From assembly GCA_045655865.1 (NCBI GenBank), contig JAZOQB010000011.1, positions 12,127 to 76,126 on the forward strand: DNA of 64,000 nt, in the 5' to 3' direction. This stretch comes from Eubacteriales bacterium (GTDB lineage Bacteria > Bacillota > Clostridia > Oscillospirales > SIG627). Position 1 is the stretch's first letter. Every line of letters starts with the position of its first letter. A program made the translations under genes and the position numbers. Shown here piece by piece: positions 1 through 64,000 of this stretch. The notes beneath the pieces are model-generated. The model was not told the DNA's origin and ran no database searches. It was given only the letters and a program-made list of their open reading frames with translations.

Positions 1-1629
1 ATGAACCAAACCAATTTTAAACGTTTCGGACTCATGCTGGATATGAGCCGCAATGCCGTAATGAAGCTGGATTCCCTGAAGGAATTTCTCACCGTGGTGG
101 CCAAAATGGGCTACAACACCCTCATGCTCTACACCGAAGACACCTACGAGATCTCCGGCGAGCCTTACTTTGGTCACTTTCGCGGTCGATATAGCAAAGA
201 GGACTTAAAAGAGGTGGTAGACCACTGCACCTCTCTTGGGATCGAGGTCATTCCCTGTATCCAAACGCTGGCGCACCTCAACGCCATTTTCCGCTGGCCG
301 CGATTCCAGAAAATCCAAGACCGGGACGATATTTTACTGGCCGCCGAAGAGGAGACCTATCAGTTTATTGACGAAATGCTCAAAACTGCCAAGGAGTGTT
401 TCCCCTCTAAGGTCATTCACATCGGCATGGACGAAGCTCACGCCCTGGGCCTTGGAAAATATTTGGATCGCAACGGCTTTGAAAATCGCTTTCAGATCTT
501 CACACGCCACATCAAGCGGGTGTGTGAAATGGTTCGCGGCTACGGACTGGAACCGGTGATCTGGAGTGACATGTTCTTCCGTCTTGCCAACCACGGAATC
601 TATTCCACCGATACCCCCAACATTCCCCTGGAAGAAATCGGGGAATTGCCGGAGGACGTAGCCATCACTTACTGGGAATATTATTCCACCCTGGAAAGCC
701 GGTATCAGGCCATGATCGACGCCCACAAGGGTCTGGGCAGATCTCTGTGGTTTGCCGGCGGCATCTGGACCTGGAAGGGCTTTGCCCCGGACAATGAATT
801 TTCCGTCCGAGCCACCCGTGCCGCGCTGAACGTATGCCGTAAAGAAAACATTGAAAACGTGATCCTCACCCTTTGGGGCGACAACGGAGCGGAGTGCTCC
901 CGCTGGAGCGTTCTGCCCGGACTTTTCGCCGCAGCTCAGATGGCCCGGGGGGAGATGGACATGGAAAAGATCCGGGCAGACTTTGAAAAAGAATTCGGCA
1001 TTGCCTTTGACGACTTCTGTCTTTTGGATATGCACAAGCCCCAAAGCGGCCATACCGCAAACGACGCGGTATTCAACCCGGAAAAATATCTCCTCTACAA
1101 CGATCCTTTCCTTGGGATCTGCGACTCCACCCTTACAGGAGACGAGGGAGAGTATTATGGGGAGCTTTCTGAGAAGCTCTCGGCCCTTTCTGAAAACGAA
1201 AGATTCGGTTATCTCTTCCGAACCCTTTCCTATCTTGCAAAGACCCTCTCCCGGAAAGCGAATCTGGGCGAAAAGTCCCGCCGGGCCTACCAGTCCGGGG
1301 ACAAAAAAGCCCTGGCCCTTCTCGTGGAGGATTACCGCACCTGCCGGGAGGATTTAAGAGACTTCGTGGACGCGTTCCGGAGCCAGTGGCTCGGGGAAAA
1401 TATGCCCCAGGGTCTGGAGATCCAGGAACTTCGTCTGGGCGGTCTGAAAGAGCGTCTGGCCTCCTGCCAAGCACGGCTTCAAGCGTATCTTTCTCAGGGC
1501 ACAGAAATCCCCGAGCTTCTGGAAAAGCCCCTGGACCTTCAAGGAGGCGGAGAGGAGCTTTCTCACAAGCCCATGCGCCTTCTCCATTGGGGCTCTGTGG
1601 TCTCCCCGAACGTACTCAATTCCAAATAA
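1..1629 (+). CDS. Glycoside hydrolase family 20-like (beta-N-acetylhexosaminidase family) protein
   Basis: 542-aa ORF with GH20-type catalytic motifs recognised by eye (FGLMLDMSRN, HIGMDEAH with adjacent D-E pair, WSDMF). The ATG is at window base 1, so upstream context is unseen. Confidence 0.75.
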   Translation: MNQTNFKRFGLMLDMSRNAVMKLDSLKEFLTVVAKMGYNTLMLYTEDTYEISGEPYFGHFRGRYSKEDLKEVVDHCTSLGIEVIPCIQTLAHLNAIFRWPRFQKIQDRDDILLAAEEETYQFIDEMLKTAKECFPSKVIHIGMDEAHALGLGKYLDRNGFENRFQIFTRHIKRVCEMVRGYGLEPVIWSDMFFRLANHGIYSTDTPNIPLEEIGELPEDVAITYWEYYSTLESRYQAMIDAHKGLGRSLWFAGGIWTWKGFAPDNEFSVRATRAALNVCRKENIENVILTLWGDNGAECSRWSVLPGLFAAAQMARGEMDMEKIRADFEKEFGIAFDDFCLLDMHKPQSGHTANDAVFNPEKYLLYNDPFLGICDSTLTGDEGEYYGELSEKLSALSENERFGYLFRTLSYLAKTLSRKANLGEKSRRAYQSGDKKALALLVEDYRTCREDLRDFVDAFRSQWLGENMPQGLEIQELRLGGLKERLASCQARLQAYLSQGTEIPELLEKPLDLQGGGEELSHKPMRLLHWGSVVSPNVLNSK

Positions 1630-1633
1630 GCCT

Positions 1634-4189
1634 ATGAAAACCATTCTGATTCTGGACGCCAATAGTCTGTTTAACCGGGCTTTTTACGGTGTCCGCCCAC
1701 TCTCCACCCGAGATGGACTTCCCACCAACGCAGTCTTTGGCTATATCAATGTGGTCAAAAAGCATCTGGACGCCATCCGGCCACATTTTGCCGTGGCCGC
1801 CTTTGATCTGCACGCGCCCACCTTCCGTCACAAATTTGATCCTGCCTACAAAGCCAATCGCAAGGGTATGCCGGAAGAACTGTCTCGGCAGCTCCCTTAT
1901 CTTCGCCGGGCAACGCAGGCTCTGGGTCTTGCCATTGTGGAAAAAGAAGGCTTTGAGGCAGACGACATTCTCGGCACCCTGTCCCGCATTGCCGGGGAGG
2001 GAGGAGACCGCGCCGTTCTGGTCACGGGAGACCGGGATTCCTATCAGCTGGTTTCCGATCACACCACCCTCATTCTGGCAGGCACTCATAAGGACGAGGA
2101 AATTACCCCTGAGGTCATTCGGGAAAAATTCGGCCTGACGCCCCGGCAAATGATCGACGTAAAAGCCCTTGCCGGGGATAGCAGCGACAACATTCCCGGT
2201 GTTCGGGGGATTGGGGAAAAAACCGCCTTAAAGCTCATCGGAGAAAAAGGCGATCTGGACGGAGTCTATGCCGATCCGGACACCCTTCCCTTGGGTCCGT
2301 CTGCCAAAGAAAAGATCGCAAGTGGCAAAGAAGACGCCTACCGCAGTCGCTTTTTGGCCGAGATCTGCCGGGATGTTCCGGAATTGGGTCCCATAGAAAA
2401 CTATTCTTATACGGGGATCGTGCCCGCCCTGCTTCGCCCCCTTCTCATTGAGCTGGAGTTTTCCAAAATGCTCCACACATTTGGTCTGGAGGGGGACGTG
2501 GCAACGGATGTGGATCCCACCGATCTTCAAGGCTCTCTGTTTGATCTGATCCCGGAAGAGCCGGTGGAAATTCTCCCCAAGGACGCCTTGCAGCTGAAAG
2601 GGAAGCTTCTCTTTCTGGATTTTGATCAAGAATCCTTTTACGCCCACGACGGAGAAAACGTCTGGCGCTTAGAGGGAGACGTAGAAGCGCTGTTGCGCGC
2701 CTCTTCCCCTGTGGTCTGCGATTACAAAGCCTATCTTCACCGCTTCGCCGACGCCTTCGGACCGATCCGGGGCGTGGGAGCATCCTTTGACCTTTTTTTG
2801 GCGGCCTACGTTCTCAATTCCCAGGACAGCGCCCCAAACCTTTCCCGACTGGCCTTGTCCTATTTAAAGGAAAGCGCGCCGCCCGATCTTTCCGCATCTC
2901 CCGCTACCCGGCTGTCACTTATGGCCCGTCTGTATCCCGTTTTGAAGGAAGCGATCGAAGACAGTTCTGCCAGGGATCTGTATTACCAGATCGAATTGCC
3001 CCTCTCTTACGTATTGGCAAAAATGGAGATCCGGGGCTTTCAGGTAGACCGGGCGGGCATCATACGATACGGGGAAAAGCTGGAAGAGGCCATCAAAGAA
3101 ACGGAACGGAAAATCTTCGATTTGGCCGGAGAAAAATTTTTGATCAACTCTCCCAAGCAGCTGGGCCACATCCTCTTTGAAAAGCTATCTCTTCCCCCCG
3201 GAAAGAAAACAAAGACCGGCTTTGCCACCGACGCGGAGACTTTGGATAAACTGCGCCCCCTTTCCCCTATCATCGGACAGATCCTAGATTACCGTGCTTT
3301 CTCGAAACTTCACAGCACCTACGTTTTGGGTCTTCTTTCTCAAATTCATGAGGATGGGCGGATCCACACCGTTTTCAATCAAACCCTCACCGCCACCGGC
3401 CGTCTTTCCTCCGCAGAGCCCAATTTGCAGAACATTCCCGTAAAAACGGAATTGGGTCGGGAAATGCGCAAGTTCTTCACCGCAAAAGATGAGGGCTACC
3501 TTCTGGTAGACGCCGACTATTCTCAAATTGAACTGCGGCTTCTGGCACACATTTCCAAAGACGCGGCGCTTAAAAACTTCTTTTTGGCAGGGCGGGACAT
3601 TCACACCCAGACCGCATCGGAAATTTTTCACGTACCGGAAGAGGCGGTCACCCCGGAGATGCGAAAGAGCGCCAAAGCGATCAATTTCGGTATCGTGTAC
3701 GGCATCGGCGAATATTCCCTCAGCCAAGACCTGGGCGTTTCCATGCGAGTGGCAAAGGAGTATATTGAAAAGACCTTCGCCCTTTTCCCTCAAGTTCGCT
3801 CGTATCTGGACCGGGTAAAAAAAGAAGCTCACGAAACCGGCTTCGTGCAGACGCTCTTTGGCCGGAAACGCCAGATCCCGGAACTGAAAAGCTCCAAAAA
3901 GCCCCTGGTAGCCTTTGGCGAGCGAGTGGCGATGAACACGCCCATCCAGGGCACCGCCGCGGATATCATAAAACTTGCCATGGTACGGGTAGACCGACGC
4001 CTGGAACAGGAAGGTCTGGAGAGCGCTCTGGTTCTCCAGGTCCACGACGAATTGATCCTGGAAGTACCGAAAAGCGAAGCGGACTACGCCGCCCGGCTTC
4101 TTTCAGAGGAAATGGAAGGCGCGGTGCAGTACGCCGTTCCCCTCATTGCCCAGGCAAACGTGGGCTTTACCTGGTACGACACAAAATAG
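1634..4189 (+). CDS. polA: DNA polymerase I
   Basis: 851-aa ORF. N-terminal 5'-3' exonuclease motifs (LILDANSL, GDRDSYQL, GIGEKTA). C-terminal family A polymerase motifs (DYSQIELR, KAINFGIVYG, QVHDELILE). Confidence 0.97.
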   Translation: MKTILILDANSLFNRAFYGVRPLSTRDGLPTNAVFGYINVVKKHLDAIRPHFAVAAFDLHAPTFRHKFDPAYKANRKGMPEELSRQLPYLRRATQALGLAIVEKEGFEADDILGTLSRIAGEGGDRAVLVTGDRDSYQLVSDHTTLILAGTHKDEEITPEVIREKFGLTPRQMIDVKALAGDSSDNIPGVRGIGEKTALKLIGEKGDLDGVYADPDTLPLGPSAKEKIASGKEDAYRSRFLAEICRDVPELGPIENYSYTGIVPALLRPLLIELEFSKMLHTFGLEGDVATDVDPTDLQGSLFDLIPEEPVEILPKDALQLKGKLLFLDFDQESFYAHDGENVWRLEGDVEALLRASSPVVCDYKAYLHRFADAFGPIRGVGASFDLFLAAYVLNSQDSAPNLSRLALSYLKESAPPDLSASPATRLSLMARLYPVLKEAIEDSSARDLYYQIELPLSYVLAKMEIRGFQVDRAGIIRYGEKLEEAIKETERKIFDLAGEKFLINSPKQLGHILFEKLSLPPGKKTKTGFATDAETLDKLRPLSPIIGQILDYRAFSKLHSTYVLGLLSQIHEDGRIHTVFNQTLTATGRLSSAEPNLQNIPVKTELGREMRKFFTAKDEGYLLVDADYSQIELRLLAHISKDAALKNFFLAGRDIHTQTASEIFHVPEEAVTPEMRKSAKAINFGIVYGIGEYSLSQDLGVSMRVAKEYIEKTFALFPQVRSYLDRVKKEAHETGFVQTLFGRKRQIPELKSSKKPLVAFGERVAMNTPIQGTAADIIKLAMVRVDRRLEQEGLESALVLQVHDELILEVPKSEADYAARLLSEEMEGAVQYAVPLIAQANVGFTWYDTK

Positions 4190-4204
4190 CCGATCCAATC
4201 TATG

Positions 4205-4235
4205 AAAAAGGTCGAGGATAAATCCTCGACCTTTT
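4205..4235. terminator. Bidirectional rho-independent terminator between polA and the SPFH gene
   Basis: 9-bp stem GGTCGAGGA/TCCTCGACC with a 4-nt loop. A-run upstream and T-run downstream, between convergent genes. Confidence 0.8.
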
Positions 4236-4251
4236 CTAATTTTTCGCCGTT

Positions 4252-5043
4252 TTAATTCAGCTGAACGAACGCGCTGGCGTCGCCGCTGACCTGAGGGAGC
4301 TTGCCGTCCCACTTTTCGATCTTTTTGTTTTCAATGACCGTCTCCGTCAAAGACTCGCTTAAGATGCGGTTGGCCTCTGCCTCCGCCTCGGCCTTGATGC
4401 GAATGGTCTCCGCTTGTGCCTGGGCGTTGGTGATGGCAGTCTGCTTTTCCGTCTCCGCCTTCAAAAGCTGCTGCTGTGCCACCTGTTTTTCCTCAATGGC
4501 GTTGATAAAGGCTTCGGAAAAATCAAAGTTCATAATGTTTACGTCGGTCACGTACAATCCTTCGCCGTTGAGCTTTTCATTGAGTCCTTTCACCAAGCCG
4601 TCGGAAATGATGGCCCGATTGGTTACGCTCTCCTCTGCGGTGTACTGGGCAGTAATGGCCTTGAGAACTTCGTTCACGGCAGGAGCCATGAGTACGCTCT
4701 CGTAGCTGGGGCCGATGTTCTTGTAGATCTTGTCACTCTTGGCGGCATCCACACGGTAATTGATGGCCAGCACCGTAGATACGGTCTGCAAGTCCTTGGA
4801 AAAGGCCTCGGTAGCCACTTCAAGCTTTGTGATACGGTTATCGATCATGACCACCTGCTGAACAAAGGGAATCTTCAAATGAAACCCTTCCTGCAGGCCG
4901 CCCTCGCTCACTTTTCCCAGGGTCAGAACCACACCGGTGTGTCCCGCCTGAACGATGGTAAAGGAATTGAAGGCCACCACCAGGGCTACCACGGCTACCA
5001 AAATGGCAATCACGGTGGCAACAGATAACTTTTTGTTTTTCAT
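4252..5043 (-). CDS. SPFH/Band 7 (prohibitin-like) membrane protein
   Basis: 263-aa ORF with an N-terminal TM helix, an SPFH-like core and an A/E/Q-rich coiled-coil tail. AAGGAG lies 8 nt upstream of the ATG. Confidence 0.85.
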   Translation of the reverse strand: MKNKKLSVATVIAILVAVVALVVAFNSFTIVQAGHTGVVLTLGKVSEGGLQEGFHLKIPFVQQVVMIDNRITKLEVATEAFSKDLQTVSTVLAINYRVDAAKSDKIYKNIGPSYESVLMAPAVNEVLKAITAQYTAEESVTNRAIISDGLVKGLNEKLNGEGLYVTDVNIMNFDFSEAFINAIEEKQVAQQQLLKAETEKQTAITNAQAQAETIRIKAEAEAEANRILSESLTETVIENKKIEKWDGKLPQVSGDASAFVQLN

Positions 5044-5065
5044 ATTACTTTCTCCTTTTCTTTTT

Positions 5066-6016
5066 TTATCGGGGGTTGACTACGTTCCGGGCTTCCCCCG
5101 CTAAATACGCTCGTAAATTCTCCACAAGGATCCCAAAAAGCCGGGCCCGCGTTTCCTTGGGGGCCCAAGCCACGTGGGGCGTAAGAATACAGTTTTTCGC
5201 ACCAATCAGGGGGCAATCTTTCCGCTGGGGCTCCGTGGTAAGTACGTCGGCGGCAAAACCGGCGATTTTCCCTTCGTTAAGAGCCCGGGCCAGGGCCGCC
5301 TCATCCACAAGTCCGCCCCGGGCGGTATTGATCAGATATGCGCCCGATTTCATCCGAGCCAGATTCTCTTCTCCGATGATCCCTTCCGTCTCCGAGGAAA
5401 GAGGGCAATGCAGGGAAAGAAAGTCGCTCTGAGAAAAAAGCGTGTCCAGAGAAACAAGCTCATAGGGCAGATCTTTTTTGGATCGGGCGTGATAGATCAC
5501 CCTCATTCCAAACGCCTCTCCCAGCTTTGCCACCCGCTGACCGATGCTCCCCATTCCCAAAAGGCCCAAGGTTTTGCCCGAAAGCTCCGTCATGGGGTAG
5601 GGATAATAGCAAAAAAGTTTCGAGCGGGTCCAATCTCCCCGGGCAGTAGAAGAAGCGTAAGCCATAAGATTTGTGGCAAACTGCAAAAGGAAGGTCACGG
5701 TGAGCTGAGCTACCGCGTCAGAAGAATAAGAAGGGATGTTGGTGACGGTGATCCCCCGCTCTCTGGCGGCAGAAATATCAACGTTATTATACCCTGTGGC
5801 AGTCAGACCGATGTACCGAAGATTGGGACAGGCGTCCATGATCTCTGATGTCATCTTCACTTTACTGCACAAAACCACCGGGCTGTCTCCAATCAAAGAC
5901 GCCACCTCTTCGGGTTTGGGCGGATCCAGATACCGTACCGGGCCAAAATCTTCCAGCGCCCGGGGACTCAAGTCGCTTCCGCAAACACTTTCCCATTCAA
6001 AAAAAGCAATGTCCAT
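5066..6016 (-). CDS. D-isomer-specific 2-hydroxyacid dehydrogenase (glycerate dehydrogenase-like)
   Basis: NAD-binding GLLGMGSIGQRVA and the C-terminal ILTPHVAW region typical of the family. Start moved to the second ATG (6016) for a GGAGG spacing of 7 nt. Confidence 0.85.
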   Translation of the reverse strand: MDIAFFEWESVCGSDLSPRALEDFGPVRYLDPPKPEEVASLIGDSPVVLCSKVKMTSEIMDACPNLRYIGLTATGYNNVDISAARERGITVTNIPSYSSDAVAQLTVTFLLQFATNLMAYASSTARGDWTRSKLFCYYPYPMTELSGKTLGLLGMGSIGQRVAKLGEAFGMRVIYHARSKKDLPYELVSLDTLFSQSDFLSLHCPLSSETEGIIGEENLARMKSGAYLINTARGGLVDEAALARALNEGKIAGFAADVLTTEPQRKDCPLIGAKNCILTPHVAWAPKETRARLFGILVENLRAYLAGEARNVVNPR

Positions 6017-6109
6017 TTCCATTCCTCCTTTCCTCTATTATAGCACAGCACCCTCAAGTTGACAAGCGAGCCAAAAAAATTCTTCTCTGACCCAAAAGGG
6101 AAAAAGAGC

Positions 6110-6140
6110 GCAAAAAAAGCGCGTGGGCACGCGCTTTTCT
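6110..6140 (-). terminator. Rho-independent terminator after the aminotransferase gene
   Basis: GCGCGT/ACGCGC stem with a GGGC loop. On the minus strand it is followed by T7. Confidence 0.7.
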
Positions 6141-6143
6141 CTT

Positions 6144-7442
6144 TTATTCTCCCGTCTCTTCCGTCCCGATGCTCTCCGGGGGATCTTGCAGGGATTCTGT
6201 TTCATCAACCTTATCCAAAAGCATTTTGGCCGTCCGGCTCTCATCTTCTTTCTCCTGGCTTTCCCGGGCTCTTTTCATCGCATCTACCAGTTTCTCTACC
6301 GCCTCAAGGGCTTCCTCGGGATGGCCAAAGGCGGTGATCCGGACAAAATTTTCCCCGGTGTAGCCATAGCGGGAGCCGGGGGTGACCACGCACCCGGCCT
6401 CTTCCATTAAAAAGTCAAAAAACTGCCAAGCACTCCATCCAAAGGGACACTGAGCCCAAAGAAAAGGCCCGGTGTCGCCGCCCACGCAAGGGATGCCGGC
6501 ACGGGTAAGGCCGTCGGAAAGGATCCGGGATACTTCCAAGATTTGGGAAAACATCTCTTGGGTGATCTGCTCTGTCTCCGGTGAAAAGAGCAATTCCGCC
6601 GCCCTTTGCATCACAAAAGAGGGGGGCGTTGAGGTAGCGGGTTGCCGGGCACAGAAAAGAGGCTGGATTCGGGTGCCGTTCCGGGAGAGGGTAGAAGGAA
6701 TAATAACGTATGCGATCTTCAGTTCCCGCACCCCGTAACCTTTCTCAAAGGAAAAAAGCTCCACAGCGCAGTTTTGCGCTCCCTCCACTTCATAGATGGA
6801 CCGGGGATAACGCTCAGGATCCGAATATTCGGAAAGGGAGGCGTCAAAAATGATGAGACTTCCCGTTTCGTTGGCCATGTCCACCCATGCACCAAGCTCT
6901 TCCCGGGTCAGAGCTACGCCGGTAACGGGGCTGGGGGAGGAAAGGTGGATCAGATCCGCACCGCTCAGATCCGGCAAGGGGCGAAAGGCGTTTTCCGGGG
7001 TAGCCCGGACAAAGGTCACGTTTCTCCCTGCAGCCCGGTGCAGATCCACAAGACGTCTCTCGCCGGGATCGGGGATCAAAACGGTATTTTCCGAAGCAAA
7101 AAGCTGGGAGAGGCAAGAATATGCGCTCTCCAGACCGGAGGTCATGAACACGTCGCTCTCCGGAACCGAAACGCCCAGGCGGCCAAGGCGCCCCGTCACA
7201 GCCTTTTTCACACTGTCATATCCGCTCCAAGGGCTGGAAAGGAGCTGGCCAAAAGGCTCGGCGGTCTCCTCGACTGCCTTTTTCATGCCACAGATCACGT
7301 TTTCCGGCAAGGGCATGTTCATCATTTCCTGATCCAGTCGGATCAGGGTCTTTGTGGGGTTATCCTGCAAATAATCGGAAACGCGGCTCGATACGGAAAC
7401 ATGGCTGTCCGGCAGGATTTTGATGTTTTCATTGAAAACCAT
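6144..7442 (-). CDS. Class I/II PLP-dependent aminotransferase (LL-diaminopimelate aminotransferase-like)
   Basis: DapL-like N-terminus (FNENIKIL), an SFEK putative PLP lysine and an acidic C-terminal tail of about 50 aa. Start set to ATG 7442 (AAGGAG 9 nt upstream) instead of the track's TTG at 7472. Confidence 0.75.
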   Translation of the reverse strand: MVFNENIKILPDSHVSVSSRVSDYLQDNPTKTLIRLDQEMMNMPLPENVICGMKKAVEETAEPFGQLLSSPWSGYDSVKKAVTGRLGRLGVSVPESDVFMTSGLESAYSCLSQLFASENTVLIPDPGERRLVDLHRAAGRNVTFVRATPENAFRPLPDLSGADLIHLSSPSPVTGVALTREELGAWVDMANETGSLIIFDASLSEYSDPERYPRSIYEVEGAQNCAVELFSFEKGYGVRELKIAYVIIPSTLSRNGTRIQPLFCARQPATSTPPSFVMQRAAELLFSPETEQITQEMFSQILEVSRILSDGLTRAGIPCVGGDTGPFLWAQCPFGWSAWQFFDFLMEEAGCVVTPGSRYGYTGENFVRITAFGHPEEALEAVEKLVDAMKRARESQEKEDESRTAKMLLDKVDETESLQDPPESIGTEETGE

Positions 7443-7481
7443 TCCGCTTTTCTCCTTCGTTTTTGTGGTCAAATGACCTTG

Positions 7482-8402
7482 TCACGAGGTCTTCAGGATC
7501 TCGCCTACCACGTTGTATACTTGGGAAATGGGGATCACCGAAACAAGACCGTTCCAGTCAGGGGAGACCGCATCGGTACAAAAACCTATGGTTTTGCCGC
7601 CTTCATCCACCACCGGCGCGCCCCAGAGGGAATCGTTGGGGGTCACTTCCATGTAGATCATCGGCACGCTTTTGGCCATATCCCCCTCTCCCACCAAAAC
7701 GGGCTGATCCACGGAGGCAGCCATACCGGAAAGGGCGGTGCCGTAATACACGTTCTGACTCACAGCGCCCAAAACATAGAGGGTCTCTCCTCGCTCTACC
7801 CCGCCGTCACTTTCCACAGGCACCGGGGTATAGACCCCTTCCTGATGCAAGCGAAGAAGCTGGATTCCCAAAGGATCGTATCTCCCAAGAAGATCCACCG
7901 CAGAGCCGACGCCCGCCTCTGTATAAACGGTCACCCGGGATAAGGGCGATCCTTGTTCTTTCAATAAAGAAGTGGCGCACACCGCCGTACCGTCCTCGGC
8001 AATGAGAAATCCGGTTCCGCGGCGGCAAGACCCATCTGCAAATTCCGCCTCTACGGTGACCAGAGACGAGGTAACCTCTCTCACGATCTCTTCCGGGCTT
8101 TTCAAATTGGCCGCCATCTCCGAATAGGTAGGTACGCGAATGGCGTTGTTTCCTTCTCCGGTGACGTTGCCCCCGTTTGCAAACAGACCGGAGCGATTCA
8201 GAGACAGGATCCCCAGAACAGCAAAAGCGCCAAGCAAAAGGACGATCAAACACAAGCTGAAAGTACGCCAAAAGCGTTTTTGGCGTTGCTGAGTCCTTTC
8301 GTATTCAAAACGGGTAGAATACCCACCGTAGCCCTGTGCTTTTCCCCGGCTTTTGTCTGCCTTTGGGGAAAGGGGCTTTTCTTTGTTTTGCTCTGGGATC
8401 AT
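7482..8402 (-). CDS. Membrane-anchored trypsin-like (S1C/HtrA-like) domain protein, possibly non-catalytic
   Basis: 306-aa ORF with a basic N-terminus and one TM helix. GTGFLIAEDG resembles the HtrA GSGFI motif. By eye the His position reads CATSLL, and GNSGG is replaced by NDSLWG. AGGAG lies 6 nt upstream. Confidence 0.6.
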   Translation of the reverse strand: MIPEQNKEKPLSPKADKSRGKAQGYGGYSTRFEYERTQQRQKRFWRTFSLCLIVLLLGAFAVLGILSLNRSGLFANGGNVTGEGNNAIRVPTYSEMAANLKSPEEIVREVTSSLVTVEAEFADGSCRRGTGFLIAEDGTAVCATSLLKEQGSPLSRVTVYTEAGVGSAVDLLGRYDPLGIQLLRLHQEGVYTPVPVESDGGVERGETLYVLGAVSQNVYYGTALSGMAASVDQPVLVGEGDMAKSVPMIYMEVTPNDSLWGAPVVDEGGKTIGFCTDAVSPDWNGLVSVIPISQVYNVVGEILKTS

Positions 8403-8443
8403 CTCTTACTCCTGAACCTGAAATCATTTCTTTCTTAGGGGTC

Positions 8444-9907
8444 TTACGCCTGGGGAGGATAGGACAAGGGCAAGCTGAAGATCAGCTCCGTATAGTCGTT
8501 GACACGGCTCTCGATCCAAATCTCCTCTCCGTGGGCACTGATAATGGACTTGGCAATAAACAGTCCCAGACCCATCCCGGTCTTATCCACTCCCCGGGAT
8601 CGGTCGGATTTATAAAAACGGTCAAAGATCTGGCTCAATTCCTCGGGAGGGATCCCCTCGCCGGAATTGCGCACAGCAAAAAGAACTTTTTTCGACTTCT
8701 GCGTTACGATCTTAATGGAAAGCTTTCCCTTTTGGGGAACGAATTTTACCGCGTTGTCCAAAAGGTTGTACATCACCTGGGCAATGGCGTCCCGGTCTGC
8801 ATTGACAAAAAGGGAATCCTTTTCACATTCAAAGGACACCTCCACCTGTTTTTCCTCCAGCCGGTTCTCAAAGGAAAGCAAGGTCACCCGTCCCAATTCG
8901 CACAGGTCCATGGGGAGAAAATCGTATTTTCGCTCCCCGGCAGTCAGGCGGCTGGTCTCCAAAAGCGTTTGCACCAGGCGGGAGAGACGGTTCACCTCGG
9001 TCAAAACGATGTCAAAATACCGGCCTTGCCGATCCGGCGGAATGGCTCCCTCTTTCATATTCTGCACAAAACCGCCGATGGTAGTCAAAGGAGTACGCAG
9101 ATCGTGGGAAACGTTGGAAATGAAGCTTTGACGAAGGGTTTCGTTGTCCCGGACGGTTTGCATGGCCTGGTTAAAGGTTCGGATCAAAGGGATCAGCTCT
9201 CCCCCTTTTTCCTCAGGCAAAGCATCCGGGATCTTTCCCCGGATAAAGGAGCTTGCCGCATTGTTCAGTCGCTGCAAAGGAAGGACCAGACGGCGAATCA
9301 AAAGAACGAAGAAGAAAACGGTTCCTGTCACGATCATAGCCGCAGCAAAAAGAAGACTTACAACAAAATGGTGCAGAAAAGGCCCCGGGGCCTTTTCCGG
9401 CTGAATCAAAAACACCGCCCCCACTCTCTGTTTGGAGACCTCGGTGTATTTTTTTTCCAAAAGGATCACCCGGCAGAGCTGTTCTTCTTGTAAAAAGCCG
9501 TCCAGATCCGTGAGAAAACTTGCTCCCTGGCGGGCAGACCGGGCGCTTTCGGTCATACAGGCAGAAGAGAGAACGCCGGAAAAATCCGGGGCAGTGGAAA
9601 GGATCACTTTCCCGGCTCCGTCCGTCAAAAACAACTCCCTCTCATCTTCGCCCCGAGCGCCTTCCAAAGTCGATCGCAAAAGGTCCAGCTCCTCCCGGAG
9701 AAGGTACTGGAGATCTTTTTGAGACACCTCGATCATGGCCGACACGGTTTGGGATACGCTCTCTGTGGCCTGCTCCAAACCTTTTTCCGCCTGGCTTGAA
9801 AAATAAGAAGTGGCAAGAAGCCAGATCTGTCCCATCAAAACGAAAAACCCGGCCAGAACGACAGCCAGCAAAGAGACGCCGTATTTAAAGAAATTGGATC
9901 GTTTCAT
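8444..9907 (-). CDS. Sensor histidine kinase
   Basis: Two TM segments flank an extracytoplasmic domain. H-box SHDLRTPLT and HATPase_c boxes (LDNAVKF, GMGLGL) are present. Confidence 0.92.
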   Translation of the reverse strand: MKRSNFFKYGVSLLAVVLAGFFVLMGQIWLLATSYFSSQAEKGLEQATESVSQTVSAMIEVSQKDLQYLLREELDLLRSTLEGARGEDERELFLTDGAGKVILSTAPDFSGVLSSACMTESARSARQGASFLTDLDGFLQEEQLCRVILLEKKYTEVSKQRVGAVFLIQPEKAPGPFLHHFVVSLLFAAAMIVTGTVFFFVLLIRRLVLPLQRLNNAASSFIRGKIPDALPEEKGGELIPLIRTFNQAMQTVRDNETLRQSFISNVSHDLRTPLTTIGGFVQNMKEGAIPPDRQGRYFDIVLTEVNRLSRLVQTLLETSRLTAGERKYDFLPMDLCELGRVTLLSFENRLEEKQVEVSFECEKDSLFVNADRDAIAQVMYNLLDNAVKFVPQKGKLSIKIVTQKSKKVLFAVRNSGEGIPPEELSQIFDRFYKSDRSRGVDKTGMGLGLFIAKSIISAHGEEIWIESRVNDYTELIFSLPLSYPPQA

Positions 9908-9945
9908 ACATGGTTTCCCCGTGCTTTTTTTGGGTCTTTGTCCCT

Positions 9946-10632
9946 TTACAGCAATTCGAACTTATACCCTACTCCCCACACGGTCTTCAAATTCCACTTA
10001 TCGCTGACGCCTTCCAGCTTTTCTCTCAGGCGCTTCACGTGCACGTCTACGGTACGGCTATCCCCCAGATAATCAAAGCCCCACACCTTATCCAAAAGCT
10101 GATCTCTGGTAAACACCCGGTTGTAATTGGAAGCCAGAAAATACAAAAGCTCCAGCTCCTTGGGGGGAACGTCCACCACTTTTCCGGCAAGCTTCAATTC
10201 GTATTCCTGCTTGGAGATCTCCAGGTTGTCAAATTTTACGACCTCGTCACTCCGGAAGTGATCCCGGCTCCGGTATCTTCTCAGAACCGCCTTGATCCGG
10301 GCGCTGACCTCTTTCATATCAAAGGGCTTGACAATAAAATCGTCTGCTCCCAATTCCAGCCCCAGAACCTTGTCAAACACCTCGCCCTTGGCGGAGAGCA
10401 TAATGATGGGTTTGGCGCTCTGCTCCCGGATCTCCCGGCATACCTGCCAGCCGTCTTTTTTGGGCATCATAATGTCCAAAAGCACCAGATCCGGCTCAAA
10501 AATTTTAAACATTTTCACCGCATCCACTCCATCGTTGGCGCACTTGACCTCGTACCCATCGTTTTCCAGGTACAGCTTTAAAATTTCGCAGATATTCAGA
10601 TCGTCATCGACCGCAAGGATCTTATTTGCCAT
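9946..10632 (-). CDS. OmpR/PhoB-family response regulator
   Basis: Receiver domain (ILAVDDD, LLDIMMPKKDG) plus a winged-helix C-terminus (TRDQLL, VDVHVKRLREKL). Start re-set to ATG 10632 with a GGAAAGGA SD. The track ORF extends to 10707. Confidence 0.92.
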   Translation of the reverse strand: MANKILAVDDDLNICEILKLYLENDGYEVKCANDGVDAVKMFKIFEPDLVLLDIMMPKKDGWQVCREIREQSAKPIIMLSAKGEVFDKVLGLELGADDFIVKPFDMKEVSARIKAVLRRYRSRDHFRSDEVVKFDNLEISKQEYELKLAGKVVDVPPKELELLYFLASNYNRVFTRDQLLDKVWGFDYLGDSRTVDVHVKRLREKLEGVSDKWNLKTVWGVGYKFELL

Positions 10633-10782
10633 GTCACTTATCCTTTCCTTTTTTTCCATGTGGGATTCCGCGGGCAAAAGGCCGGGAATCTTTTGATTCA
10701 AAGTCATTTTATCACAGTTCTGTCAAAATTGCAAGTCCGCGACTCATTTCGCACACACCTCTCCTTTTCCGTCTTTCCGCTC

Positions 10783-10811
10783 TTGTCAATCCCATCGCTT
10801 TGTGGTACAAT
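10783..10811 (+). promoter_or_regulatory. Sigma-A-type promoter for the preQ1 riboswitch-queT unit
   Basis: TTGTCA (10783-10788), 17-nt spacer, TGgTACAAT extended -10 (10806-10811). Confidence 0.6.
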
Positions 10812-10832
10812 GTTTTTTGCCCTCAAAAGGGC

Positions 10833-10876
10833 GGTGAGTTCGAGACCTTCCTCACCAAAAACAAAACTAAAGGAAC
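10833..10876 (+). promoter_or_regulatory. preQ1-I riboswitch
   Basis: P1 hairpin GGUGAG/CUCACC whose loop begins UUC. The A-rich tail AAAAACAAAACUAAAGGA resembles the B. subtilis and T. tengcongensis preQ1-I tails. Loop CCUU can pair with the tail AAGG (SD) as a pseudoknot. It sits directly upstream of queT. Confidence 0.8.
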
Positions 10877-10884
10877 GGTATCTT

Positions 10885-11370
10885 ATGAAAAAAACCTCTG
10901 TTCGCACCCTTGCCCTGGCGGCTCTGATCGCCGCCCTGTACGTTGCCCTGACCCTGGTGTCCAACGCCACAGGTCTTGCCCTGGGCCCGATTCAATTCCG
11001 TTTTTCCGAAGCCCTGTGCATTCTGCCGGTATTTACCCCGGCGGCGATCCCCGGTCTTTTTTGCGGATGCTTTGTGGCAAATCTTCTTTGCGGCGCTCAT
11101 ATTCTGGATCTTGTTTTCGGCTCTGTTGCCACCCTCTTTGGCGCTCTGGGAAGTTATTGGCTGAGAAAACGGCCCCTTCTCCCCTATTTGCCGCCGATTC
11201 TCTTTAATTCTTTGATCATCCCCCCCGTTTTGTACTTTGCCTACGGCTTTCAAAGTCAAGGCTTTCTTTTGCTTTTCCTATCCTTTGTCTTGGGGGAGAC
11301 GGTGAACGCCGGTTTTCTCGGCGCGCTTCTGCGCCGGGCGCTGATCCCCTTTCAGCGCAAACTAAAGTGA
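10885..11370 (+). CDS. queT: QueT queuosine-precursor transporter
   Basis: MKKTSVRTLALAALIAALYVALT..., a multi-TM protein matching the QueT family by eye. It is preceded by a preQ1 riboswitch. Start re-set from the track's 10660. Confidence 0.85.
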   Translation: MKKTSVRTLALAALIAALYVALTLVSNATGLALGPIQFRFSEALCILPVFTPAAIPGLFCGCFVANLLCGAHILDLVFGSVATLFGALGSYWLRKRPLLPYLPPILFNSLIIPPVLYFAYGFQSQGFLLLFLSFVLGETVNAGFLGALLRRALIPFQRKLK

Positions 11371-11407
11371 CGGCTTGGATTTCAAAATACAAAAAAGGAG
11401 TGGTCTT

Positions 11408-12022
11408 ATGCCTTCCACGATGATGCACCTGGCGGCGGGATGGATCCTTTGGCCCGAGGGGAGCGACGCCTTTTTTCTGGGCTGTATTCTCCCGGACTGT
11501 GTCGATGCGGACCGGGCGCGAAAAGATCACCTGCACTTTCGGGATATTCCCTCAAAAGAGCGCCTTCCCCGGATCGTGGCCTTTGCAAAAACGCTGGATC
11601 TTTCCCGGGATTTTGATCTGGGCGTGCTCTTTCATTTTTATTTGGATACCCTCTGGGACAACGGACCCCAAGCGCAGCACCGGGAAAGCTACACCGGCAC
11701 TTCCTGGTTTTCGGATTACCGCAAGGAACTGTCCCGGGCAGGGAGCCGGGTCGCCCAAAGATGCCCTTTTACCCGGGAACTGTGGACTCGTCTGCGCGAT
11801 CCGGAAGAGGGCCTGTACCAAAACTCTTTGGACCTTCCAAAGCAGGAGATCCTGTCTTTTTTGGAAAACAATTACCTCTGGCACACCCAGGTGTGTCTGC
11901 CGCCATCGGATATTTTCACCGATACGCTGGTGGAAGGGTTTCTTAAGGCGGCATCGGAAAAATTTACCGCCTTTTGCCGACAGGAATTTTCCCGGGAGAC
12001 GAAAGACCGTCCCTTTGCATAG
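11408..12022 (+). CDS. Hypothetical protein (possible metal-dependent hydrolase / zinc phospholipase C-like fold)
   Basis: ORF with AAAGGAG 7 nt upstream of ATG 11408. It is His/Asp-rich (MMHLAAGW, LPDCVDAD, HFYLD). Function is not established. Confidence 0.55.
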   Translation: MPSTMMHLAAGWILWPEGSDAFFLGCILPDCVDADRARKDHLHFRDIPSKERLPRIVAFAKTLDLSRDFDLGVLFHFYLDTLWDNGPQAQHRESYTGTSWFSDYRKELSRAGSRVAQRCPFTRELWTRLRDPEEGLYQNSLDLPKQEILSFLENNYLWHTQVCLPPSDIFTDTLVEGFLKAASEKFTAFCRQEFSRETKDRPFA

Positions 12023-12052
12023 AATGAGAAAAACGAAAACGAGGAGATAACC

Positions 12053-12991
12053 ATGAGAACGGAAAGAATTTTGGTCCTGATGGGGGGAAAAAGCTCCGAG
12101 CGAGAGATCTCCCTGCGCAGTGGCCGGGCGGTAACGGATGCCCTGAGAGAGGCCGGCTTTGATGCACAAGCTCTGGATCTGAATCGGGAGAGCATAGAAA
12201 AGATCTGCCAGATCCGACCGGACGTTGCCTTTATCGCCCTCCACGGAAAAGGGGGAGAGGATGGCGCCGTTCAGGGTCTTTTGGAATGGCTTGAGATCCC
12301 CTACACCGGTCCCGACATCCGGGCCAGCGCCATTTGCATGGATAAGATCACCACCAAAAAGCTCCTTGCGGCAAACGGCCTGGCAACCCCCAAGTTTCTG
12401 ATTCTGGAAAAAGAAGCCATGGCCACAAAGGTCGCGGCGGCAAAGCTTGTCTGTGATACCTTAGGTCTTCCCGTGGTGTTAAAATCCCCTTCCCAGGGAA
12501 GCAGCATCGGCGTGGTGATCGCCCGGGAAGAGGGTGAGCTGGCCCCTGCCATCGAGGAACTCTTTTCTTTGGGAGACCAGGTTCTGGCCGAAGCATATCT
12601 CCGGGGAACGGAGCTGACCGTTCCGGTCTTGGGAAACCGGGACCCTTCTGTTTTACCCATCATTGAGATCACCTCCGAAGGTCAGTTTTACGATTACAGA
12701 TCAAAATATACCCCCGGCAAAAGTCAGCACATCATCCCGGCCCGGATCGATGACAAGACCCGGGAAAAAGTAAAAGACCTGGCCCGTCGCGCCTATCTTG
12801 CCACCGGATGCCGGGGCTATGCCCGGGTGGATCTGATGCTGGACGAAAACGGGGATCCCCAGATCCTGGAGATCAATACCGCCCCCGGCATGACCGCCAC
12901 CTCCCTGTTTCCCGACGCCGCCCGCGCCGCCGGCCTCTCCTTTCCAAAGCTGGTAGAAAAGATGGTGGATCTGGCATTGGAGAATCGCTAA
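12053..12991 (+). CDS. ddl: D-alanine--D-alanine ligase
   Basis: 312 aa with HGKGGEDGAVQGLLE and an ATP-grasp region ending LEINTAPGMT. GAGGAG SD. Confidence 0.96.
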   Translation: MRTERILVLMGGKSSEREISLRSGRAVTDALREAGFDAQALDLNRESIEKICQIRPDVAFIALHGKGGEDGAVQGLLEWLEIPYTGPDIRASAICMDKITTKKLLAANGLATPKFLILEKEAMATKVAAAKLVCDTLGLPVVLKSPSQGSSIGVVIAREEGELAPAIEELFSLGDQVLAEAYLRGTELTVPVLGNRDPSVLPIIEITSEGQFYDYRSKYTPGKSQHIIPARIDDKTREKVKDLARRAYLATGCRGYARVDLMLDENGDPQILEINTAPGMTATSLFPDAARAAGLSFPKLVEKMVDLALENR

Positions 12992-13037
12992 GACCCCTTT
13001 ACAAAACATTCTTCTAAAAACTGAAAACGGTAGGACC

Positions 13038-13072
13038 AAAAGATCGAGGCAACGATGCCTCGATCTTTTTTT
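13038..13072 (+). terminator. Rho-independent terminator of ddl
   Basis: 11-bp stem AGATCGAGGCA/TGCCTCGATCT, ACGA loop, T7 run. Confidence 0.85.
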
Positions 13073-13546
13073 GCGCTTTTTCTCTCCTCCGCCATGCCCG
13101 GAAGAAAAAAGAGAGGGCAATACGAAAAAATTTTTAAAAAAATTCCGACAAGATCTCCCTTTTCTCTCCAAAAGACAGCACCTGTTTTGGAAATTTTCCG
13201 AAATTTCGACTGTCTTTTTTCTTTTTCCCCAGCCGCCTTCGACACATCTTGCAAAAAGATACGAATAAAATGGAGAAAAGAACGAATTCGTGAAAAACCT
13301 CCAGCCTTCCCCTCGGGCAGAACATTTTCGGGTCTGAAATTTTGACACCCACACCCATCTCCCCCTCCCCTCAGACCCGTTCTGCCCTCTTTTCCTCCCG
13401 GATGCGGTAAAAAAAGAAAACCGTGTCGTCTCCGGCCGTTTGACAAAAAAAGAGATCTCTGTCTCCTTCCCCCGCTCATCTACTGTGTTTGGGTTCCCTC
13501 TGTTCAAAAAAATTGGTAATAATTGGTAAAAATTTAGCAAAATCTA

Positions 13547-13575
13547 TTGAAATTTGTTTCTCTTTTTAGTAAAAT
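13547..13575 (+). promoter_or_regulatory. Sigma-A-type promoter upstream of spo0A
   Basis: TTGAAA (13547-13552), 17-nt spacer, TAAAAT (13570-13575), about 75 nt upstream of the spo0A ATG. Confidence 0.55.
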
Positions 13576-13648
13576 AAAAATGCTCGATTTCCAAAAATTG
13601 AAGCGGACGAAAAAAAAAGAGGAACCAGAAAAAACAAGGAGAAAAATC

Positions 13649-14410
13649 ATGAAAGAAACCAAAGAAAAAGTCTACATTATCGATTCGGGAAACGATTTCC
13701 GTTTCGTTTGTAAGGAGAATCTGACAAACCTGGGATTCCAAGTGGTGGGCGACAGCGGTGACGGGGGCGAGGCGATCCTGGCGATCAAAACCCTCAAGCC
13801 GGACGTTGTGCTTCTGGATCTGTGGTTCCCCGGATACGATCTGGCCAGCCTGATTTGTGAAGTCAAGAGATGCCTTAAAGCCCGTGCCCCCAAGTTCATT
13901 TTGGTCACCGGGATCAGCCACCGAAAGGTTTTGGAGGATGCTTTTGTCAGCGGCGTTTCCAGTTGCGTGTTAAAGCCCTTTGATTATGAAGTTCTGGCCG
14001 AGAAGATCCGCCAGGTGTGCCAGGAGAGAAACTTCCGTATGGAAGATGATTTTGATCTGGAAGCCCACGTGACCCGGATCATTCATCAAGTGGGCATCCC
14101 TGCCCACATCAAGGGATATCAGTATCTTCGATGCGCCATTATGATGGTGGTGCGGGACAATCGCATCATCGGCGAGGTGACCAAGACCCTGTATCCCAGC
14201 GTAGCTCAGGAATTCAACACCACCTCCTCCCGGGTAGAGCGGGCCATTCGCCACGCCATTGAAGTGGCCTGGGATCGGGGGGATGTGGACATGCTCAATT
14301 CCTTTTTCGGATACACCGTCCAAAACTCCAAGGGAAAACCTACCAATTCCGAGTTTATTGCCATGATCGCCGATAATCTGCGCCTGAAGATGCGCGGTCT
14401 TGCCGGCTGA
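13649..14410 (+). CDS. spo0A: Sporulation master regulator Spo0A
   Basis: The C-terminal Spo0A-specific DNA-binding domain is near-identical in signature to B. subtilis ([41 protein letters not shown]). It has an N-terminal receiver. Start at ATG 13649 with a GGAG SD. Confidence 0.96.
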
Positions 14411-14464
14411 TACCCTTTTCTTTCGCAAGACCCGGAGCGGCTCTCCCCTCGCCGGCTCCGAAGT

Positions 14465-14506
14465 CAAAAAAACAGCACCCGAAACGGGTGCTGTTTTCTT
14501 TTTTGT
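14465..14506. terminator. Bidirectional terminator between spo0A and the zinc-ribbon gene
   Basis: 11-bp stem AACAGCACCCG/CGGGTGCTGTT with an AAA loop. A7 upstream and a T-rich run downstream. Confidence 0.85.
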
Positions 14507-14565
14507 TTGATCTTTTCCTTCCAAATTCGGCCCTTTCCTTTTTTCAAAAAGAGGGTCAAATCCGC

Positions 14566-15156
14566 TTATTTTAATTTGGTTCCGCATTCTGCGCAAAAAG
14601 CCATCTCAGGCTCGGTCTCTGCGCCGCAATTGCCGCAAAAACGAGGTACAGCCTCGCTCTGGGGCTCCTCTTCGCTTTTGGGATTGTCGGGCTGGGGCAG
14701 TTCGGTTACGGGAAGACCGCAACCGCCGCAAAAACGAGTCCCGGGAGCCAGGGGCTTTCCGCAACCTTTACAAATGATCCGGTCGGCCTCCTCTTGGCCC
14801 ATTGGGGCTATGCGCGTGCCACAGTTGTTACAAAACAATGCCTGATCGGAAAGCTGGGCGCCGCATTTTTCGCAGACCACAATGCTGCGGATGGTCTGGA
14901 TCTGCTTGCGGTATTCCGCAATCTTTCCGGCTGACTCCAGAACGGCCTCCACCGCGGCGACCATCTCCGGCTCGGGATCCTTAGCGTGCAGAACGGCGTA
15001 AAGCTTACCGATCTGATAATAACGCGCTTCGATCTTTTTTTCTTCCTCGTTGATGGCGGCGTGGATCCTGGCAATGTCGGTCATGTCCTTGGTTTTCTGA
15101 ACCGCAGACTGCCCTGCCTGAGAGATCTTTTTCCCCAAATCATCAAAAAAAGCCAC
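14566..15156 (-). CDS. Triple zinc-ribbon domain protein
   Basis: Three CxxCG...FCxxCG zinc-ribbon units follow a coiled-coil N-terminus. Start re-set to GTG 15156 (AAGAGAGG 7 nt upstream), giving the N-terminus (M)AFFDDLGKK common in this protein type. Confidence 0.7.
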   Translation of the reverse strand: MAFFDDLGKKISQAGQSAVQKTKDMTDIARIHAAINEEEKKIEARYYQIGKLYAVLHAKDPEPEMVAAVEAVLESAGKIAEYRKQIQTIRSIVVCEKCGAQLSDQALFCNNCGTRIAPMGQEEADRIICKGCGKPLAPGTRFCGGCGLPVTELPQPDNPKSEEEPQSEAVPRFCGNCGAETEPEMAFCAECGTKLK

Positions 15157-15297
15157 AGAAGAACCTCTCTTTCCGGTAATCCTTTTAAAAAAGGCAACCA
15201 AATCTTAATTTATTGTACTCATTTTTTATTTTTTTGTCAATCATGCAAAATAGGCACCCGTCCGGCGCAAAAAGGGCCCTTGTTCCGAAAATCGCCC

Positions 15298-15326
15298 TTG
15301 ACGCGAAAAACAGATTTTGGTACAAT
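15298..15326 (+). promoter_or_regulatory. Sigma-A-type promoter for the DUF218 gene
   Basis: TTGACG, 17-nt spacer, TGgTACAAT. The track's ATG at 15317 lies inside this promoter, so the real start is downstream. Confidence 0.6.
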
Positions 15327-15358
15327 CAAGGGGAAGAAAACACGAAAGGGGGAGAGTC

Positions 15359-16096
15359 TTGCAGATCGCATTGTCCGGATCAATGGCCATCCTCGCCTTT
15401 CTTTATTACGCTCTTTTGGCCGTCCTGTATTCCCCCCGGTCCTCTCTTTTGATCTTCTGGCCCCTTTTGGGGGTTTTTCTCTTTTTTCTGGCTTTCGCCC
15501 ACGGTTTTCTGTTCTGGCTTCTTTTTCTGCCCGCTCTCCTGTTCTGCCTTCTTTTCTTCTCGTTTTGCCTTTGTGCCGCAAGAGGAGTCAAAACTCCCCA
15601 AACACCGCCTCAGGCTCTGATCCTTTTGGGCCTTCGCGGGGACGGGACCTTGCCGGAGAGCATGGAAGAGGGGCGAATTGCCCTGGCGCTTTCTCTGTTA
15701 AAACGATACCCTGACATCCCTTGTATTCTCACGGGAGGAAGGGTCTTTCGGGAAAAAGATGCGGAGAGCCGGGTTTTGTACCGAAAGCTTTGCCGCTGTG
15801 GCGTTGACCCCGACCGGCTGATCCTGGAAGGGGAGAGCCGCACCACCAAGGAAAATTTTCTCTTTTCCTTTCCCCTTTTGCCGCAAGGGATCCGCTCTTG
15901 CGCCGTGGTCACCAGCCGCTATCACCTGTTTCGAGCATCTCTTACCGCCCTCTCCTCCGATCCCCCATGTCCCCTCTCCTTCCACGGAGCCGCATCGCCG
16001 CTCTTTTTTCTTCCCCACCTATTCGTTCGGGAATTTTTCACCTTCTCGGTGGATGTTCTAAAAGGAAATATCCGTTTCCCCCATTTTAAATCTTAG
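15359..16096 (+). CDS. YdcF/ElyC-family (DUF218) membrane protein
   Basis: N-terminal TM helices followed by a DUF218 core (ILTGGRVF, ESRTTKEN, VVTSRYHLFRA). The start is TTG 15359 (GGGGGAG SD) or ATG 15383. Confidence 0.75.
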   Translation: MQIALSGSMAILAFLYYALLAVLYSPRSSLLIFWPLLGVFLFFLAFAHGFLFWLLFLPALLFCLLFFSFCLCAARGVKTPQTPPQALILLGLRGDGTLPESMEEGRIALALSLLKRYPDIPCILTGGRVFREKDAESRVLYRKLCRCGVDPDRLILEGESRTTKENFLFSFPLLPQGIRSCAVVTSRYHLFRASLTALSSDPPCPLSFHGAASPLFFLPHLFVREFFTFSVDVLKGNIRFPHFKS

Positions 16097-16106
16097 GAGA
16101 AAAGCT

Positions 16107-16832
16107 ATGGACAACCAATCCTTCGTTCGCGGCGTCGCCAAAGCCGGAAGCATCATTCTTGGCATCTTCAAGGTTTTTTCCGTTATCGGTGCGGTGTGCG
16201 TTCTCATCGCCATTCTGACCCTGTCCCTTCTGCCTAAAAACTTTGTCACCGTGGACCTGGTCACCCAAACCCAGATCAAGGTGGATCTGCGCTCCGTTCT
16301 GGGAGATGGTTGGCAGGAGCTTGACTGGGAAAAAATCGTTTCCCCCGCAGAACAGGCCGGAGGCAAGTTTGTTGAAACAAAAGACGGACTGCAAAGCACA
16401 AACACCATTCCCTCCACCACCGTAGAAAACAAAACCCTTGCCCTTTCTCTGATCCCCGATTTTGTGGAATGTATCATTCTTTTCGCATTTTTCCGTTTTT
16501 TGGGAAAGGTGTGTTTCCAGGTGCAAAACAGCCCCACCCCCTTTACCCTGCCTGCCGCACAGAATTTAAAATACACCGCATTTTCCCTTCTGGCACTGGC
16601 TCTTCTCCCCGGGCTCTGCTCGGGAATCGTGGCCTTGCTTACCGGAACCGATGAGATGTCTTCGACCGGCTTTGAATTGGGCACCGTTCTCTGGGGCTTT
16701 TTCCTGTGGGCACTCTCTCAGATCTTTGAATATGCTCTGTCCATTCTGCCGCCCTCCGCCCAAACCTTTGACCCCGCCGGGGGCCAAAACACGACCCGGC
16801 AAAACGGAGAAGATCAAAACAACGCGTTTTAA
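16107..16832 (+). CDS. Hypothetical multi-pass membrane protein
   Basis: 241-aa ORF with an AGGAG SD and several hydrophobic segments. No family recognised. Confidence 0.6.
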   Translation: MDNQSFVRGVAKAGSIILGIFKVFSVIGAVCVLIAILTLSLLPKNFVTVDLVTQTQIKVDLRSVLGDGWQELDWEKIVSPAEQAGGKFVETKDGLQSTNTIPSTTVENKTLALSLIPDFVECIILFAFFRFLGKVCFQVQNSPTPFTLPAAQNLKYTAFSLLALALLPGLCSGIVALLTGTDEMSSTGFELGTVLWGFFLWALSQIFEYALSILPPSAQTFDPAGGQNTTRQNGEDQNNAF

Positions 16833-16878
16833 CAAAGAGCAACGCTTCACAAACCGAAGCGTCTCCGGTAGATGGATC

Positions 16879-16920
16879 AAAAAAGTGCCTTGGGGAAAAG
16901 CCCCAAGGCACTTTTGCTTT
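16879..16920. terminator. Bidirectional terminator
   Basis: 12-bp stem AGTGCCTTGGGG/CCCCAAGGCACT. A-run upstream and T-rich run downstream, between convergent genes. Confidence 0.85.
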
Positions 16921-16926
16921 CTTTTA

Positions 16927-17961
16927 TTAAGATTGGGTGTATTTTTTTAAATTCAAGGTACCCAGAACCTGATCTTTCCCCATGCCCACGGCAAAAAAGA
17001 GAGTTTCTCCCGTCTCGTCCAGAGCAAATCCGGGGCAAGGGATGCCATACGCGCTCTCGTAAACGCCCTTTTTCTCTCCCCTTGAAAGATCGTAGATCTC
17101 GATCTGTCCGCCATCTCCCATGGCACGGCTTCCGCAGAGAACGGTGCCGCCGGCGTTGCAGGAGACCCCTTCAAAAGCCTGAGGAACGGTGATGGATGCC
17201 ACGTGTCCGCTGGCAAAATCCCGATAGGTATAGCTCACTCCTTGAGACGTCTTTGTGGTAAACAGCACCGCCGTGGGGGACACCGGAACAAAGGACTGAA
17301 AGGCAAACGCTTCTCTGCCCAAGGGAAGTCCTTTTCCATATTCAAAAAAGGCAAGACCCGTATAGGCCCCGGGCTCGCCCGTAGCGTACCAGATCCGTCC
17401 GGAGGCAGAATGGGCGGTGATCAGCCCTGCAAAATCCGGCAGCAGATCTTTTTTGGCAAGCACAAACTTTTGGGAAAAATCCAGCGGCAAAAGCAAGATC
17501 CAGTCCGGCGTTTCCGCCATCAGGGAAAGGTCATCGTAAAACCGGGCGTCCAGAACGGTCAAGTCCTCCGGCAAAGCGAACCGCTGACTTCCTCCGGCGG
17601 AAAGATGCGAGGCAAAGATCCCATCCCCGGTCCAGATCAGCGCGCGATCTTCGGTGGTCTCCAGAACGCGGATCCCATCGATCTTACCCGAGCCTTCCAG
17701 GATCTTTTCGCTGGAAAGACTGCGGGAGGGGGAGACGAACCCTCCCGTAAAGCCGCCCTGAGCTCCCGCGTGCAGGTAGAAAAAGCCCTGAGACCGGGGC
17801 AAAGCAAACATTTGTGTCTGATTCTGCGTTTCCTCGGGGACCTGAAAGCGGAAAAGGGGAGAAAAGCCCGTCTGCTCCCGGGTGGCGGGGGGATTGGGCG
17901 CGGCGCAGGCAGACAGCACCAGACAAAGAAGGGCGAACAAGGCCAAAAAAACTTTTTTCAT
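16927..17961 (-). CDS. Hypothetical lipoprotein
   Basis: Signal peptide with lipobox (LVLSAC). The 344-aa mature part appears beta-rich. No family recognised. Confidence 0.7.
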   Translation of the reverse strand: MKKVFLALFALLCLVLSACAAPNPPATREQTGFSPLFRFQVPEETQNQTQMFALPRSQGFFYLHAGAQGGFTGGFVSPSRSLSSEKILEGSGKIDGIRVLETTEDRALIWTGDGIFASHLSAGGSQRFALPEDLTVLDARFYDDLSLMAETPDWILLLPLDFSQKFVLAKKDLLPDFAGLITAHSASGRIWYATGEPGAYTGLAFFEYGKGLPLGREAFAFQSFVPVSPTAVLFTTKTSQGVSYTYRDFASGHVASITVPQAFEGVSCNAGGTVLCGSRAMGDGGQIEIYDLSRGEKKGVYESAYGIPCPGFALDETGETLFFAVGMGKDQVLGTLNLKKYTQS

Positions 17962-18048
17962 GGCAAAACCTCATCGTTTGATGTATCAAGCATACCATAT
18001 CTGCGGAAAATATGGTTAAGAATTTATGAACGAAAAAAAGGAGATGCC

Positions 18049-18738
18049 ATGACAGAACTGGATCAGGAAATGCAAAACACCGAAGAGGCCGCCCAAAATC
18101 GGGATATTTTGGAATTCGGAAAGATCGTGACCCGAAGCGAGGTCAACATTCAAACCCTGGTTTTCGCCGGACAGATCGAGGGTCACAGCATCCTTCCGCC
18201 CCCGGCCAAGGCCACCCGATACGAACACATTCTGCCTCAATTGGTTCTGGCCGAGGAGAGCCCGGAGATCGACGGGGTCCTCTTTCTCATCAACACCGTA
18301 GGGGGCGATGTGGAAGCAGGTCTTGCCATGGCGGAGATGATCGCCGGGATGACAAAACCCACCGTCTCTCTGGTTTTGGGAGGAGGCCACTCCATCGGCA
18401 TTCCTCTGGCGGTAGCGGCGGACCGATCTTTTATTGCAAAAACTGCCACCATGACGGTTCACCCCGTCCGGATCAACGGCCTGGTCCTCTCCTCCCCCCA
18501 GAGCTTTGAGTATCTGCATCGGATGCAGGAGCGGATCTGTGATTTTATCGTGGAACACTCTCACATCACCCCGGAGCATCTTTCCGCCTTCATGGCAGGA
18601 AGATGTGATATGGCCACCGACATCGGCACCATCCTGGACGGTCGGGAAGCGGTCTCGTCGGGACTGATCGATTCTCTGGGGAGCTTTTCCCTTGCGCTGG
18701 CAGAATTGAAAAAGATGGCAAAAGAGAAAAAAGCTTGA
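18049..18738 (+). CDS. tepA: ClpP-fold protein TepA (translocation-enhancing protein / SDH-family Clp-fold protease)
   Basis: Strong by-eye match to B. subtilis TepA (IEGH, KYEH-like YEHILPQ, NTVGGDVEAGLAMAEM, GGGHSIGIP, TMTVHPVR). AAAGGAG SD. The first 282 codons of the track ORF are antisense to the lipoprotein gene and are discarded. Confidence 0.88.
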   Translation: MTELDQEMQNTEEAAQNRDILEFGKIVTRSEVNIQTLVFAGQIEGHSILPPPAKATRYEHILPQLVLAEESPEIDGVLFLINTVGGDVEAGLAMAEMIAGMTKPTVSLVLGGGHSIGIPLAVAADRSFIAKTATMTVHPVRINGLVLSSPQSFEYLHRMQERICDFIVEHSHITPEHLSAFMAGRCDMATDIGTILDGREAVSSGLIDSLGSFSLALAELKKMAKEKKA

Positions 18739-18766
18739 GTTTCTCCTACTTTTCCCCCGGGGTCTC

Positions 18767-18796
18767 TTGACAAGAAAGGGGTTTTTGGAGTAGAAT
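18767..18796 (+). promoter_or_regulatory. Candidate promoter of rny
   Basis: TTGACA, 18-nt spacer, TAGAAT. Confidence 0.5.
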
Positions 18797-18887
18797 AATA
18801 GGGCGTATTACAATGCGCCGTTATGAAAATCTTGTTCCGATGAAAAACATCGTAATGAAAAAACAAAGGAGGTGTACAAGTTACATA

Positions 18888-20438
18888 ATGGAACCGTTTG
18901 AGATCGTCATATGTGCGGCCGCCGCCGTTTTGACGTTGCTGATCGGTTTTTTCTGTGGCGTTGTGTATCGGAAACGCATCGCGGAGAAAACGATCGGTAC
19001 CGCCGAAGGCCAGGCCATAAAAATCGTAGAAGATGCCCGTCGTCAGGGCGAACAAAAGAAAAAAGAGCTTCTGGTGGAAGCCAAAGAAGAAGCGCTGAGA
19101 AACAAGAACGAAGCCGAACGCGAGATCAAAGAAAGAAGAAACGAAATCTCCCGCTTGGAGCGCAGAGCCATCCAGAAAGAAGAAAATCTGGACCGGAAAC
19201 TGGAGAACCTTGAAAGAAAAGAAGCAACCCTGGAACAGAAGATCCGGGAAAATGAAGAAAGGGAAGCTGAGCTTTTCAAACTCAGAGAGGAAGAAAATGC
19301 CATTCTGGAACGGGTGGCAGGTCTTTCCGGAGAAGAAGCCAAGAACATCCTTTTCGAGCGTTACGAAGAGCAGGCCAAGCACGATGCCTCCCTTCGCATG
19401 GCCGAGATCGAGCAGGAGTTGAAAGAAACTGCTGACGAAAAGGCCCGCGACCTGATTACCGGTGCCATTCAGCGAATCGCCGCCAATCACGTAACGGAAG
19501 CCACCGTATCGGTGGTGACCTTGCCAAACGACGACATGAAGGGCAGACTCATCGGCCGGGAAGGGCGGAACATTCGCACCATCGAGACCTTAACCGGGGT
19601 CGATCTTATCATTGACGACACCCCCGAGGCCATCACCCTTTCCAGCTTTGATCCCATGCGCCGGGAAATTGCAAAACTTACCATTGAAAAACTCATCACC
19701 GACGGTCGGATCCACCCGGCCCGCATTGAGGAGACCGTGGAAAAATGCCGGAAAGAGGTGGATGCGGACATCAAGAGCGAGGGCGAACAGGCCGTGCTTT
19801 CCTGTGGCATTCACAGCATGAATTCCGAATTGATCCGCCTTTTGGGTCGCTTAAAATTCCGCACCAGCTACGGACAGAACGTACTAAAGCACTCCGTAGA
19901 GGTCTCTTACATTGCCGGAATGATCGCAGACGAGCTGGGCATCGATTCCGCTCTGGCACGCCGGGCCGGTCTCTTGCATGACATCGGCAAGGCTTTAAGC
20001 CACGAGGTAGAGGGCAGTCACACCCAGATCGGCGCGGATATTGCCAAAAAGTACCGTGAGAACAAAGACGTGATCCACGCCATCGAGTCTCACCATAACG
20101 ACGTAGAACCCCAGACCCTGGTAGCGGTGATCGTCCAGGCTGCAGACGCCATTTCCGCGGCTCGTCCGGGCGCACGCCGTGAGAATCTGGAATCCTACAT
20201 CAAGCGCCTGGAGAAATTGGAAGAGATCGCCAATTCCTACAACGGCGTGGAAAAATCCTTTGCCATTCAAGCGGGCAGAGAATTGCGCATGATGGTCAAG
20301 CCCGAAGTGGTGAGCGATGAGAACATGACCTTCATTGCCCATGAGATCGCCCGGAAGATCGAAGCCGAAATGGAATACCCCGGCCAGATCAAGATCCACG
20401 TGATCCGGGAAAGCCGGGCCGTGGAATACGCAAAGTAA
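18888..20438 (+). CDS. rny: Ribonuclease Y
   Basis: N-terminal TM helix, long E/K-rich coiled coil, KH domain ([12 protein letters not shown]) and HD domain (LLHDIGKA). The start at ATG 18888 gives about 516 aa. AAGGAGGTG is 13 nt upstream, so the start is slightly uncertain. Confidence 0.95.
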
Positions 20439-20448
20439 AAAAGTTGCC

Positions 20449-21234
20449 ATGAAAACACAGATTTTTCGTCTTCTTGCCCTGGGAGACGTGGTAGGCGAGG
20501 AGAGCGCCAGATTTCTGGAAAAGAATCTGCCCGCCCTGAGAGCTAAGCTTGGTGCTGATCTTGTCATCGCCAACGGGGAGAACGCCGCCCGCACCGGCGG
20601 GATCGACTCCTCTTCTTACCGCGCGCTTCTATCCGGGGGAGTGGACCTTGTGACCACAGGGAATCATGTTTTCAGGCAGAGGGAAATCTATAACGAACTA
20701 GACGGAGCAACAACCTTGCTCCGTCCTTGTAATTTCCCCGGTTCCTGCCCCGGCACGGGCACGGCCATTCTCTCTGTCTCGGGGCTTCGGGTTTTGGTGG
20801 TCAATCTCATGGGCACCTTATTTATGGAGCCCTTGGCAAACCCCTTTGAAACGATGGAAAAGATCCTTCGGGCAGAAGAGGGAAGATACGATTTTGCCGT
20901 CTGCGACTTTCACGGTGAGGCCACCAGCGAAAAGCGCGCCTTCGCGCATCTTTTCGACGGCCGGGTCAGTGTGATCTTCGGTACCCATACCCACGTTCCC
21001 ACCGCAGACCTTTGCATTATGCCGAAAGGCACCGGGTACATTACCGATCTGGGAATGTGCGGGCCGGAAGATTCGGTTTTGGGAATGAAAAAAGAGATTG
21101 CCATCGCCCGCTTTCTCACCCACATGCCCACACGCTTCGAAGTGGCATCGGGGAAGATCACCCTCCAGGGAGCCCTGTTCCAGATCGATCCCGACAGCGG
21201 CAAGGTGCTCGACGTCCGGGCAGTAAGAGTCTGA
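20449..21234 (+). CDS. ymdB: YmdB-family metallophosphoesterase (2',3'-cyclic-nucleotide 2'-phosphodiesterase)
   Basis: LALGDVVG, ANGENAA and DFHGEATSEK motifs. It shows the canonical rny-ymdB adjacency. Confidence 0.9.
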   Translation: MKTQIFRLLALGDVVGEESARFLEKNLPALRAKLGADLVIANGENAARTGGIDSSSYRALLSGGVDLVTTGNHVFRQREIYNELDGATTLLRPCNFPGSCPGTGTAILSVSGLRVLVVNLMGTLFMEPLANPFETMEKILRAEEGRYDFAVCDFHGEATSEKRAFAHLFDGRVSVIFGTHTHVPTADLCIMPKGTGYITDLGMCGPEDSVLGMKKEIAIARFLTHMPTRFEVASGKITLQGALFQIDPDSGKVLDVRAVRV

Positions 21235-21308
21235 CGGAACAAAGTTTGCTCCAAAGATCACCTCCTTCGAGCCAATTGGCCCGTTTTTGGTATTTTGAGG
21301 TAACGACC

Positions 21309-24300
21309 ATGTTATTGCAATCCTGTTTTCAGCGGGAAAAAGACTTTCTTCCCCTGATCGAGGCCTTAAAAAAAGAAAAAAAGCCCGTTCTGGTCACGGG
21401 GATCGCCTCCTCTTTAAAGGAGCTGTTTCCCGGCGCGGTCATTGGCGCCGCCGGAGAACGGGCTCTTATTCTGCTGCCCCATGAAAAAGAAGCCTCTTCC
21501 CTTCAAAAAGCCCTGTCTTCGGTGTTTCCCGGTTGCTATTTCTTTCCGCCCCGGGACTTTTCCCTGGTGCGGGTGGATTCTGCCAGCCGCGACTTTTCCA
21601 CCCAAAGGCTGCGCGTTTTGAAAAAGGTTGCCGAAGGCGATTTTACCTGTGTGGTGACCACCCTTGAGGCCGCTTGCCAAGCCACCTTGCCCCCGGAGAT
21701 CATGACGCGCTTCTCTACAAAATTTTCCATCGGGGACAGCTTCACAAAAGAAGAGATCCTCTCTCTGTTTCTGGAAGCCGGGTACCTACCCACGGAGCGG
21801 GTAGAAGGCCCGGGGCAATATGCCGCCCGGGGAGATATCATCGACGTGTTTTTGCCAAGCCAAGACGCTCCCTGCCGCATCGAACTTTTCGGAGACGAGA
21901 TCGACGCCATGGGTTATTTTGACCCCGTCACGCAGCGCCGGATAGAAAATCTGAGCTCCTTTCTCCTTTGCCCGGCAGAAGAGATCTGTTTTTCCGGCAA
22001 GGACCGGGAGATCATCGCCCAATTTCTTGAGGAAGAGGAATCATCTCTTTCCCCTCAAGACCAGGAAAAGCACCTTTTTATCCGGGATCTGAAAGAGAGA
22101 ATGAAAAACGGTCTGGACTTTGCCCGGGATCTGTTTTTGCCCCTGGTGTACCGCTTTGCCACCCTTTTGGATTATTTTCAGGATGAATTGATCTTCCTTT
22201 CCCAGCAATCCGACGGCCGGGAGTCGCTGGGCGCGGCCCTGTCCCTTCTCCGGGAGGAGCTGAAAAGCCTTTATGAACAAAACAAGGCCGTTCTCCCGGG
22301 GGATAAGCTGTGCCTTCTGGAAGACTTTGATACCCTTTGCCAACGTTTGCAAAACAGAAGGGTCCTTTTAATAGAGAATTTTTTTGCCGGAAAAAGCGCC
22401 ATCGCCCCCTGCGGGATCTTTTCTTTTCGAACCCGCACTCTGCCGGCAAGGAGCCGGGAGGTGTCTGCCCTGACTCAAGAAGTCCGGGCTCTCATGGAGG
22501 AAGGCTACCGGGTCGTTTTGCTCTGCGAAAACTCCATGGCCGCAGAAAATCTTCATTCTTTCTTTACCGAATCCAAGATGCCCGCGCGCCTTTTGACCGG
22601 AAACGAAGAGCTCTTTCCGGAGGATGCGATCTCCCTTCTTTCCCGAAGCTCTGCCGGGGCGGATCTGATCGGCGGCGGCTTTGCCCTGTCCGATTCCCGC
22701 TTGGCACTTCTCACAGATCACCCATCCGGAAAAACAAAAGAAAAAAAGCGCAGAGTAAGTCCTTTCAAAAAAAGCGCCCAGGAAAAGCTTTTGTCCTATA
22801 CCGATCTTGCTCCGGGGGATTACGTGGTGCATCAAAGCCACGGCATCGGCATTTTCCGAGGTGTGGAAAAAATGAAGGGTGCCGACGGGTGCCTAAAAGA
22901 CTTTATCAAGATCTCCTACGCCGCAAGCGACGTTCTCTACGTTCCCTGCTCCAATTTGGATGCGGTCTCCAAGTACATCGGACCCAAAAGCGATTCCGCC
23001 ACCCTCAAATTAAATAAACTGGGAGGGGCCGAGTGGAAAAAGACCACCGCCCGGGCAAAGATGAGCGCCAAAAACATTGCCAAGGATCTCATTGCCCTCT
23101 ACGCCCAGCGGCAACGCTTGCCGGGCTTTGCCTTCTCTCCGGATACCACCTGGCAAAAAGAATTTGAAGACGCCTTCCCTTACGGGGAAACAGACGGGCA
23201 ATTACAGGCCGCCGATCAGATCAAAGCGGACATGGAAAAAGCGGTTCCCATGGACCGGCTGCTCTGCGGAGACGTGGGCTTTGGCAAGACCGAAGTGGCT
23301 TTGCGCGGAGTCTTTAAATGCGTGATGGACAACAAGCAGGCGGCGATCCTGGTTCCTACCACCATCCTGGCCTGGCAGCACTATCAGACCTTGCTTGCCC
23401 GGTTTAAAGGATATCCTGTCAACATTGAAATGCTCTCCCGCTTCCGCACGAAAAAAGAACAAACCAAGATCCTTCACGCCCTTGAAAAAGGGGAGATCGA
23501 CATTCTGGTGGGCACTCACCGCCTGCTTCAGGAAGACGTGCGTTTTTCCGATCTGGGTCTTCTCGTGATCGACGAGGAGCAGCGCTTCGGCGTGAGTCAC
23601 AAGGAACGGCTCAAGGAAATGAGCCGGGGGGTCGACGTTCTTACCCTTACCGCCACTCCCATCCCCAGAACCTTGAACATGGCCCTTGGGGGGCTTCGGG
23701 ACATGAGCCTTCTGGAAGAAGCCCCGGAAGACCGTTTTCCCGTACAAACTTACGTTTTACAGCACGACCGCGCACTCCTTTGGGAGGCCATTCGCCGGGA
23801 GCTGCGCCGGGGCGGTCAGGTGTTTTATCTCAACAATAACATCAACGAGCTTCAAGCCCTTCTCCCCCAATTGCAACGGGAATTTCCCGATGCACAATGC
23901 GCTCTGGCCCACGGAAAACTGGATAAGGATTCCCTTTCGGATATCTGGAAAGCCATGATGGACCGGGAGATCGATATTTTGCTTTGCACCACCATCATTG
24001 AGACCGGAGTGGACCTGCCCGACGCCAATACCCTGATCGTAGAAAACGCGGATCGCTTCGGACTTTCCCAGCTTCACCAGATCCGCGGCAGAGTGGGTCG
24101 CAGCGATCGGAAAGCCTACGCGTATCTGACCTATCGGCCGGGGAAGGTGCTCTCTGAGATCTCCGTCAAGCGCCTGGAGGCCATTCGGGAGTACACGCAG
24201 TTCGGTTCCGGCTTTCAGATCGCCCTTCGGGATCTGGAGATCCGCGGGGCGGGAAACCTTTTGGGCGCAGAACAATCCGGGCATCTGGACAGCGTGGGCT

Positions 24301-24863
24301 TTGATCTTTATATGAAGATCCTGAGCGATGCGGTGCTGGAAGAAAAAGGACAGCCCCCCACCCAAAAAACCGAATGTGTGGTGGACCTGGCGCTGGACGG
24401 ATTCATTCCGGAATCTTACGTCCCCTATCCCTCCCAGAGAATGGACCTTTACCGAAAAATCGCCGCCCTGGAGTCAAAAGAAGAGGCAGAAGATCTTACC
24501 GACGAACTCATGGATCGCTTCGGAACGGTGCCCCGGTCGGTAGACAATCTGTTTCAGATCTCTCTTTTAAGAAATCTTGCGGAGAAAAATTTGTGCGAAA
24601 AAATTCAGCAACGGGGCAAAGATCTCATTTTCAGCTTTGCACAGGCCCGGGAGGGCGCCTGGCTTTTGCTTTCGGCAGTATACGCCTCAAGGCTGACCCT
24701 GTCTCTTACGGGAAAACCCAGCCTCACCCTGACTTTGGAAGGAAAGGCGGGGGCGCTGGAACAGGCAAAAGAGCTTCTTGTTCACCTGCAAGCCTTTTCC
24801 GAGGAAACAAAAGAGCAAACTCAAAATTTGTCAGAACCACCAGAAAGGAAGAACCCATCATGA
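21309..24863 (+). CDS. mfd: Transcription-repair coupling factor
   Basis: About 1184 aa with a UvrB-homology N-terminus, CarD-like region (DYVVHQSHGIG), SF2 helicase motifs (GDVGFGKTEVA, DEEQRFG, TATPIPRT) and a TRCF C-terminus. Start re-set to ATG 21309 (GAGGT SD). Confidence 0.96.
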   Translation: MLLQSCFQREKDFLPLIEALKKEKKPVLVTGIASSLKELFPGAVIGAAGERALILLPHEKEASSLQKALSSVFPGCYFFPPRDFSLVRVDSASRDFSTQRLRVLKKVAEGDFTCVVTTLEAACQATLPPEIMTRFSTKFSIGDSFTKEEILSLFLEAGYLPTERVEGPGQYAARGDIIDVFLPSQDAPCRIELFGDEIDAMGYFDPVTQRRIENLSSFLLCPAEEICFSGKDREIIAQFLEEEESSLSPQDQEKHLFIRDLKERMKNGLDFARDLFLPLVYRFATLLDYFQDELIFLSQQSDGRESLGAALSLLREELKSLYEQNKAVLPGDKLCLLEDFDTLCQRLQNRRVLLIENFFAGKSAIAPCGIFSFRTRTLPARSREVSALTQEVRALMEEGYRVVLLCENSMAAENLHSFFTESKMPARLLTGNEELFPEDAISLLSRSSAGADLIGGGFALSDSRLALLTDHPSGKTKEKKRRVSPFKKSAQEKLLSYTDLAPGDYVVHQSHGIGIFRGVEKMKGADGCLKDFIKISYAASDVLYVPCSNLDAVSKYIGPKSDSATLKLNKLGGAEWKKTTARAKMSAKNIAKDLIALYAQRQRLPGFAFSPDTTWQKEFEDAFPYGETDGQLQAADQIKADMEKAVPMDRLLCGDVGFGKTEVALRGVFKCVMDNKQAAILVPTTILAWQHYQTLLARFKGYPVNIEMLSRFRTKKEQTKILHALEKGEIDILVGTHRLLQEDVRFSDLGLLVIDEEQRFGVSHKERLKEMSRGVDVLTLTATPIPRTLNMALGGLRDMSLLEEAPEDRFPVQTYVLQHDRALLWEAIRRELRRGGQVFYLNNNINELQALLPQLQREFPDAQCALAHGKLDKDSLSDIWKAMMDREIDILLCTTIIETGVDLPDANTLIVENADRFGLSQLHQIRGRVGRSDRKAYAYLTYRPGKVLSEISVKRLEAIREYTQFGSGFQIALRDLEIRGAGNLLGAEQSGHLDSVGFDLYMKILSDAVLEEKGQPPTQKTECVVDLALDGFIPESYVPYPSQRMDLYRKIAALESKEEAEDLTDELMDRFGTVPRSVDNLFQISLLRNLAEKNLCEKIQQRGKDLIFSFAQAREGAWLLLSAVYASRLTLSLTGKPSLTLTLEGKAGALEQAKELLVHLQAFSEETKEQTQNLSEPPERKNPS

Positions 24864-25939
24864 AAAAAGTCAAAGTTATGGCCCTGGCCCTGGCATGGAT
24901 CCTGATTTTTTCGGCCACGCTTTCCGGTTGCAGCGGCGCTGTGAGCACCAAGAGCGCGGTCGAGTACGGGGATCTGGAATTGACCCGCGCCATTTTTCAG
25001 TATTTATGCTGTGTGGAAAAGACCAACTACCTTTTTGAATTCTACGGCCTGGATTCCTCTCAGGCCTCGGCCGCCTCTCTCCGGGATTACCCCGAGCTTT
25101 GGACTGCGGTCGATGCAAAGGGCAGCTCTGTGGCCGATACCCTGAAAGGGGACGTTTTGCTGCAAGTGCAGACCATGCTTTTCTTTGAACAGGTAGCTCT
25201 GGATGCCGGATATACTCTGACCCCTGAGATCAAGACCCAGATTCAAAACGATTTTAACCGCCGTCTGGTCAACTTTGACAACAAAGGGGATTTTAATAAG
25301 AACATGAAGCAGTACGGCATCAATTACGATCAGCTCATGGAGTACACCTATCACCAAAACCTGGCCTATCAAGGAACCCAGCTCTATTTTGGCGAGAACG
25401 GCACCATGAAGATCTCCGAGGAATCCGCCAAGAGCTATTTTAATTCCAATTACGTCACCGCTCAGTGCATTTTCATCAATACCAAAAACAAGACCTTCCC
25501 CAACGGAAAAGTGGTGGTGCTGCCAGAAGAAGAAAAGGCAGAAAAAATTGCTCTGGCCCAAGATCTGTACCAGCGGATCCAGAACGGCGAGGATTTCTCC
25601 CAGCTTTGCTTGCAGTACGCCGATCAGACCATGAATGAAAGTCGGGCGACAAGTGGGTATACCTTCAAGAAGGACGGCTTTTTCAATAAAGAAGCCGAAA
25701 ATAAGATCTTTGAAATGAAGGTAGGCGACTTTGTAAAACTGGAGACCGCGGAGGGCATCTACCTTCTCCGGCGCCAGGCGCTGGATTCCTCCTTTTTCAC
25801 CCAGCAGCTTTCTGCCATCCGCCAAGAGCTGCAACAGGCCAAGATCCTCAGCCTTGTTACCGAGGCAGCCGAAAAATTTAAGCTGGACGAGGATTTTCTC
25901 AACGGTCTGGATATTACCACCCTTCCCCATCTGGTATAA
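24860..25939 (+). CDS. Lipoprotein peptidyl-prolyl isomerase (PrsA/SurA-like, parvulin domain)
   Basis: Lipobox LSGC signal peptide and a C-terminal parvulin-like region. ATGA overlap with the mfd stop. The track ORF upstream of 24860 overlaps mfd and is discarded. Confidence 0.8.
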   Translation: MKKVKVMALALAWILIFSATLSGCSGAVSTKSAVEYGDLELTRAIFQYLCCVEKTNYLFEFYGLDSSQASAASLRDYPELWTAVDAKGSSVADTLKGDVLLQVQTMLFFEQVALDAGYTLTPEIKTQIQNDFNRRLVNFDNKGDFNKNMKQYGINYDQLMEYTYHQNLAYQGTQLYFGENGTMKISEESAKSYFNSNYVTAQCIFINTKNKTFPNGKVVVLPEEEKAEKIALAQDLYQRIQNGEDFSQLCLQYADQTMNESRATSGYTFKKDGFFNKEAENKIFEMKVGDFVKLETAEGIYLLRRQALDSSFFTQQLSAIRQELQQAKILSLVTEAAEKFKLDEDFLNGLDITTLPHLV

Positions 25940-26010
25940 AATGACCGGCGCCCCCGACAGGGCGCTCCCGGCAAAATCAGGATCGCAAAATTTCAAAACG
26001 TGATCGATAG

Positions 26011-26052
26011 AAAAACGTGCGCACGGAAATTCCGTACGCACGTTTCTTTTTT
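26011..26052. terminator. Bidirectional terminator
   Basis: 14-bp stem (one mismatch) AACGTGCGCACGGA/TCCGTACGCACGTT, between convergent genes. Confidence 0.8.
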
Positions 26053-26059
26053 ATATTTT

Positions 26060-26263
26060 CTACTGCTTGATCAGGGGCTCGATAGAGCCGTCGGGGTTCT
26101 GGATCTGAACCCGCTCCAGGGCGTTTAAAGTACTGCGGCGAAAATCGGCAATGTACTCTGCCCGCAAAGCGGCCTGCTCCTCTTTTTCCGCCGGGGTCAA
26201 GCCCTCCGGAGATTTTGCTTTCCGGTAAAGGGCGTTGATCCGATCGATCTTGTCTTGGGTCAT
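26060..26263 (-). CDS. DUF896 (YnzC/UPF0291) family small protein
   Basis: MTQDKIDRINALYRKAKSPEGLTPAEKEEQAALRAEY is the typical DUF896 sequence. ATGA overlap with the upstream phosphomutase stop. Confidence 0.85.
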   Translation of the reverse strand: MTQDKIDRINALYRKAKSPEGLTPAEKEEQAALRAEYIADFRRSTLNALERVQIQNPDGSIEPLIKQ

Positions 26264-27771
26264 GCCAAAAAATCCTCCAGAGGTTTTACACAGATCTCGT
26301 CTCTGTTTGCAAGGAAAGCACAAAGCTTTTGTCCCAGGATCCGGCAGCCGCCCGGGACGTTGGATTCGATATTCAGGGGCATCACCGGATCGTGAACGGA
26401 AAGGCGCAAAAGGAACCAGCCGTCTCCCTCTCCTTCCGGGAAAGCGATGCGAACGCCCTCAAAGCTATCCTCTGCCACGTTCCAGCCCATTTTTTTGCCG
26501 TAACACTCAAGATCGGAAAGTAATTTCTCTCCGGCGGCGCGAAAATCTTCTTTTCCAATGTCAAAGCGAAGCTCCACCGACTCGGCGGGCTCGGACAGAT
26601 TGGCGATCAGTTCCACCAGATCTCTGCCTTCTTTTTTCATTTTGGCCGCCAGGGTGAGAATCCGGGTAGCCAGATAGGCGCCGTCATCCAGGAAATAATT
26701 TTCTCTGAGCGCCGCATGGCCGCTGGTCTCAATGGCAAGAGGAGAATTGATTCCCGCCTGGTTTAGCTCCAAGGCCTTGTTGATCACGTTTTTATATCCT
26801 CGCTTAAAGCGCACGTGCTTTCCGCCCAGGTCCTTTTCAATAAAGGTCTTCAGTCCCGAGGAGGTGATGGAGTCGGTCACAATGGCGCCACCGGGATTGC
26901 CTTCCAGAGCGATCACGCTGGCAAGAGCCACCAGACGGTTCCGGTTGATCTCACGCCCGGAGGAATCCACACAGCCAGCTCGGTCCACGTCCGTATCGAA
27001 GATCACGCCAAGATCCGCGCCGGCCTCTTTTACCGCGCGGCAAGCAAAGGACATTGCCTCTTTGTTTTCGGGGTTTGGAATATGGTTGGGGAAGGATCCG
27101 TCCGGCTCCAAAAACTGGCTTCCGGTGCAATCAGCCCCCAGGGGCTCTAAAACCCGGGTCACGTAAAATCCGCCGGCGCCGTTTCCGGCGTCCACGGTCA
27201 CGTGAAAGCCCTCCAAGGGTTTTTCTCCGCCGCCCACACCGTCTCGGATCATCTTCTGCAACCGAAGGGCGTAGGTGTCCATATAATTTTTTTCCCGCGT
27301 TACGCCGCCGGGCGCTTTTTCGGCCTCTTTCCCCTCCTGGCAAAGGGTGAGGATCTCCTGAATGTCCCGACTTTCAAGTCCCCCCGTAGGCAAGAAAAAC
27401 TTCAGACCGTTGCGGTTCCAGGGGTGATGGCTGGCGGTAATTTGTACTGCGGCGTCGGTTTTCAGATCCACGGTGGTCATAAACATGGCCGGGGTAGACG
27501 CCAGACCGCAGAGAAGGACCTCAAGTCCCGCTTCCCGGAAGACCCGTTCCAAAATCGCCATAATCGAAGGTCCGGAAAGACGGCTGTCACGACCGATGGC
27601 AACCACGGGAGATCTCTTTCCCGTTTTTTCCTGCAGCCAAAGAACACACGCTCCGGCAATTTTTTCTACGGCCTCCTCCGTCAGATCCACACTCTGTCCC
27701 GGCACGCCCTCCAGAGCTACACCGCGAATATCCGTTCCGCTTTTTAAATGCTTCCAAGGTTCCTGTAACAT
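26260..27771 (-). CDS. Phosphoglucomutase/phosphomannomutase family protein
   Basis: 503 aa with an alpha-D-phosphohexomutase active-site loop (ITASHHPWNRNG), a metal loop (FDTDVDR) and GTDIRG at the N-terminus. AAGGAG SD. Confidence 0.9.
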   Translation of the reverse strand: MLQEPWKHLKSGTDIRGVALEGVPGQSVDLTEEAVEKIAGACVLWLQEKTGKRSPVVAIGRDSRLSGPSIMAILERVFREAGLEVLLCGLASTPAMFMTTVDLKTDAAVQITASHHPWNRNGLKFFLPTGGLESRDIQEILTLCQEGKEAEKAPGGVTREKNYMDTYALRLQKMIRDGVGGGEKPLEGFHVTVDAGNGAGGFYVTRVLEPLGADCTGSQFLEPDGSFPNHIPNPENKEAMSFACRAVKEAGADLGVIFDTDVDRAGCVDSSGREINRNRLVALASVIALEGNPGGAIVTDSITSSGLKTFIEKDLGGKHVRFKRGYKNVINKALELNQAGINSPLAIETSGHAALRENYFLDDGAYLATRILTLAAKMKKEGRDLVELIANLSEPAESVELRFDIGKEDFRAAGEKLLSDLECYGKKMGWNVAEDSFEGVRIAFPEGEGDGWFLLRLSVHDPVMPLNIESNVPGGCRILGQKLCAFLANRDEICVKPLEDFLA

Positions 27772-27811
27772 ATCTTTCTCCTTTTCTTCCTCTCAAAACC
27801 TGAGGCGCTTC

Positions 27812-30412
27812 TTATTTTAAGGGCTGTTCTTCCAGCGCCCGCATTTTGTATTCCATGTAATACTCTTCGGTCCAAAGAACTTCCCGGGGTTTGGATCCGG
27901 CAAATTCTCCCACAATGCCCATTTCTGCCATAAAGTCAATGAGCTTGGCCGCCCGGGCATAGCCCACGGAAAGGCGGCGCTGCAAAAGGGAAGTTGCGAT
28001 CTTCTTTTCGTGGATCGCCACCTCGATGGCCTTTTCCAAAAGAGGATCCTTATCGGCAAACAGACCGCTCATGCCCTCGCCTTCCCCCTCACTGCCAAAA
28101 GAGGAAAAGGCACCTTTTTTCTTTTCTCCGCACTTTTGTGCTTCTCTTTCGATCAGGTTGGATACGCTCTCGTCGTACTGAGCGCCACGCTGAGCGCGAA
28201 GGAAGTCGCAAACGGATTCTACCTCCTCGTCAGAGACAAAGGACCCTTGAACGCGCATGGGCTTCATTGCGCCAACGGGAGCGTAGAGCATATCTCCCCG
28301 ACCCAACAGCTTTTCCGCGCCCACCACGTCCAAAATGGTACGGGAGTCTACTTGGCTTGCAACGGTGCAGGCGATACGGGAGGGAACGTTGGCCTTGATC
28401 AGACCGGTGATAACGTCCACCGAGGGACGCTGGGTTCCAATGACCAGATGCATGCCGGCCGCTCTGGCCTTTTGGGCAATGCGACAAATGCTGGTCTCCA
28501 CCTCGTCCCGGGCGGTCATCATCAGATCCGCCAGCTCGTCAATGATAATAACGATGTGGCTCATGGGGCGCCGATCGGGATCTCCGGCGGTGATCTCGTT
28601 GTAGGAGGCCATGTCCCGCACGCCAACCTCTTCCATTTCAATAAAGCGCTTTTCCATTTCGATCACCGCCCAGTTCAGGGCGCCGGCGGCTTTTTTCGGA
28701 TCGCTGACCACGGGAACCAAAAGGTGGGGGATCCCGTTATATTTGCCCATTTCCACCTTTTTCGGATCGATCAGGATCATTTGAACCTCTTCCGGTCGGG
28801 CGTGGTAGAGCATACTGACGATAAAGGAATTCAGACACACGGATTTTCCCATACCGGTGGCACCGGCAATGAGAATGTGGGGCATTTTAGAAAGGTCGCA
28901 GTAAATGGCCTTGCCTGCTACGTCGTGACCCAGGCTGCAGTTCAAGCGGCTTTTGGCCTCCCGGAAGGGGGCGGATTCAATGAGAGAGCGAACAAAAACC
29001 GTTTCTTTGGTTTGATTTGGCACTTCGATCCCCACCGCTTCTTTTCCGGGGATGGGCGCCTCAATGCGAACGCCCCCCGCCGCCAGGGCAAGGGCGATAT
29101 CGTCGGTGAGATTGACGATGCTCTTTACGCGCACCCCACGCTGGGGCTGCAATTCATAGCGGGTAACGGTAGGGCCTTTGGAAATACCGATGATGGTGGT
29201 CTTGACCCCGAAGCTCTCCAGGGTCTCTACCAATTTTCTCCCCACGTTTTGCTGCTCCTGCAAGGAGGCGTTGGAAGAGGCCGGGGGGGCCTGTAAAAGC
29301 TCAATGGGTGGGAAGCGGTACTCCGCTTCCGCTTCTTTTTCCTCTTCCTCCAGGGATGCCCTGGAAAATACGGGCTCTTCTCCGTGCTTTTCGGAAAGAC
29401 TCTTTTTCAGCTCGATCTCGGCCCGGAGGTGATCCGGCTCTATCTCTTCCCACGGAAGGTCGGTTTCCGTTTCCGGGGCGTCCTGAAAAATACTCTGGAT
29501 CTGGTCGTGAAGACTGGGAACCGGCTCGGACTCAATTTCCTCAATGGGCCGGATCTCCCGGGCGGCGGCCTCTTCCAGGGCGCGCAGTCTCTCTTTTTCC
29601 AGCTCTTCTTCCTCCTGACGGGGCAGGCGAATGTGAACCTCGCTATCCTTCACCCGGTCCTCAGGAGCTCTTTCTTTTACTTCTTCTCCGCTCTCCATCA
29701 AGGGGCGCCGCTTTCCCTTTTTCTCCGGTGGGAAAATTTCGATCTGTTCTGCCCGGATCCGGGCGCGCTCCAATTTTTCTTCTTCCCTGGCCAATCTGGC
29801 CTCGGCCTGGCGGTCCCGGCGTTCTTCTCTGCTCTCTTTCCACTTTTCACCCATGGGCGAAAATACGCTCCGGATCAATTCCACCGGCGTTTTGCCAAAG
29901 AGAAAAGAGGAAAAGACCACAAGGGCAATGAGGGCAACCACGGGAGTAAACACGCCAACACTCTTTTTCAAGAGGGCATACATCAAACCGCCCACGGCAC
30001 CTCCCCCGGAAAAGGTCAGTCCGCTTTCGTAATTTTCGGCAAAGGAGAAGGAGACGGGGGTGCCTTGAAAGATCGCGCAAAGCACACCCAGAAAGGTCAT
30101 ATCTCCCAGGGTAAACCAGAATTTATACAAGTAGCTTCCTGCCTTCAAGTCCCGTTTATAGAAAATGGCGTGAAGGGCTAAAAGCAGGGGAAACGCCCAA
30201 GCTCCCACGGAAAAAAGTCCCGTGAGAAAAACGCTCAGCCATCCCAAAAATCCAAGCTTGTCTTCCCCCAAAATAAAACACAGGGCAAAAAACAGGGCCA
30301 CGATCCCCAGGATATAGGGCATGAGAATATGAATGGCTTTGTCCTCCGGCCGGCGGCGGGAGGGAGAAAGCTCTTTGGGCGAGCGCTTGGCAGTTTTTTT
30401 CTTAGTCGGCAT
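27812..30412 (-). CDS. ftsK: DNA translocase FtsK/SpoIIIE
   Basis: 866 aa with N-terminal TM helices, an E/R-rich linker, a motor domain with Walker A (GATGMGKS) and Walker B (IIIDELADL), and a C-terminal gamma winged helix. Confidence 0.96.
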   Translation of the reverse strand: MPTKKKTAKRSPKELSPSRRRPEDKAIHILMPYILGIVALFFALCFILGEDKLGFLGWLSVFLTGLFSVGAWAFPLLLALHAIFYKRDLKAGSYLYKFWFTLGDMTFLGVLCAIFQGTPVSFSFAENYESGLTFSGGGAVGGLMYALLKKSVGVFTPVVALIALVVFSSFLFGKTPVELIRSVFSPMGEKWKESREERRDRQAEARLAREEEKLERARIRAEQIEIFPPEKKGKRRPLMESGEEVKERAPEDRVKDSEVHIRLPRQEEEELEKERLRALEEAAAREIRPIEEIESEPVPSLHDQIQSIFQDAPETETDLPWEEIEPDHLRAEIELKKSLSEKHGEEPVFSRASLEEEEKEAEAEYRFPPIELLQAPPASSNASLQEQQNVGRKLVETLESFGVKTTIIGISKGPTVTRYELQPQRGVRVKSIVNLTDDIALALAAGGVRIEAPIPGKEAVGIEVPNQTKETVFVRSLIESAPFREAKSRLNCSLGHDVAGKAIYCDLSKMPHILIAGATGMGKSVCLNSFIVSMLYHARPEEVQMILIDPKKVEMGKYNGIPHLLVPVVSDPKKAAGALNWAVIEMEKRFIEMEEVGVRDMASYNEITAGDPDRRPMSHIVIIIDELADLMMTARDEVETSICRIAQKARAAGMHLVIGTQRPSVDVITGLIKANVPSRIACTVASQVDSRTILDVVGAEKLLGRGDMLYAPVGAMKPMRVQGSFVSDEEVESVCDFLRAQRGAQYDESVSNLIEREAQKCGEKKKGAFSSFGSEGEGEGMSGLFADKDPLLEKAIEVAIHEKKIATSLLQRRLSVGYARAAKLIDFMAEMGIVGEFAGSKPREVLWTEEYYMEYKMRALEEQPLK

Positions 30413-30746
30413 GAATCTCCTCCATGGGATGGGAAGTTAAGGCGATGATGCGGTCCATATCGTCCGGATCCGTTCCGGACAGGGCCGCCTTGTTCCGTAA
30501 AATTTCTCCGCACTTCTCACAGCGATAAATGATCACAAACCCCTTTTTGGGATGGGGCGTGGCGCTGATGGGACGCAAGATCCCCCGGCAAGGATGGGCT
30601 CTGTCACCGGGGTTTTTATCTACGTGCATGGAATACAGACACCGGGGGCAATGATCCCGGCTGGTCACCCCGTTGGGGGGGACATGGCTTTGGCAGTGAG
30701 CGCAAACAAAGCCCTCGTCCCGCATGGCAAAGCGTTTTTCTTCCAT
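30402..30746 (-). CDS. RNHCP domain-containing zinc-binding protein
   Basis: 114 aa with CAHC...SRDHCPRCLYSMHVD...CEKCGE, the RNHCP-type Cys pattern. It overlaps the ftsK start. Confidence 0.75.
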   Translation of the reverse strand: MEEKRFAMRDEGFVCAHCQSHVPPNGVTSRDHCPRCLYSMHVDKNPGDRAHPCRGILRPISATPHPKKGFVIIYRCEKCGEILRNKAALSGTDPDDMDRIIALTSHPMEEIHAD

Positions 30747-30750
30747 GGCT

Positions 30751-31281
30751 TTACTGTGCCTTGGAAAGATCCCGGTCCATGGCTCCTTTGGGCCAGGCCA
30801 GGGTGATCAGGTAATCTCCCAAGGGCATATGCTCCAGTTCGTATTGTTTTCCGTCCAGTTCCGCCAGGCCTTCCCGGACCCTTACCCGATGAAGGGCTCC
30901 GATCCCTTCCCCGGTAATTTTGGATACCGCCTCCTTGGCAGTCCAGGCCCGAACAAAGGACAGTCCCCGCTCCTTTGGGGAGAAAAACTTTTCCACGATC
31001 CGTGGGCGGATCTCAGAGCGCCGTTCCGCATCGATCCCAATGGGAAAAGGGGCAAATACGGCGGCAAAAAAGGGGCCGCAGTGGGTAACGGAAAGATATC
31101 TGTCGCCCCGGGCGAATACCGGCTTTCCGCTTTTTTCATACTCCACCGGAATGATGGGTTCTCCCAAGCTGTTAAAATATCGCCGGGCGGCAGAAACGGT
31201 GATCCCGTGAGAGAGACCTCTCACGTCCCGCCGCCACTCCAGAACAAAAAGGAAACGATTCCCGTCCAGCTTTTCAATCAT
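30751..31281 (-). CDS. 4'-phosphopantetheinyl transferase (Sfp-type)
   Basis: GIDAE and WTAKEAVSK motifs. ATGA overlap with the gyrA stop. Confidence 0.8.
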
Positions 31282-33854
31282 TCTTCTTCTCCGGAAATCT
31301 CATCATCGGAAAGATCGATCTCTTCCACGTCCTCTTGGCTTTCCAGATCGGGAATTTCCTCGTCACACAGTTCTTCCCCGGATTCCACTACGTTTTCCGC
31401 GTCCTTCTCCAGCTCCTTCTCCGCTTTCACTCGCTGGAAGGAGGTCAGACTCTCCCCTTCTTCGGTGCGCATCACGTAGATACCGCTGGCAGAGCGGCTA
31501 ACCAGAGAGATCCCTCTGGCATTGACCCGAACCAGCTTTCCGTTGGAGGCAATGAGGATCAGATCGTCCTCTTCCTCAACAGCGGCGATCCCTACAAGGC
31601 GAACGCCGGCCTTGCCGCCCAATTTCTGGCAGATCATACCCTTACCGCCGCGGTGCTTGGCGGAAAATTCGGAAAAGTCGCTCCGCTTACCTACGCCGTT
31701 ATCGGTAATGGTAACCAGGCTTCTGGTTTCTCCTTCATGGGCGATGGCAAGAGCTCCGCAGACCTCTTCACCCTGGGCCAGGCGCATGGCTCTCACGCCC
31801 CGGGCCACTCTTCCCATCAGGCGGATCTCAGATTCTTCAAAACGAACGGCCAGACCGTTTGTGGCCGCAACAAACAGATCCCGATCCCCTTCGGTCTTGT
31901 TTACGTACAAAAGCTCGTCCTCAGGAGATAAGGTGATGGCACGCACGCCGTCCTGTCGAATGTGCCGGAAGAGCTTTAAGGGTGTGCGCTTCACAAATCC
32001 GCGTTTGGTTACAAAGGACAGAACTTCCTCTGTGTTGATCTTGGGAACGGAAAGGAATGCGGTGATCTTCTCCCCTTCCTTCAGTTTCAAAACGTTTACA
32101 AGGTTGGTTCCCTTGGCGCTTCGGGAAGCTTCGGGAATCTGGAAGCACTTTTTCACGTAGAGCCGCCCGAAATTGGAGAAGAAGAACACAAAGTTATGGC
32201 TATGGCTCACGAAAATATCTCGGATGGAGTCTTCCTCCCGGGTGGTGAGAGCCAGCATACCCTTACCTCCGGTGCGCTGAGCCTGGTATTCGGAGATCTT
32301 CTGACGCTTGATGTAGCCCGCGTGGGTCACGGTGATGACCGCGGTATGCTTTTCGATCAGATCCTCCAGAACGATGTCGTCAGCGGCAGGCTCGATCTGG
32401 GTGCGACGGGCATCGCCGAACTTTCTTGCGATCTCCTGCAGCTCTTCCTTCAAAACGGCAAGAAGCTTGTCCTCGTGGGCCAGAATGTCCTCCAGCTTTT
32501 CCACCAGAGCCTGCTTTTCCGCCATCTCTTCCAGGATTTTTTCAATTTCAAGACCGGCCAGACGACCCAGGGGCATTTCCACAATGGCCTGACCCTGAAT
32601 ATCGGAAAGATGAAAGCGCTCAATCAAAGCTGCCTTGGCTTCGGGCACGGTCTTGTTGGAACGGATGATCCGGATCACCTCGTCGATGTTGTCAATGGCA
32701 ATTTTGTACCCCTCCAGAATGTGGAGACGGGCCAGGGCGCGATTTAAGTCAAAGCGGATGCGGCGACGGGTCACCTCTTCCTGGTGAGAAAGGTAATGCT
32801 CCAGCATTTGCTTTAAATTCAGCGTTTTGGGCTCCCCATTCACCAGAGCGATCATATTGGCCGCAAAGGTGGTCTGCAAAAGGGAATATTTGTAAAGAAG
32901 ATTTAAAATGACCTCTCGGTTGGCATCTTGCCGCAGCTCGATCACCACGCGGATCTTTCCCTTGCAGCTCTCGTCCCGAAGATCTACGATCCCTTCTACC
33001 CTTTTATCCTTTACAAGGTCAGCGATCCCCTTGACCAGCATGGATTTGTTCACCTGGTAGGGAATCTCATCCACCACAATGCACTCCCGTTTGCCCCGGG
33101 TCTCAAAGTGGGTGGTGGCACGCATGGGAATGCTGCCCCGGCCGGTAAGATAGGCCTGCTCAATGCCACTGGTTCCGTGGATCTTGGCGGCGGTGGGAAA
33201 GTCCGGTCCGGGGATGAACTGCATCAGCTCCCGCACGCCGGCATCGGGGTGGTCCATCAGATAGACCACCGCGTCCACCACTTCCGTTAGATTGTGAGGG
33301 GGAATGTTGGTGGCCATACCCACTGCAATTCCCACACAGCCGTTGCACAAAAGATTGGGGAAACGGCTGGGGAGCACCACGGGCTCTTTTAATTTGTTAT
33401 CAAAGTTGGGGACAAAGTCCACCACGTCCTTTTCGATGTCCTGAAGCATGGAGTTTGCCATTTTGGCAAGCCGGGCTTCGGTGTATCGATAAGCGGCAGG
33501 CGGATCTCCGTCCAGGTTTCCGAAGTTACCGTGGCCTTCCACCAGAGGATAGCGCAGAGAAAAGCTCTGGGCCATACGGACCATGGCGTTATAGACCGCA
33601 CTGTCGCCGTGGGGATGATAATGACCCAAAACGTTACCCACGGTGGTGGCGGATTTACGGAAGGGTTTGTCACAAGTCAGATGGTCCACCGACATGGCGT
33701 AGAGGATCCGGCGGTGTACGGGCTTCAATCCGTCCCGCACATCCGGCAGAGCCCGGTCCGTAAGTACGCTCATGGAGTAGTCAATATAGGCCTCCCGCAC
33801 TTCTTTGACAATGTCCACGTTTTCAATTTTCAAGCCTTCTAAATTCAATTCCAT
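31278..33854 (-). CDS. gyrA: DNA gyrase subunit A
   Basis: 858 aa with [16 protein letters not shown], an active-site region ([10 protein letters not shown]), C-terminal beta-pinwheel repeats and a strongly acidic tail. Confidence 0.98.
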
Positions 33855-33885
33855 ATTAGAAATTCCTTTCTCTTCCGATCAGGAG

Positions 33886-34074
33886 TTTTCCACAGCAACT
33901 CTTTCTGTGGAAAAGATGGGGTATGGGCGGTGGATTGTTTCCGGGAGAAGTGAAAAAGCTCCCTTGCCGCCCTCATTTTTTTAAATTTCTCTTTGGCCTT
34001 CTTTTCTTTGCAACGCTGTGGAAAACGCCCCTTAAATTTTGGCTTTTCCCACACAATCCACAGAGTTTTCCACA
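33886..34074. promoter_or_regulatory. DnaA-box cluster in the gyrB-gyrA spacer
   Basis: There are four exact TTTTCCACA/TGTGGAAAA copies (33886-33894, 33906-33914, 34017-34025, 34066-34074). Degenerate copies are TTTTCCCACA 34044-34053 and CAATCCACA 34054-34062. Confidence 0.6.
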
Positions 34075-34075
34075 G

Positions 34076-36205
<2,130 letters not shown>

Positions 36206-36258
36206 CTATTTCAATACGGTCTTTGTGACCGTTACAAAAACGGACCGGTGCGAGATGG

Positions 36259-36522
36259 CTATTTCTTGCAAAACTCTGATGCAAGATGGGACGCTGTGTG
36301 AGAGGAGGAATACAAACTGTCCTTGCCGTATGCGTTACACAAAACAAAGCTGTTCACTTGACTTAAATCCCGCTTTGGCAAAACGGCGTTTCCCTCTTCC
36401 CCCAGTTTTTTTAAAAAGTTCCGCGTTGTGCCTTGTACCGTGGCAGTCTCCGCATTGAGAATGAAAACCGCCTTTTTTTTCGGGATACTGGTTCCATCCC
36501 CAAGATCGAAAAATAATTTCAT
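36259..36522 (-). CDS. remB: DUF370 (RemB/YaaB-like) protein
   Basis: The 87-aa ORF occupies the conserved recF-remB-gyrB position of Firmicutes. The sequence resembles the RemA/RemB family. GAGGA SD. Confidence 0.7.
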   Translation of the reverse strand: MKLFFDLGDGTSIPKKKAVFILNAETATVQGTTRNFLKKLGEEGNAVLPKRDLSQVNSFVLCNAYGKDSLYSSSHTASHLASEFCKK

Positions 36523-36606
36523 TTTCTGTTTCCTCAGATCTTTTTGAAATCCTGATCTCTGATGGGTAAAAACTCTGCGCCGATATCTTTTTTCCGTCTG
36601 TTTTCT

Positions 36607-37701
36607 TTACCGAAAAAAGGCGCCGTTTTCCACTAAGATCCGATTTTTCACAAAGGTAAAATTTTCCGGGTCGGTACCCGTAAGGATCACCTGCTTGCCC
36701 ACAAGACCGGAGGTAATATACTTTCTTCGATGTTCATCCAGTTCCGAGAGCACGTCATCCAAAAGGTACACCGGATCCTGCCCGGTCATTTCCTTGGAAA
36801 TTTCCCCTTCTGCCAATTTCAGAGAAAGAACCACGCTTCTCTGCTGACCTTGGGAAGCAAAGGTACGGGCGGGAAAACCGTTTACCAAAAATTCCACCTC
36901 GTCCCGGTGGATCCCCTTCTGGGTGGATCCGTACTTTTGATCCTGGGAAAACGATTCCAAAAGGGTCTTTTGATATTCCCTTGCCATTTCTTCCTGGCTT
37001 TTTCCTTCTCGGTACACGTCGCTGACGTAGCGAATGGAAAGCTTCTCTTTTTCTCCGCTAATATGGAAAAAATGCCGCGGCGCCATTTCTGAGAGATGAT
37101 GAATGTAATTGGCTCGAATGGAGGCAATTTTCGCGCTGACCTGTGCCAGTCTTTCTTCCCAGACCCGAAAAAAATCCTGGGAAACTTCAGTTTTTTGGCT
37201 CTGTTTTAACAGGGCCGCACGCTGGGATTCGATCTTATTGCACTCGTTTAACAAAGAGGCATAGTAGGGTCTGAGCTGACAGATGGCCCCATCCACAAAG
37301 CTTCTTCGCTTTCCCGGACCGTCCTTAACAAGGGACAGATGCTCCGGACAGAAGAGAACCACCCGAAAAAGACCTAAAAAGTCGCTGAGTCGGGTAAGTC
37401 TGACTCCGTTTTTATAAATTGACTTTCCTTCTTTTTCATCCAGCTGCATTTTCAGCTGAAAAGGAAGTCCCTCACCGGATATCTCAATGATGACCTGAGC
37501 ACGTTTTTTCCCGTGGGCGATCATATCCGTCAAGCGTGGAACCCGAAAGCTTTTTCCGCAGGCCAAAAGGTAAATGGCTTCCACCAAATTGGTCTTTCCC
37601 TGGGCATTTTCACCCAAAAGCACGTTGCTCTCCGGAGAAAAATCAATTTGTGCGGCGGAAATGTTGCGAAAATCGCAAAGAGCGATATGATCCAGGCGCA
37701 T
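36607..37701 (-). CDS. recF: DNA replication and repair protein RecF
   Basis: Walker A GENAQGKTN and ABC-type signature/Walker B (LLDDVLSELD). It directly follows dnaN. Confidence 0.95.
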   Translation of the reverse strand: MRLDHIALCDFRNISAAQIDFSPESNVLLGENAQGKTNLVEAIYLLACGKSFRVPRLTDMIAHGKKRAQVIIEISGEGLPFQLKMQLDEKEGKSIYKNGVRLTRLSDFLGLFRVVLFCPEHLSLVKDGPGKRRSFVDGAICQLRPYYASLLNECNKIESQRAALLKQSQKTEVSQDFFRVWEERLAQVSAKIASIRANYIHHLSEMAPRHFFHISGEKEKLSIRYVSDVYREGKSQEEMAREYQKTLLESFSQDQKYGSTQKGIHRDEVEFLVNGFPARTFASQGQQRSVVLSLKLAEGEISKEMTGQDPVYLLDDVLSELDEHRRKYITSGLVGKQVILTGTDPENFTFVKNRILVENGAFFR

Positions 37702-37702
37702 T

Positions 37703-38824
37703 TTAATTTAAAAGGCGCATGGGCACTACCATGTAGTAAAAGGCGTCGGTCTGGGGACTGCGAATGGCCATTCCGGACAGGGGAGAGGTCAACTCGAAAA
37801 CGATCTCTTCCTGACCGCAGGAGGCGGCGCCCCGGAGGGCTTCCAGAAGATATTTGTTATTAAAGCCCACCAGCATGTTTTCCCCTTCCACCTGGCAGGG
37901 GATCTCCTCGTCGATCTTTCCGTTTCTGGTGGTACATTTGACCTTGACTCCGTCTTGATTTACGCTCAGGTGAATGGCGGACTTTTCTCTCTGGTCGATC
38001 AGAAGGGAGCAACGCTCAAAGCAGGCAATGGCATCTTCTACCTTAAGCTTTACCCGGGTGCGGTACTCCTTGGGAAGGCTCTTTTGATAATCGATGTATT
38101 CTCCATCCACATAGCGGGAGAAGAAAACAAAGTCCTCAAAGGCAAAGATCACGTGACGCCCGGCAAGCTCGATCCGAAGAGACAGGTCTTCCTCGTCGGA
38201 AAGAAGACGGATCAATTCTTGAAGTGTGCGGGCAGGAACCAGAAAACGAACGTCGATCTTGAGTCCTTCAATACACTCCTCATCCCGCAGCGCGATGCGA
38301 TAACCGTCACAGCCGCACATTCTCAAGGTGTTGCCGTGAGATTCAAAAAGAACTGCGGTGAGAATGGGTTTTAGATCCACCACGGCGCAGGAAAAGATCA
38401 CCTGCTGGATCATTTTTTTCAAAATTCCCTGGGGAATGGTAAATTTCTTTTCTCCGGAGAGCATGGGCATGGAAGGCCAGGCCTGGGCGCTCATTCCCAA
38501 AATTTCAAATTTTGCAGGACCTGCGGAAATGGTAGTCACAAAATTGGCATCGCTGGAAATGACAAATTCTCCGTCGGGAAGGCTTCTCACCATGGAGCTG
38601 AGCTTTAACGCATCCAGCAAGATCTCTCCTTCTTCCAGGATCTGTGCTGGAAAGGCGGTTCGAACTCCTTTTGTCATATCAAAGGACATGACCGTTACCT
38701 CTCCATCGCCCCGGGCCTTTAAATAAAGGCAGCAAAGAGCAGCGTTGGCAGCACGGGATGCAATGGCACAAAGATTGGGCGCAATGGCATCCAAAAATAC
38801 TTTTTTGTCAGCGCGAATAAACAT
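37703..38824 (-). CDS. dnaN: DNA polymerase III beta sliding clamp
   Basis: 373 aa with three-domain clamp length and sequence. It ends MVVPMRLLN (the conserved PMRL-type C-terminus) and sits between dnaA and recF. Confidence 0.95.
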   Translation of the reverse strand: MFIRADKKVFLDAIAPNLCAIASRAANAALCCLYLKARGDGEVTVMSFDMTKGVRTAFPAQILEEGEILLDALKLSSMVRSLPDGEFVISSDANFVTTISAGPAKFEILGMSAQAWPSMPMLSGEKKFTIPQGILKKMIQQVIFSCAVVDLKPILTAVLFESHGNTLRMCGCDGYRIALRDEECIEGLKIDVRFLVPARTLQELIRLLSDEEDLSLRIELAGRHVIFAFEDFVFFSRYVDGEYIDYQKSLPKEYRTRVKLKVEDAIACFERCSLLIDQREKSAIHLSVNQDGVKVKCTTRNGKIDEEIPCQVEGENMLVGFNNKYLLEALRGAASCGQEEIVFELTSPLSGMAIRSPQTDAFYYMVVPMRLLN

Positions 38825-39164
38825 AACACATATTCCTCCCGGAAATCAAATTTTGTAAATACGGCCCAAATTCAAACGGGGTCGTCTCTTTTTTTCAAAA
38901 CGCGAAAAGTAAAATGATTTTCTTTTATTTATTCTTTTTTCGTTCGTAGCCGTAGTAGGGGCGGTGAATTCTGTGAATAAAATGGAAAAAGCCCTTAATT
39001 TGGGAAAAAAGAAAGGAAAATTACGCCAATTTTTTCGGTGGAAAAACCATTTAGAAATCCACAGTTTTCACAAAGGGGGAAAGGCAAGAAAACGAAGTGT
39101 TTTTTGCATTGGTTTTTCCCCAGAAAATTCACAGGGAAATCACAGCATCTTTTGTGGAAAAAAT
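38825..39164. other. oriC: Candidate oriC (dnaA-dnaN spacer): DnaA boxes, GC cluster, TAG trios, AT-rich unwinding region
   Basis: Boxes are TGTGAATAA 38972-38980 (adjacent to degenerate GGTGAATTC 38963-38971), GGTGGAAAA 39037-39045, AAATCCACA 39055-39063, AAATTCACA 39125-39133 and TGTGGAAAA 39153-39161. GGGGC lies at 38958-38962. TAGccgTAGTAG lies at 38946-38957. The AT-rich tract spans about 38889-38940. Confidence 0.6.
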
Positions 39165-40613
39165 TTAAGCCTGGATCTCTCGGATAAGGCTTGTGACCTC
39201 TTCCTCAAAAGCAGGATTTTCGTTGATCTTGCTTTTGACCGTCTTTATGGCGGAAAGGATCGTGGAGTGATCCTGGGTAAAGTACCGGGCGATCTCAATG
39301 GAAGACAGATCCGTGATCTCCCGGAGAATGTAGGTGGCTACGTGCCGGGCGTAGACGATATTGGCCTGTTTTTTCTTGCTGGTAATGTCGGAAAGACCCA
39401 CCTGGTATTTGTCACACACGGTCTGGAAGGTTTTCTCTACCGTAGAGTCAACGCTTTCCTTGGGTACCATATCGTCAATACAGCGCCGGGCAAGGTCCAT
39501 GGTGACCCCGGTGGCGAAAATGTCAGAATATCCCTTGAGGCGATTGATGACCCCTTCCAATTGCCGGACGCTGGATTTCATTTGATCGGCAACGAACATT
39601 AAGACCTCATCCGGAATTTCCAGCCCGAGATTTTCTGCCTTGGAACGGGCAATGGCGATTCTAAGTTCCAATTCCGGAGGTTGAATGTCTACCGTCAGAC
39701 CGGATTCAAAGCGAGTGATCATCCGGGCGTTGAGATTTTTGAGAAGTCTTGGGGGACAGTCGCTGGTGAGAATGATCTGCTTGTGCTGCTGGTGCAAAGT
39801 CTCAAAGGTGTGAAAAAGCTCTTGCTGGGCGGATTCTTTTCCGTCGATAAACTGGATATCGTCCAGAAGAAGAACGTCCACGTTCCGGTAGCGTTCCCGA
39901 AAATAGTGCATGGGCTTTTTCAAGGTAAAGTGATCGATCAGATCGTTGGTAAAATCCTCTCCTCTGGCGTAAAGGATCCGTTTGGAGGGATTGTATTTGA
40001 TGATCTCGTTGGAAATGGCAAAGAGAAGATGGGTCTTTCCCATTCCGGAGGGAGAATACAGGTACAGGGGATTCCAAACTTCCGCGGGATTTTTTGCAAC
40101 GGCCATGCAGGCGGAGTACGCCACCCGGTTGGTCTCGCCAACGATAAAGTTATCAAAGGTATAGCCGCCGCCTCTCACGGGAGGGATCTCGGTCTTGATG
40201 ATGGTTCCTCTGGGCTCGGCGATCTGTTTTTTCTCTTCTTCGGATAACGGGGGCTCTTTGGCGTATTCCTCGTTGCCGGCAATTTTACAGAAAACCTTAT
40301 CCGGTAAGATCCCGGTGTTCTGATGTTCCTTGATATAATCCGCCATTTTTTCGTTGTGAAGATCTCTGGAGAAGATAACCAATTCCACCCGGGCGCCTAA
40401 AATTTCAAAAATAGCGGTTTGAAGCTGTTTGTAATACATTTTAAAGACAAATTCACCCCGGTAAAACTCCTTGGCGGAGATGTAGGCGAAGGAATCGGTG
40501 ATCTTTTCCAGCTCCAATTCCTTAAACCAGATGCTGAAGGTAGCCGGGGAAAATCCGGAGGACGAGCGGATAAAATCCAAAACGTGATTCCAGATGGCTT
40601 TGTATGAATCCAT
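39165..40613 (-). CDS. dnaA: Chromosomal replication initiator protein DnaA
   Basis: AAA+ Walker A (GMGKTHLL), Walker B (LLLDDIQF) and a C-terminal DnaA-box binding domain (VYARHVATYILREIT). Start re-set to ATG 40613 (GGAG SD 6 nt upstream). Confidence 0.97.
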   Translation of the reverse strand: MDSYKAIWNHVLDFIRSSSGFSPATFSIWFKELELEKITDSFAYISAKEFYRGEFVFKMYYKQLQTAIFEILGARVELVIFSRDLHNEKMADYIKEHQNTGILPDKVFCKIAGNEEYAKEPPLSEEEKKQIAEPRGTIIKTEIPPVRGGGYTFDNFIVGETNRVAYSACMAVAKNPAEVWNPLYLYSPSGMGKTHLLFAISNEIIKYNPSKRILYARGEDFTNDLIDHFTLKKPMHYFRERYRNVDVLLLDDIQFIDGKESAQQELFHTFETLHQQHKQIILTSDCPPRLLKNLNARMITRFESGLTVDIQPPELELRIAIARSKAENLGLEIPDEVLMFVADQMKSSVRQLEGVINRLKGYSDIFATGVTMDLARRCIDDMVPKESVDSTVEKTFQTVCDKYQVGLSDITSKKKQANIVYARHVATYILREITDLSSIEIARYFTQDHSTILSAIKTVKSKINENPAFEEEVTSLIREIQA

Positions 40614-40659
40614 TTTATTCTCCGATCTGTTTGAAGTCCAAAAGGCATATTTTACGCAC

Positions 40660-40693
40660 ATTATAGTAATATATAATATATTATACTATATTA
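40660..40693 (-). promoter_or_regulatory. Near-pure A/T block upstream of dnaA (candidate dnaA promoter -10 elements or second unwinding element)
   Basis: 34 nt with only two G/C, lying 47-80 nt upstream of the dnaA ATG. The minus strand contains TATAAT hexamers. Confidence 0.4.
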
Positions 40694-40783
40694 GGGAAAA
40701 AATTTCAAGGGTTTTTTGCAAGTTGTCATGCTCTGTCAGGTCAGATGCAAAAGTAGGCTCTGGTGGACAAAAACAGCGTTTTC

Positions 40784-40822
40784 CAAAAAAAAAGAACGGA
40801 AAGCCATATCCGTTCTTTTTAC
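40784..40822 (-). terminator. Rho-independent terminator of asnA
   Basis: Stem AAGAACGG/CCGTTCTT with a 10-nt loop. A long T-run follows on the minus strand. Confidence 0.8.
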
Positions 40823-40837
40823 ACAGCTATTTTGTTT

Positions 40838-41845
40838 TTACAATAAGGTCACGCCGGCCTTGCGGCATATATTTTCCGTTTCTTCATCCCAAAGGGAGAC
40901 CTGGACCTCTCCGATGTGGCACTTTTCCAAAAGAAGAAGACTCATGCGGCTCTGTCCGATGCCACCGCCCATGGTCAAGGGGAGAGTTCCATCCAAAAGA
41001 AGTTTGTGGAAACAAAGCTTGGCACGCTGGGAACAGCCGGCAATTTCCAGTTGTCGGAGAAGAGATTCCGGGGAGACGCGAATCCCCATAGAGGAGATCT
41101 CAAAGGCTTGAGAGAGGGTCTCGTTCCAGAAAAGAAGATCTCCGTTCAGATCCCAATCGTCGTAGTCCGGAGCTCTGCCGTCGTGGGGCTTGCCGGATCG
41201 CAAGGGGGACCCGATCTGCATGAGAAATACGGTCTTGTGCTCTTTGGTAATGGCCGTCTCCCGCTCCTTTGGAGTCAGATGGGGATAACGGTCCTCCAGT
41301 TCCTGTGTGGTAATAAAGGTGACCTTGGGATCCAAGGTGGTTTTCAGGGCAGGAAATTGGGATTTTAAGTAGGTCTGGGTATCACAGATGGCTCGGACGA
41401 TGGCCCGGACGGTGTCTTTCAGATAATCCAGCGTTCTCTCTTCTTGACAGATCACCTTTTCCCAGTCCCACTGGTCCACGTAAACGGAGTGGATGTTGTC
41501 CATCTCCTCATCCCGGCGGATGGCGTTCATATCGGTGTAAAGACCTTCTCCCAAGGGAAAGTGATATTTATGAAGCGCCATGCGCTTCCATTTGGCAAGA
41601 GAATGGACCACCACCGCATCCTTACCGGTTTCCTTCAGATCAAAGCGGACCGGCCGCTCTACGCCGTTCAGATCGTCGTTAAGGCCCGTATCGGGATCCA
41701 CAAACAAAGGCGCGGAAACCCGCTTTAAATTCAATGCATGACACAGATTTTCTTCAAAGATCCGCTTAAGATAGCCGATGGCGGCCTGGGTCTCATACTC
41801 TCCCAAACGGGAGGTATAACCCTTTGGTATCACGGTTTTTGACAT
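40838..41845 (-). CDS. asnA: Aspartate--ammonia ligase (asparagine synthetase A)
   Basis: An AsnA-type class II aaRS-like fold with N-terminus SKTVIPKGYTSRLGEYETQAAI and C-terminus GGGIGQSR. Start set to the second ATG (41845) for GGAGG spacing. Confidence 0.92.
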   Translation of the reverse strand: MSKTVIPKGYTSRLGEYETQAAIGYLKRIFEENLCHALNLKRVSAPLFVDPDTGLNDDLNGVERPVRFDLKETGKDAVVVHSLAKWKRMALHKYHFPLGEGLYTDMNAIRRDEEMDNIHSVYVDQWDWEKVICQEERTLDYLKDTVRAIVRAICDTQTYLKSQFPALKTTLDPKVTFITTQELEDRYPHLTPKERETAITKEHKTVFLMQIGSPLRSGKPHDGRAPDYDDWDLNGDLLFWNETLSQAFEISSMGIRVSPESLLRQLEIAGCSQRAKLCFHKLLLDGTLPLTMGGGIGQSRMSLLLLEKCHIGEVQVSLWDEETENICRKAGVTLL

Positions 41846-41906
41846 GCACATCCTCCAAAATTAAGATTGAAAAGGCTGGGGGAAAAATTTCACGCACACG
41901 CCTTGA

Positions 41907-42395
41907 TTAATAACCCACCTCGCCCAGGGAATCGTCGTTTTCTACCCAGTCGGAAACGGGAATGACCCGGTAGGACTCTCGGCTGTCCCGGATCACCACT
42001 TTTTCAATGCCGGCGTTGATCACCATGCGTTTGCACATCTGGCAGCACGAGGAATTCTCCACGTACTCGCCGGTTTTTACATCCACCCCACACAAAAACA
42101 TGGTAGAGCCGATCATCTGCTCCCGGGAGGCGTTGATGATGGCGTTTTGCTCTGCGTGAACGCTGCGGCACAGCTCGTAACGCTGTCCCCGGGGAATGTT
42201 CATCTCTTCCCTCAGACAGATATTTCGGTCACAGCAATTGGCCCGGCCCCGGGGCGCACCCACGTAGCCGGTGGAGACGATCACATCGTTTTTCACAATA
42301 ATCGCGCCGTACCGTTTGCGCAGGCAAGTCCCCCGCTGAGATACGGTTTCCGCAATATCCAGGTAGTAGTTTTCCTTGGAATTTCGCTTTTCCAT
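41907..42395 (-). CDS. dCMP deaminase (ComEB-like cytidine/deoxycytidylate deaminase)
   Basis: HAEQNAI zinc motif and a CCQMC (PCxxC-type) motif. Start re-set to ATG 42395 (GGAGAGGAG SD). Confidence 0.88.
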   Translation of the reverse strand: MEKRNSKENYYLDIAETVSQRGTCLRKRYGAIIVKNDVIVSTGYVGAPRGRANCCDRNICLREEMNIPRGQRYELCRSVHAEQNAIINASREQMIGSTMFLCGVDVKTGEYVENSSCCQMCKRMVINAGIEKVVIRDSRESYRVIPVSDWVENDDSLGEVGY

Positions 42396-42575
42396 CACGC
42401 CGCTCCTCTCCGAAAACAAAATACTCTATTATGAAATTGTAGCAAAAGGCCGGGGGATTGTCTAGAGGTTTTTGAAATTTTCTCAAAAACGCAGAAAACA
42501 AAAGGATTCTGTCAAAAGAGAAAAACGGACGCTTCCCGGAAAAATGAGTCTTTTTTCTTCTCAAAAGACAAACGA

Positions 42576-42608
42576 AAAAGGTCGGGGCAAAACGCCTCGA
42601 CCTTTTGA
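42576..42608 (-). terminator. Rho-independent terminator of hom
   Basis: Stem GGTCGAGGC/GCCCCGACC (one G-U pair) with a GTTTT loop on the minus strand, followed by TTTTTCGTTT on the minus strand. Confidence 0.75.
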
Positions 42609-42621
42609 TAAAAAATTCGCT

Positions 42622-43779
42622 TCACTTCCACAAAAAGCCTGCAAAGAAGATCTCGTGACCGTTCTCTTTTGCCCGGCGGGCAAAGTCGTGCATATCCCGC
42701 ACGCTTACCTCTTGTGTTTCCCAGCCCTCTTCCCAGGGAGTTTTCTTCAGATTGGCAAAGAAGGGATCCTGGGTAAAGGTGGTGCGCAGATAATAGCGGT
42801 GGCACTCTTTTTCATTGGATACCTCAGCCGGGGTCATGGTATCGTTATAGGGATCAGAAAGCCCCAGAGCCACGTCCAGACAGTCCTGAGCTACGGCGTA
42901 GCCGGTGGGATAGCGACCGGCACCGGCGCCGATAAAGTGGGTCTTTCCGATGTACTCGCCTTCAAAGGCGATGATGTTATCACAGCCGTGGATATTCCCC
43001 TCGGGGGTAAACAGGGGCACCAGAGTGGGCTCTACAAAGGCCGCCACCTCACCGTCACCGCCCACGCGGCAAGCTTTGCCGATGAGCTTTAGGGAAAAGC
43101 CGTGTTTCCGGGCTTGTATGATATCACGCTTTTTTACGTCGCGGATGCCAAAGGCGTCCACCTGTTCATCGTCCAGAGCCACCCCAAAGGCGATGTTGGC
43201 AGAAAGGGTGGTTTTGTGACGGGTATCCAAACCGTCGATATCCGAAGAAGGATCTGCCTCCGCAAATCCCAGGCGCTGAGCCTCGGAAAGGGCCTTGTCA
43301 AATTCCTCCTGGGAGGAATCCATGGCGTCTAAAATGTAATTGGTGGTGCCGTTCATGATCCCGTAAACCCTATCCAGCCGGGTTCCGCGCTGGGCTCTTT
43401 TCAGATTGATCAGCCAGGGGATTCCGCCGCCTGCCGCCGCGGAAAAGCGCAAAGAGACGCCGTTTTCTTTGGCAAGGGAGACCAGTTCCCCATAGTGCAG
43501 GCTCAAAAGAAGCTTATTGGCCGAGACCACGTTCTTTTTGGCACGAAGACTTGCGGTGATAAATTCATACGCCGGATGCAGACCCCCGATGAGCTCCACC
43601 ACGGTTTCCACTTCCGGATCCTGCAGGATCTGATCCAGGCTCTCGGCACGTCTTGCGCCTTCAAGCTCCGGCAGCTCCCTTTTATCCAAAACGTATTTTA
43701 CTTCCACTCCGCTCAGACCTTGGAGAATGTGATAGGCGCCTTCTCCAACCGTTCCGAAGCCAATGAGACCGATTTTCAT
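42622..43779 (-). CDS. hom: Homoserine dehydrogenase
   Basis: N-terminal Rossmann motif (KIGLIGFGTVG), a catalytic-domain match by eye and a GGAGGG SD. It is divergent from thrC. Confidence 0.88.
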   Translation of the reverse strand: MKIGLIGFGTVGEGAYHILQGLSGVEVKYVLDKRELPELEGARRAESLDQILQDPEVETVVELIGGLHPAYEFITASLRAKKNVVSANKLLLSLHYGELVSLAKENGVSLRFSAAAGGGIPWLINLKRAQRGTRLDRVYGIMNGTTNYILDAMDSSQEEFDKALSEAQRLGFAEADPSSDIDGLDTRHKTTLSANIAFGVALDDEQVDAFGIRDVKKRDIIQARKHGFSLKLIGKACRVGGDGEVAAFVEPTLVPLFTPEGNIHGCDNIIAFEGEYIGKTHFIGAGAGRYPTGYAVAQDCLDVALGLSDPYNDTMTPAEVSNEKECHRYYLRTTFTQDPFFANLKKTPWEEGWETQEVSVRDMHDFARRAKENGHEIFFAGFLWK

Positions 43780-43956
43780 GTTAAACCCTCCAAAAGGTGT
43801 TCTTTGACTAAAACACCAGTAATTTTGATACGAAAACGGAGAAAAAATCCATTTTTACAAAAAGTGCTTGAAATTTCGGGAAAAATAGTATATTGTTATT
43901 GGTAACATAAAATGATGAAAATGTCAAGAAAAAATCCAAATTAAAGAGGAACGATC

Positions 43957-45438
43957 ATGGTTTACCGCAGTACCCGCTCAAGCGTTTTTGCCACCCCTGC
44001 TCAGGCGATTTTGGCTGGCATTGCCCCCGACGGAGGGCTGTATGTTCCCGAGACGCTCTCGTTTCTGGGCTTTGACTGGAAAGAGACGGCTATGCGTGAT
44101 TTTTACGGCATCGGGGAGGACGTGCTCTACGCCTTCTTTCCCGAGTTTGAAAGAGAAGAGATCCGGGATCTTGTCCGGGCGGCCTATACCGGAAAATTTG
44201 ACGCGCCGGATCTGACGCCCCTGGTTCCCGTAGGGGAAAATTATGTTCTGGAGCTGTTCCGCGGGCCCACCTGTGCGTTTAAGGACGTGGCCCTGTCTAT
44301 GCTCCCCCATCTTTTGGTCAAAAGCCGGGAAAAATGCGGTGTGACCGATCAGATCGTCATTCTTACCGCCACCAGCGGCGATACGGGCAAGGCGGCCCTT
44401 CAAGGATTTCAGGACGTTGAGGGCACCAAAATTTTGGTGTTCTATCCCGACGGCGGCGTCAGTGCCGTTCAGCGTGCGCAAATGGTCACTCAGCGAGGAG
44501 AAAACACCTACGTTTCCGCCATTCGCGGTAATTTTGACGACGCCCAGACCGGCGTGAAGAACCTGTTTTCCCAGTTTTCCCGGGAGGGAACTTTGGAGGG
44601 AAGCGGCGTTCGGCTCTCCAGCGCCAATTCCATCAATATCGGCAGACTTGCACCCCAGATCATCTATTATTTCAAGGCCTACGGGGATCTGGTAAAACAG
44701 GGTCGCATCGCGCTGGGTGACAAGGTGGATTTTGTAGTCCCAACCGGCAATTTCGGAAACATTCTTGCGGGGTACCTGGCAGAGAAAATGGGTCTTCCCG
44801 TAGGAAAACTGGTCTGCGCCTCCAACGCCAATAACATTCTCACCGACTTTTTGCGCACCGGTGTGTATGATAAGCGCCGGCCCTTTTTGCGCACCGCTTC
44901 CCCTTCTATGGATATTCTGGTATCCAGCAATCTGGAGAGACTTTTATACTTTGAATCCGGAAGCGACAAGGAAGTGGCAAGCTGGATGGAGAGCTTGAAA
45001 AAGGACGGTGTCTATACCGTTCCCAAGGCATTGATGGACAAGATCCGCAAGACCTTCTGCGGATATTTTTGCGACGACAAAGAGGCCCTTCGGGTTCTGG
45101 GAGAGGTTTATAAGGAGACGGGCTATCTTTTAGATCCCCATACCGCCACCGCTTACGGAGCGGCAATGGCGTACCGGAAAGAGGAGAATCCGGAAAATCC
45201 CCTTGTGATCCTGTCCACCGCTTCTCCCTTTAAATTTGCCGCGCCCGTGCTCGAGGCGCTGGGAGAAGATGCCCGGGGCGATGAATTCCGGCTGCTGTCC
45301 TATCTTAGCGAAAAGACCGGACTTGCCATTCCCCGCTCTCTTGCGGAATTGGAGTCTCTTCCCGTGCGGCACGCAGAGGTGATCGACAAAGAAGAAATGG
45401 CGCAGTTTGTCCTTTCAAAAGTGACAAAAAAAGCTTGA
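43957..45438 (+). CDS. thrC: Threonine synthase
   Basis: 493 aa, long-form ThrC, with a PLP-lysine region (PTCAFKDVAL) and the SANSINIGRL motif. Confidence 0.93.
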   Translation: MVYRSTRSSVFATPAQAILAGIAPDGGLYVPETLSFLGFDWKETAMRDFYGIGEDVLYAFFPEFEREEIRDLVRAAYTGKFDAPDLTPLVPVGENYVLELFRGPTCAFKDVALSMLPHLLVKSREKCGVTDQIVILTATSGDTGKAALQGFQDVEGTKILVFYPDGGVSAVQRAQMVTQRGENTYVSAIRGNFDDAQTGVKNLFSQFSREGTLEGSGVRLSSANSINIGRLAPQIIYYFKAYGDLVKQGRIALGDKVDFVVPTGNFGNILAGYLAEKMGLPVGKLVCASNANNILTDFLRTGVYDKRRPFLRTASPSMDILVSSNLERLLYFESGSDKEVASWMESLKKDGVYTVPKALMDKIRKTFCGYFCDDKEALRVLGEVYKETGYLLDPHTATAYGAAMAYRKEENPENPLVILSTASPFKFAAPVLEALGEDARGDEFRLLSYLSEKTGLAIPRSLAELESLPVRHAEVIDKEEMAQFVLSKVTKKA

Positions 45439-45495
45439 CGAATCGGTATGAATCCATTAAAATAAAGCCAGAATAAGAAAGACGGAGGATAGACC

Positions 45496-45810
45496 ATGAG
45501 TGAAAGAGATTTGGAAACGAACGGACTGGAACCGGATCGCGTGACCCTGACGGATGAAGAGGGTGTAGAAAGGGAATTTGATATCATCGGTTCTCTTGAA
45601 ATGGACGGGAACGAATACTTCGCTCTGGTAGCCGTAGACGGTCAGGAAGACGAGTATATCGTTTTGAAGGTGGTAGAGGAGAACGGAGAAGAAGTTCTGA
45701 TCACCATTGACGATGACGATGAGTTTGACCGTGTGGCTGACGCCTTTGACAATGAAATGATGGAAGAGTACGATCTTGACGAGGCGGAAGACTCGGAAAA
45801 CGAAGAGTAA
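45496..45810 (+). CDS. DUF1292 domain protein
   Basis: Acidic 104-aa protein with the typical DUF1292 core (EREFDIIGSLEMDGNEYFALV...EYIVLKVVE). GGAGGA SD. Confidence 0.85.
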   Translation: MSERDLETNGLEPDRVTLTDEEGVEREFDIIGSLEMDGNEYFALVAVDGQEDEYIVLKVVEENGEEVLITIDDDDEFDRVADAFDNEMMEEYDLDEAEDSENEE

Positions 45811-45833
45811 ATCGTAAAAAACAAGATCTTGCC

Positions 45834-46016
45834 CTGCCCTTCCCGTGATGGAGGCGACAATAAACCTACAAATTGAAATCGGAGCCCTGTTTCTTGAAGC
45901 GGCTGCAGACCTCCGCCTACGGGCGAAGTTGGGAGCACACAAGCCAAAGAGCGGGCACCACCCCTTAGGATTGCGGGGTTTTTCATTTCCCTTCACACGG
46001 TTGCGGCGGGAAGCAG
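45834..46016. ncRNA. Candidate structured small RNA (family and strand unresolved)
   Basis: The element is about 183 nt and lies between convergent genes. It is closed by CTGC-(CC bulge)-TTCCCG (45834-45845) pairing with CGGGAAGCAG (46007-46016). Internal hairpins include CCCC-N10-GGGG. A possible minus-strand promoter is TTGCAA-18 nt-TAAATT (46046-46017). Confidence 0.3.
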
Positions 46017-46049
46017 AATTTACTCGCGCAAAAAGACGTTTTGCAACAA

Positions 46050-46091
46050 GAAAAAGCTGTGTAGAATTTTCTACACAGCTTTTTATTTTTT
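46050..46091. terminator. Bidirectional terminator next to ppa
   Basis: 10-bp stem AGCTGTGTAG/CTACACAGCT. A-run upstream and TTTTATTTTTT downstream. Confidence 0.85.
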
Positions 46092-46094
46092 CTC

Positions 46095-46628
46095 TTATTT
46101 GCAAAAGATCTCTACGTAAGAGTCGATGGCATCTTGGATGATCGCTACGGCTTTTTCCCGGTCGCCCACCTCGTTTACGATGGTCTCTTTGTTCTCCAGC
46201 TGCTTATAAACCCGGAAAAAGTGGTTCATCTCTTGCCAGATATGCTCGGGAAGCTGGGAGATGTTGGTATAGTGGTTGTAGGTGGGGTCCTCAAAATGGA
46301 TGGCGATGATCTTTTCGTCGTTTCTTCCGTTGTCTACCATGGTGATGACCCCGATGGGATAGCAGCGAACCAGGGTCATGGGCTCGATTTCCTCGCTGCA
46401 CAAAAGCAAAACGTCCAGAGGATCCTGGTCGTCGCCGTAGGTGCGGGGGATGAACCCGTAGTTGGCAGGGTAATGGGTAGAGGTGTAAAGAATACGGTCC
46501 AGCATTAAGTATCCCGTTTCCTTGTCCAGCTCGTACTTTTTCTTGGATCCTTTGGGAATCTCAATGACGGCGATAAAATCGGTGGTGGAGATCCGCTTGG
46601 GATTCATGTCGTGCCAAATGTTGCTCAT
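46095..46628 (-). CDS. ppa: Inorganic pyrophosphatase (family I)
   Basis: IEIPKGSKKKYELD, YPANYGFIP and DPLDVL motifs. AGGAGG SD. Confidence 0.95.
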   Translation of the reverse strand: MSNIWHDMNPKRISTTDFIAVIEIPKGSKKKYELDKETGYLMLDRILYTSTHYPANYGFIPRTYGDDQDPLDVLLLCSEEIEPMTLVRCYPIGVITMVDNGRNDEKIIAIHFEDPTYNHYTNISQLPEHIWQEMNHFFRVYKQLENKETIVNEVGDREKAVAIIQDAIDSYVEIFCK

Positions 46629-46714
46629 AGTAACCTCCTAAAACACAATGGGCCCGTGCAGTTTTGGGTGCGTTTTGCCGTGAAAGCTTTGGCGTTTCGC
46701 GCCCTTGTTTCTGA

Positions 46715-47182
46715 CTACTTTTTATGATTTTGTTCTTTCAAAAGAAGCTCCAGCTCCTCCATGAAGGTGTTGATATCCTTAAACTGCCGGTAAACGCTGG
46801 CAAAGCGGACGTAGGCCACCTCGTCAATATTTTTCAGTCCCTCCATGACCATTTCTCCGATCTGAGCCGAGGGGACTTCGTTTTCTCCCATGGAATTCAG
46901 ACAAGCTTCGATCTGGGACACAAGCTTTTCCATTTCCTCAAAGGGAACGGGGCGCTTTTCGCAGGCACGCACCACTCCGTTTAAGAGCTTTGTGCGGTCA
47001 AACACCTGGCGTGAGCCGTCCTTTTTGATGACCACAATGGGAATGGCCTCTACCCGCTCGTAGCTGGTAAAGCGGAACTGGCATTGGAGGCACTCCCGGC
47101 GGCGTCGGATGGAATTGCCTTCTTCAATGGGTCTGGAATCCAGAACTTTGCTTTCGGGAAAGCCGCAACTTGGGCATTTCAT
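46715..47182 (-). CDS. nrdR: Transcriptional repressor NrdR
   Basis: MKCPSCG...CLQC zinc ribbon plus an ATP-cone domain. AAGGAG SD. Confidence 0.95.
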
Positions 47183-47206
47183 ACGATCTTCTCCTTGATT
47201 TTTCTG

Positions 47207-47992
47207 TTACTCTACCACAAGCAGTCCGCCGCGGAAGGTTCCGGTGTAGGTGCGACCGGCCATCCCTTCCGAATTCCAGGTGTAGGTGCCCTGGCCGTGG
47301 AGAAGGTTTTCGTGAAAGGCGCCGGAGTAGGTGTCGCCATTTGCCCAGGTATAGGTGCCCTGGCCCTCTCGCACATCGTTTATGTATGCGCCGGTATAGG
47401 TGTCGCCGTTTGCCCAGGTATAAGTGCCGGAGCCGTTTTTCATATCGTCGGTAAAGGTGCCTTCATAGCGGTCTCCGGAAGCGTATACGAAGGTGCCGGA
47501 GCCGTTTTTCATATTGTCCGCAAAATAACCGGTATAGCTGGAACCGTCTGCGAAGGTGTAGACGCCGGAGCCGTGGCGAAGGCCGTCTTTCATTTCTCCG
47601 GAATAGGTATCCCCGGAAATGAAAAGGAAGGTGCCAAAGCCCGAAGGCACGCCGTTTTCAAAGCTTCCCTCGTAAACGTCCCCGGAGGAAAACTCCATGC
47701 GGCCTTGACCGTTGGGGTGAAGATCTACCACAGCGCCGGTGTACCGGTCGCCGTTTTCATAGATCAGAGTCTGGGTCTGGGCATCGTATTTGGCCTGTGT
47801 TCCGTCCGGATAATACGCGGTCCCCTTCAAGGCTACCCCGTCCCGGATGCTGCCCAGGTATTTGACTCCTGAGTCAAAGGTGGTATAGCGAAGGCCGAAG
47901 ATCAGTCCGATCAGGATCACGATCCCCACGGCAAAGATCACAGCCAAGGTCAGAATCACCGGCAAGGCGGCTTTTTTGGATGCTTTGTTCAT
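47207..47992 (-). CDS. Membrane-anchored MORN-repeat protein
   Basis: N-terminal TM helix followed by about 8 tandem MORN units (YxGxxxxGxxxGxGxxxxxxG). Confidence 0.85.
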   Translation of the reverse strand: MNKASKKAALPVILTLAVIFAVGIVILIGLIFGLRYTTFDSGVKYLGSIRDGVALKGTAYYPDGTQAKYDAQTQTLIYENGDRYTGAVVDLHPNGQGRMEFSSGDVYEGSFENGVPSGFGTFLFISGDTYSGEMKDGLRHGSGVYTFADGSSYTGYFADNMKNGSGTFVYASGDRYEGTFTDDMKNGSGTYTWANGDTYTGAYINDVREGQGTYTWANGDTYSGAFHENLLHGQGTYTWNSEGMAGRTYTGTFRGGLLVVE

Positions 47993-48008
47993 TTTATTCT
48001 CCTTGCAT

Positions 48009-48494
48009 TTATGCGGAAAAGCTGTTTAACAGTCCGGGAAGGAAGTAGTATAGCAAAACCAGAGTCAAATACAGGCCCAGAACTGCCAAAACGATCTGCC
48101 ACGCTTTTCCGGAGGATGCCTTAAAAAAGTACTCTGCCTTTTTTTGCCGGTCCTGGGGAATGTAATAGCGCAGCTGCTGTTGGCATGCACCCTTCTCTTT
48201 CCGGAGAGCCTCTTCCATCTGGTCCGACGCCTTGGCAATGAGCCTCTCCTGGCTGTCCAGGGCTTTCAGGATGCGCCTGTTTTCTGTCAGCTCACAGGCC
48301 GGAAGGGCCGTTTCCGGGGAATGGCAACCTTTTTCCATCAAAAGCCTGAGCGCCGCACCAAAGGTGGCCCGGCGATAAAACAGATAGATCAGGCTTCCCA
48401 AGACTGCCAAAAAGGCGCACCAAAGCAGAGTGGAAAGGGTGTCTGTAAAGGGGGGGATGAAAAGAACGGATAAGGACTCAAGGATTTGTTCCAT
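48009..48494 (-). CDS. Hypothetical membrane protein
   Basis: Two terminal TM helices flank a charged central region. Start re-set to ATG 48494 (GGGAG SD). Confidence 0.55.
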   Translation of the reverse strand: MEQILESLSVLFIPPFTDTLSTLLWCAFLAVLGSLIYLFYRRATFGAALRLLMEKGCHSPETALPACELTENRRILKALDSQERLIAKASDQMEEALRKEKGACQQQLRYYIPQDRQKKAEYFFKASSGKAWQIVLAVLGLYLTLVLLYYFLPGLLNSFSA

Positions 48495-48581
48495 AGCTTC
48501 TCCCTGCGGGCAAAACCCGCCGAATATCATCGAAAAATGGCGAAAATCGGAAAATCGAAAAGACGAATCCCTTCACCGGGC

Positions 48582-49870
48582 TCAGCCGATGTACTCTTTT
48601 CCGCCCATATAGGGACGAAGAGCCTTGGGGATCTTCACGCGGAATTTTCCGTCTTCCTGAACCAGATTGTTCTCCAGGAAGGCAATGAGCATGCGGGGGG
48701 GAGCTACCACGGTGTTATTGAGGGTGTGAGCGAAGTACTTTCTTCCGTCCTCTCCCTTGACCCGGATCCCCAGGCGGCGGGCCTGGGCGTCACCCAGGTT
48801 AGAGCAGGAGCAGACCTCGAAATATTTTTCCAGACGGGGGCTCCAGGCCTCCACGTCGTAGCTTTTCACCTTCAGATCCGCCAGATCTCCCGAGCAGCAC
48901 TCAGGGTGCGCACAGGCACGTCCAGACTGCGGAAAAGCTCTACGGAGTAGCTCCACATCTTATGGAACCAATCCATGCTCTCCTCGGGGCGGCAGACCAC
49001 CACCATTTCCTGCTTTTCAAACTGGTGGATGCGGTAAATGCCTCGTTCCTCGATGCCGTGGGCTCCCTTTTCCTTGCGGAAGCAGGGGGAGTAGCTGGTC
49101 ATGGTGAGCGGCAAGTCGGATTCGGGGGTCATGGTGTTGATAAACTTTCCGATCATGGAATGTTCGCTGGTTCCGATCAGATACAGGTCTTCCCCTTCGA
49201 TCTTGTACATCATGGCGTCCATTTCTTCAAAGCTCATAACGCCGGTAACCACCTCAGAGCGGATCATGAAGGGGGGGATAAAATAGGTAAAGCCTTTGTC
49301 GATCATAAAGTCCCGGGCGTAGGCGGTAACGGCGCTGTGGAGCCGGGCAATGTCCCCGGAAAGGTAATAAAAGCCCTCTCCGGCCACTCTTCCTGCCGCT
49401 TCCTTGTCGATGCCGTTAAAGTAGGCCATGATCTCCGTGTGATAGGGGATCTCAAAGTCGACTCGGGTCTTCTCCCCGAAGCACTCCACCTCTACGTTTT
49501 CCTCGTCGTTTTTCCCGATGGGAACGCTCTGGTCGATGATGTTGGGGATCTTCATGAGCTTTTCTTTCAGCTCTGCCGAAAGGCGGCTTTCTGCCTCTTC
49601 CAATTCCTTCAGTTCCTGGGCCTGGGCGTTGACCTGGGCCTTGGCCGCTTCCGCTTCCTCCCGGGCTCCTTTTGCCATGAGAGCGCCGATTTGCTTGGAG
49701 ATCTTGTTTCGGTTGGCCCGAAGCTCTTCTCCCCGCTTCTGTGCGGCAAGCTTTTCGTCGTAGAGGGCGATGACCTGGTCTACCAGAGGCAGTTTTTCCT
49801 CTTTGAATTTCTTTTTGATATTTTCTTTCACAAGATCCGGGTTTTCCCGGATGAATTTAATGTCCAGCAT
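48582..49870 (-). pseudogene. serS: Seryl-tRNA synthetase, reading frame broken by a 1-nt frameshift (or assembly indel) near 48899-48906
   Basis: Two track ORFs (48872-49921 and 48582-48956) together give a full-length SerRS. Frame A ends ...LDVPVRTL-SAAREIWRI*. Frame B continues ECCSGDLADLKVKSYDVEAW... One extra G after CTG would restore VPVRTLECCSGDL. Confidence 0.85.
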
Positions 49871-49890
49871 GATATCTTCCTCTTTCGTTG

Positions 49891-50787
49891 TTAAAAATTC
49901 AGCAAAAACTCTTCTCCGCAAAGAAGGGAGAGGATTTCTTCCAGGTCTTTGGAATCAAAGTATTCCAAGGTGATCTTCCCTCGTCCGGATCCGTCGTCCT
50001 TTAGGTTCACCTTGCGCCCGAGACTGGCTGAGGCGCGCTGGGAGATCTCTTTCATTTGCGCCCGGATCATTTCGCTCTGGGCCGCATCCCGGGAGATCTT
50101 CTTTGGAACTTCGCCCCCCTCCAGACGGTTTTTCACCGCCTCTTCCACCTGGCGTACGCTTAAATCTCCGTCCACGATGGCAAGGAGCATTTCTCCGATG
50201 AGAGCTTCGTCCTTTAGCGGCAAGAGGGCGCGGGCGTGACCTGCGGTGATGATCCCCTGCTTTAAAAGGCTCTGGGCTGCCGGGGGAAGGTTTAAAAGGC
50301 GCAGAGCGTTGGCAACGGCTGCCCGGCTCTTTCCCATTTGTTTTGCGGCCTCTTCCTGAGTCAGGTTATAGGCGTGCATGAGCGCGGCGTAGCCACCGGC
50401 TTCGTCGATGGGATCCAGATCCTCCCGCTGGAGGTTCTCAATGAGAGCGGCCTCTTGAGCGCTTTTTTCGTCCAGATCCTTTACGATCACGGGAAGCTCT
50501 TTCAGCCCGGCAATTCGCGATGCCCGGTAGCGCCTCTCTCCGGCGATGATCTGATACCCGGCGCCGAATTTTCGCACCAAAAGGGGCTGGATCACTCCGT
50601 GGATCCGAATGGAATCGGCCAGTTCCTTCAGCGTTTCGTCATGAAAGGTCTTGCGGTGCTGATTTTCATCGGGGTAGACCCGTTCCAGAGGAACGGTGAT
50701 GACCATTTCTTTTCCGCCGTCTTCCGTTCCGGGGGAAAAGAGAATGTCCATTCCCTTAAGCCCTCTTCCCAGGGGTTCTTTTTTCAT
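49891..50787 (-). CDS. parB: Chromosome partitioning protein ParB/Spo0J
   Basis: GRGL box, ParB box (IQPLLVR, IIAGERRYRA), HTH and a C-terminal dimerisation domain. Confidence 0.95.
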   Translation of the reverse strand: MKKEPLGRGLKGMDILFSPGTEDGGKEMVITVPLERVYPDENQHRKTFHDETLKELADSIRIHGVIQPLLVRKFGAGYQIIAGERRYRASRIAGLKELPVIVKDLDEKSAQEAALIENLQREDLDPIDEAGGYAALMHAYNLTQEEAAKQMGKSRAAVANALRLLNLPPAAQSLLKQGIITAGHARALLPLKDEALIGEMLLAIVDGDLSVRQVEEAVKNRLEGGEVPKKISRDAAQSEMIRAQMKEISQRASASLGRKVNLKDDGSGRGKITLEYFDSKDLEEILSLLCGEEFLLNF

Positions 50788-51548
50788 GCCTGTCCTCGTT
50801 TCTCCAGTTCCCGGGCGATCTCCAGGTAGGCCTGGGCGCCTTTGGAATGGCTGTCGTAATATAAAATGGGCTTTCCGTAGCTGGGTGCTTCTGATAGCCG
50901 CACGTTCCGGGGCACTGTGGTTTGGAAGATCTGGTTGGGGAAATATTTGCGGATCTCTGCCGCCACCGCCAGGGAAAGGTTCAGTCGCCCGTCGTACATG
51001 GTCAGGATCACACCGCCCAAGGAAAGTGTGGGATTATACATTTTTTTCACCAAACTCATGGTGTAGGTAAGCTGGCTTAAGCCCTCCAGGGCAAAATACT
51101 CGCACTGCATAGGTACGATGACCTCTTGTGCCGCCACAAGGCCGCTGAGAGTGAGAAGCCCAAGGCTGGGGGGACAGTCCATAATGATATAGTCAAACTC
51201 CCCGGCTTGTGCCAGGGCTTTTTTCAATATGGATTCCCTTTCCGGCAAGGAGGAAAGGGCGATCTCTGCTCCGGCCAGGTTCATGTTGGCAGGAAGACAC
51301 CAGAGCCCGGGGAAAGGGGTTTTTTGTGCCGCATCGCTCACCGACGCGCCCTCTAAAAGGACCTCATAGGTGGACAGAGACAGATTTTCTTTTTCTACGC
51401 CAACACCGCTGGAGGCGTTGCCTTGGGGATCCAGGTCCACAAGAAGAACCTTTTTTCCCAAGGAGCCAAGGCTGGCGGCCACGTTGATGGCGCTGGTGGT
51501 CTTTCCTACGCCACCCTTTTGATTTGCAAATGCAAGGATCTTTGTCAT
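50784..51548 (-). CDS. parA: Chromosome partitioning ATPase ParA/Soj
   Basis: Deviant Walker A KGGVGKTT. 254 aa. ATGA overlap with parB. Confidence 0.96.
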   Translation of the reverse strand: MTKILAFANQKGGVGKTTSAINVAASLGSLGKKVLLVDLDPQGNASSGVGVEKENLSLSTYEVLLEGASVSDAAQKTPFPGLWCLPANMNLAGAEIALSSLPERESILKKALAQAGEFDYIIMDCPPSLGLLTLSGLVAAQEVIVPMQCEYFALEGLSQLTYTMSLVKKMYNPTLSLGGVILTMYDGRLNLSLAVAAEIRKYFPNQIFQTTVPRNVRLSEAPSYGKPILYYDSHSKGAQAYLEIARELEKRGQA

Positions 51549-51579
51549 GCCGCGATTTCTCCATCAAGTTTCTCGCCTC

Positions 51580-51608
51580 ATTATAACGAAAAAAGCCTCC
51601 TTTGTCAA
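51580..51608 (-). promoter_or_regulatory. Consensus sigma-A promoter of parA-parB
   Basis: On the minus strand: TTGACA (51608-51603), 17-nt spacer, TATAAT (51585-51580). Confidence 0.7.
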
Positions 51609-51666
51609 TGGCAAACCCCCGGGATGGGAGCGAAAATCCCAAGGGTGTGACCAAAGCCCCGGGGAA

Positions 51667-51682
51667 TGTTTCACGTGAAACA
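51667..51682. other. parS: parS site (perfect palindrome)
   Basis: TGTTTCACGTGAAACA, an exact 16-bp palindrome matching the Firmicute parS consensus. Confidence 0.9.
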
Positions 51683-51695
51683 AAAGGCATGGGCG

Positions 51696-51740
51696 GCAAA
51701 ACAAAAACGGTTACCAAGATCTTTTTGGCAACCGTTTGTT
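51696..51740 (-). terminator. Rho-independent terminator of noc
   Basis: 11-bp stem (one mismatch) AAACGGTTGCC/GGTAACCGTTT, followed by TTTTGTTTT on the minus strand. Confidence 0.75.
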
Positions 51741-51778
51741 CTCGGGACTGTTTTTGATCGGGAGGATCGGAGAGGGAA

Positions 51779-51794
51779 TGTTTCACGTGAAACA
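51779..51794. other. parS: parS site (perfect palindrome)
   Basis: A second exact TGTTTCACGTGAAACA, 2 nt from the noc stop codon. Confidence 0.9.
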
Positions 51795-51796
51795 TT

Positions 51797-52630
51797 TTAC
51801 TCCTTGCTGTATTTGGGAATGCGGATGGAATAGGAAATATAGCTCCCCTCCTCCTGTTTTTCCGCTTCAATGGAAAACCCGGCTTCCCGAATGGAGAAGA
51901 TCGCCCGGTCCACGGAGTTGACGAAAAGCCGCACGTCCTTTACCAGTAGTCTTCGCACGGGCTTGGGGCGCATCTTCTCTTTATGTTGCAGGGAGATCAT
52001 GAAATCGTCGGGACGGTCCAGAAGGGCGTCTACAAAGGTCTCGGTCTGGCGGACGTTGTAGCCTTTTTCCACAATGTACCGCAGGGCAAACAGGCGCATG
52101 GCCCCGTCTTGGATCCGGACCAGAGCCCGGGCGTGCCGGTAGCTTAAGGCGTTTTCCAAAATAAGGATCCTCTCCTCGGAGGTAAGCCTTAAGATGCGAA
52201 GCTTATTGGCAATGGTGCTCTGACTCTGACCTAGCCGTTCCGCCAGCTCGGTCTGGGTGTAATGAAAGTTTTTCAGGAGACGATCGATGGCGGTAGCTTC
52301 TTCGAACAGGTCCAGATCCTCCCGGATCAGATTTTCGATCAGGGCCAGTTCCGCTCCGATCTTGGGAGAGACCTCCGCCACCCGGCAAGGCACCGTTTCC
52401 AGATCCAGCATTTTTGCCGCCCGAAGACGCCGCTCCCCGATGAGAAGCTCGTATTCTCCGCCCTTTTCCCGCACCGTGATGGGAGAGAGCATTCCGTAAC
52501 GGGAGATGCTTTGGGCCAGGCGATGCATTTCCTCCCCGGAAAAGTTTTTCCGCGCTTGCCATGGATTGGGATAGATCTTGTCCGGCGGCAAAAAACAGAT
52601 GTTTTCCGGTTTCTTTTTTCGTTTCCACAT
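51797..52630 (-). CDS. noc: Noc-like ParB paralog (nucleoid occlusion protein)
   Basis: ParB N-terminal domain (LSPITVR, LLIGERRLRAA) plus HTH. It occupies the position upstream of parA-parB as in Firmicutes. Confidence 0.85.
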   Translation of the reverse strand: MWKRKKKPENICFLPPDKIYPNPWQARKNFSGEEMHRLAQSISRYGMLSPITVREKGGEYELLIGERRLRAAKMLDLETVPCRVAEVSPKIGAELALIENLIREDLDLFEEATAIDRLLKNFHYTQTELAERLGQSQSTIANKLRILRLTSEERILILENALSYRHARALVRIQDGAMRLFALRYIVEKGYNVRQTETFVDALLDRPDDFMISLQHKEKMRPKPVRRLLVKDVRLFVNSVDRAIFSIREAGFSIEAEKQEEGSYISYSIRIPKYSKE

Positions 52631-52778
52631 AAAAATTCGCTCCTTTCCCCAATAGGATACAAATTTTTACCTGCAAATTTTGCCAAAAGCTGTTGTCGTG
52701 TTTTGTCTGTTTTCCTCGAGAAAGCTCCCTTTTTTTCCAAGGGTGACAAAAGGTGGGGTCGCTGTGGGAGAAATGTCA

Positions 52779-52807
52779 TTGACCGACAGAGATTTTTGTG
52801 ATAGAAT
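52779..52807 (+). promoter_or_regulatory. Candidate promoter of the DnaD-like/DnaI operon
   Basis: TTGACC, 17-nt spacer, TGaTAGAAT. Confidence 0.55.
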
Positions 52808-52840
52808 ACTCTTGGAAACTTGTCCGATGAAGGAGACAGT

Positions 52841-53830
52841 ATGACCTACCGATTTGCAAAAAGCTACCCTGACGGCCTTTTGATGCTGCCGGGGGAGATT
52901 CTGGAAAAAATAGAAGACGTCAGCGAAACGGAATTGAAGATCCTTTTGATTGCAGCCCGGAGCCTTTCCAGGGGTGGCGCGGAGGAAGAGGAGTTGTGCG
53001 CGGCCCTGGAGGAAAACTATCCTCGGGAGACGGTGCTTTCCGCCCTTGCCTTTTGGCGGGGACGGGGGGTGCTGAAAAGCGACGCCCGCCGCGGAGAGAC
53101 CCGTAAAGCCGTGCCTAAGACGCCCCTTCCGGAACAGCCCGTCCCGGACCCGGCACCGGCAAAAAAAGAGATCGATGCGGACGAGCTGCCCTTTTATTCC
53201 GCTCAGGACCTGGCAGACGCCACCCGGCGTCATCCTGCCTTTCAGGCGCTGGTCTCTTTTGCCGAGGAACGGCTGGAGACGGTGCTCAATCCCAGCGGTC
53301 TGGGTCGGCTCTACGCTTTTGTGGATTATTTGAAAATGCCCACGGACGTGATCATGCTGGTGATCGAGGACTGCGTCTCCCGGGACAAGAAAAGCCTTCG
53401 GTACATTACGAAAATGCTCACCTCCTTCCAGGACGAGGGGATCGACACCTATGAAAAGGCAGAGGCCTTTTTCGTGTCCCGCAAAGAGAGCACTCTTTAC
53501 GAAAAACACGTCCGGACTCTTTTTGGCCTGGGAGATCGAAAGCTTTCCAAGGCGGAGGGAGAAATGGTGGAGACCTGGCGCCGTAGCTTTCAGTTTGGCC
53601 GGGAGATGCTGGACGCCGCCTATGAAAAAACGGTGGCTTCCGCGAAGACCCCTTCCATAAAATATATGCATAAAATTTTGGAGAGTTGGTATCTTGCCGG
53701 TGCCACCACGCCCCAGGAAGCGGAAAAGAGCACGCAAAAGGGCCGGAGAGAAGAAGAAAAGGCGGAAAAAAGCTTTGACGCCCAGGAATTTTTCCAACAG
53801 GCGGTCTCCAAGGGAAGAAAAAATCTGTAA
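52841..53830 (+). CDS. DnaD-domain replication initiation protein (DnaD/DnaB-like)
   Basis: Two DnaD-type C-terminal repeats (YITKMLTSFQDEGIDT and YMHKILESWYLAGATTPQEA). AAGGAG SD at ATG 52841. Confidence 0.8.
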   Translation: MTYRFAKSYPDGLLMLPGEILEKIEDVSETELKILLIAARSLSRGGAEEEELCAALEENYPRETVLSALAFWRGRGVLKSDARRGETRKAVPKTPLPEQPVPDPAPAKKEIDADELPFYSAQDLADATRRHPAFQALVSFAEERLETVLNPSGLGRLYAFVDYLKMPTDVIMLVIEDCVSRDKKSLRYITKMLTSFQDEGIDTYEKAEAFFVSRKESTLYEKHVRTLFGLGDRKLSKAEGEMVETWRRSFQFGREMLDAAYEKTVASAKTPSIKYMHKILESWYLAGATTPQEAEKSTQKGRREEEKAEKSFDAQEFFQQAVSKGRKNL

Positions 53831-53839
53831 GAGGTTTGT

Positions 53840-54820
53840 ATGTTTGGATCGAATGTATTTCAAGAGGTAAACGACCGTTTTCAGGAGCGGCGTGACCGGG
53901 AAGAGGCTCTGGCCAAGGACCGCACCCTGGAGGCAGAAGGGAAAAATCCGCTTCTGAAAGAGACGGGGAAACTCATGCGCGGGATCGGTCTGCGCGTCCT
54001 TGAAATTTCCATGCAAGGCGGCCCCCGGCTTTCGGAACGGATGGAAAAGCTGAAAGCGGAACAAAAGGCGCTGGTTTTGCGCTACGGGGATCTTTTGGAA
54101 GAAATGGGCTATCCCCGTGATTATACCAAGGTTCGGCGAGTTTGCGAAAAATGCCAGGATTCCGGCTTTGCAGACGGGAAAATGTGCGCCTGCATGAAAA
54201 AAGAGGTGGTTTTGGCCGGGTATCGCAATTCCGGTGTGGGAAAGCTTTTGGAAAAACAGCGCTTTGACAATTTTGACCTATCTTTTTATTCCACCGCCCT
54301 TCTGGAGGATCAGCGTTACAGCCCTCGGGACGTGATGGCGGAGATCCTCGGCCGTTGCCGGGAATATGCGGATACCTTTTCCACCGACTCCCCTTCCCTT
54401 CTCTTTATTGGGGGAACGGGTCTGGGGAAGACCCATCTGTCCAGCGCCATTGCAGGAAAGGTGATCGAAAAGGGATTTGACGTGGTGTACGAGACCGCCT
54501 CGGGCGCCGCCGCCATCTTTGAAAAAGAGCGTTTCCGTTCGGAAGAAGAGGCCAGTGGCACTGCCCGTCTGTTTGACGCGGAGCTTTTGATCTTGGATGA
54601 TCTGGGGACCGAGCCGGTTACCGGCGCCACCTCTTCGGCCATCTATCGCTTGATCAATCATCGGGCGTCCATTTTGGGAAAGCCCACCATCATCAGCACC
54701 AATTTAAGCTACCGTCAGCTGGAGAAGCAGTACGATACGGCGACCCTTTCCCGATTGCTGGGAGAATTTGAAGTCAAGCTCTTTCAGGGCTCTGACATTC
54801 GCATGGCAAAGCTAAAGTAA
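53840..54820 (+). CDS. dnaI: DnaI/DnaC-like helicase loader ATPase
   Basis: N-terminal Cys cluster (CEKCQDSG...CAC), AAA+ Walker A GGTGLGKTHL and Walker B LLILDDLG. Confidence 0.85.
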   Translation: MFGSNVFQEVNDRFQERRDREEALAKDRTLEAEGKNPLLKETGKLMRGIGLRVLEISMQGGPRLSERMEKLKAEQKALVLRYGDLLEEMGYPRDYTKVRRVCEKCQDSGFADGKMCACMKKEVVLAGYRNSGVGKLLEKQRFDNFDLSFYSTALLEDQRYSPRDVMAEILGRCREYADTFSTDSPSLLFIGGTGLGKTHLSSAIAGKVIEKGFDVVYETASGAAAIFEKERFRSEEEASGTARLFDAELLILDDLGTEPVTGATSSAIYRLINHRASILGKPTIISTNLSYRQLEKQYDTATLSRLLGEFEVKLFQGSDIRMAKLK

Positions 54821-54874
54821 AAGCGTGGGCGCGGTGTGCCGGTGGCATGCCGCGCCCAAAAAGCAGGGCTTCTT

Positions 54875-54908
54875 CCAAGAGGCACGGTTGCCCCAAGAGG
54901 CACGGTTT
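54875..54908 (+). repeat. Tandem direct repeat, 2 x CCAAGAGGCACGGTT with an 18-bp period
   Basis: Exact 15-mers at 54875-54889 and 54893-54907, lying 40-75 bp upstream of the infC promoter -35. Confidence 0.9.
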
Positions 54909-54948
54909 TCCTTTGAAAAAATTTTCCAATAAAATTTTCGCATATCTC

Positions 54949-54977
54949 TTGACAAATCCCGACGGCTCTGGTAAAAT
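54949..54977 (+). promoter_or_regulatory. Sigma-A promoter of infC-rpmI-rplT
   Basis: TTGACA, 17-nt spacer, TGgTAAAAT. Confidence 0.7.
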
Positions 54978-54983
54978 GGTCGG

Positions 54984-55100
54984 GCGAAAAAGAAGTAGAA
55001 CGATCCCGTTCTCACCTGCCGGCAAAGCCAGGCAGTGTTGATAGATTGCCTGTTTGGGCGAATTTGTGCGGGGGAGTTCTCTCGCATTTTTTATTTTTGA
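54984..55100 (+). promoter_or_regulatory. infC operon leader with alternative hairpins and an intrinsic terminator (L20-leader-like attenuator)
   Basis: Mutually exclusive stems CTGCC/GGCAG and CAGGCA/TGCCTG are present. A terminator hairpin TGCGGGG-GAGTTC-TCTCGCA (55067-55086) is followed by TTTTTTATTTTT, just before the infC SD. Confidence 0.5.
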
Positions 55101-55119
55101 TTTTTGGAGGTGCTTTCAC

Positions 55120-55641
55120 ATAGCCGCAAAGGAAATGACCATCAATGAGAAAATCAAGGCCCCCGAGGTAAGAGTCATTGCTTCGGACGGTAGCCAGCTT
55201 GGCGTGATGAAGACCGCCCGCGCCCTGGAGATGGCCTATGATCAGGGCATGGATCTGGTGGAAATGAACGCCAGCGGTCCCACTCCCGTTTGCAAGATCA
55301 TGGATTACGGCAAATACCGTTTTGATCGCAGCAAGAAGGAAAAGGAATCCCGCAAAAAGCAGGTGACCGTAGAGGTAAAGGAGATCAAGTTTTCCTGCCG
55401 CATCGGCCAGCATGATTTTGACACGAAGATTTCCCACGCACGCCGCTTTCTCACCGGGGGCAACAAAGTGAAGATGACCATTGTGTTCTCCGGCCGTGAA
55501 ATGAACAACACCCAGCGCGGTGTCGACCTGATGGAACAGATCGCCAAGGTGGTGGAGGAAGTGGGGACCGTGGAAAAGAAGCCCCATTTGGAAGGTCGTT
55601 TTATGACAATGTTTGTTGCACCTAAAAAAAATAATCAGTAA
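55120..55641 (+). CDS. infC: Translation initiation factor IF-3
   Basis: INEKIKAPEVRVI...KIMDYGKY...KEIKF is typical IF-3. The proposed start is non-canonical ATA 55120, 7 nt after GGAGGTG. The alternative is ATG 55135, which has a poorly spaced SD. Confidence 0.93.
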   Translation: MAAKEMTINEKIKAPEVRVIASDGSQLGVMKTARALEMAYDQGMDLVEMNASGPTPVCKIMDYGKYRFDRSKKEKESRKKQVTVEVKEIKFSCRIGQHDFDTKISHARRFLTGGNKVKMTIVFSGREMNNTQRGVDLMEQIAKVVEEVGTVEKKPHLEGRFMTMFVAPKKNNQ

Positions 55642-55656
55642 AGGAAGAGTAGAGAC

Positions 55657-55854
55657 ATGGCAAAGATCCGTACGCACAAGGCGTCCGCCAAACGGTTTTC
55701 CGTTACCAAAAACGGTAAAGTGAAAATGACCCAGCAGGGCCGCAGACACCAGGTTCACCTGAAGACCACCAAGCGCAAGAGAGCGCTGCGCAAAGCCGCT
55801 TATATTTCGGATTGCAACGCGAAGAACATTAAAAAGCTCATTCCCTACGCATAA
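55657..55854 (+). CDS. rpmI: 50S ribosomal protein L35
   Basis: MAKIRTHKASAKRF..., 65 aa. Confidence 0.97.
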   Translation: MAKIRTHKASAKRFSVTKNGKVKMTQQGRRHQVHLKTTKRKRALRKAAYISDCNAKNIKKLIPYA

Positions 55855-55905
55855 ATTCAGGGAAAATCAAAGAAAGGATAAGCGTTTTGAACGCAGAGTG
55901 TTTCT

Positions 55906-56259
55906 ATGGCAAGAATTAAATTTGCAAAAGTGACCCGTGCAAGAAGAAAGAAAGTTTTGAAGGCCGCAAAAGGCTATTGGGGTGCCAAGAGCAAGCATTT
56001 TAAGATGGCCAAACAGGCCGTGATGAAGAGCGGAAACTACGCATTCATCGGCAGAAAGGCCAAGAAGAGAGATTTTCGCAAGCTCTGGATCACCAGAATT
56101 TCCGCTCAGGCTAAGGTGTGTGGAATGAACTACTCCACCTTCATGAACGGACTGAAAAAGGCAGGGATCACCCTGAACCGCAAAATGCTCGCTGATCTTG
56201 CAGTGAACGACAAAGCCGCTTTCGCCGCTCTGGTGGAGAAAGCCAAGGCAGCAAAATAA
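55906..56259 (+). CDS. rplT: 50S ribosomal protein L20
   Basis: [28 protein letters not shown]..., 117 aa. Confidence 0.97.
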
Positions 56260-56265
56260 GTAAGG

Positions 56266-56302
56266 AAGATCCTGCAAGTGATTGCAGGATCTTTTTGCTT
56301 TT
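56266..56302 (+). terminator. Rho-independent terminator of rplT
   Basis: 12-bp stem AAGATCCTGCAA/TTGCAGGATCTT, GTGA loop, T-run. Confidence 0.9.
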
Positions 56303-56305
56303 CTC

Positions 56306-56857
56306 ATGGCAATGTTGAACAATCAGGCAAAAGAGGAGATCCTCTCATATCTTGACCAAAAAGGGATTCCCTATCGGATCTTTTCCCACGAAAAAACGGA
56401 TCTGTTATGGGAAAAATTGCAAAACGACCGGAAACATGGCATCGTTTCCGCCGCCCATTGCAAAAATCTGGTCCTTTGCAACCGATCCCGGACCCGGTTT
56501 TATCTTTTGACCATGGCTTTCGGAAAGCGCTTTCAGACCGGCCCCGTTTCCCGGCAAATGGGCAGCGGACGGCTGAATTTTGCCTCGGATGAGGACTTGG
56601 CCAGGCTTCTTTGCGCCCGGCCCGGTATGGTCAGCCCTTTGGAGCTGATCTTTGATAAAAACAAAGAGCTTTCCTTTTTCATGGACCGGGACCTTGCCCG
56701 GGCCCCCCGGCTGTGCTTTCACCCTGCAGACGAGACGGCCACGGTGGTGCTGGAACAACAGGATTTCTTTGACGCCTTTCTCCCGACGCTGTCAGTGGTG
56801 CCGGGATTTGTAACCATTCCGCCACCGGCGGAAAACGGAGGCTTGGATGAACGATAA
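56306..56857 (+). CDS. YbaK/ProX-type prolyl-tRNA synthetase-associated (aminoacyl-tRNA editing) domain protein
   Basis: AHCKNLVL, RFYLLT, RLNFASDEDL, GMVSPLEL and FHPADETATVV are family-typical. The start (ATG 56306 or 56312) has no clear SD. Confidence 0.75.
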   Translation: MAMLNNQAKEEILSYLDQKGIPYRIFSHEKTDLLWEKLQNDRKHGIVSAAHCKNLVLCNRSRTRFYLLTMAFGKRFQTGPVSRQMGSGRLNFASDEDLARLLCARPGMVSPLELIFDKNKELSFFMDRDLARAPRLCFHPADETATVVLEQQDFFDAFLPTLSVVPGFVTIPPPAENGGLDER

Positions 56858-57314
56858 AACAAGAAAATGGGTCCGAGACGTGACCTTTACCACCTGTCTT
56901 TCCTTTTTGTGCATCAGCTTTTTGTATATCGGTATGATCGCGCTGTTCTCTCAGGGAGAGGACGGAGGAGAACAGACTCTGTTCCAGTTTTTCAGCTATC
57001 TATTTCAAAAGCTCTTTTTCTGCGTATTTCCCTTTTCTCTGTGCCTGGGCTTTGCCAATCGCATCTTTGACGGGAAAGGCCACCGGACAATTCTTCGCCT
57101 GGTCCACTTTCTTATTACCTTCGCAGCTTATTTTATCTTTATGGATCTGGTATTCAATCTGATGCTGGAGGACGGACAGGTTCCCACCGGTCTGATCATC
57201 CGCCACACGATCCCCTTTTTCGTGTTCTATCCCCTCACCCTTGGCGTGACGGCCTTGGGAAGAGCGCTTTTCCTGCCCAAAGAAGCAAAATCCATGAAAA
57301 GCATTTTAGACTAA
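56847..57314 (+). CDS. Hypothetical membrane protein
   Basis: 155 aa with about 4 TM helices. GGAGG SD. It overlaps the upstream gene by 11 nt. Confidence 0.6.
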   Translation: MNDKTRKWVRDVTFTTCLSFLCISFLYIGMIALFSQGEDGGEQTLFQFFSYLFQKLFFCVFPFSLCLGFANRIFDGKGHRTILRLVHFLITFAAYFIFMDLVFNLMLEDGQVPTGLIIRHTIPFFVFYPLTLGVTALGRALFLPKEAKSMKSILD

Positions 57315-57349
57315 AGGAGCTTGGATCCGTTTTGTAAGGAGGTGTTTAT

Positions 57350-57844
57350 ATGGCTCGAAATTTCGCACAACTGGTGTTTTGGATCTACGGTTTGTTTCTC
57401 GTGGCAACGTCCCGTCGGGTGATCGCTTCCGTTTTGAAAAGAAAGATCACACCCCGCGCCTTTCGTCAAGGACAGCGTGGGAAGGTCAATTCCTTTTTAT
57501 ACTTGCGTCACCGAGGCGTCATGCCGCCGTTTCTCTTTTGGATGAACGCCGTTTCCGTGGGGCTTTTGGCCGCTTCCCTTCTCTTACATCTTCTGATCGG
57601 CTGGTTTTCTTTTGCCGGGCTTTTCATGAAGATCTTCAATTCACTGGTGCTACTTACCACCTCTCTGCAGGCCGCTACGCTTTCTGTGGCGGATAACCTT
57701 CTGCGCTTTCATGAGCCCTTCTTTATATACCGGGTGGACGAGGATCCTGCCACCTCCCGCGCCTTTGCTTCCTCCATTTGGGATGGGGTGTTGTATCTTC
57801 TGCTCCCCTTCCTTATGATTCTGTGCAACTTTTTGGCGCTGTAG
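57350..57844 (+). CDS. Hypothetical membrane protein
   Basis: 164 aa with about 4 TM helices. AAGGAGGTG SD. Confidence 0.6.
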   Translation: MARNFAQLVFWIYGLFLVATSRRVIASVLKRKITPRAFRQGQRGKVNSFLYLRHRGVMPPFLFWMNAVSVGLLAASLLLHLLIGWFSFAGLFMKIFNSLVLLTTSLQAATLSVADNLLRFHEPFFIYRVDEDPATSRAFASSIWDGVLYLLLPFLMILCNFLAL

Positions 57845-57875
57845 ATCGCAGAGCGTGTTTGCCCTGCGCCCTTTG

Positions 57876-57904
57876 TTGACAATACAGGGGCGGGAGAATA
57901 TAAT
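57876..57904 (+). promoter_or_regulatory. Consensus sigma-A promoter of cysE
   Basis: TTGACA, 17-nt spacer, TATAAT. Confidence 0.7.
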
Positions 57905-57936
57905 AAACAAGTAGATTGATGCAAGGGAGAGATGGG

Positions 57937-58779
57937 ATGAAACTGGAAGAGATTCAAAACGCCCTGGACCGGGCAGGTTCCCGGGAGGGCGCGGTGTGGG
58001 CTGAGGCAAAAAGCGCAGTTCTTGATCGAAAAGAGGTCATTGATCTGGTCAAAGATCTCCAGTCCCTTCTGTTTCCGGGATATTTTCGGAGCGCATCGGT
58101 TACCCGGGAGGGCCTTGAGGGAATCCGACTTCTTGAAAAGGTTCGTTCCCGGCTGCTTTCCCTTCTGGAGAACGTGGCACGTTTCCGGGAGGTGACCTTT
58201 TCCCCAAAAGAGGCCGCCGACGCCTTTTTGGAGAGACTGCCTGGCATCAAGAGCCTTTTGATCAAGGACGTTCAGGCCATTTACGAAGGAGACCCTGCGG
58301 CCAAGAGCCAGGAGGAGGTCCTTCTTTGCTATCCCGGTTTTTACGCCATTTCTATTTTCCGCCTGGCCCACGAGCTCTACACTTTAAAGGTTCCGCTTTT
58401 GCCCCGGATCATGACGGAATTTGCCCATGAAAAGACCGGAATCGACATCCACGCCGGCGCTCAGATCGGCGAGTATTTCTGCATCGATCACGGAACCGGG
58501 ATCGTGGTGGGAGAGACCACCGTCATCGGAGACCACGTCAAGCTTTACCAGGGCGTGACCTTGGGCGCCAAGAGCTTTGAGCTGGATGAAAACGGCAATC
58601 CCATCAAAAACATCAAACGCCATCCCAACATCGGCAGCCACGTGGTCATCTACGCCAACGCCACCATTTTGGGAGGCAATACCACCGTGGGCGACGGGTG
58701 CGTGATCGGCGCTTCCGTTTGGCTTACAAGATCGGTGGAAGCGGGAAAGACGCTGTATTATACCCCGCCCCAAAAGTAA
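57937..58779 (+). CDS. cysE: Serine O-acetyltransferase
   Basis: Left-handed beta-helix hexapeptide repeats (GIDIHAGAQIG, IDHGTGIVVGET, HPNIGSHVVIYANATILG) with a long N-terminal SATase helical domain. Confidence 0.9.
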   Translation: MKLEEIQNALDRAGSREGAVWAEAKSAVLDRKEVIDLVKDLQSLLFPGYFRSASVTREGLEGIRLLEKVRSRLLSLLENVARFREVTFSPKEAADAFLERLPGIKSLLIKDVQAIYEGDPAAKSQEEVLLCYPGFYAISIFRLAHELYTLKVPLLPRIMTEFAHEKTGIDIHAGAQIGEYFCIDHGTGIVVGETTVIGDHVKLYQGVTLGAKSFELDENGNPIKNIKRHPNIGSHVVIYANATILGGNTTVGDGCVIGASVWLTRSVEAGKTLYYTPPQK

Positions 58780-58836
58780 AAAGCCCGGACTTTTCGCCGC
58801 TGTGCCAAAGTCGGGTGCCGATGCTGCTTTGTAAAT

Positions 58837-58880
58837 AAGAGTGCCGGAGCTCATCTCTCGGGCACTCTTTGTTTCTGTTT
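58837..58880 (+). terminator. Rho-independent terminator of cysE
   Basis: 9-bp stem AAGAGTGCC/GGCACTCTT followed by a T-rich run. Confidence 0.65.
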
Positions 58881-58993
58881 TGCCCCTTGGCGTGGGAGGA
58901 TCCTGTCTGGTCATATAAAATTATACGGTTTTGGACATTTCCATATGTTCAGAAAAGAGCTATACTGAAAAAAAGAAAGGGAGGGGAGTATCC

Positions 58994-59836
58994 ATGGATC
59001 ACAACCGGCAGAAAAAGATCGCCGTTATCAACGATTTTTGCGGCTTTGGGCGCTGTTCGCTTTCCGTGGCCCTTCCCATTATTTCCGCTCTGAAGGTGCA
59101 GTGCTGTCCGCTGCCCACGTCTATTTTTTCCAATCACACCGGTTTTGACCGTTTTTACTCCACGGATTTTACCGCCCACATGCCCGCCTACATCCGGGAG
59201 TGGGAGGCGCTGGATCTGCACTTTTCCGGGATTTTGACCGGATTTTTGGGCGCCCCGGAGCAAATTTCATTGGTTCGCCGCTTTTTTGAGCGCTTTAAAA
59301 GGGAAGATACCATTGTGGTGGTAGACCCTGTGATGGGAGACGGCGGGAAGCTTTATCCCACCTATTCCCCTCGCCTGGCAGAGGAGATGGGGAGCCTTTT
59401 GCCCTTTGCGGATATTCTCACCCCCAATCTTACTGAGGCCTGTATTCTCACAGGGACCCCTTACCGGGAAAATATGAGCGATGAGGAACTGTATTCTTTG
59501 TGTCACGCCCTTTCTCAGATGGGCCCGAAGAAGATCGTGATCTCCGGGCTTTCTCACCTCTCGCGCCTGGATAATTTTGTATACCAAGAGGGGAAAGAGG
59601 CGGTTATGATCGGGGAGGACAAGGTGGGACCCTGCCGCTCGGGAACGGGAGACGTGTTCTCGTCCATCCTTGCCGCCGACTCCGTTTGCGGCGTGCCCTT
59701 TCAAGATTGTGTAGCCCACGCTGCCAATTTCATTGCCAAAGTTCTCCGGCGAACCTATGAGTGGGAGATTCCCAAAACCGACGGCATCTGTTTTGAAGAA
59801 TTTTTGACGGAAATCGAAAGGCGGCCCGAAAAGTGA
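58994..59836 (+). CDS. pdxK: Pyridoxal/pyridoxamine kinase
   Basis: Ribokinase-fold PdxK/PdxY type (IAVINDFCGFGRCSL, VVDPVMGD, GTGDVFSS). GGGAGGGGAG SD at ATG 58994. Confidence 0.88.
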   Translation: MDHNRQKKIAVINDFCGFGRCSLSVALPIISALKVQCCPLPTSIFSNHTGFDRFYSTDFTAHMPAYIREWEALDLHFSGILTGFLGAPEQISLVRRFFERFKREDTIVVVDPVMGDGGKLYPTYSPRLAEEMGSLLPFADILTPNLTEACILTGTPYRENMSDEELYSLCHALSQMGPKKIVISGLSHLSRLDNFVYQEGKEAVMIGEDKVGPCRSGTGDVFSSILAADSVCGVPFQDCVAHAANFIAKVLRRTYEWEIPKTDGICFEEFLTEIERRPEK

Positions 59837-60339
59837 TGAAAAAAGTTAAGCAAATCCGGTCCCTGACCCTTGCGGGCGTTTTGACGGCTTTGGTTTTTAT
59901 CTTTACAGCCTACCTTCACGTTCCCAGTCACACCGGCTATACCCACGTAGGGGACGGATTCATTTACCTTGCCGCCTGCCTTTTGCCTTTGCCAAAAGCG
60001 GTTTTCGTGGGGGCGACAGGTGCTTTTTTGGCAGACGTTCTGGGGGGCTTTGCCCTCTGGGCTCCGGGAACGGTTCTGATCAAGGCCGCAACGGTCCTTC
60101 TTTTCTCTCGAAAAGGGAAGAGGGTGCTTACCCGGCGTAATCTTTTGGCGCTTCTTCCCGCCGCGCTGATCTGCATTGGGGGGTATTATTTCTACGAAGT
60201 GCTGATCACGGGAAATCCGGTATCACCCTTGGCGGGAATTGCAGGATACCTTACCCAGTCGGTTCTTAGCAGCGTTCTCTTCGTTTTTTTGGCTCTGGGG
60301 CTTGATCAATTAAAAATCAAGGAAAAATTGGAGATCTGA
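59836..60339 (+). CDS. ECF transporter S component (substrate unknown; B6 vitamer suggested by context)
   Basis: About 6 TM helices in the ECF-S style. Its start overlaps the pdxK stop (GTGATGA). Confidence 0.75.
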   Translation: MKKVKQIRSLTLAGVLTALVFIFTAYLHVPSHTGYTHVGDGFIYLAACLLPLPKAVFVGATGAFLADVLGGFALWAPGTVLIKAATVLLFSRKGKRVLTRRNLLALLPAALICIGGYYFYEVLITGNPVSPLAGIAGYLTQSVLSSVLFVFLALGLDQLKIKEKLEI

Positions 60340-60343
60340 TCTT

Positions 60344-60949
60344 ATGATGACCATCACTTACCCGGTGAAAAACGGGCTTTACGTGAATATGACCAACCGT
60401 TGTCCCTGCGCTTGCACCTTTTGTCTGAGGCAGAACGGAGAGGGGGTCTACGGCTCCGATTCTCTTTGGCTGGAGCGGGAACCTACCGTGGCGGAAGTGT
60501 GCGAGAGCCTGGACAGCTGGGATCTGGCGAAATTTTCCGAGGTGGTGTTCTGCGGATACGGAGAGCCCACCGAGCGCCTGCCCGAGCTTTTGCAGGTGGC
60601 CTCTTACTTAAAGGGAAAGAGCCAAATTCCCATTCGCATCAACACCAACGGTCTTGCGGATCTGATCTGGAAGGAGAGATGCGCCCCCAAGCTTGCAGGG
60701 CTGATCGATACCGTTTCCATCAGTCTTAACGCCACGAACGCTCAGGATTATCAGGCTCTTGTGCGCAGTAAATTCGGGCTCTGCTCCTTTGACGCCATGC
60801 TGGCCTTTACCAAAGACTGCACATCTTACGTTCCAAGCGTTGTGATGACGGTGGTGGATCAAGTGACCTCTCAAGAGGAGCAGGAAAAGAGCCGGAAAAT
60901 TTGCCAGTCTTTGGGAGCGGTGCTCCGGATCCGGCCCTTTGAGGGATAA
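60344..60949 (+). CDS. Radical SAM protein (TatD-associated TIGR04038-like family)
   Basis: CxxxCxxC cluster (CPCACTFC) and FCGYGEPT. The length and sequence match that small radical SAM family by eye. Confidence 0.7.
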   Translation: MMTITYPVKNGLYVNMTNRCPCACTFCLRQNGEGVYGSDSLWLEREPTVAEVCESLDSWDLAKFSEVVFCGYGEPTERLPELLQVASYLKGKSQIPIRINTNGLADLIWKERCAPKLAGLIDTVSISLNATNAQDYQALVRSKFGLCSFDAMLAFTKDCTSYVPSVVMTVVDQVTSQEEQEKSRKICQSLGAVLRIRPFEG

Positions 60950-60984
60950 AGCGCCATCTTTTTGGGCTTTTCGGCAGAAAAAAT

Positions 60985-61021
60985 AAGGTCGAGGTAGATT
61001 CTACCTCGACCTTTGTTTTTT
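60985..61021. terminator. Bidirectional terminator between the radical SAM gene and hisS
   Basis: 11-bp stem GGTCGAGGTAG/CTACCTCGACC, 3-nt loop, T-run downstream. Confidence 0.85.
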
Positions 61022-61025
61022 TACT

Positions 61026-62285
61026 CTAGTTTTTGTAAATGCGTTCTACCTGAGAAAAGCCGTCTTCCATGAGCCGATCGATCTGGAATTTGGCGTTTTT
61101 CTTCAGGGGCATCACCGTAACGGTCTTTCCCTGGGCCCGAAGAGAAGCCGCCTTTTGGAAGACTTCCTGCATTTTTTCCGCATCTGCGCCGTTCTCCAGA
61201 AGAAGGGCGACGCCATCCGTCTTGGTGGAAAGGCAGTCGGAGGGATGGTCTTTCAGGATGGTGATAATTCTTTCAAAGCCAATGGAAAATCCGCAGGCGG
61301 GGGTGTTTTGACCGGCAAATTTCCCGATCATCTCATCGTACCGGCCGCCGCCGGCAATGGAAAAGCCGTAGCCCTCCAAAGTCGCTTCAAAAATGGTGCC
61401 GGTGTAATACCCCATGCCCCGAACCAGCGTGGGATCAAAGAGGAGTTTTGCTTTTCCGTTAAGGCTTTTTCCGGCGCAGGACAAAATGGTGTCAAGCCCT
61501 TGTGCTACGTGGGTGGGGAGAAGTTCTTCGGGAAGGAAACTGCAAAATTCAGAAACGCTCTCACCGCACGCCTTTTGGAACAGAGCAATGTAATCGTCCA
61601 CGGCCTTTTCCTCAAGGCCCTCTGCCAAAAGTTCCGTTTTTACGCCTTCCGCACCGATCTTATCCAGTTTATCCAAAATGATAAATACACTGTCAAGTTT
61701 TTCTTCCGGAAAGCCCGCGAAAAGGGCCATGGCCCGCAGGATCCGCCGGTCGCCCACGTGAATGACTACCCCCGGAAGGCCCGTTCCCTCCAGGATTTTA
61801 GAGAGCATGAGCCCGGTGGCACTCAAAAGCTCGATCTCCGCCAAAATGGAAGGATCGCCCAAAATGTCGATATCACACTGGGTAAACTGACGAAAGCGTC
61901 CTTTTTGAGGCTGATCGGCACGCCACACGTTTCCCATCTGCATGGCCTTGAAAGGGGAGGGAAGAGAGGCGGCGTTTGCCGCGTAAAAGCGGGAGAGGGG
62001 CAGGGTCAGGTCATAGCGCATGCCGGAATCGGCAAGGCTATCCCCTTTTTCCAGAGCGCGGGATAGGGCGGCGCCCCGTTTGAGCACTTGAAAGATCAGC
62101 TTTTCGTTTTCGCCGCCCTGTTTTCCCGAGAGGTTCTCCAGGTGTTCCATACAGGGCGTTTCCACCTCCCGGAATCCGAAGGTGGCGTAGGTTTCCCGGA
62201 TCATGGCCAGCACCTTTTGGCGCAGTTCCATCTCCCGGGGAAGAAAGTCGTTCATTCCTTTGACGGGGGTTTTGACAAATCCCAT
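61026..62285 (-). CDS. hisS: Histidine--tRNA ligase
   Basis: Class II motifs (GMNDFLP, FRQFTQCDIDILG, GGGRYD) and a C-terminal anticodon-binding domain. Start re-set to ATG 62285 (GGAGGT SD). Confidence 0.92.
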   Translation of the reverse strand: MGFVKTPVKGMNDFLPREMELRQKVLAMIRETYATFGFREVETPCMEHLENLSGKQGGENEKLIFQVLKRGAALSRALEKGDSLADSGMRYDLTLPLSRFYAANAASLPSPFKAMQMGNVWRADQPQKGRFRQFTQCDIDILGDPSILAEIELLSATGLMLSKILEGTGLPGVVIHVGDRRILRAMALFAGFPEEKLDSVFIILDKLDKIGAEGVKTELLAEGLEEKAVDDYIALFQKACGESVSEFCSFLPEELLPTHVAQGLDTILSCAGKSLNGKAKLLFDPTLVRGMGYYTGTIFEATLEGYGFSIAGGGRYDEMIGKFAGQNTPACGFSIGFERIITILKDHPSDCLSTKTDGVALLLENGADAEKMQEVFQKAASLRAQGKTVTVMPLKKNAKFQIDRLMEDGFSQVERIYKN

Positions 62286-62301
62286 AGTTACCTCCAAAAA
62301 A

Positions 62302-63249
62302 TTATACGTTCAGCTCCGATAGAGCGGCAATGAGCGTGAATACTCCGGGGAGCGTAAGAGTCGAGAGTAAAGTGGAGACCAGGCAGCTCCTGGCGTTTTC
62401 CGAGGCGTCCATCCCAAAGCTTTCGGGAAAGATCACCGAGTTCATCCCAATGGGAAGAGAAAGAAAGACGGCGGTGAAAAAGAAATACTGGCCGCGGATC
62501 CCCAAGACCCAGAGGGCGAAAGAAAAGATGGCGGAGAGGAGAAAAAGCCGAAAGGCGGAGAGAAGATAGGGTTTTTTTCCAACAAGGAGCTTTTTCAAGG
62601 GGATCTCGCCCAGGACCATTCCCACGGAGAGCATGGAGATCGGACTCATACAGTTGCCGGCGCCGGATAAAATATCCCGGAAAAGACTTGGGAGAGAAAG
62701 ACCCGAAAGCCCCAGGGCACAGCCAATGACACAGCTCCACACAAGGGGAGATGTGAGGACATGTTTTCCGGCGCGAAGACCACTCTCTCCGGAAAAAAGG
62801 GCGTAGCCGTAAAGGTAGATCCCTAAATTGAAGGGGAGACAGAAGACCTGAAACTGGGAAAGCGCCACCGAGCCAAAGACCCCTTCGATCACAGGGAACC
62901 CAAAATAGGTCATGTTGGGAAAGGCGAACATGTAAGAAAGACTTTGTTTTTCAAAGTCACTTTTTCCAAGGACCCGGGCCAAAACCCGTGTGGCCAGACA
63001 TACCAAAAGGCAAAGGATCAAGGCAAAGCCGAACAGCGCGGCGTTTGTTCCCAGATTCTCCCGGGTAAAGTGCTGGGAGAGGTTTTGGATATTATAGGCC
63101 GGAAGAAAGACGTTGGTGGCCAGAACGGAGAGAAAAGAGGCGCATCCCCGGTCCGGCATCTTCCACTGTTTCAGACCGTAGCCCAAAAGGAGAAAGAAAA
63201 CCAGGGAAGATACCTTTTGTAAGGTAAGTGTGACGATGTTAAAATCCAC
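62302..63249 (-). CDS. AEC-family (auxin efflux carrier-like) membrane transporter
   Basis: About 10 TM helices with typical AEC length. Start re-set to GTG 63249 (AAGGAG 8 nt upstream). The track ORF extends to 63354. Confidence 0.75.
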   Translation of the reverse strand: MDFNIVTLTLQKVSSLVFFLLLGYGLKQWKMPDRGCASFLSVLATNVFLPAYNIQNLSQHFTRENLGTNAALFGFALILCLLVCLATRVLARVLGKSDFEKQSLSYMFAFPNMTYFGFPVIEGVFGSVALSQFQVFCLPFNLGIYLYGYALFSGESGLRAGKHVLTSPLVWSCVIGCALGLSGLSLPSLFRDILSGAGNCMSPISMLSVGMVLGEIPLKKLLVGKKPYLLSAFRLFLLSAIFSFALWVLGIRGQYFFFTAVFLSLPIGMNSVIFPESFGMDASENARSCLVSTLLSTLTLPGVFTLIAALSELNV

Positions 63250-63462
63250 GGAAAAAGCTCCTTTTTTCTCTTGATCCCATCCATTATAGGACCAAAAAAA
63301 GGTTTTGTAAAGGAAAATTTCCCCCAAAGGGAAGAAAAGCGTTTTCTTTGTCATTCTTTGTACCGCAAAGCCGTGGTTTTTTTGCCGATTTTATTGACTT
63401 TGAGGGGAAAAAATGATAATCTTTAATATGGTTTTATTTGTATAGAAATAAAGGAGAACAAG

Positions 63463-64000
63463 ATGCCCATTACCGAGTTTTTGGAACGAAATGCCCGACT
63501 TTGGGGGGAAGAGGTAGCCCTGGTGGAACTGAGTCCCTCGGAGGAAAGGGATCAGGGGAAGACCTGGCGTGATTTTCAGCTCATTGAGATCGCTTCGGAC
63601 GCGCCCTATCGCAGGGAAATGACCTGGCGTGATTTTGACCGCCGGGCGAACCGTTTTGCCAATTTGCTCCTGAGCCGGGGCATGGCCCGCGGAACGAAGG
63701 TGGGGATCTTGCTGATGAACTGCCTGGAGTGGCTTCCCATCTACTTTGGCATTCTTAAGGCCGGGGGGATCGCCGTTCCCATGAACTTCCGTTACGCCAG
63801 CGACGAGATCCAGTACTGCCTGGAACTGGCGGACGTGGAGATCCTTGTGTTCGGACCGGAATTTGTTACCCGAATGGATCCCATCGCCGCAAAGCTTGAG
63901 GGCGTGAAGACCTTCTTTTTCGTGGGGAAAAAGGGTCCTTCCTATACTGAGGACGTTTTACAGGTTATGAATTTCTGTTCTTCCTCGCCCCCTCCCGTTC
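63463..64000 (+). CDS. AMP-dependent synthetase/ligase (acyl-CoA synthetase-like), 3'-truncated by the window edge
   Basis: It is absent from the ORF track because there is no stop in the window. Manual translation gives MPITEFLERNARLWGEEVALVE...TWRDFDRRANRFANLLLSRGMARGTKVGILLMNCLEWLPIYFGILKAGGIAVPMNFRY, typical of an adenylate-forming enzyme N-terminus. AAGGAG lies 6 nt upstream. Confidence 0.75.
   Translation, partial: MPITEFLERNARLWGEEVALVELSPSEERDQGKTWRDFQLIEIASDAPYRREMTWRDFDRRANRFANLLLSRGMARGTKVGILLMNCLEWLPIYFGILKAGGIAVPMNFRYASDEIQYCLELADVEILVFGPEFVTRMDPIAAKLEGVKTFFFVGKKGPSYTEDVLQVMNFCSSSPPPV

Follow-up and report, generated by a model that had tools for sequence, protein, structure and literature searches.

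The spacer between gyrB and gyrA in the window (the whole 64,000-nt stretch of DNA analysed here) is, judged by its box content and its conservation in relatives, a genuine conserved DnaA-box cluster of the origin-proximal DBC class, at a location that we did not find described. We favor, with a probability of about 0.6, the combined reading of a regulatory DBC that would gate gyrA expression and hold DnaA near the origin.

Gene order around the cluster

ORF calls and NCBIfam matches gave the classic gene order of an origin region, all on the minus strand:

40838-41851, minus strand: asnA
39165-40661, minus strand: dnaA
38900-38980, minus strand: probable oriC unwinding module in the dnaA-dnaN spacer, from content and conservation
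37703-38824, minus strand: dnaN
36607-37701, minus strand: recF
36259-36522, minus strand: unassigned 87-aa ORF between recF and gyrB
34076-36199, minus strand: gyrB, passing the NCBIfam equivalog cut-off
33864-33871, minus strand: gyrA ribosome-binding site AGAAAGGA, kept in relatives
31278-33854, minus strand: gyrA (NF004043, 1095 bits), passing the NCBIfam equivalog cut-off

With both gyrase genes above their cut-offs, the gene calls of the original prediction and its gap of 221 bp (33855-34075) were correct. The gyrB coordinates are those of an ORF taken from its first TTG; homology begins only near residue 20-40, so the real start is probably further downstream. The two genes may be co-transcribed, as a possible gyrBA operon. 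A 69-aa ORF called within the spacer (33845-34054, minus strand) was rejected as spurious, having no Pfam match and lying over the unconserved middle.

Box content and enrichment

The spacer holds four exact copies of TTTTCCACA, one box with a single mismatch and two weaker boxes. From the gyrB stop toward gyrA its features are:

34066-34074, plus strand: perfect box TTTTCCACA, reading TGTGGAAAA in the gene direction and beginning 1 nt past the gyrB TAA stop
34054-34062, plus strand: weak box CAATCCACA, reading TGTGGATTG in the gene direction, 3 nt after the 34066-34074 box
34045-34053, plus strand: one-mismatch box TTTCCCACA, abutting the 34054-34062 box with a 0-nt gap
34044-34053: near copy TTTTCCCACA, spanning the one-mismatch box
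34017-34025, minus strand: perfect box TTTTCCACA, inverted relative to the tandem array
33975-34004, no strand: A-rich spacer centre, 77% AT, poorly conserved and not DUE-grade
33929-33937, minus strand: degenerate box-like element CAATCCACC (near copy GGTGGATTG), with 3 mismatches to TTATCCACA
33906-33914, minus strand: perfect box, left half of the proximal inverted pair
33886-33894, plus strand: perfect box, right half of the proximal inverted pair, with 11 nt between the halves

All four exact boxes of the original prediction were confirmed in position and strand, and the near copies that it listed (TTTTCCCACA, CAATCCACA and GGTGGATTG) are present; the degenerate element at 33929-33937 is doubtful as a DnaA site. 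The boxes fall into two sub-clusters about 110 bp apart. The distal one consists of three tandem boxes (gaps of 3 and 0 nt), the first two forming a direct 'double box', followed 20 nt on by the inverted box. The proximal one is the inverted pair, whose last box (33886-33894) stops 14 nt short of the gyrA ribosome-binding site and 31 nt short of the ATG.

Exact copies of TTTTCCACA number 9 in the whole 64-kb window, against 1.21 expected from dinucleotide-preserving shuffles, and none of 100 shuffles reached 9 or more. The Poisson probability of at least 4 copies in 221 bp was 1.3e-11 at the shuffle rate and 3.7e-9 at the rate seen outside the spacer. The original prediction had counted three exact copies elsewhere; a window scan gives five (at 1936, 22862, 25012, 39153 and 52065), four of them within long ORFs and the one at 39153 just past the dnaA stop codon. 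Its claim that perfect boxes are more numerous in the gyrB-gyrA spacer than in the presumed oriC held up, with four against one perfect (and three one-mismatch) in the dnaA-dnaN spacer.

Conservation in relatives

A GyrA search keeping one genome per species yielded 80 loci, all from Eubacteriales, Clostridia, Oscillospiraceae or Lachnospiraceae MAGs of animal and human guts. Ten had about 80% GyrA identity, nine of them with a spacer (the tenth, L060, is a gyrA fragment); the others had 54–62%. The alignment in relatives that had been proposed as a check bore out conservation of the boxes at the genus level: in all nine close relatives boxes occur in the same spacer, which is 238-255 bp long and carries 2-4 perfect boxes. 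At 54–62% identity, intergenic clusters were found in L010-L012, L063, L064, L067, L070-L072, L075 and L076. The clusters of L064 and L054 are built of the variant TGTGCAAAA. Spacers longer than 150 bp and without an inserted gene had at least 2 boxes in 17 of 19 cases, and short spacers (27-60 bp) had zero, so the unusual length of the spacer is accounted for by the cluster.

Conservation is uneven along the spacer. In the distal array abutting the gyrB stop, 30 of 62 alignment columns are invariant, versus 7 of 118 mid-spacer; this array is a clear, strong footprint in the alignment and the best-conserved part of the cluster. Its layout in relatives, reading on from the gyrB stop, is TGTGGAAAA-N3-TGTGGAnnn-TGTGTGAAACT, then about 16 nt, then TTTTCCACA. 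The 34066-34074 position reads TGTGGAWAA in the window and all nine close relatives (TGTGGATAA in L004), the TGTGGA core of the 34054-34062 box is invariant, and the 34045-34053 position is occupied by TGTGTGAAACT in relatives. L064 and L054 have three direct boxes with the identical 3-nt and 0-nt spacing. The box at 34017-34025 corresponds in most relatives to the left half of a palindrome, TTTTCCACA-N3/4-TGTGGAAAA, whose right half has decayed to TTGCAAAGA in the window. The distance from the distal array to gyrA is 150-500 bp.

Near gyrA, the nine closest relatives have two direct TGTGAAAC repeats, which are not canonical boxes, where the window has its inverted perfect pair TTTTCCACA-N11-TGTGGAAAA. 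The 33906-33914 box aligns with a TTTTYCACA-like element of the relatives and the 33886-33894 box with their first TGTGAAAC repeat. By this alignment the proximal pair of the window is a lineage-specific version of a conserved proximal element. As an exact 8-mer, the relatives' TGTGAAAC is specific to the gyrB-gyrA spacer and absent from their oriC.

DnaA as the binding protein

DnaA very probably binds this spacer. The motif, the canonical DnaA box, also occurs in the origin spacer of every genome examined. In L064, all relaxed-box matches within 13.5 kb lie in either the dnaA-dnaN or the gyrB-gyrA spacer, and its variant TTTTGCACA is used at both and nowhere else in that stretch. In 1.37 Mb of related DNA, we counted 56 box pairs (2-5 nt apart, with at most one mismatch in total) in the gyrB-gyrA gap and 35 in the dnaA-dnaN spacer, against only 8 at all other places. 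The identity of the motif and its sharing with oriC, the co-variation of the L064 variant with oriC, and the distribution of pairs all argue for DnaA as the likely binder. The DnaA encoded in the window is a full-length match to the DnaA equivalog model and retains the DNA-binding signature at its C terminus. E. coli DnaA in vivo favors direct box pairs 2-3 bp apart (PMC11317965), a preference that the first two boxes of the distal array match with their 3-nt gap.

The probable unwinding origin lies elsewhere

The cumulative GC-skew minimum, at about 36-38 kb of the window, is too coarse to separate the candidate spacers. By their sequence features, the unwinding origin is the dnaA-dnaN spacer, and the gyrB-gyrA cluster, some 4.9 kb off, is not; this placement follows from the conserved box/GC/trio/AT module in the former and the lack of trios and an AT tract in the latter. 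A basal unwinding system (BUS) comprises tandem boxes, a short GC spacer, DnaA-trios and an AT-rich tract (PMC8287927). In the gene direction, the dnaA-dnaN module has the tandem boxes TTATTCACA-g-AATTCACC, then a clamp (GCCCC), then the trio-like repeats CTACTACGGCTACGAA and lastly a 30-mer of 90% AT. It is the best-conserved block of that spacer across seven relatives, the CTACTAC trios included. Since the trio run of the window is interrupted after two repeats, we term its module BUS-like.

For the gyrB-gyrA spacer we asked for at least three consecutive trios (middle A on the bound strand) at 0-16 bp from a box. No DnaA-trio run was found there beyond a marginal CTCTTTCTG, overlapped by the next box, nor was there an AT-rich unwinding tract, the maximum being 77% AT over 30 nt versus 90% in the dnaA-dnaN spacer. 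Upstream of dnaA are the asnA terminator and an AT-rich promoter-like stretch with 0 perfect boxes; this region is nearly box-free in the window and in relatives alike. The cluster shares two sequence features of DBCs: consensus or near-consensus boxes are packed densely into non-coding DNA, and the site is close to oriC without being part of it, at some 4.9 kb from the conserved module.

A triple-box module oriented toward gyrA

A triple core, TTTTCCACA-N3-TGTGGAAAA-N3-TGTGGAAAA-ctt, occurs in L011, L012, L063, L067, L070, L071 and L076 and in pfkB genes (see below), with a looser version in L010. The general form is TTWTCCACA-N3-TGTGGAWAA-N3-TGTGGAWAA, and in the gyrB-gyrA gap it always faces gyrA. 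In an unbiased scan of metagenome contigs, the exact triple was upstream of and co-oriented with dnaA in 32 of 38 dnaA-bearing contigs. It also lies about 154 nt upstream of a TatD-like gene, in 12 marker-less contigs and in L146 (which also carries dnaA), and inside a pfkB-like ORF in one contig. Because it is found mostly upstream of dnaA, and also of the tatD-like gene, we regard the triple as a generic DnaA operator layout rather than a DARS hallmark; it had been a candidate diagnostic for a DARS-like core and was dropped as such.

Both upstream of dnaA and in the gyrB-gyrA gap, the triple is oriented by the gene downstream of it; with respect to the unwinding site, the two sets point in opposite directions. 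This tie to the downstream gene favors a transcription-linked role; so does the fact that the window, L011, L012, L071 and L075 all have a box 10-25 nt ahead of the gyrA ribosome-binding site. Orientation and position of the boxes relative to the gene are fixed, as in DnaA-regulated promoters of the dnaA, ywlC, yydA and sda type. Consensus scans, which are weak evidence either way, gave no consistent match to a sigma-70-like promoter (in the gene direction) or a terminator in the spacers of the window, L007, L011 and L071. A role for DnaA in gyrA transcription is plausible from these layouts; if gyrB and gyrA are co-transcribed, the cluster would be a roadblock rather than a classical operator.

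Boxes inside inserted pfkB genes

At 26 related loci, a gene for a PfkB-family kinase is inserted between gyrB and gyrA. Boxes in the 950-1100-bp gaps of distant relatives were rejected as intergenic, since the gaps hold such a gene and the boxes are intragenic; they were excluded from the intergenic tally and analysed apart. Twelve of the 26 pfkB loci, in at least four diverged groups, have 2-3 perfect boxes within the coding sequence, 300-550 bp upstream of gyrA, and the remaining 14 have none. The boxes lie in two reading frames (GTG GAA AA, encoding V-E-K, and TGT GGA AAA, encoding C-G-K) and often retain the 3-nt-spaced layout of the intergenic clusters. Shuffling synonymous codons gene by gene gave an equal number of boxes in <1e-4 to 6.5% of trials. 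The use of two frames, the common layout and the rarity of matching shuffles point to DNA-level selection for boxes at this chromosomal position. These genes are related to each other, so the twelve cases are not independent events. The persistence of boxes within pfkB points to a role that depends on position rather than on a promoter.

Comparison with known DnaA-box clusters

The literature searched contained no description of DnaA boxes between gyrB and gyrA, in agreement with the original prediction, while the general class of element is already established. A B. subtilis ChAP-chip study reported eight DnaA-bound regions, with gyr unmentioned in its main text (PMC2533591), and gyrA and gyrB are likewise unmentioned in the main text and examined supplements of a B. 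subtilis IDAP-seq study (PMC4447404). Within these parts of the papers checked, there is no model-organism precedent for a DnaA target at gyrB/gyrA. Borrelia DnaA binds a divergent gyrB-dnaA spacer, a different arrangement from the gyrB-gyrA cluster (PMC9879097).

The closest likeness is to the six DBCs outside oriC in B. subtilis (PMC3245932), which regulate neighboring genes and restrain initiation (PMC2533591, PMC3245932). According to the same authors, DBCs close to the origin are widespread among Firmicutes, and the genes downstream of them differ from species to species (PMC3245932). Like those of B. subtilis, the cluster described here has dense intergenic high-affinity boxes near but outside oriC, no unwinding element, and a neighbor gene that could be regulated. 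It differs in its gyrB-gyrA location, possibly within a gyrBA operon, in its conservation down to 54% GyrA identity, and in being embedded in a pfkB coding sequence in some lineages.

As a non-origin box cluster it also resembles E. coli datA and the origin-proximal cluster of Streptomyces, which restrain initiation. E. coli datA requires IHF and its specific boxes 2, 3 and 7, an architecture of which we saw no counterpart here. DnaA/box complexes can act as transcription roadblocks, as at E. coli asnC-mioC and the intragenic guaB box. The gyrB-gyrA boxes share with these a place within a (presumed) transcribed stretch between two co-oriented genes, but there are at least five of them rather than one.

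Proposed mechanism and alternatives

The original prediction had left three options: a DnaA-controlled gyrA promoter, a DnaA-titrating DBC, or an extra origin module. The DBC option gained from the conserved boxes, the co-variation in L064 and the 4.9-kb distance to the unwinding module, the gyrA promoter remains plausible, and the origin module was weakened by the lack of a trio run and AT tract. On the combined reading that we favor, DnaA would occupy the perfect boxes and spread cooperatively onto the adjacent weaker ones, and DnaA-DnaA contacts may bridge the distal and proximal sub-clusters. The bound complex would obstruct RNA polymerase entering gyrA, whether by acting as a roadblock to transcription that continues from gyrB or by covering a weak gyrA promoter, so that GyrA supply would follow DnaA occupancy. 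The cluster would also retain DnaA next to the origin, being duplicated immediately after initiation. DnaA binding itself, which way gyrA would respond and any influence on the timing of initiation are our inferences. Several points speak against this combined reading: the best-conserved distal array is far from gyrA, the elements near gyrA are not kept as canonical boxes in relatives, boxes persist within pfkB, the scans of four spacers gave no consistent promoter or terminator, and the papers checked offer no model-organism precedent.

The distance of the best-conserved part from gyrA fits a pure DnaA sink or modulator, one that restrains re-initiation by titrating DnaA or by inactivating it (the latter has been suggested for some of the B. 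subtilis DBCs), with no meaningful effect on gyrA. Position would then matter only through replication within seconds after initiation. Such a role agrees with the persistence of boxes at this position within pfkB, in two frames and beyond the synonymous-shuffle expectation, and with the early initiation that follows DBC deletion in B. subtilis (PMC3245932). We nevertheless consider it unlikely: a simple sink has no need of a triple module with its orientation fixed toward the downstream gene, nor of a box recurring beside the gyrA ribosome-binding site, and the absence of boxes from 14 of 26 pfkB loci and all short-spacer loci would make the sink dispensable in many relatives. The cluster might instead be an auxiliary origin module, namely the cluster normally upstream of dnaA (oriC1/incAB), displaced and looping with the dnaA-dnaN unwinding module. 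B. subtilis, C. difficile and H. pylori have bipartite origins in which both clusters are required (PMC7561715), boxes are almost lacking upstream of dnaA here, the triple that others carry there sits between gyrB and gyrA, and the GC-skew minimum does not separate the two spacers. The likeness to dnaA promoter/oriC1 clusters extends to one inverted and two direct boxes with 3-bp gaps, facing the downstream gene; the differences are that this gene is gyrA, that the cluster is on the other side of the unwinding site, and that the region upstream of dnaA is almost without boxes. We give this displaced module little credence, since besides the missing trio run and AT-rich tract (77% vs 90% AT in 30 nt), the convergent box arrangement leaves a filament no room to extend onto flanking DNA, the orientation of the module to the unwinding site is reversed relative to the copies upstream of dnaA, and the cluster is missing from many relatives. 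Nor did genomes with the cluster compensate by having fewer boxes in the dnaA-dnaN spacer or a shorter one (Spearman rho -0.10 and -0.15, n = 46, not significant).

A DARS-like element, recycling ADP-DnaA to ATP-DnaA through a head-to-head box pair and a third box, is highly improbable. We read the E. coli DARS1 core (NC_000913 813107-813141, MG1655) as TTATCCACT-N5-TGTGGATAA-N3-TGTGTATTA, in agreement with its published description (PMC6868365, PMC5742627). The relatives' TTTTCCACA-N3-TGTGGAAAA-N3-TGTGGAAAA shares with the DARS1/DARS2 core its three boxes, the first opposed to the other two, and the 3-bp gap between II and III; its first gap is 3-4 bp rather than 5 bp, it has no IHF or Fis sites, and its layout is not site-specific, recurring ahead of dnaA and the tatD-like gene in numerous unrelated contigs. 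In the window, the DARS arrangement (box I inverted relative to II and III, with a first gap of 5 bp and a second of 3 bp) is absent: the spacer has three direct boxes (3 and 0 nt), an inverted box 20 nt away whose tight convergent partner has decayed, and a proximal convergent pair with an 11-nt gap. No DARS is known in Firmicutes (PMC13220808). An element unrelated to DnaA, either a site for another DNA-binding protein or an intercistronic RNA structure for processing or stability of a gyrBA mRNA, is very unlikely. The spacer RNA does have a slight folding advantage over shuffled sequences (z -1.82, equalled by 10 of 200 shuffles), with the box palindromes as stems, and the spacer-specific TGTGAAAC of relatives could mark a second factor. 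Direct repeats, however, cannot pair mutually, A/T changes at box position 3 in L004, L005 and L008 are uncompensated in the would-be stem, and relatives have direct repeats where the window has its proximal hairpin; there was no Rfam match across 30000-43000 of the window at E up to 1. For another protein, the canonical 9-mer shared with oriC and the L064 variant that co-varies with it are both unexpected. We would also count as quite unlikely a bolder pair of readings: that the second cluster of a bipartite Firmicute origin has moved from upstream of dnaA to between gyrB and gyrA (splitting the origin over about 5 kb, with dnaN-recF-orf87-gyrB in the loop), or that the cluster is a Clostridial switch, of the DARS or datA kind, for the nucleotide state of DnaA. 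Either, if true, would explain why boxes are kept at this exact position even inside the pfkB coding sequence.

Significance

What is new is the location, the breadth of conservation and the persistence inside an inserted pfkB, none of which was found in the literature searched; DBCs are a known kind of element. Another DBC near oriC is unsurprising, and it is the link to gyrase and the intragenic persistence that specialists should find noteworthy. The boxes within pfkB offer a small but clean case of a protein-coding gene that is also under selection at the DNA level. The locus is also a caution for origin-prediction tools, as the densest cluster of perfect boxes is not the origin in these genomes.

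Uncultured Oscillospiraceae and Lachnospiraceae-type Clostridia dominate gut communities. To our knowledge, DnaA regulons and origin-proximal DBCs have been mapped in few model bacteria and in none of these uncultured groups. The spacer provides a concrete, short DNA target for binding and reporter work in cultured relatives. A feedback loop between initiator and gyrase is plausible, and we found no earlier description of one. Going by the conserved boxes and their layout, the cluster most likely ties the expression of gyrase A and the local supply of DnaA to the replication cycle; through a conserved site of this kind between the gyrase genes, DnaA would be coupled directly to the enzyme that determines supercoiling at the origin.

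DnaA boxes within an inserted pfkB gene

In 26 of the 80 related loci, the gyrB-gyrA gap is interrupted by a gene for a PfkB-family sugar kinase (for example, at 9063–9953 of L045 and 8903–9859 of L080). Twelve of these 26 inserted genes (loci L038, L042, L043, L045, L048, L050, L059, L061 and L077–L080) hold 2–3 perfect DnaA boxes inside the coding sequence itself, a number exceeding the expectation from synonymous-codon shuffling. These intragenic boxes fall in two reading frames, VEK and CGK.

An 8-mer repeated in the spacers of close relatives

Most of the close-relative loci L001–L009 carry three exact copies of the 8-mer TGTGAAAC in their gyrB-gyrA spacer (at 9779, 9944 and 9958 of L007, and at 5775, 5942 and 5956 of L009), with fewer in L005 (two) and L003 (one). 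One copy lies within the distal array, the tandem boxes abutting the gyrB stop; the other two are direct repeats 14–15 nt apart, shortly upstream of the gyrA ribosome-binding site. Beyond these spacers, ∼125 kb yielded just two matches. There were no copies in the relatives' dnaA-dnaN spacers, nor any across the 64-kb window. This 8-mer could be a deliberately weak DnaA site, or the binding site of a second factor.

Surroundings of dnaA and gyrB

Four features of the window belong here:
34076–36199, minus strand: gyrB ORF, start listed at a TTG
36259–36522, minus strand: 87-aa ORF between recF and gyrB
38900–38980, minus strand: probable oriC unwinding module
40662–41851, same strand as dnaA: asnA, with the asnA-dnaA spacer

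The segment in the dnaA-dnaN spacer is a probable oriC unwinding module. It comprises tandem boxes TTATTCACA/AATTCACC, a GCCCC clamp, trio-like repeats CTACTACGGCTACGAA and a 90% AT tract, and is kept in seven relatives. The gene immediately upstream of dnaA, in the same orientation, is asnA, so that rpmH-rnpA, the customary neighbors of dnaA, are absent from that position. Between asnA and dnaA lie 176 bp that include a hairpin resembling a terminator and a stretch of very high AT content (TATAGTATAATATATTATATATTACTATAAT), but no perfect DnaA box; the dnaA promoter of this clade lacks the customary box cluster.

The 87-aa ORF shows 60–71% identity in close relatives and matched nothing in Pfam or NCBIfam; it stands where other Firmicutes have their small yaaB/remB-type gene. 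Because likeness to GyrB models and relatives begins only at about residue 20–40, the true gyrB start codon probably lies downstream of 36199.

Further DnaA-box occurrences

Single exact copies of TTTTCCACA lie inside long ORFs at window positions 1936, 22862, 25012 and 52065. As none has a closely spaced partner box, these four are unlikely to be functional. The triple module (one inverted and two direct boxes) recurs in metagenome contigs of a recurrent gut organism (L085, L089, L093, L098, L105, L113, L132, L134, L135, L140 and L158), where it precedes a gene for a TatD-like hydrolase (MIFDTHAHYDDEQF...) by ∼154 nt; this gene may be another target of a DnaA-box cluster.
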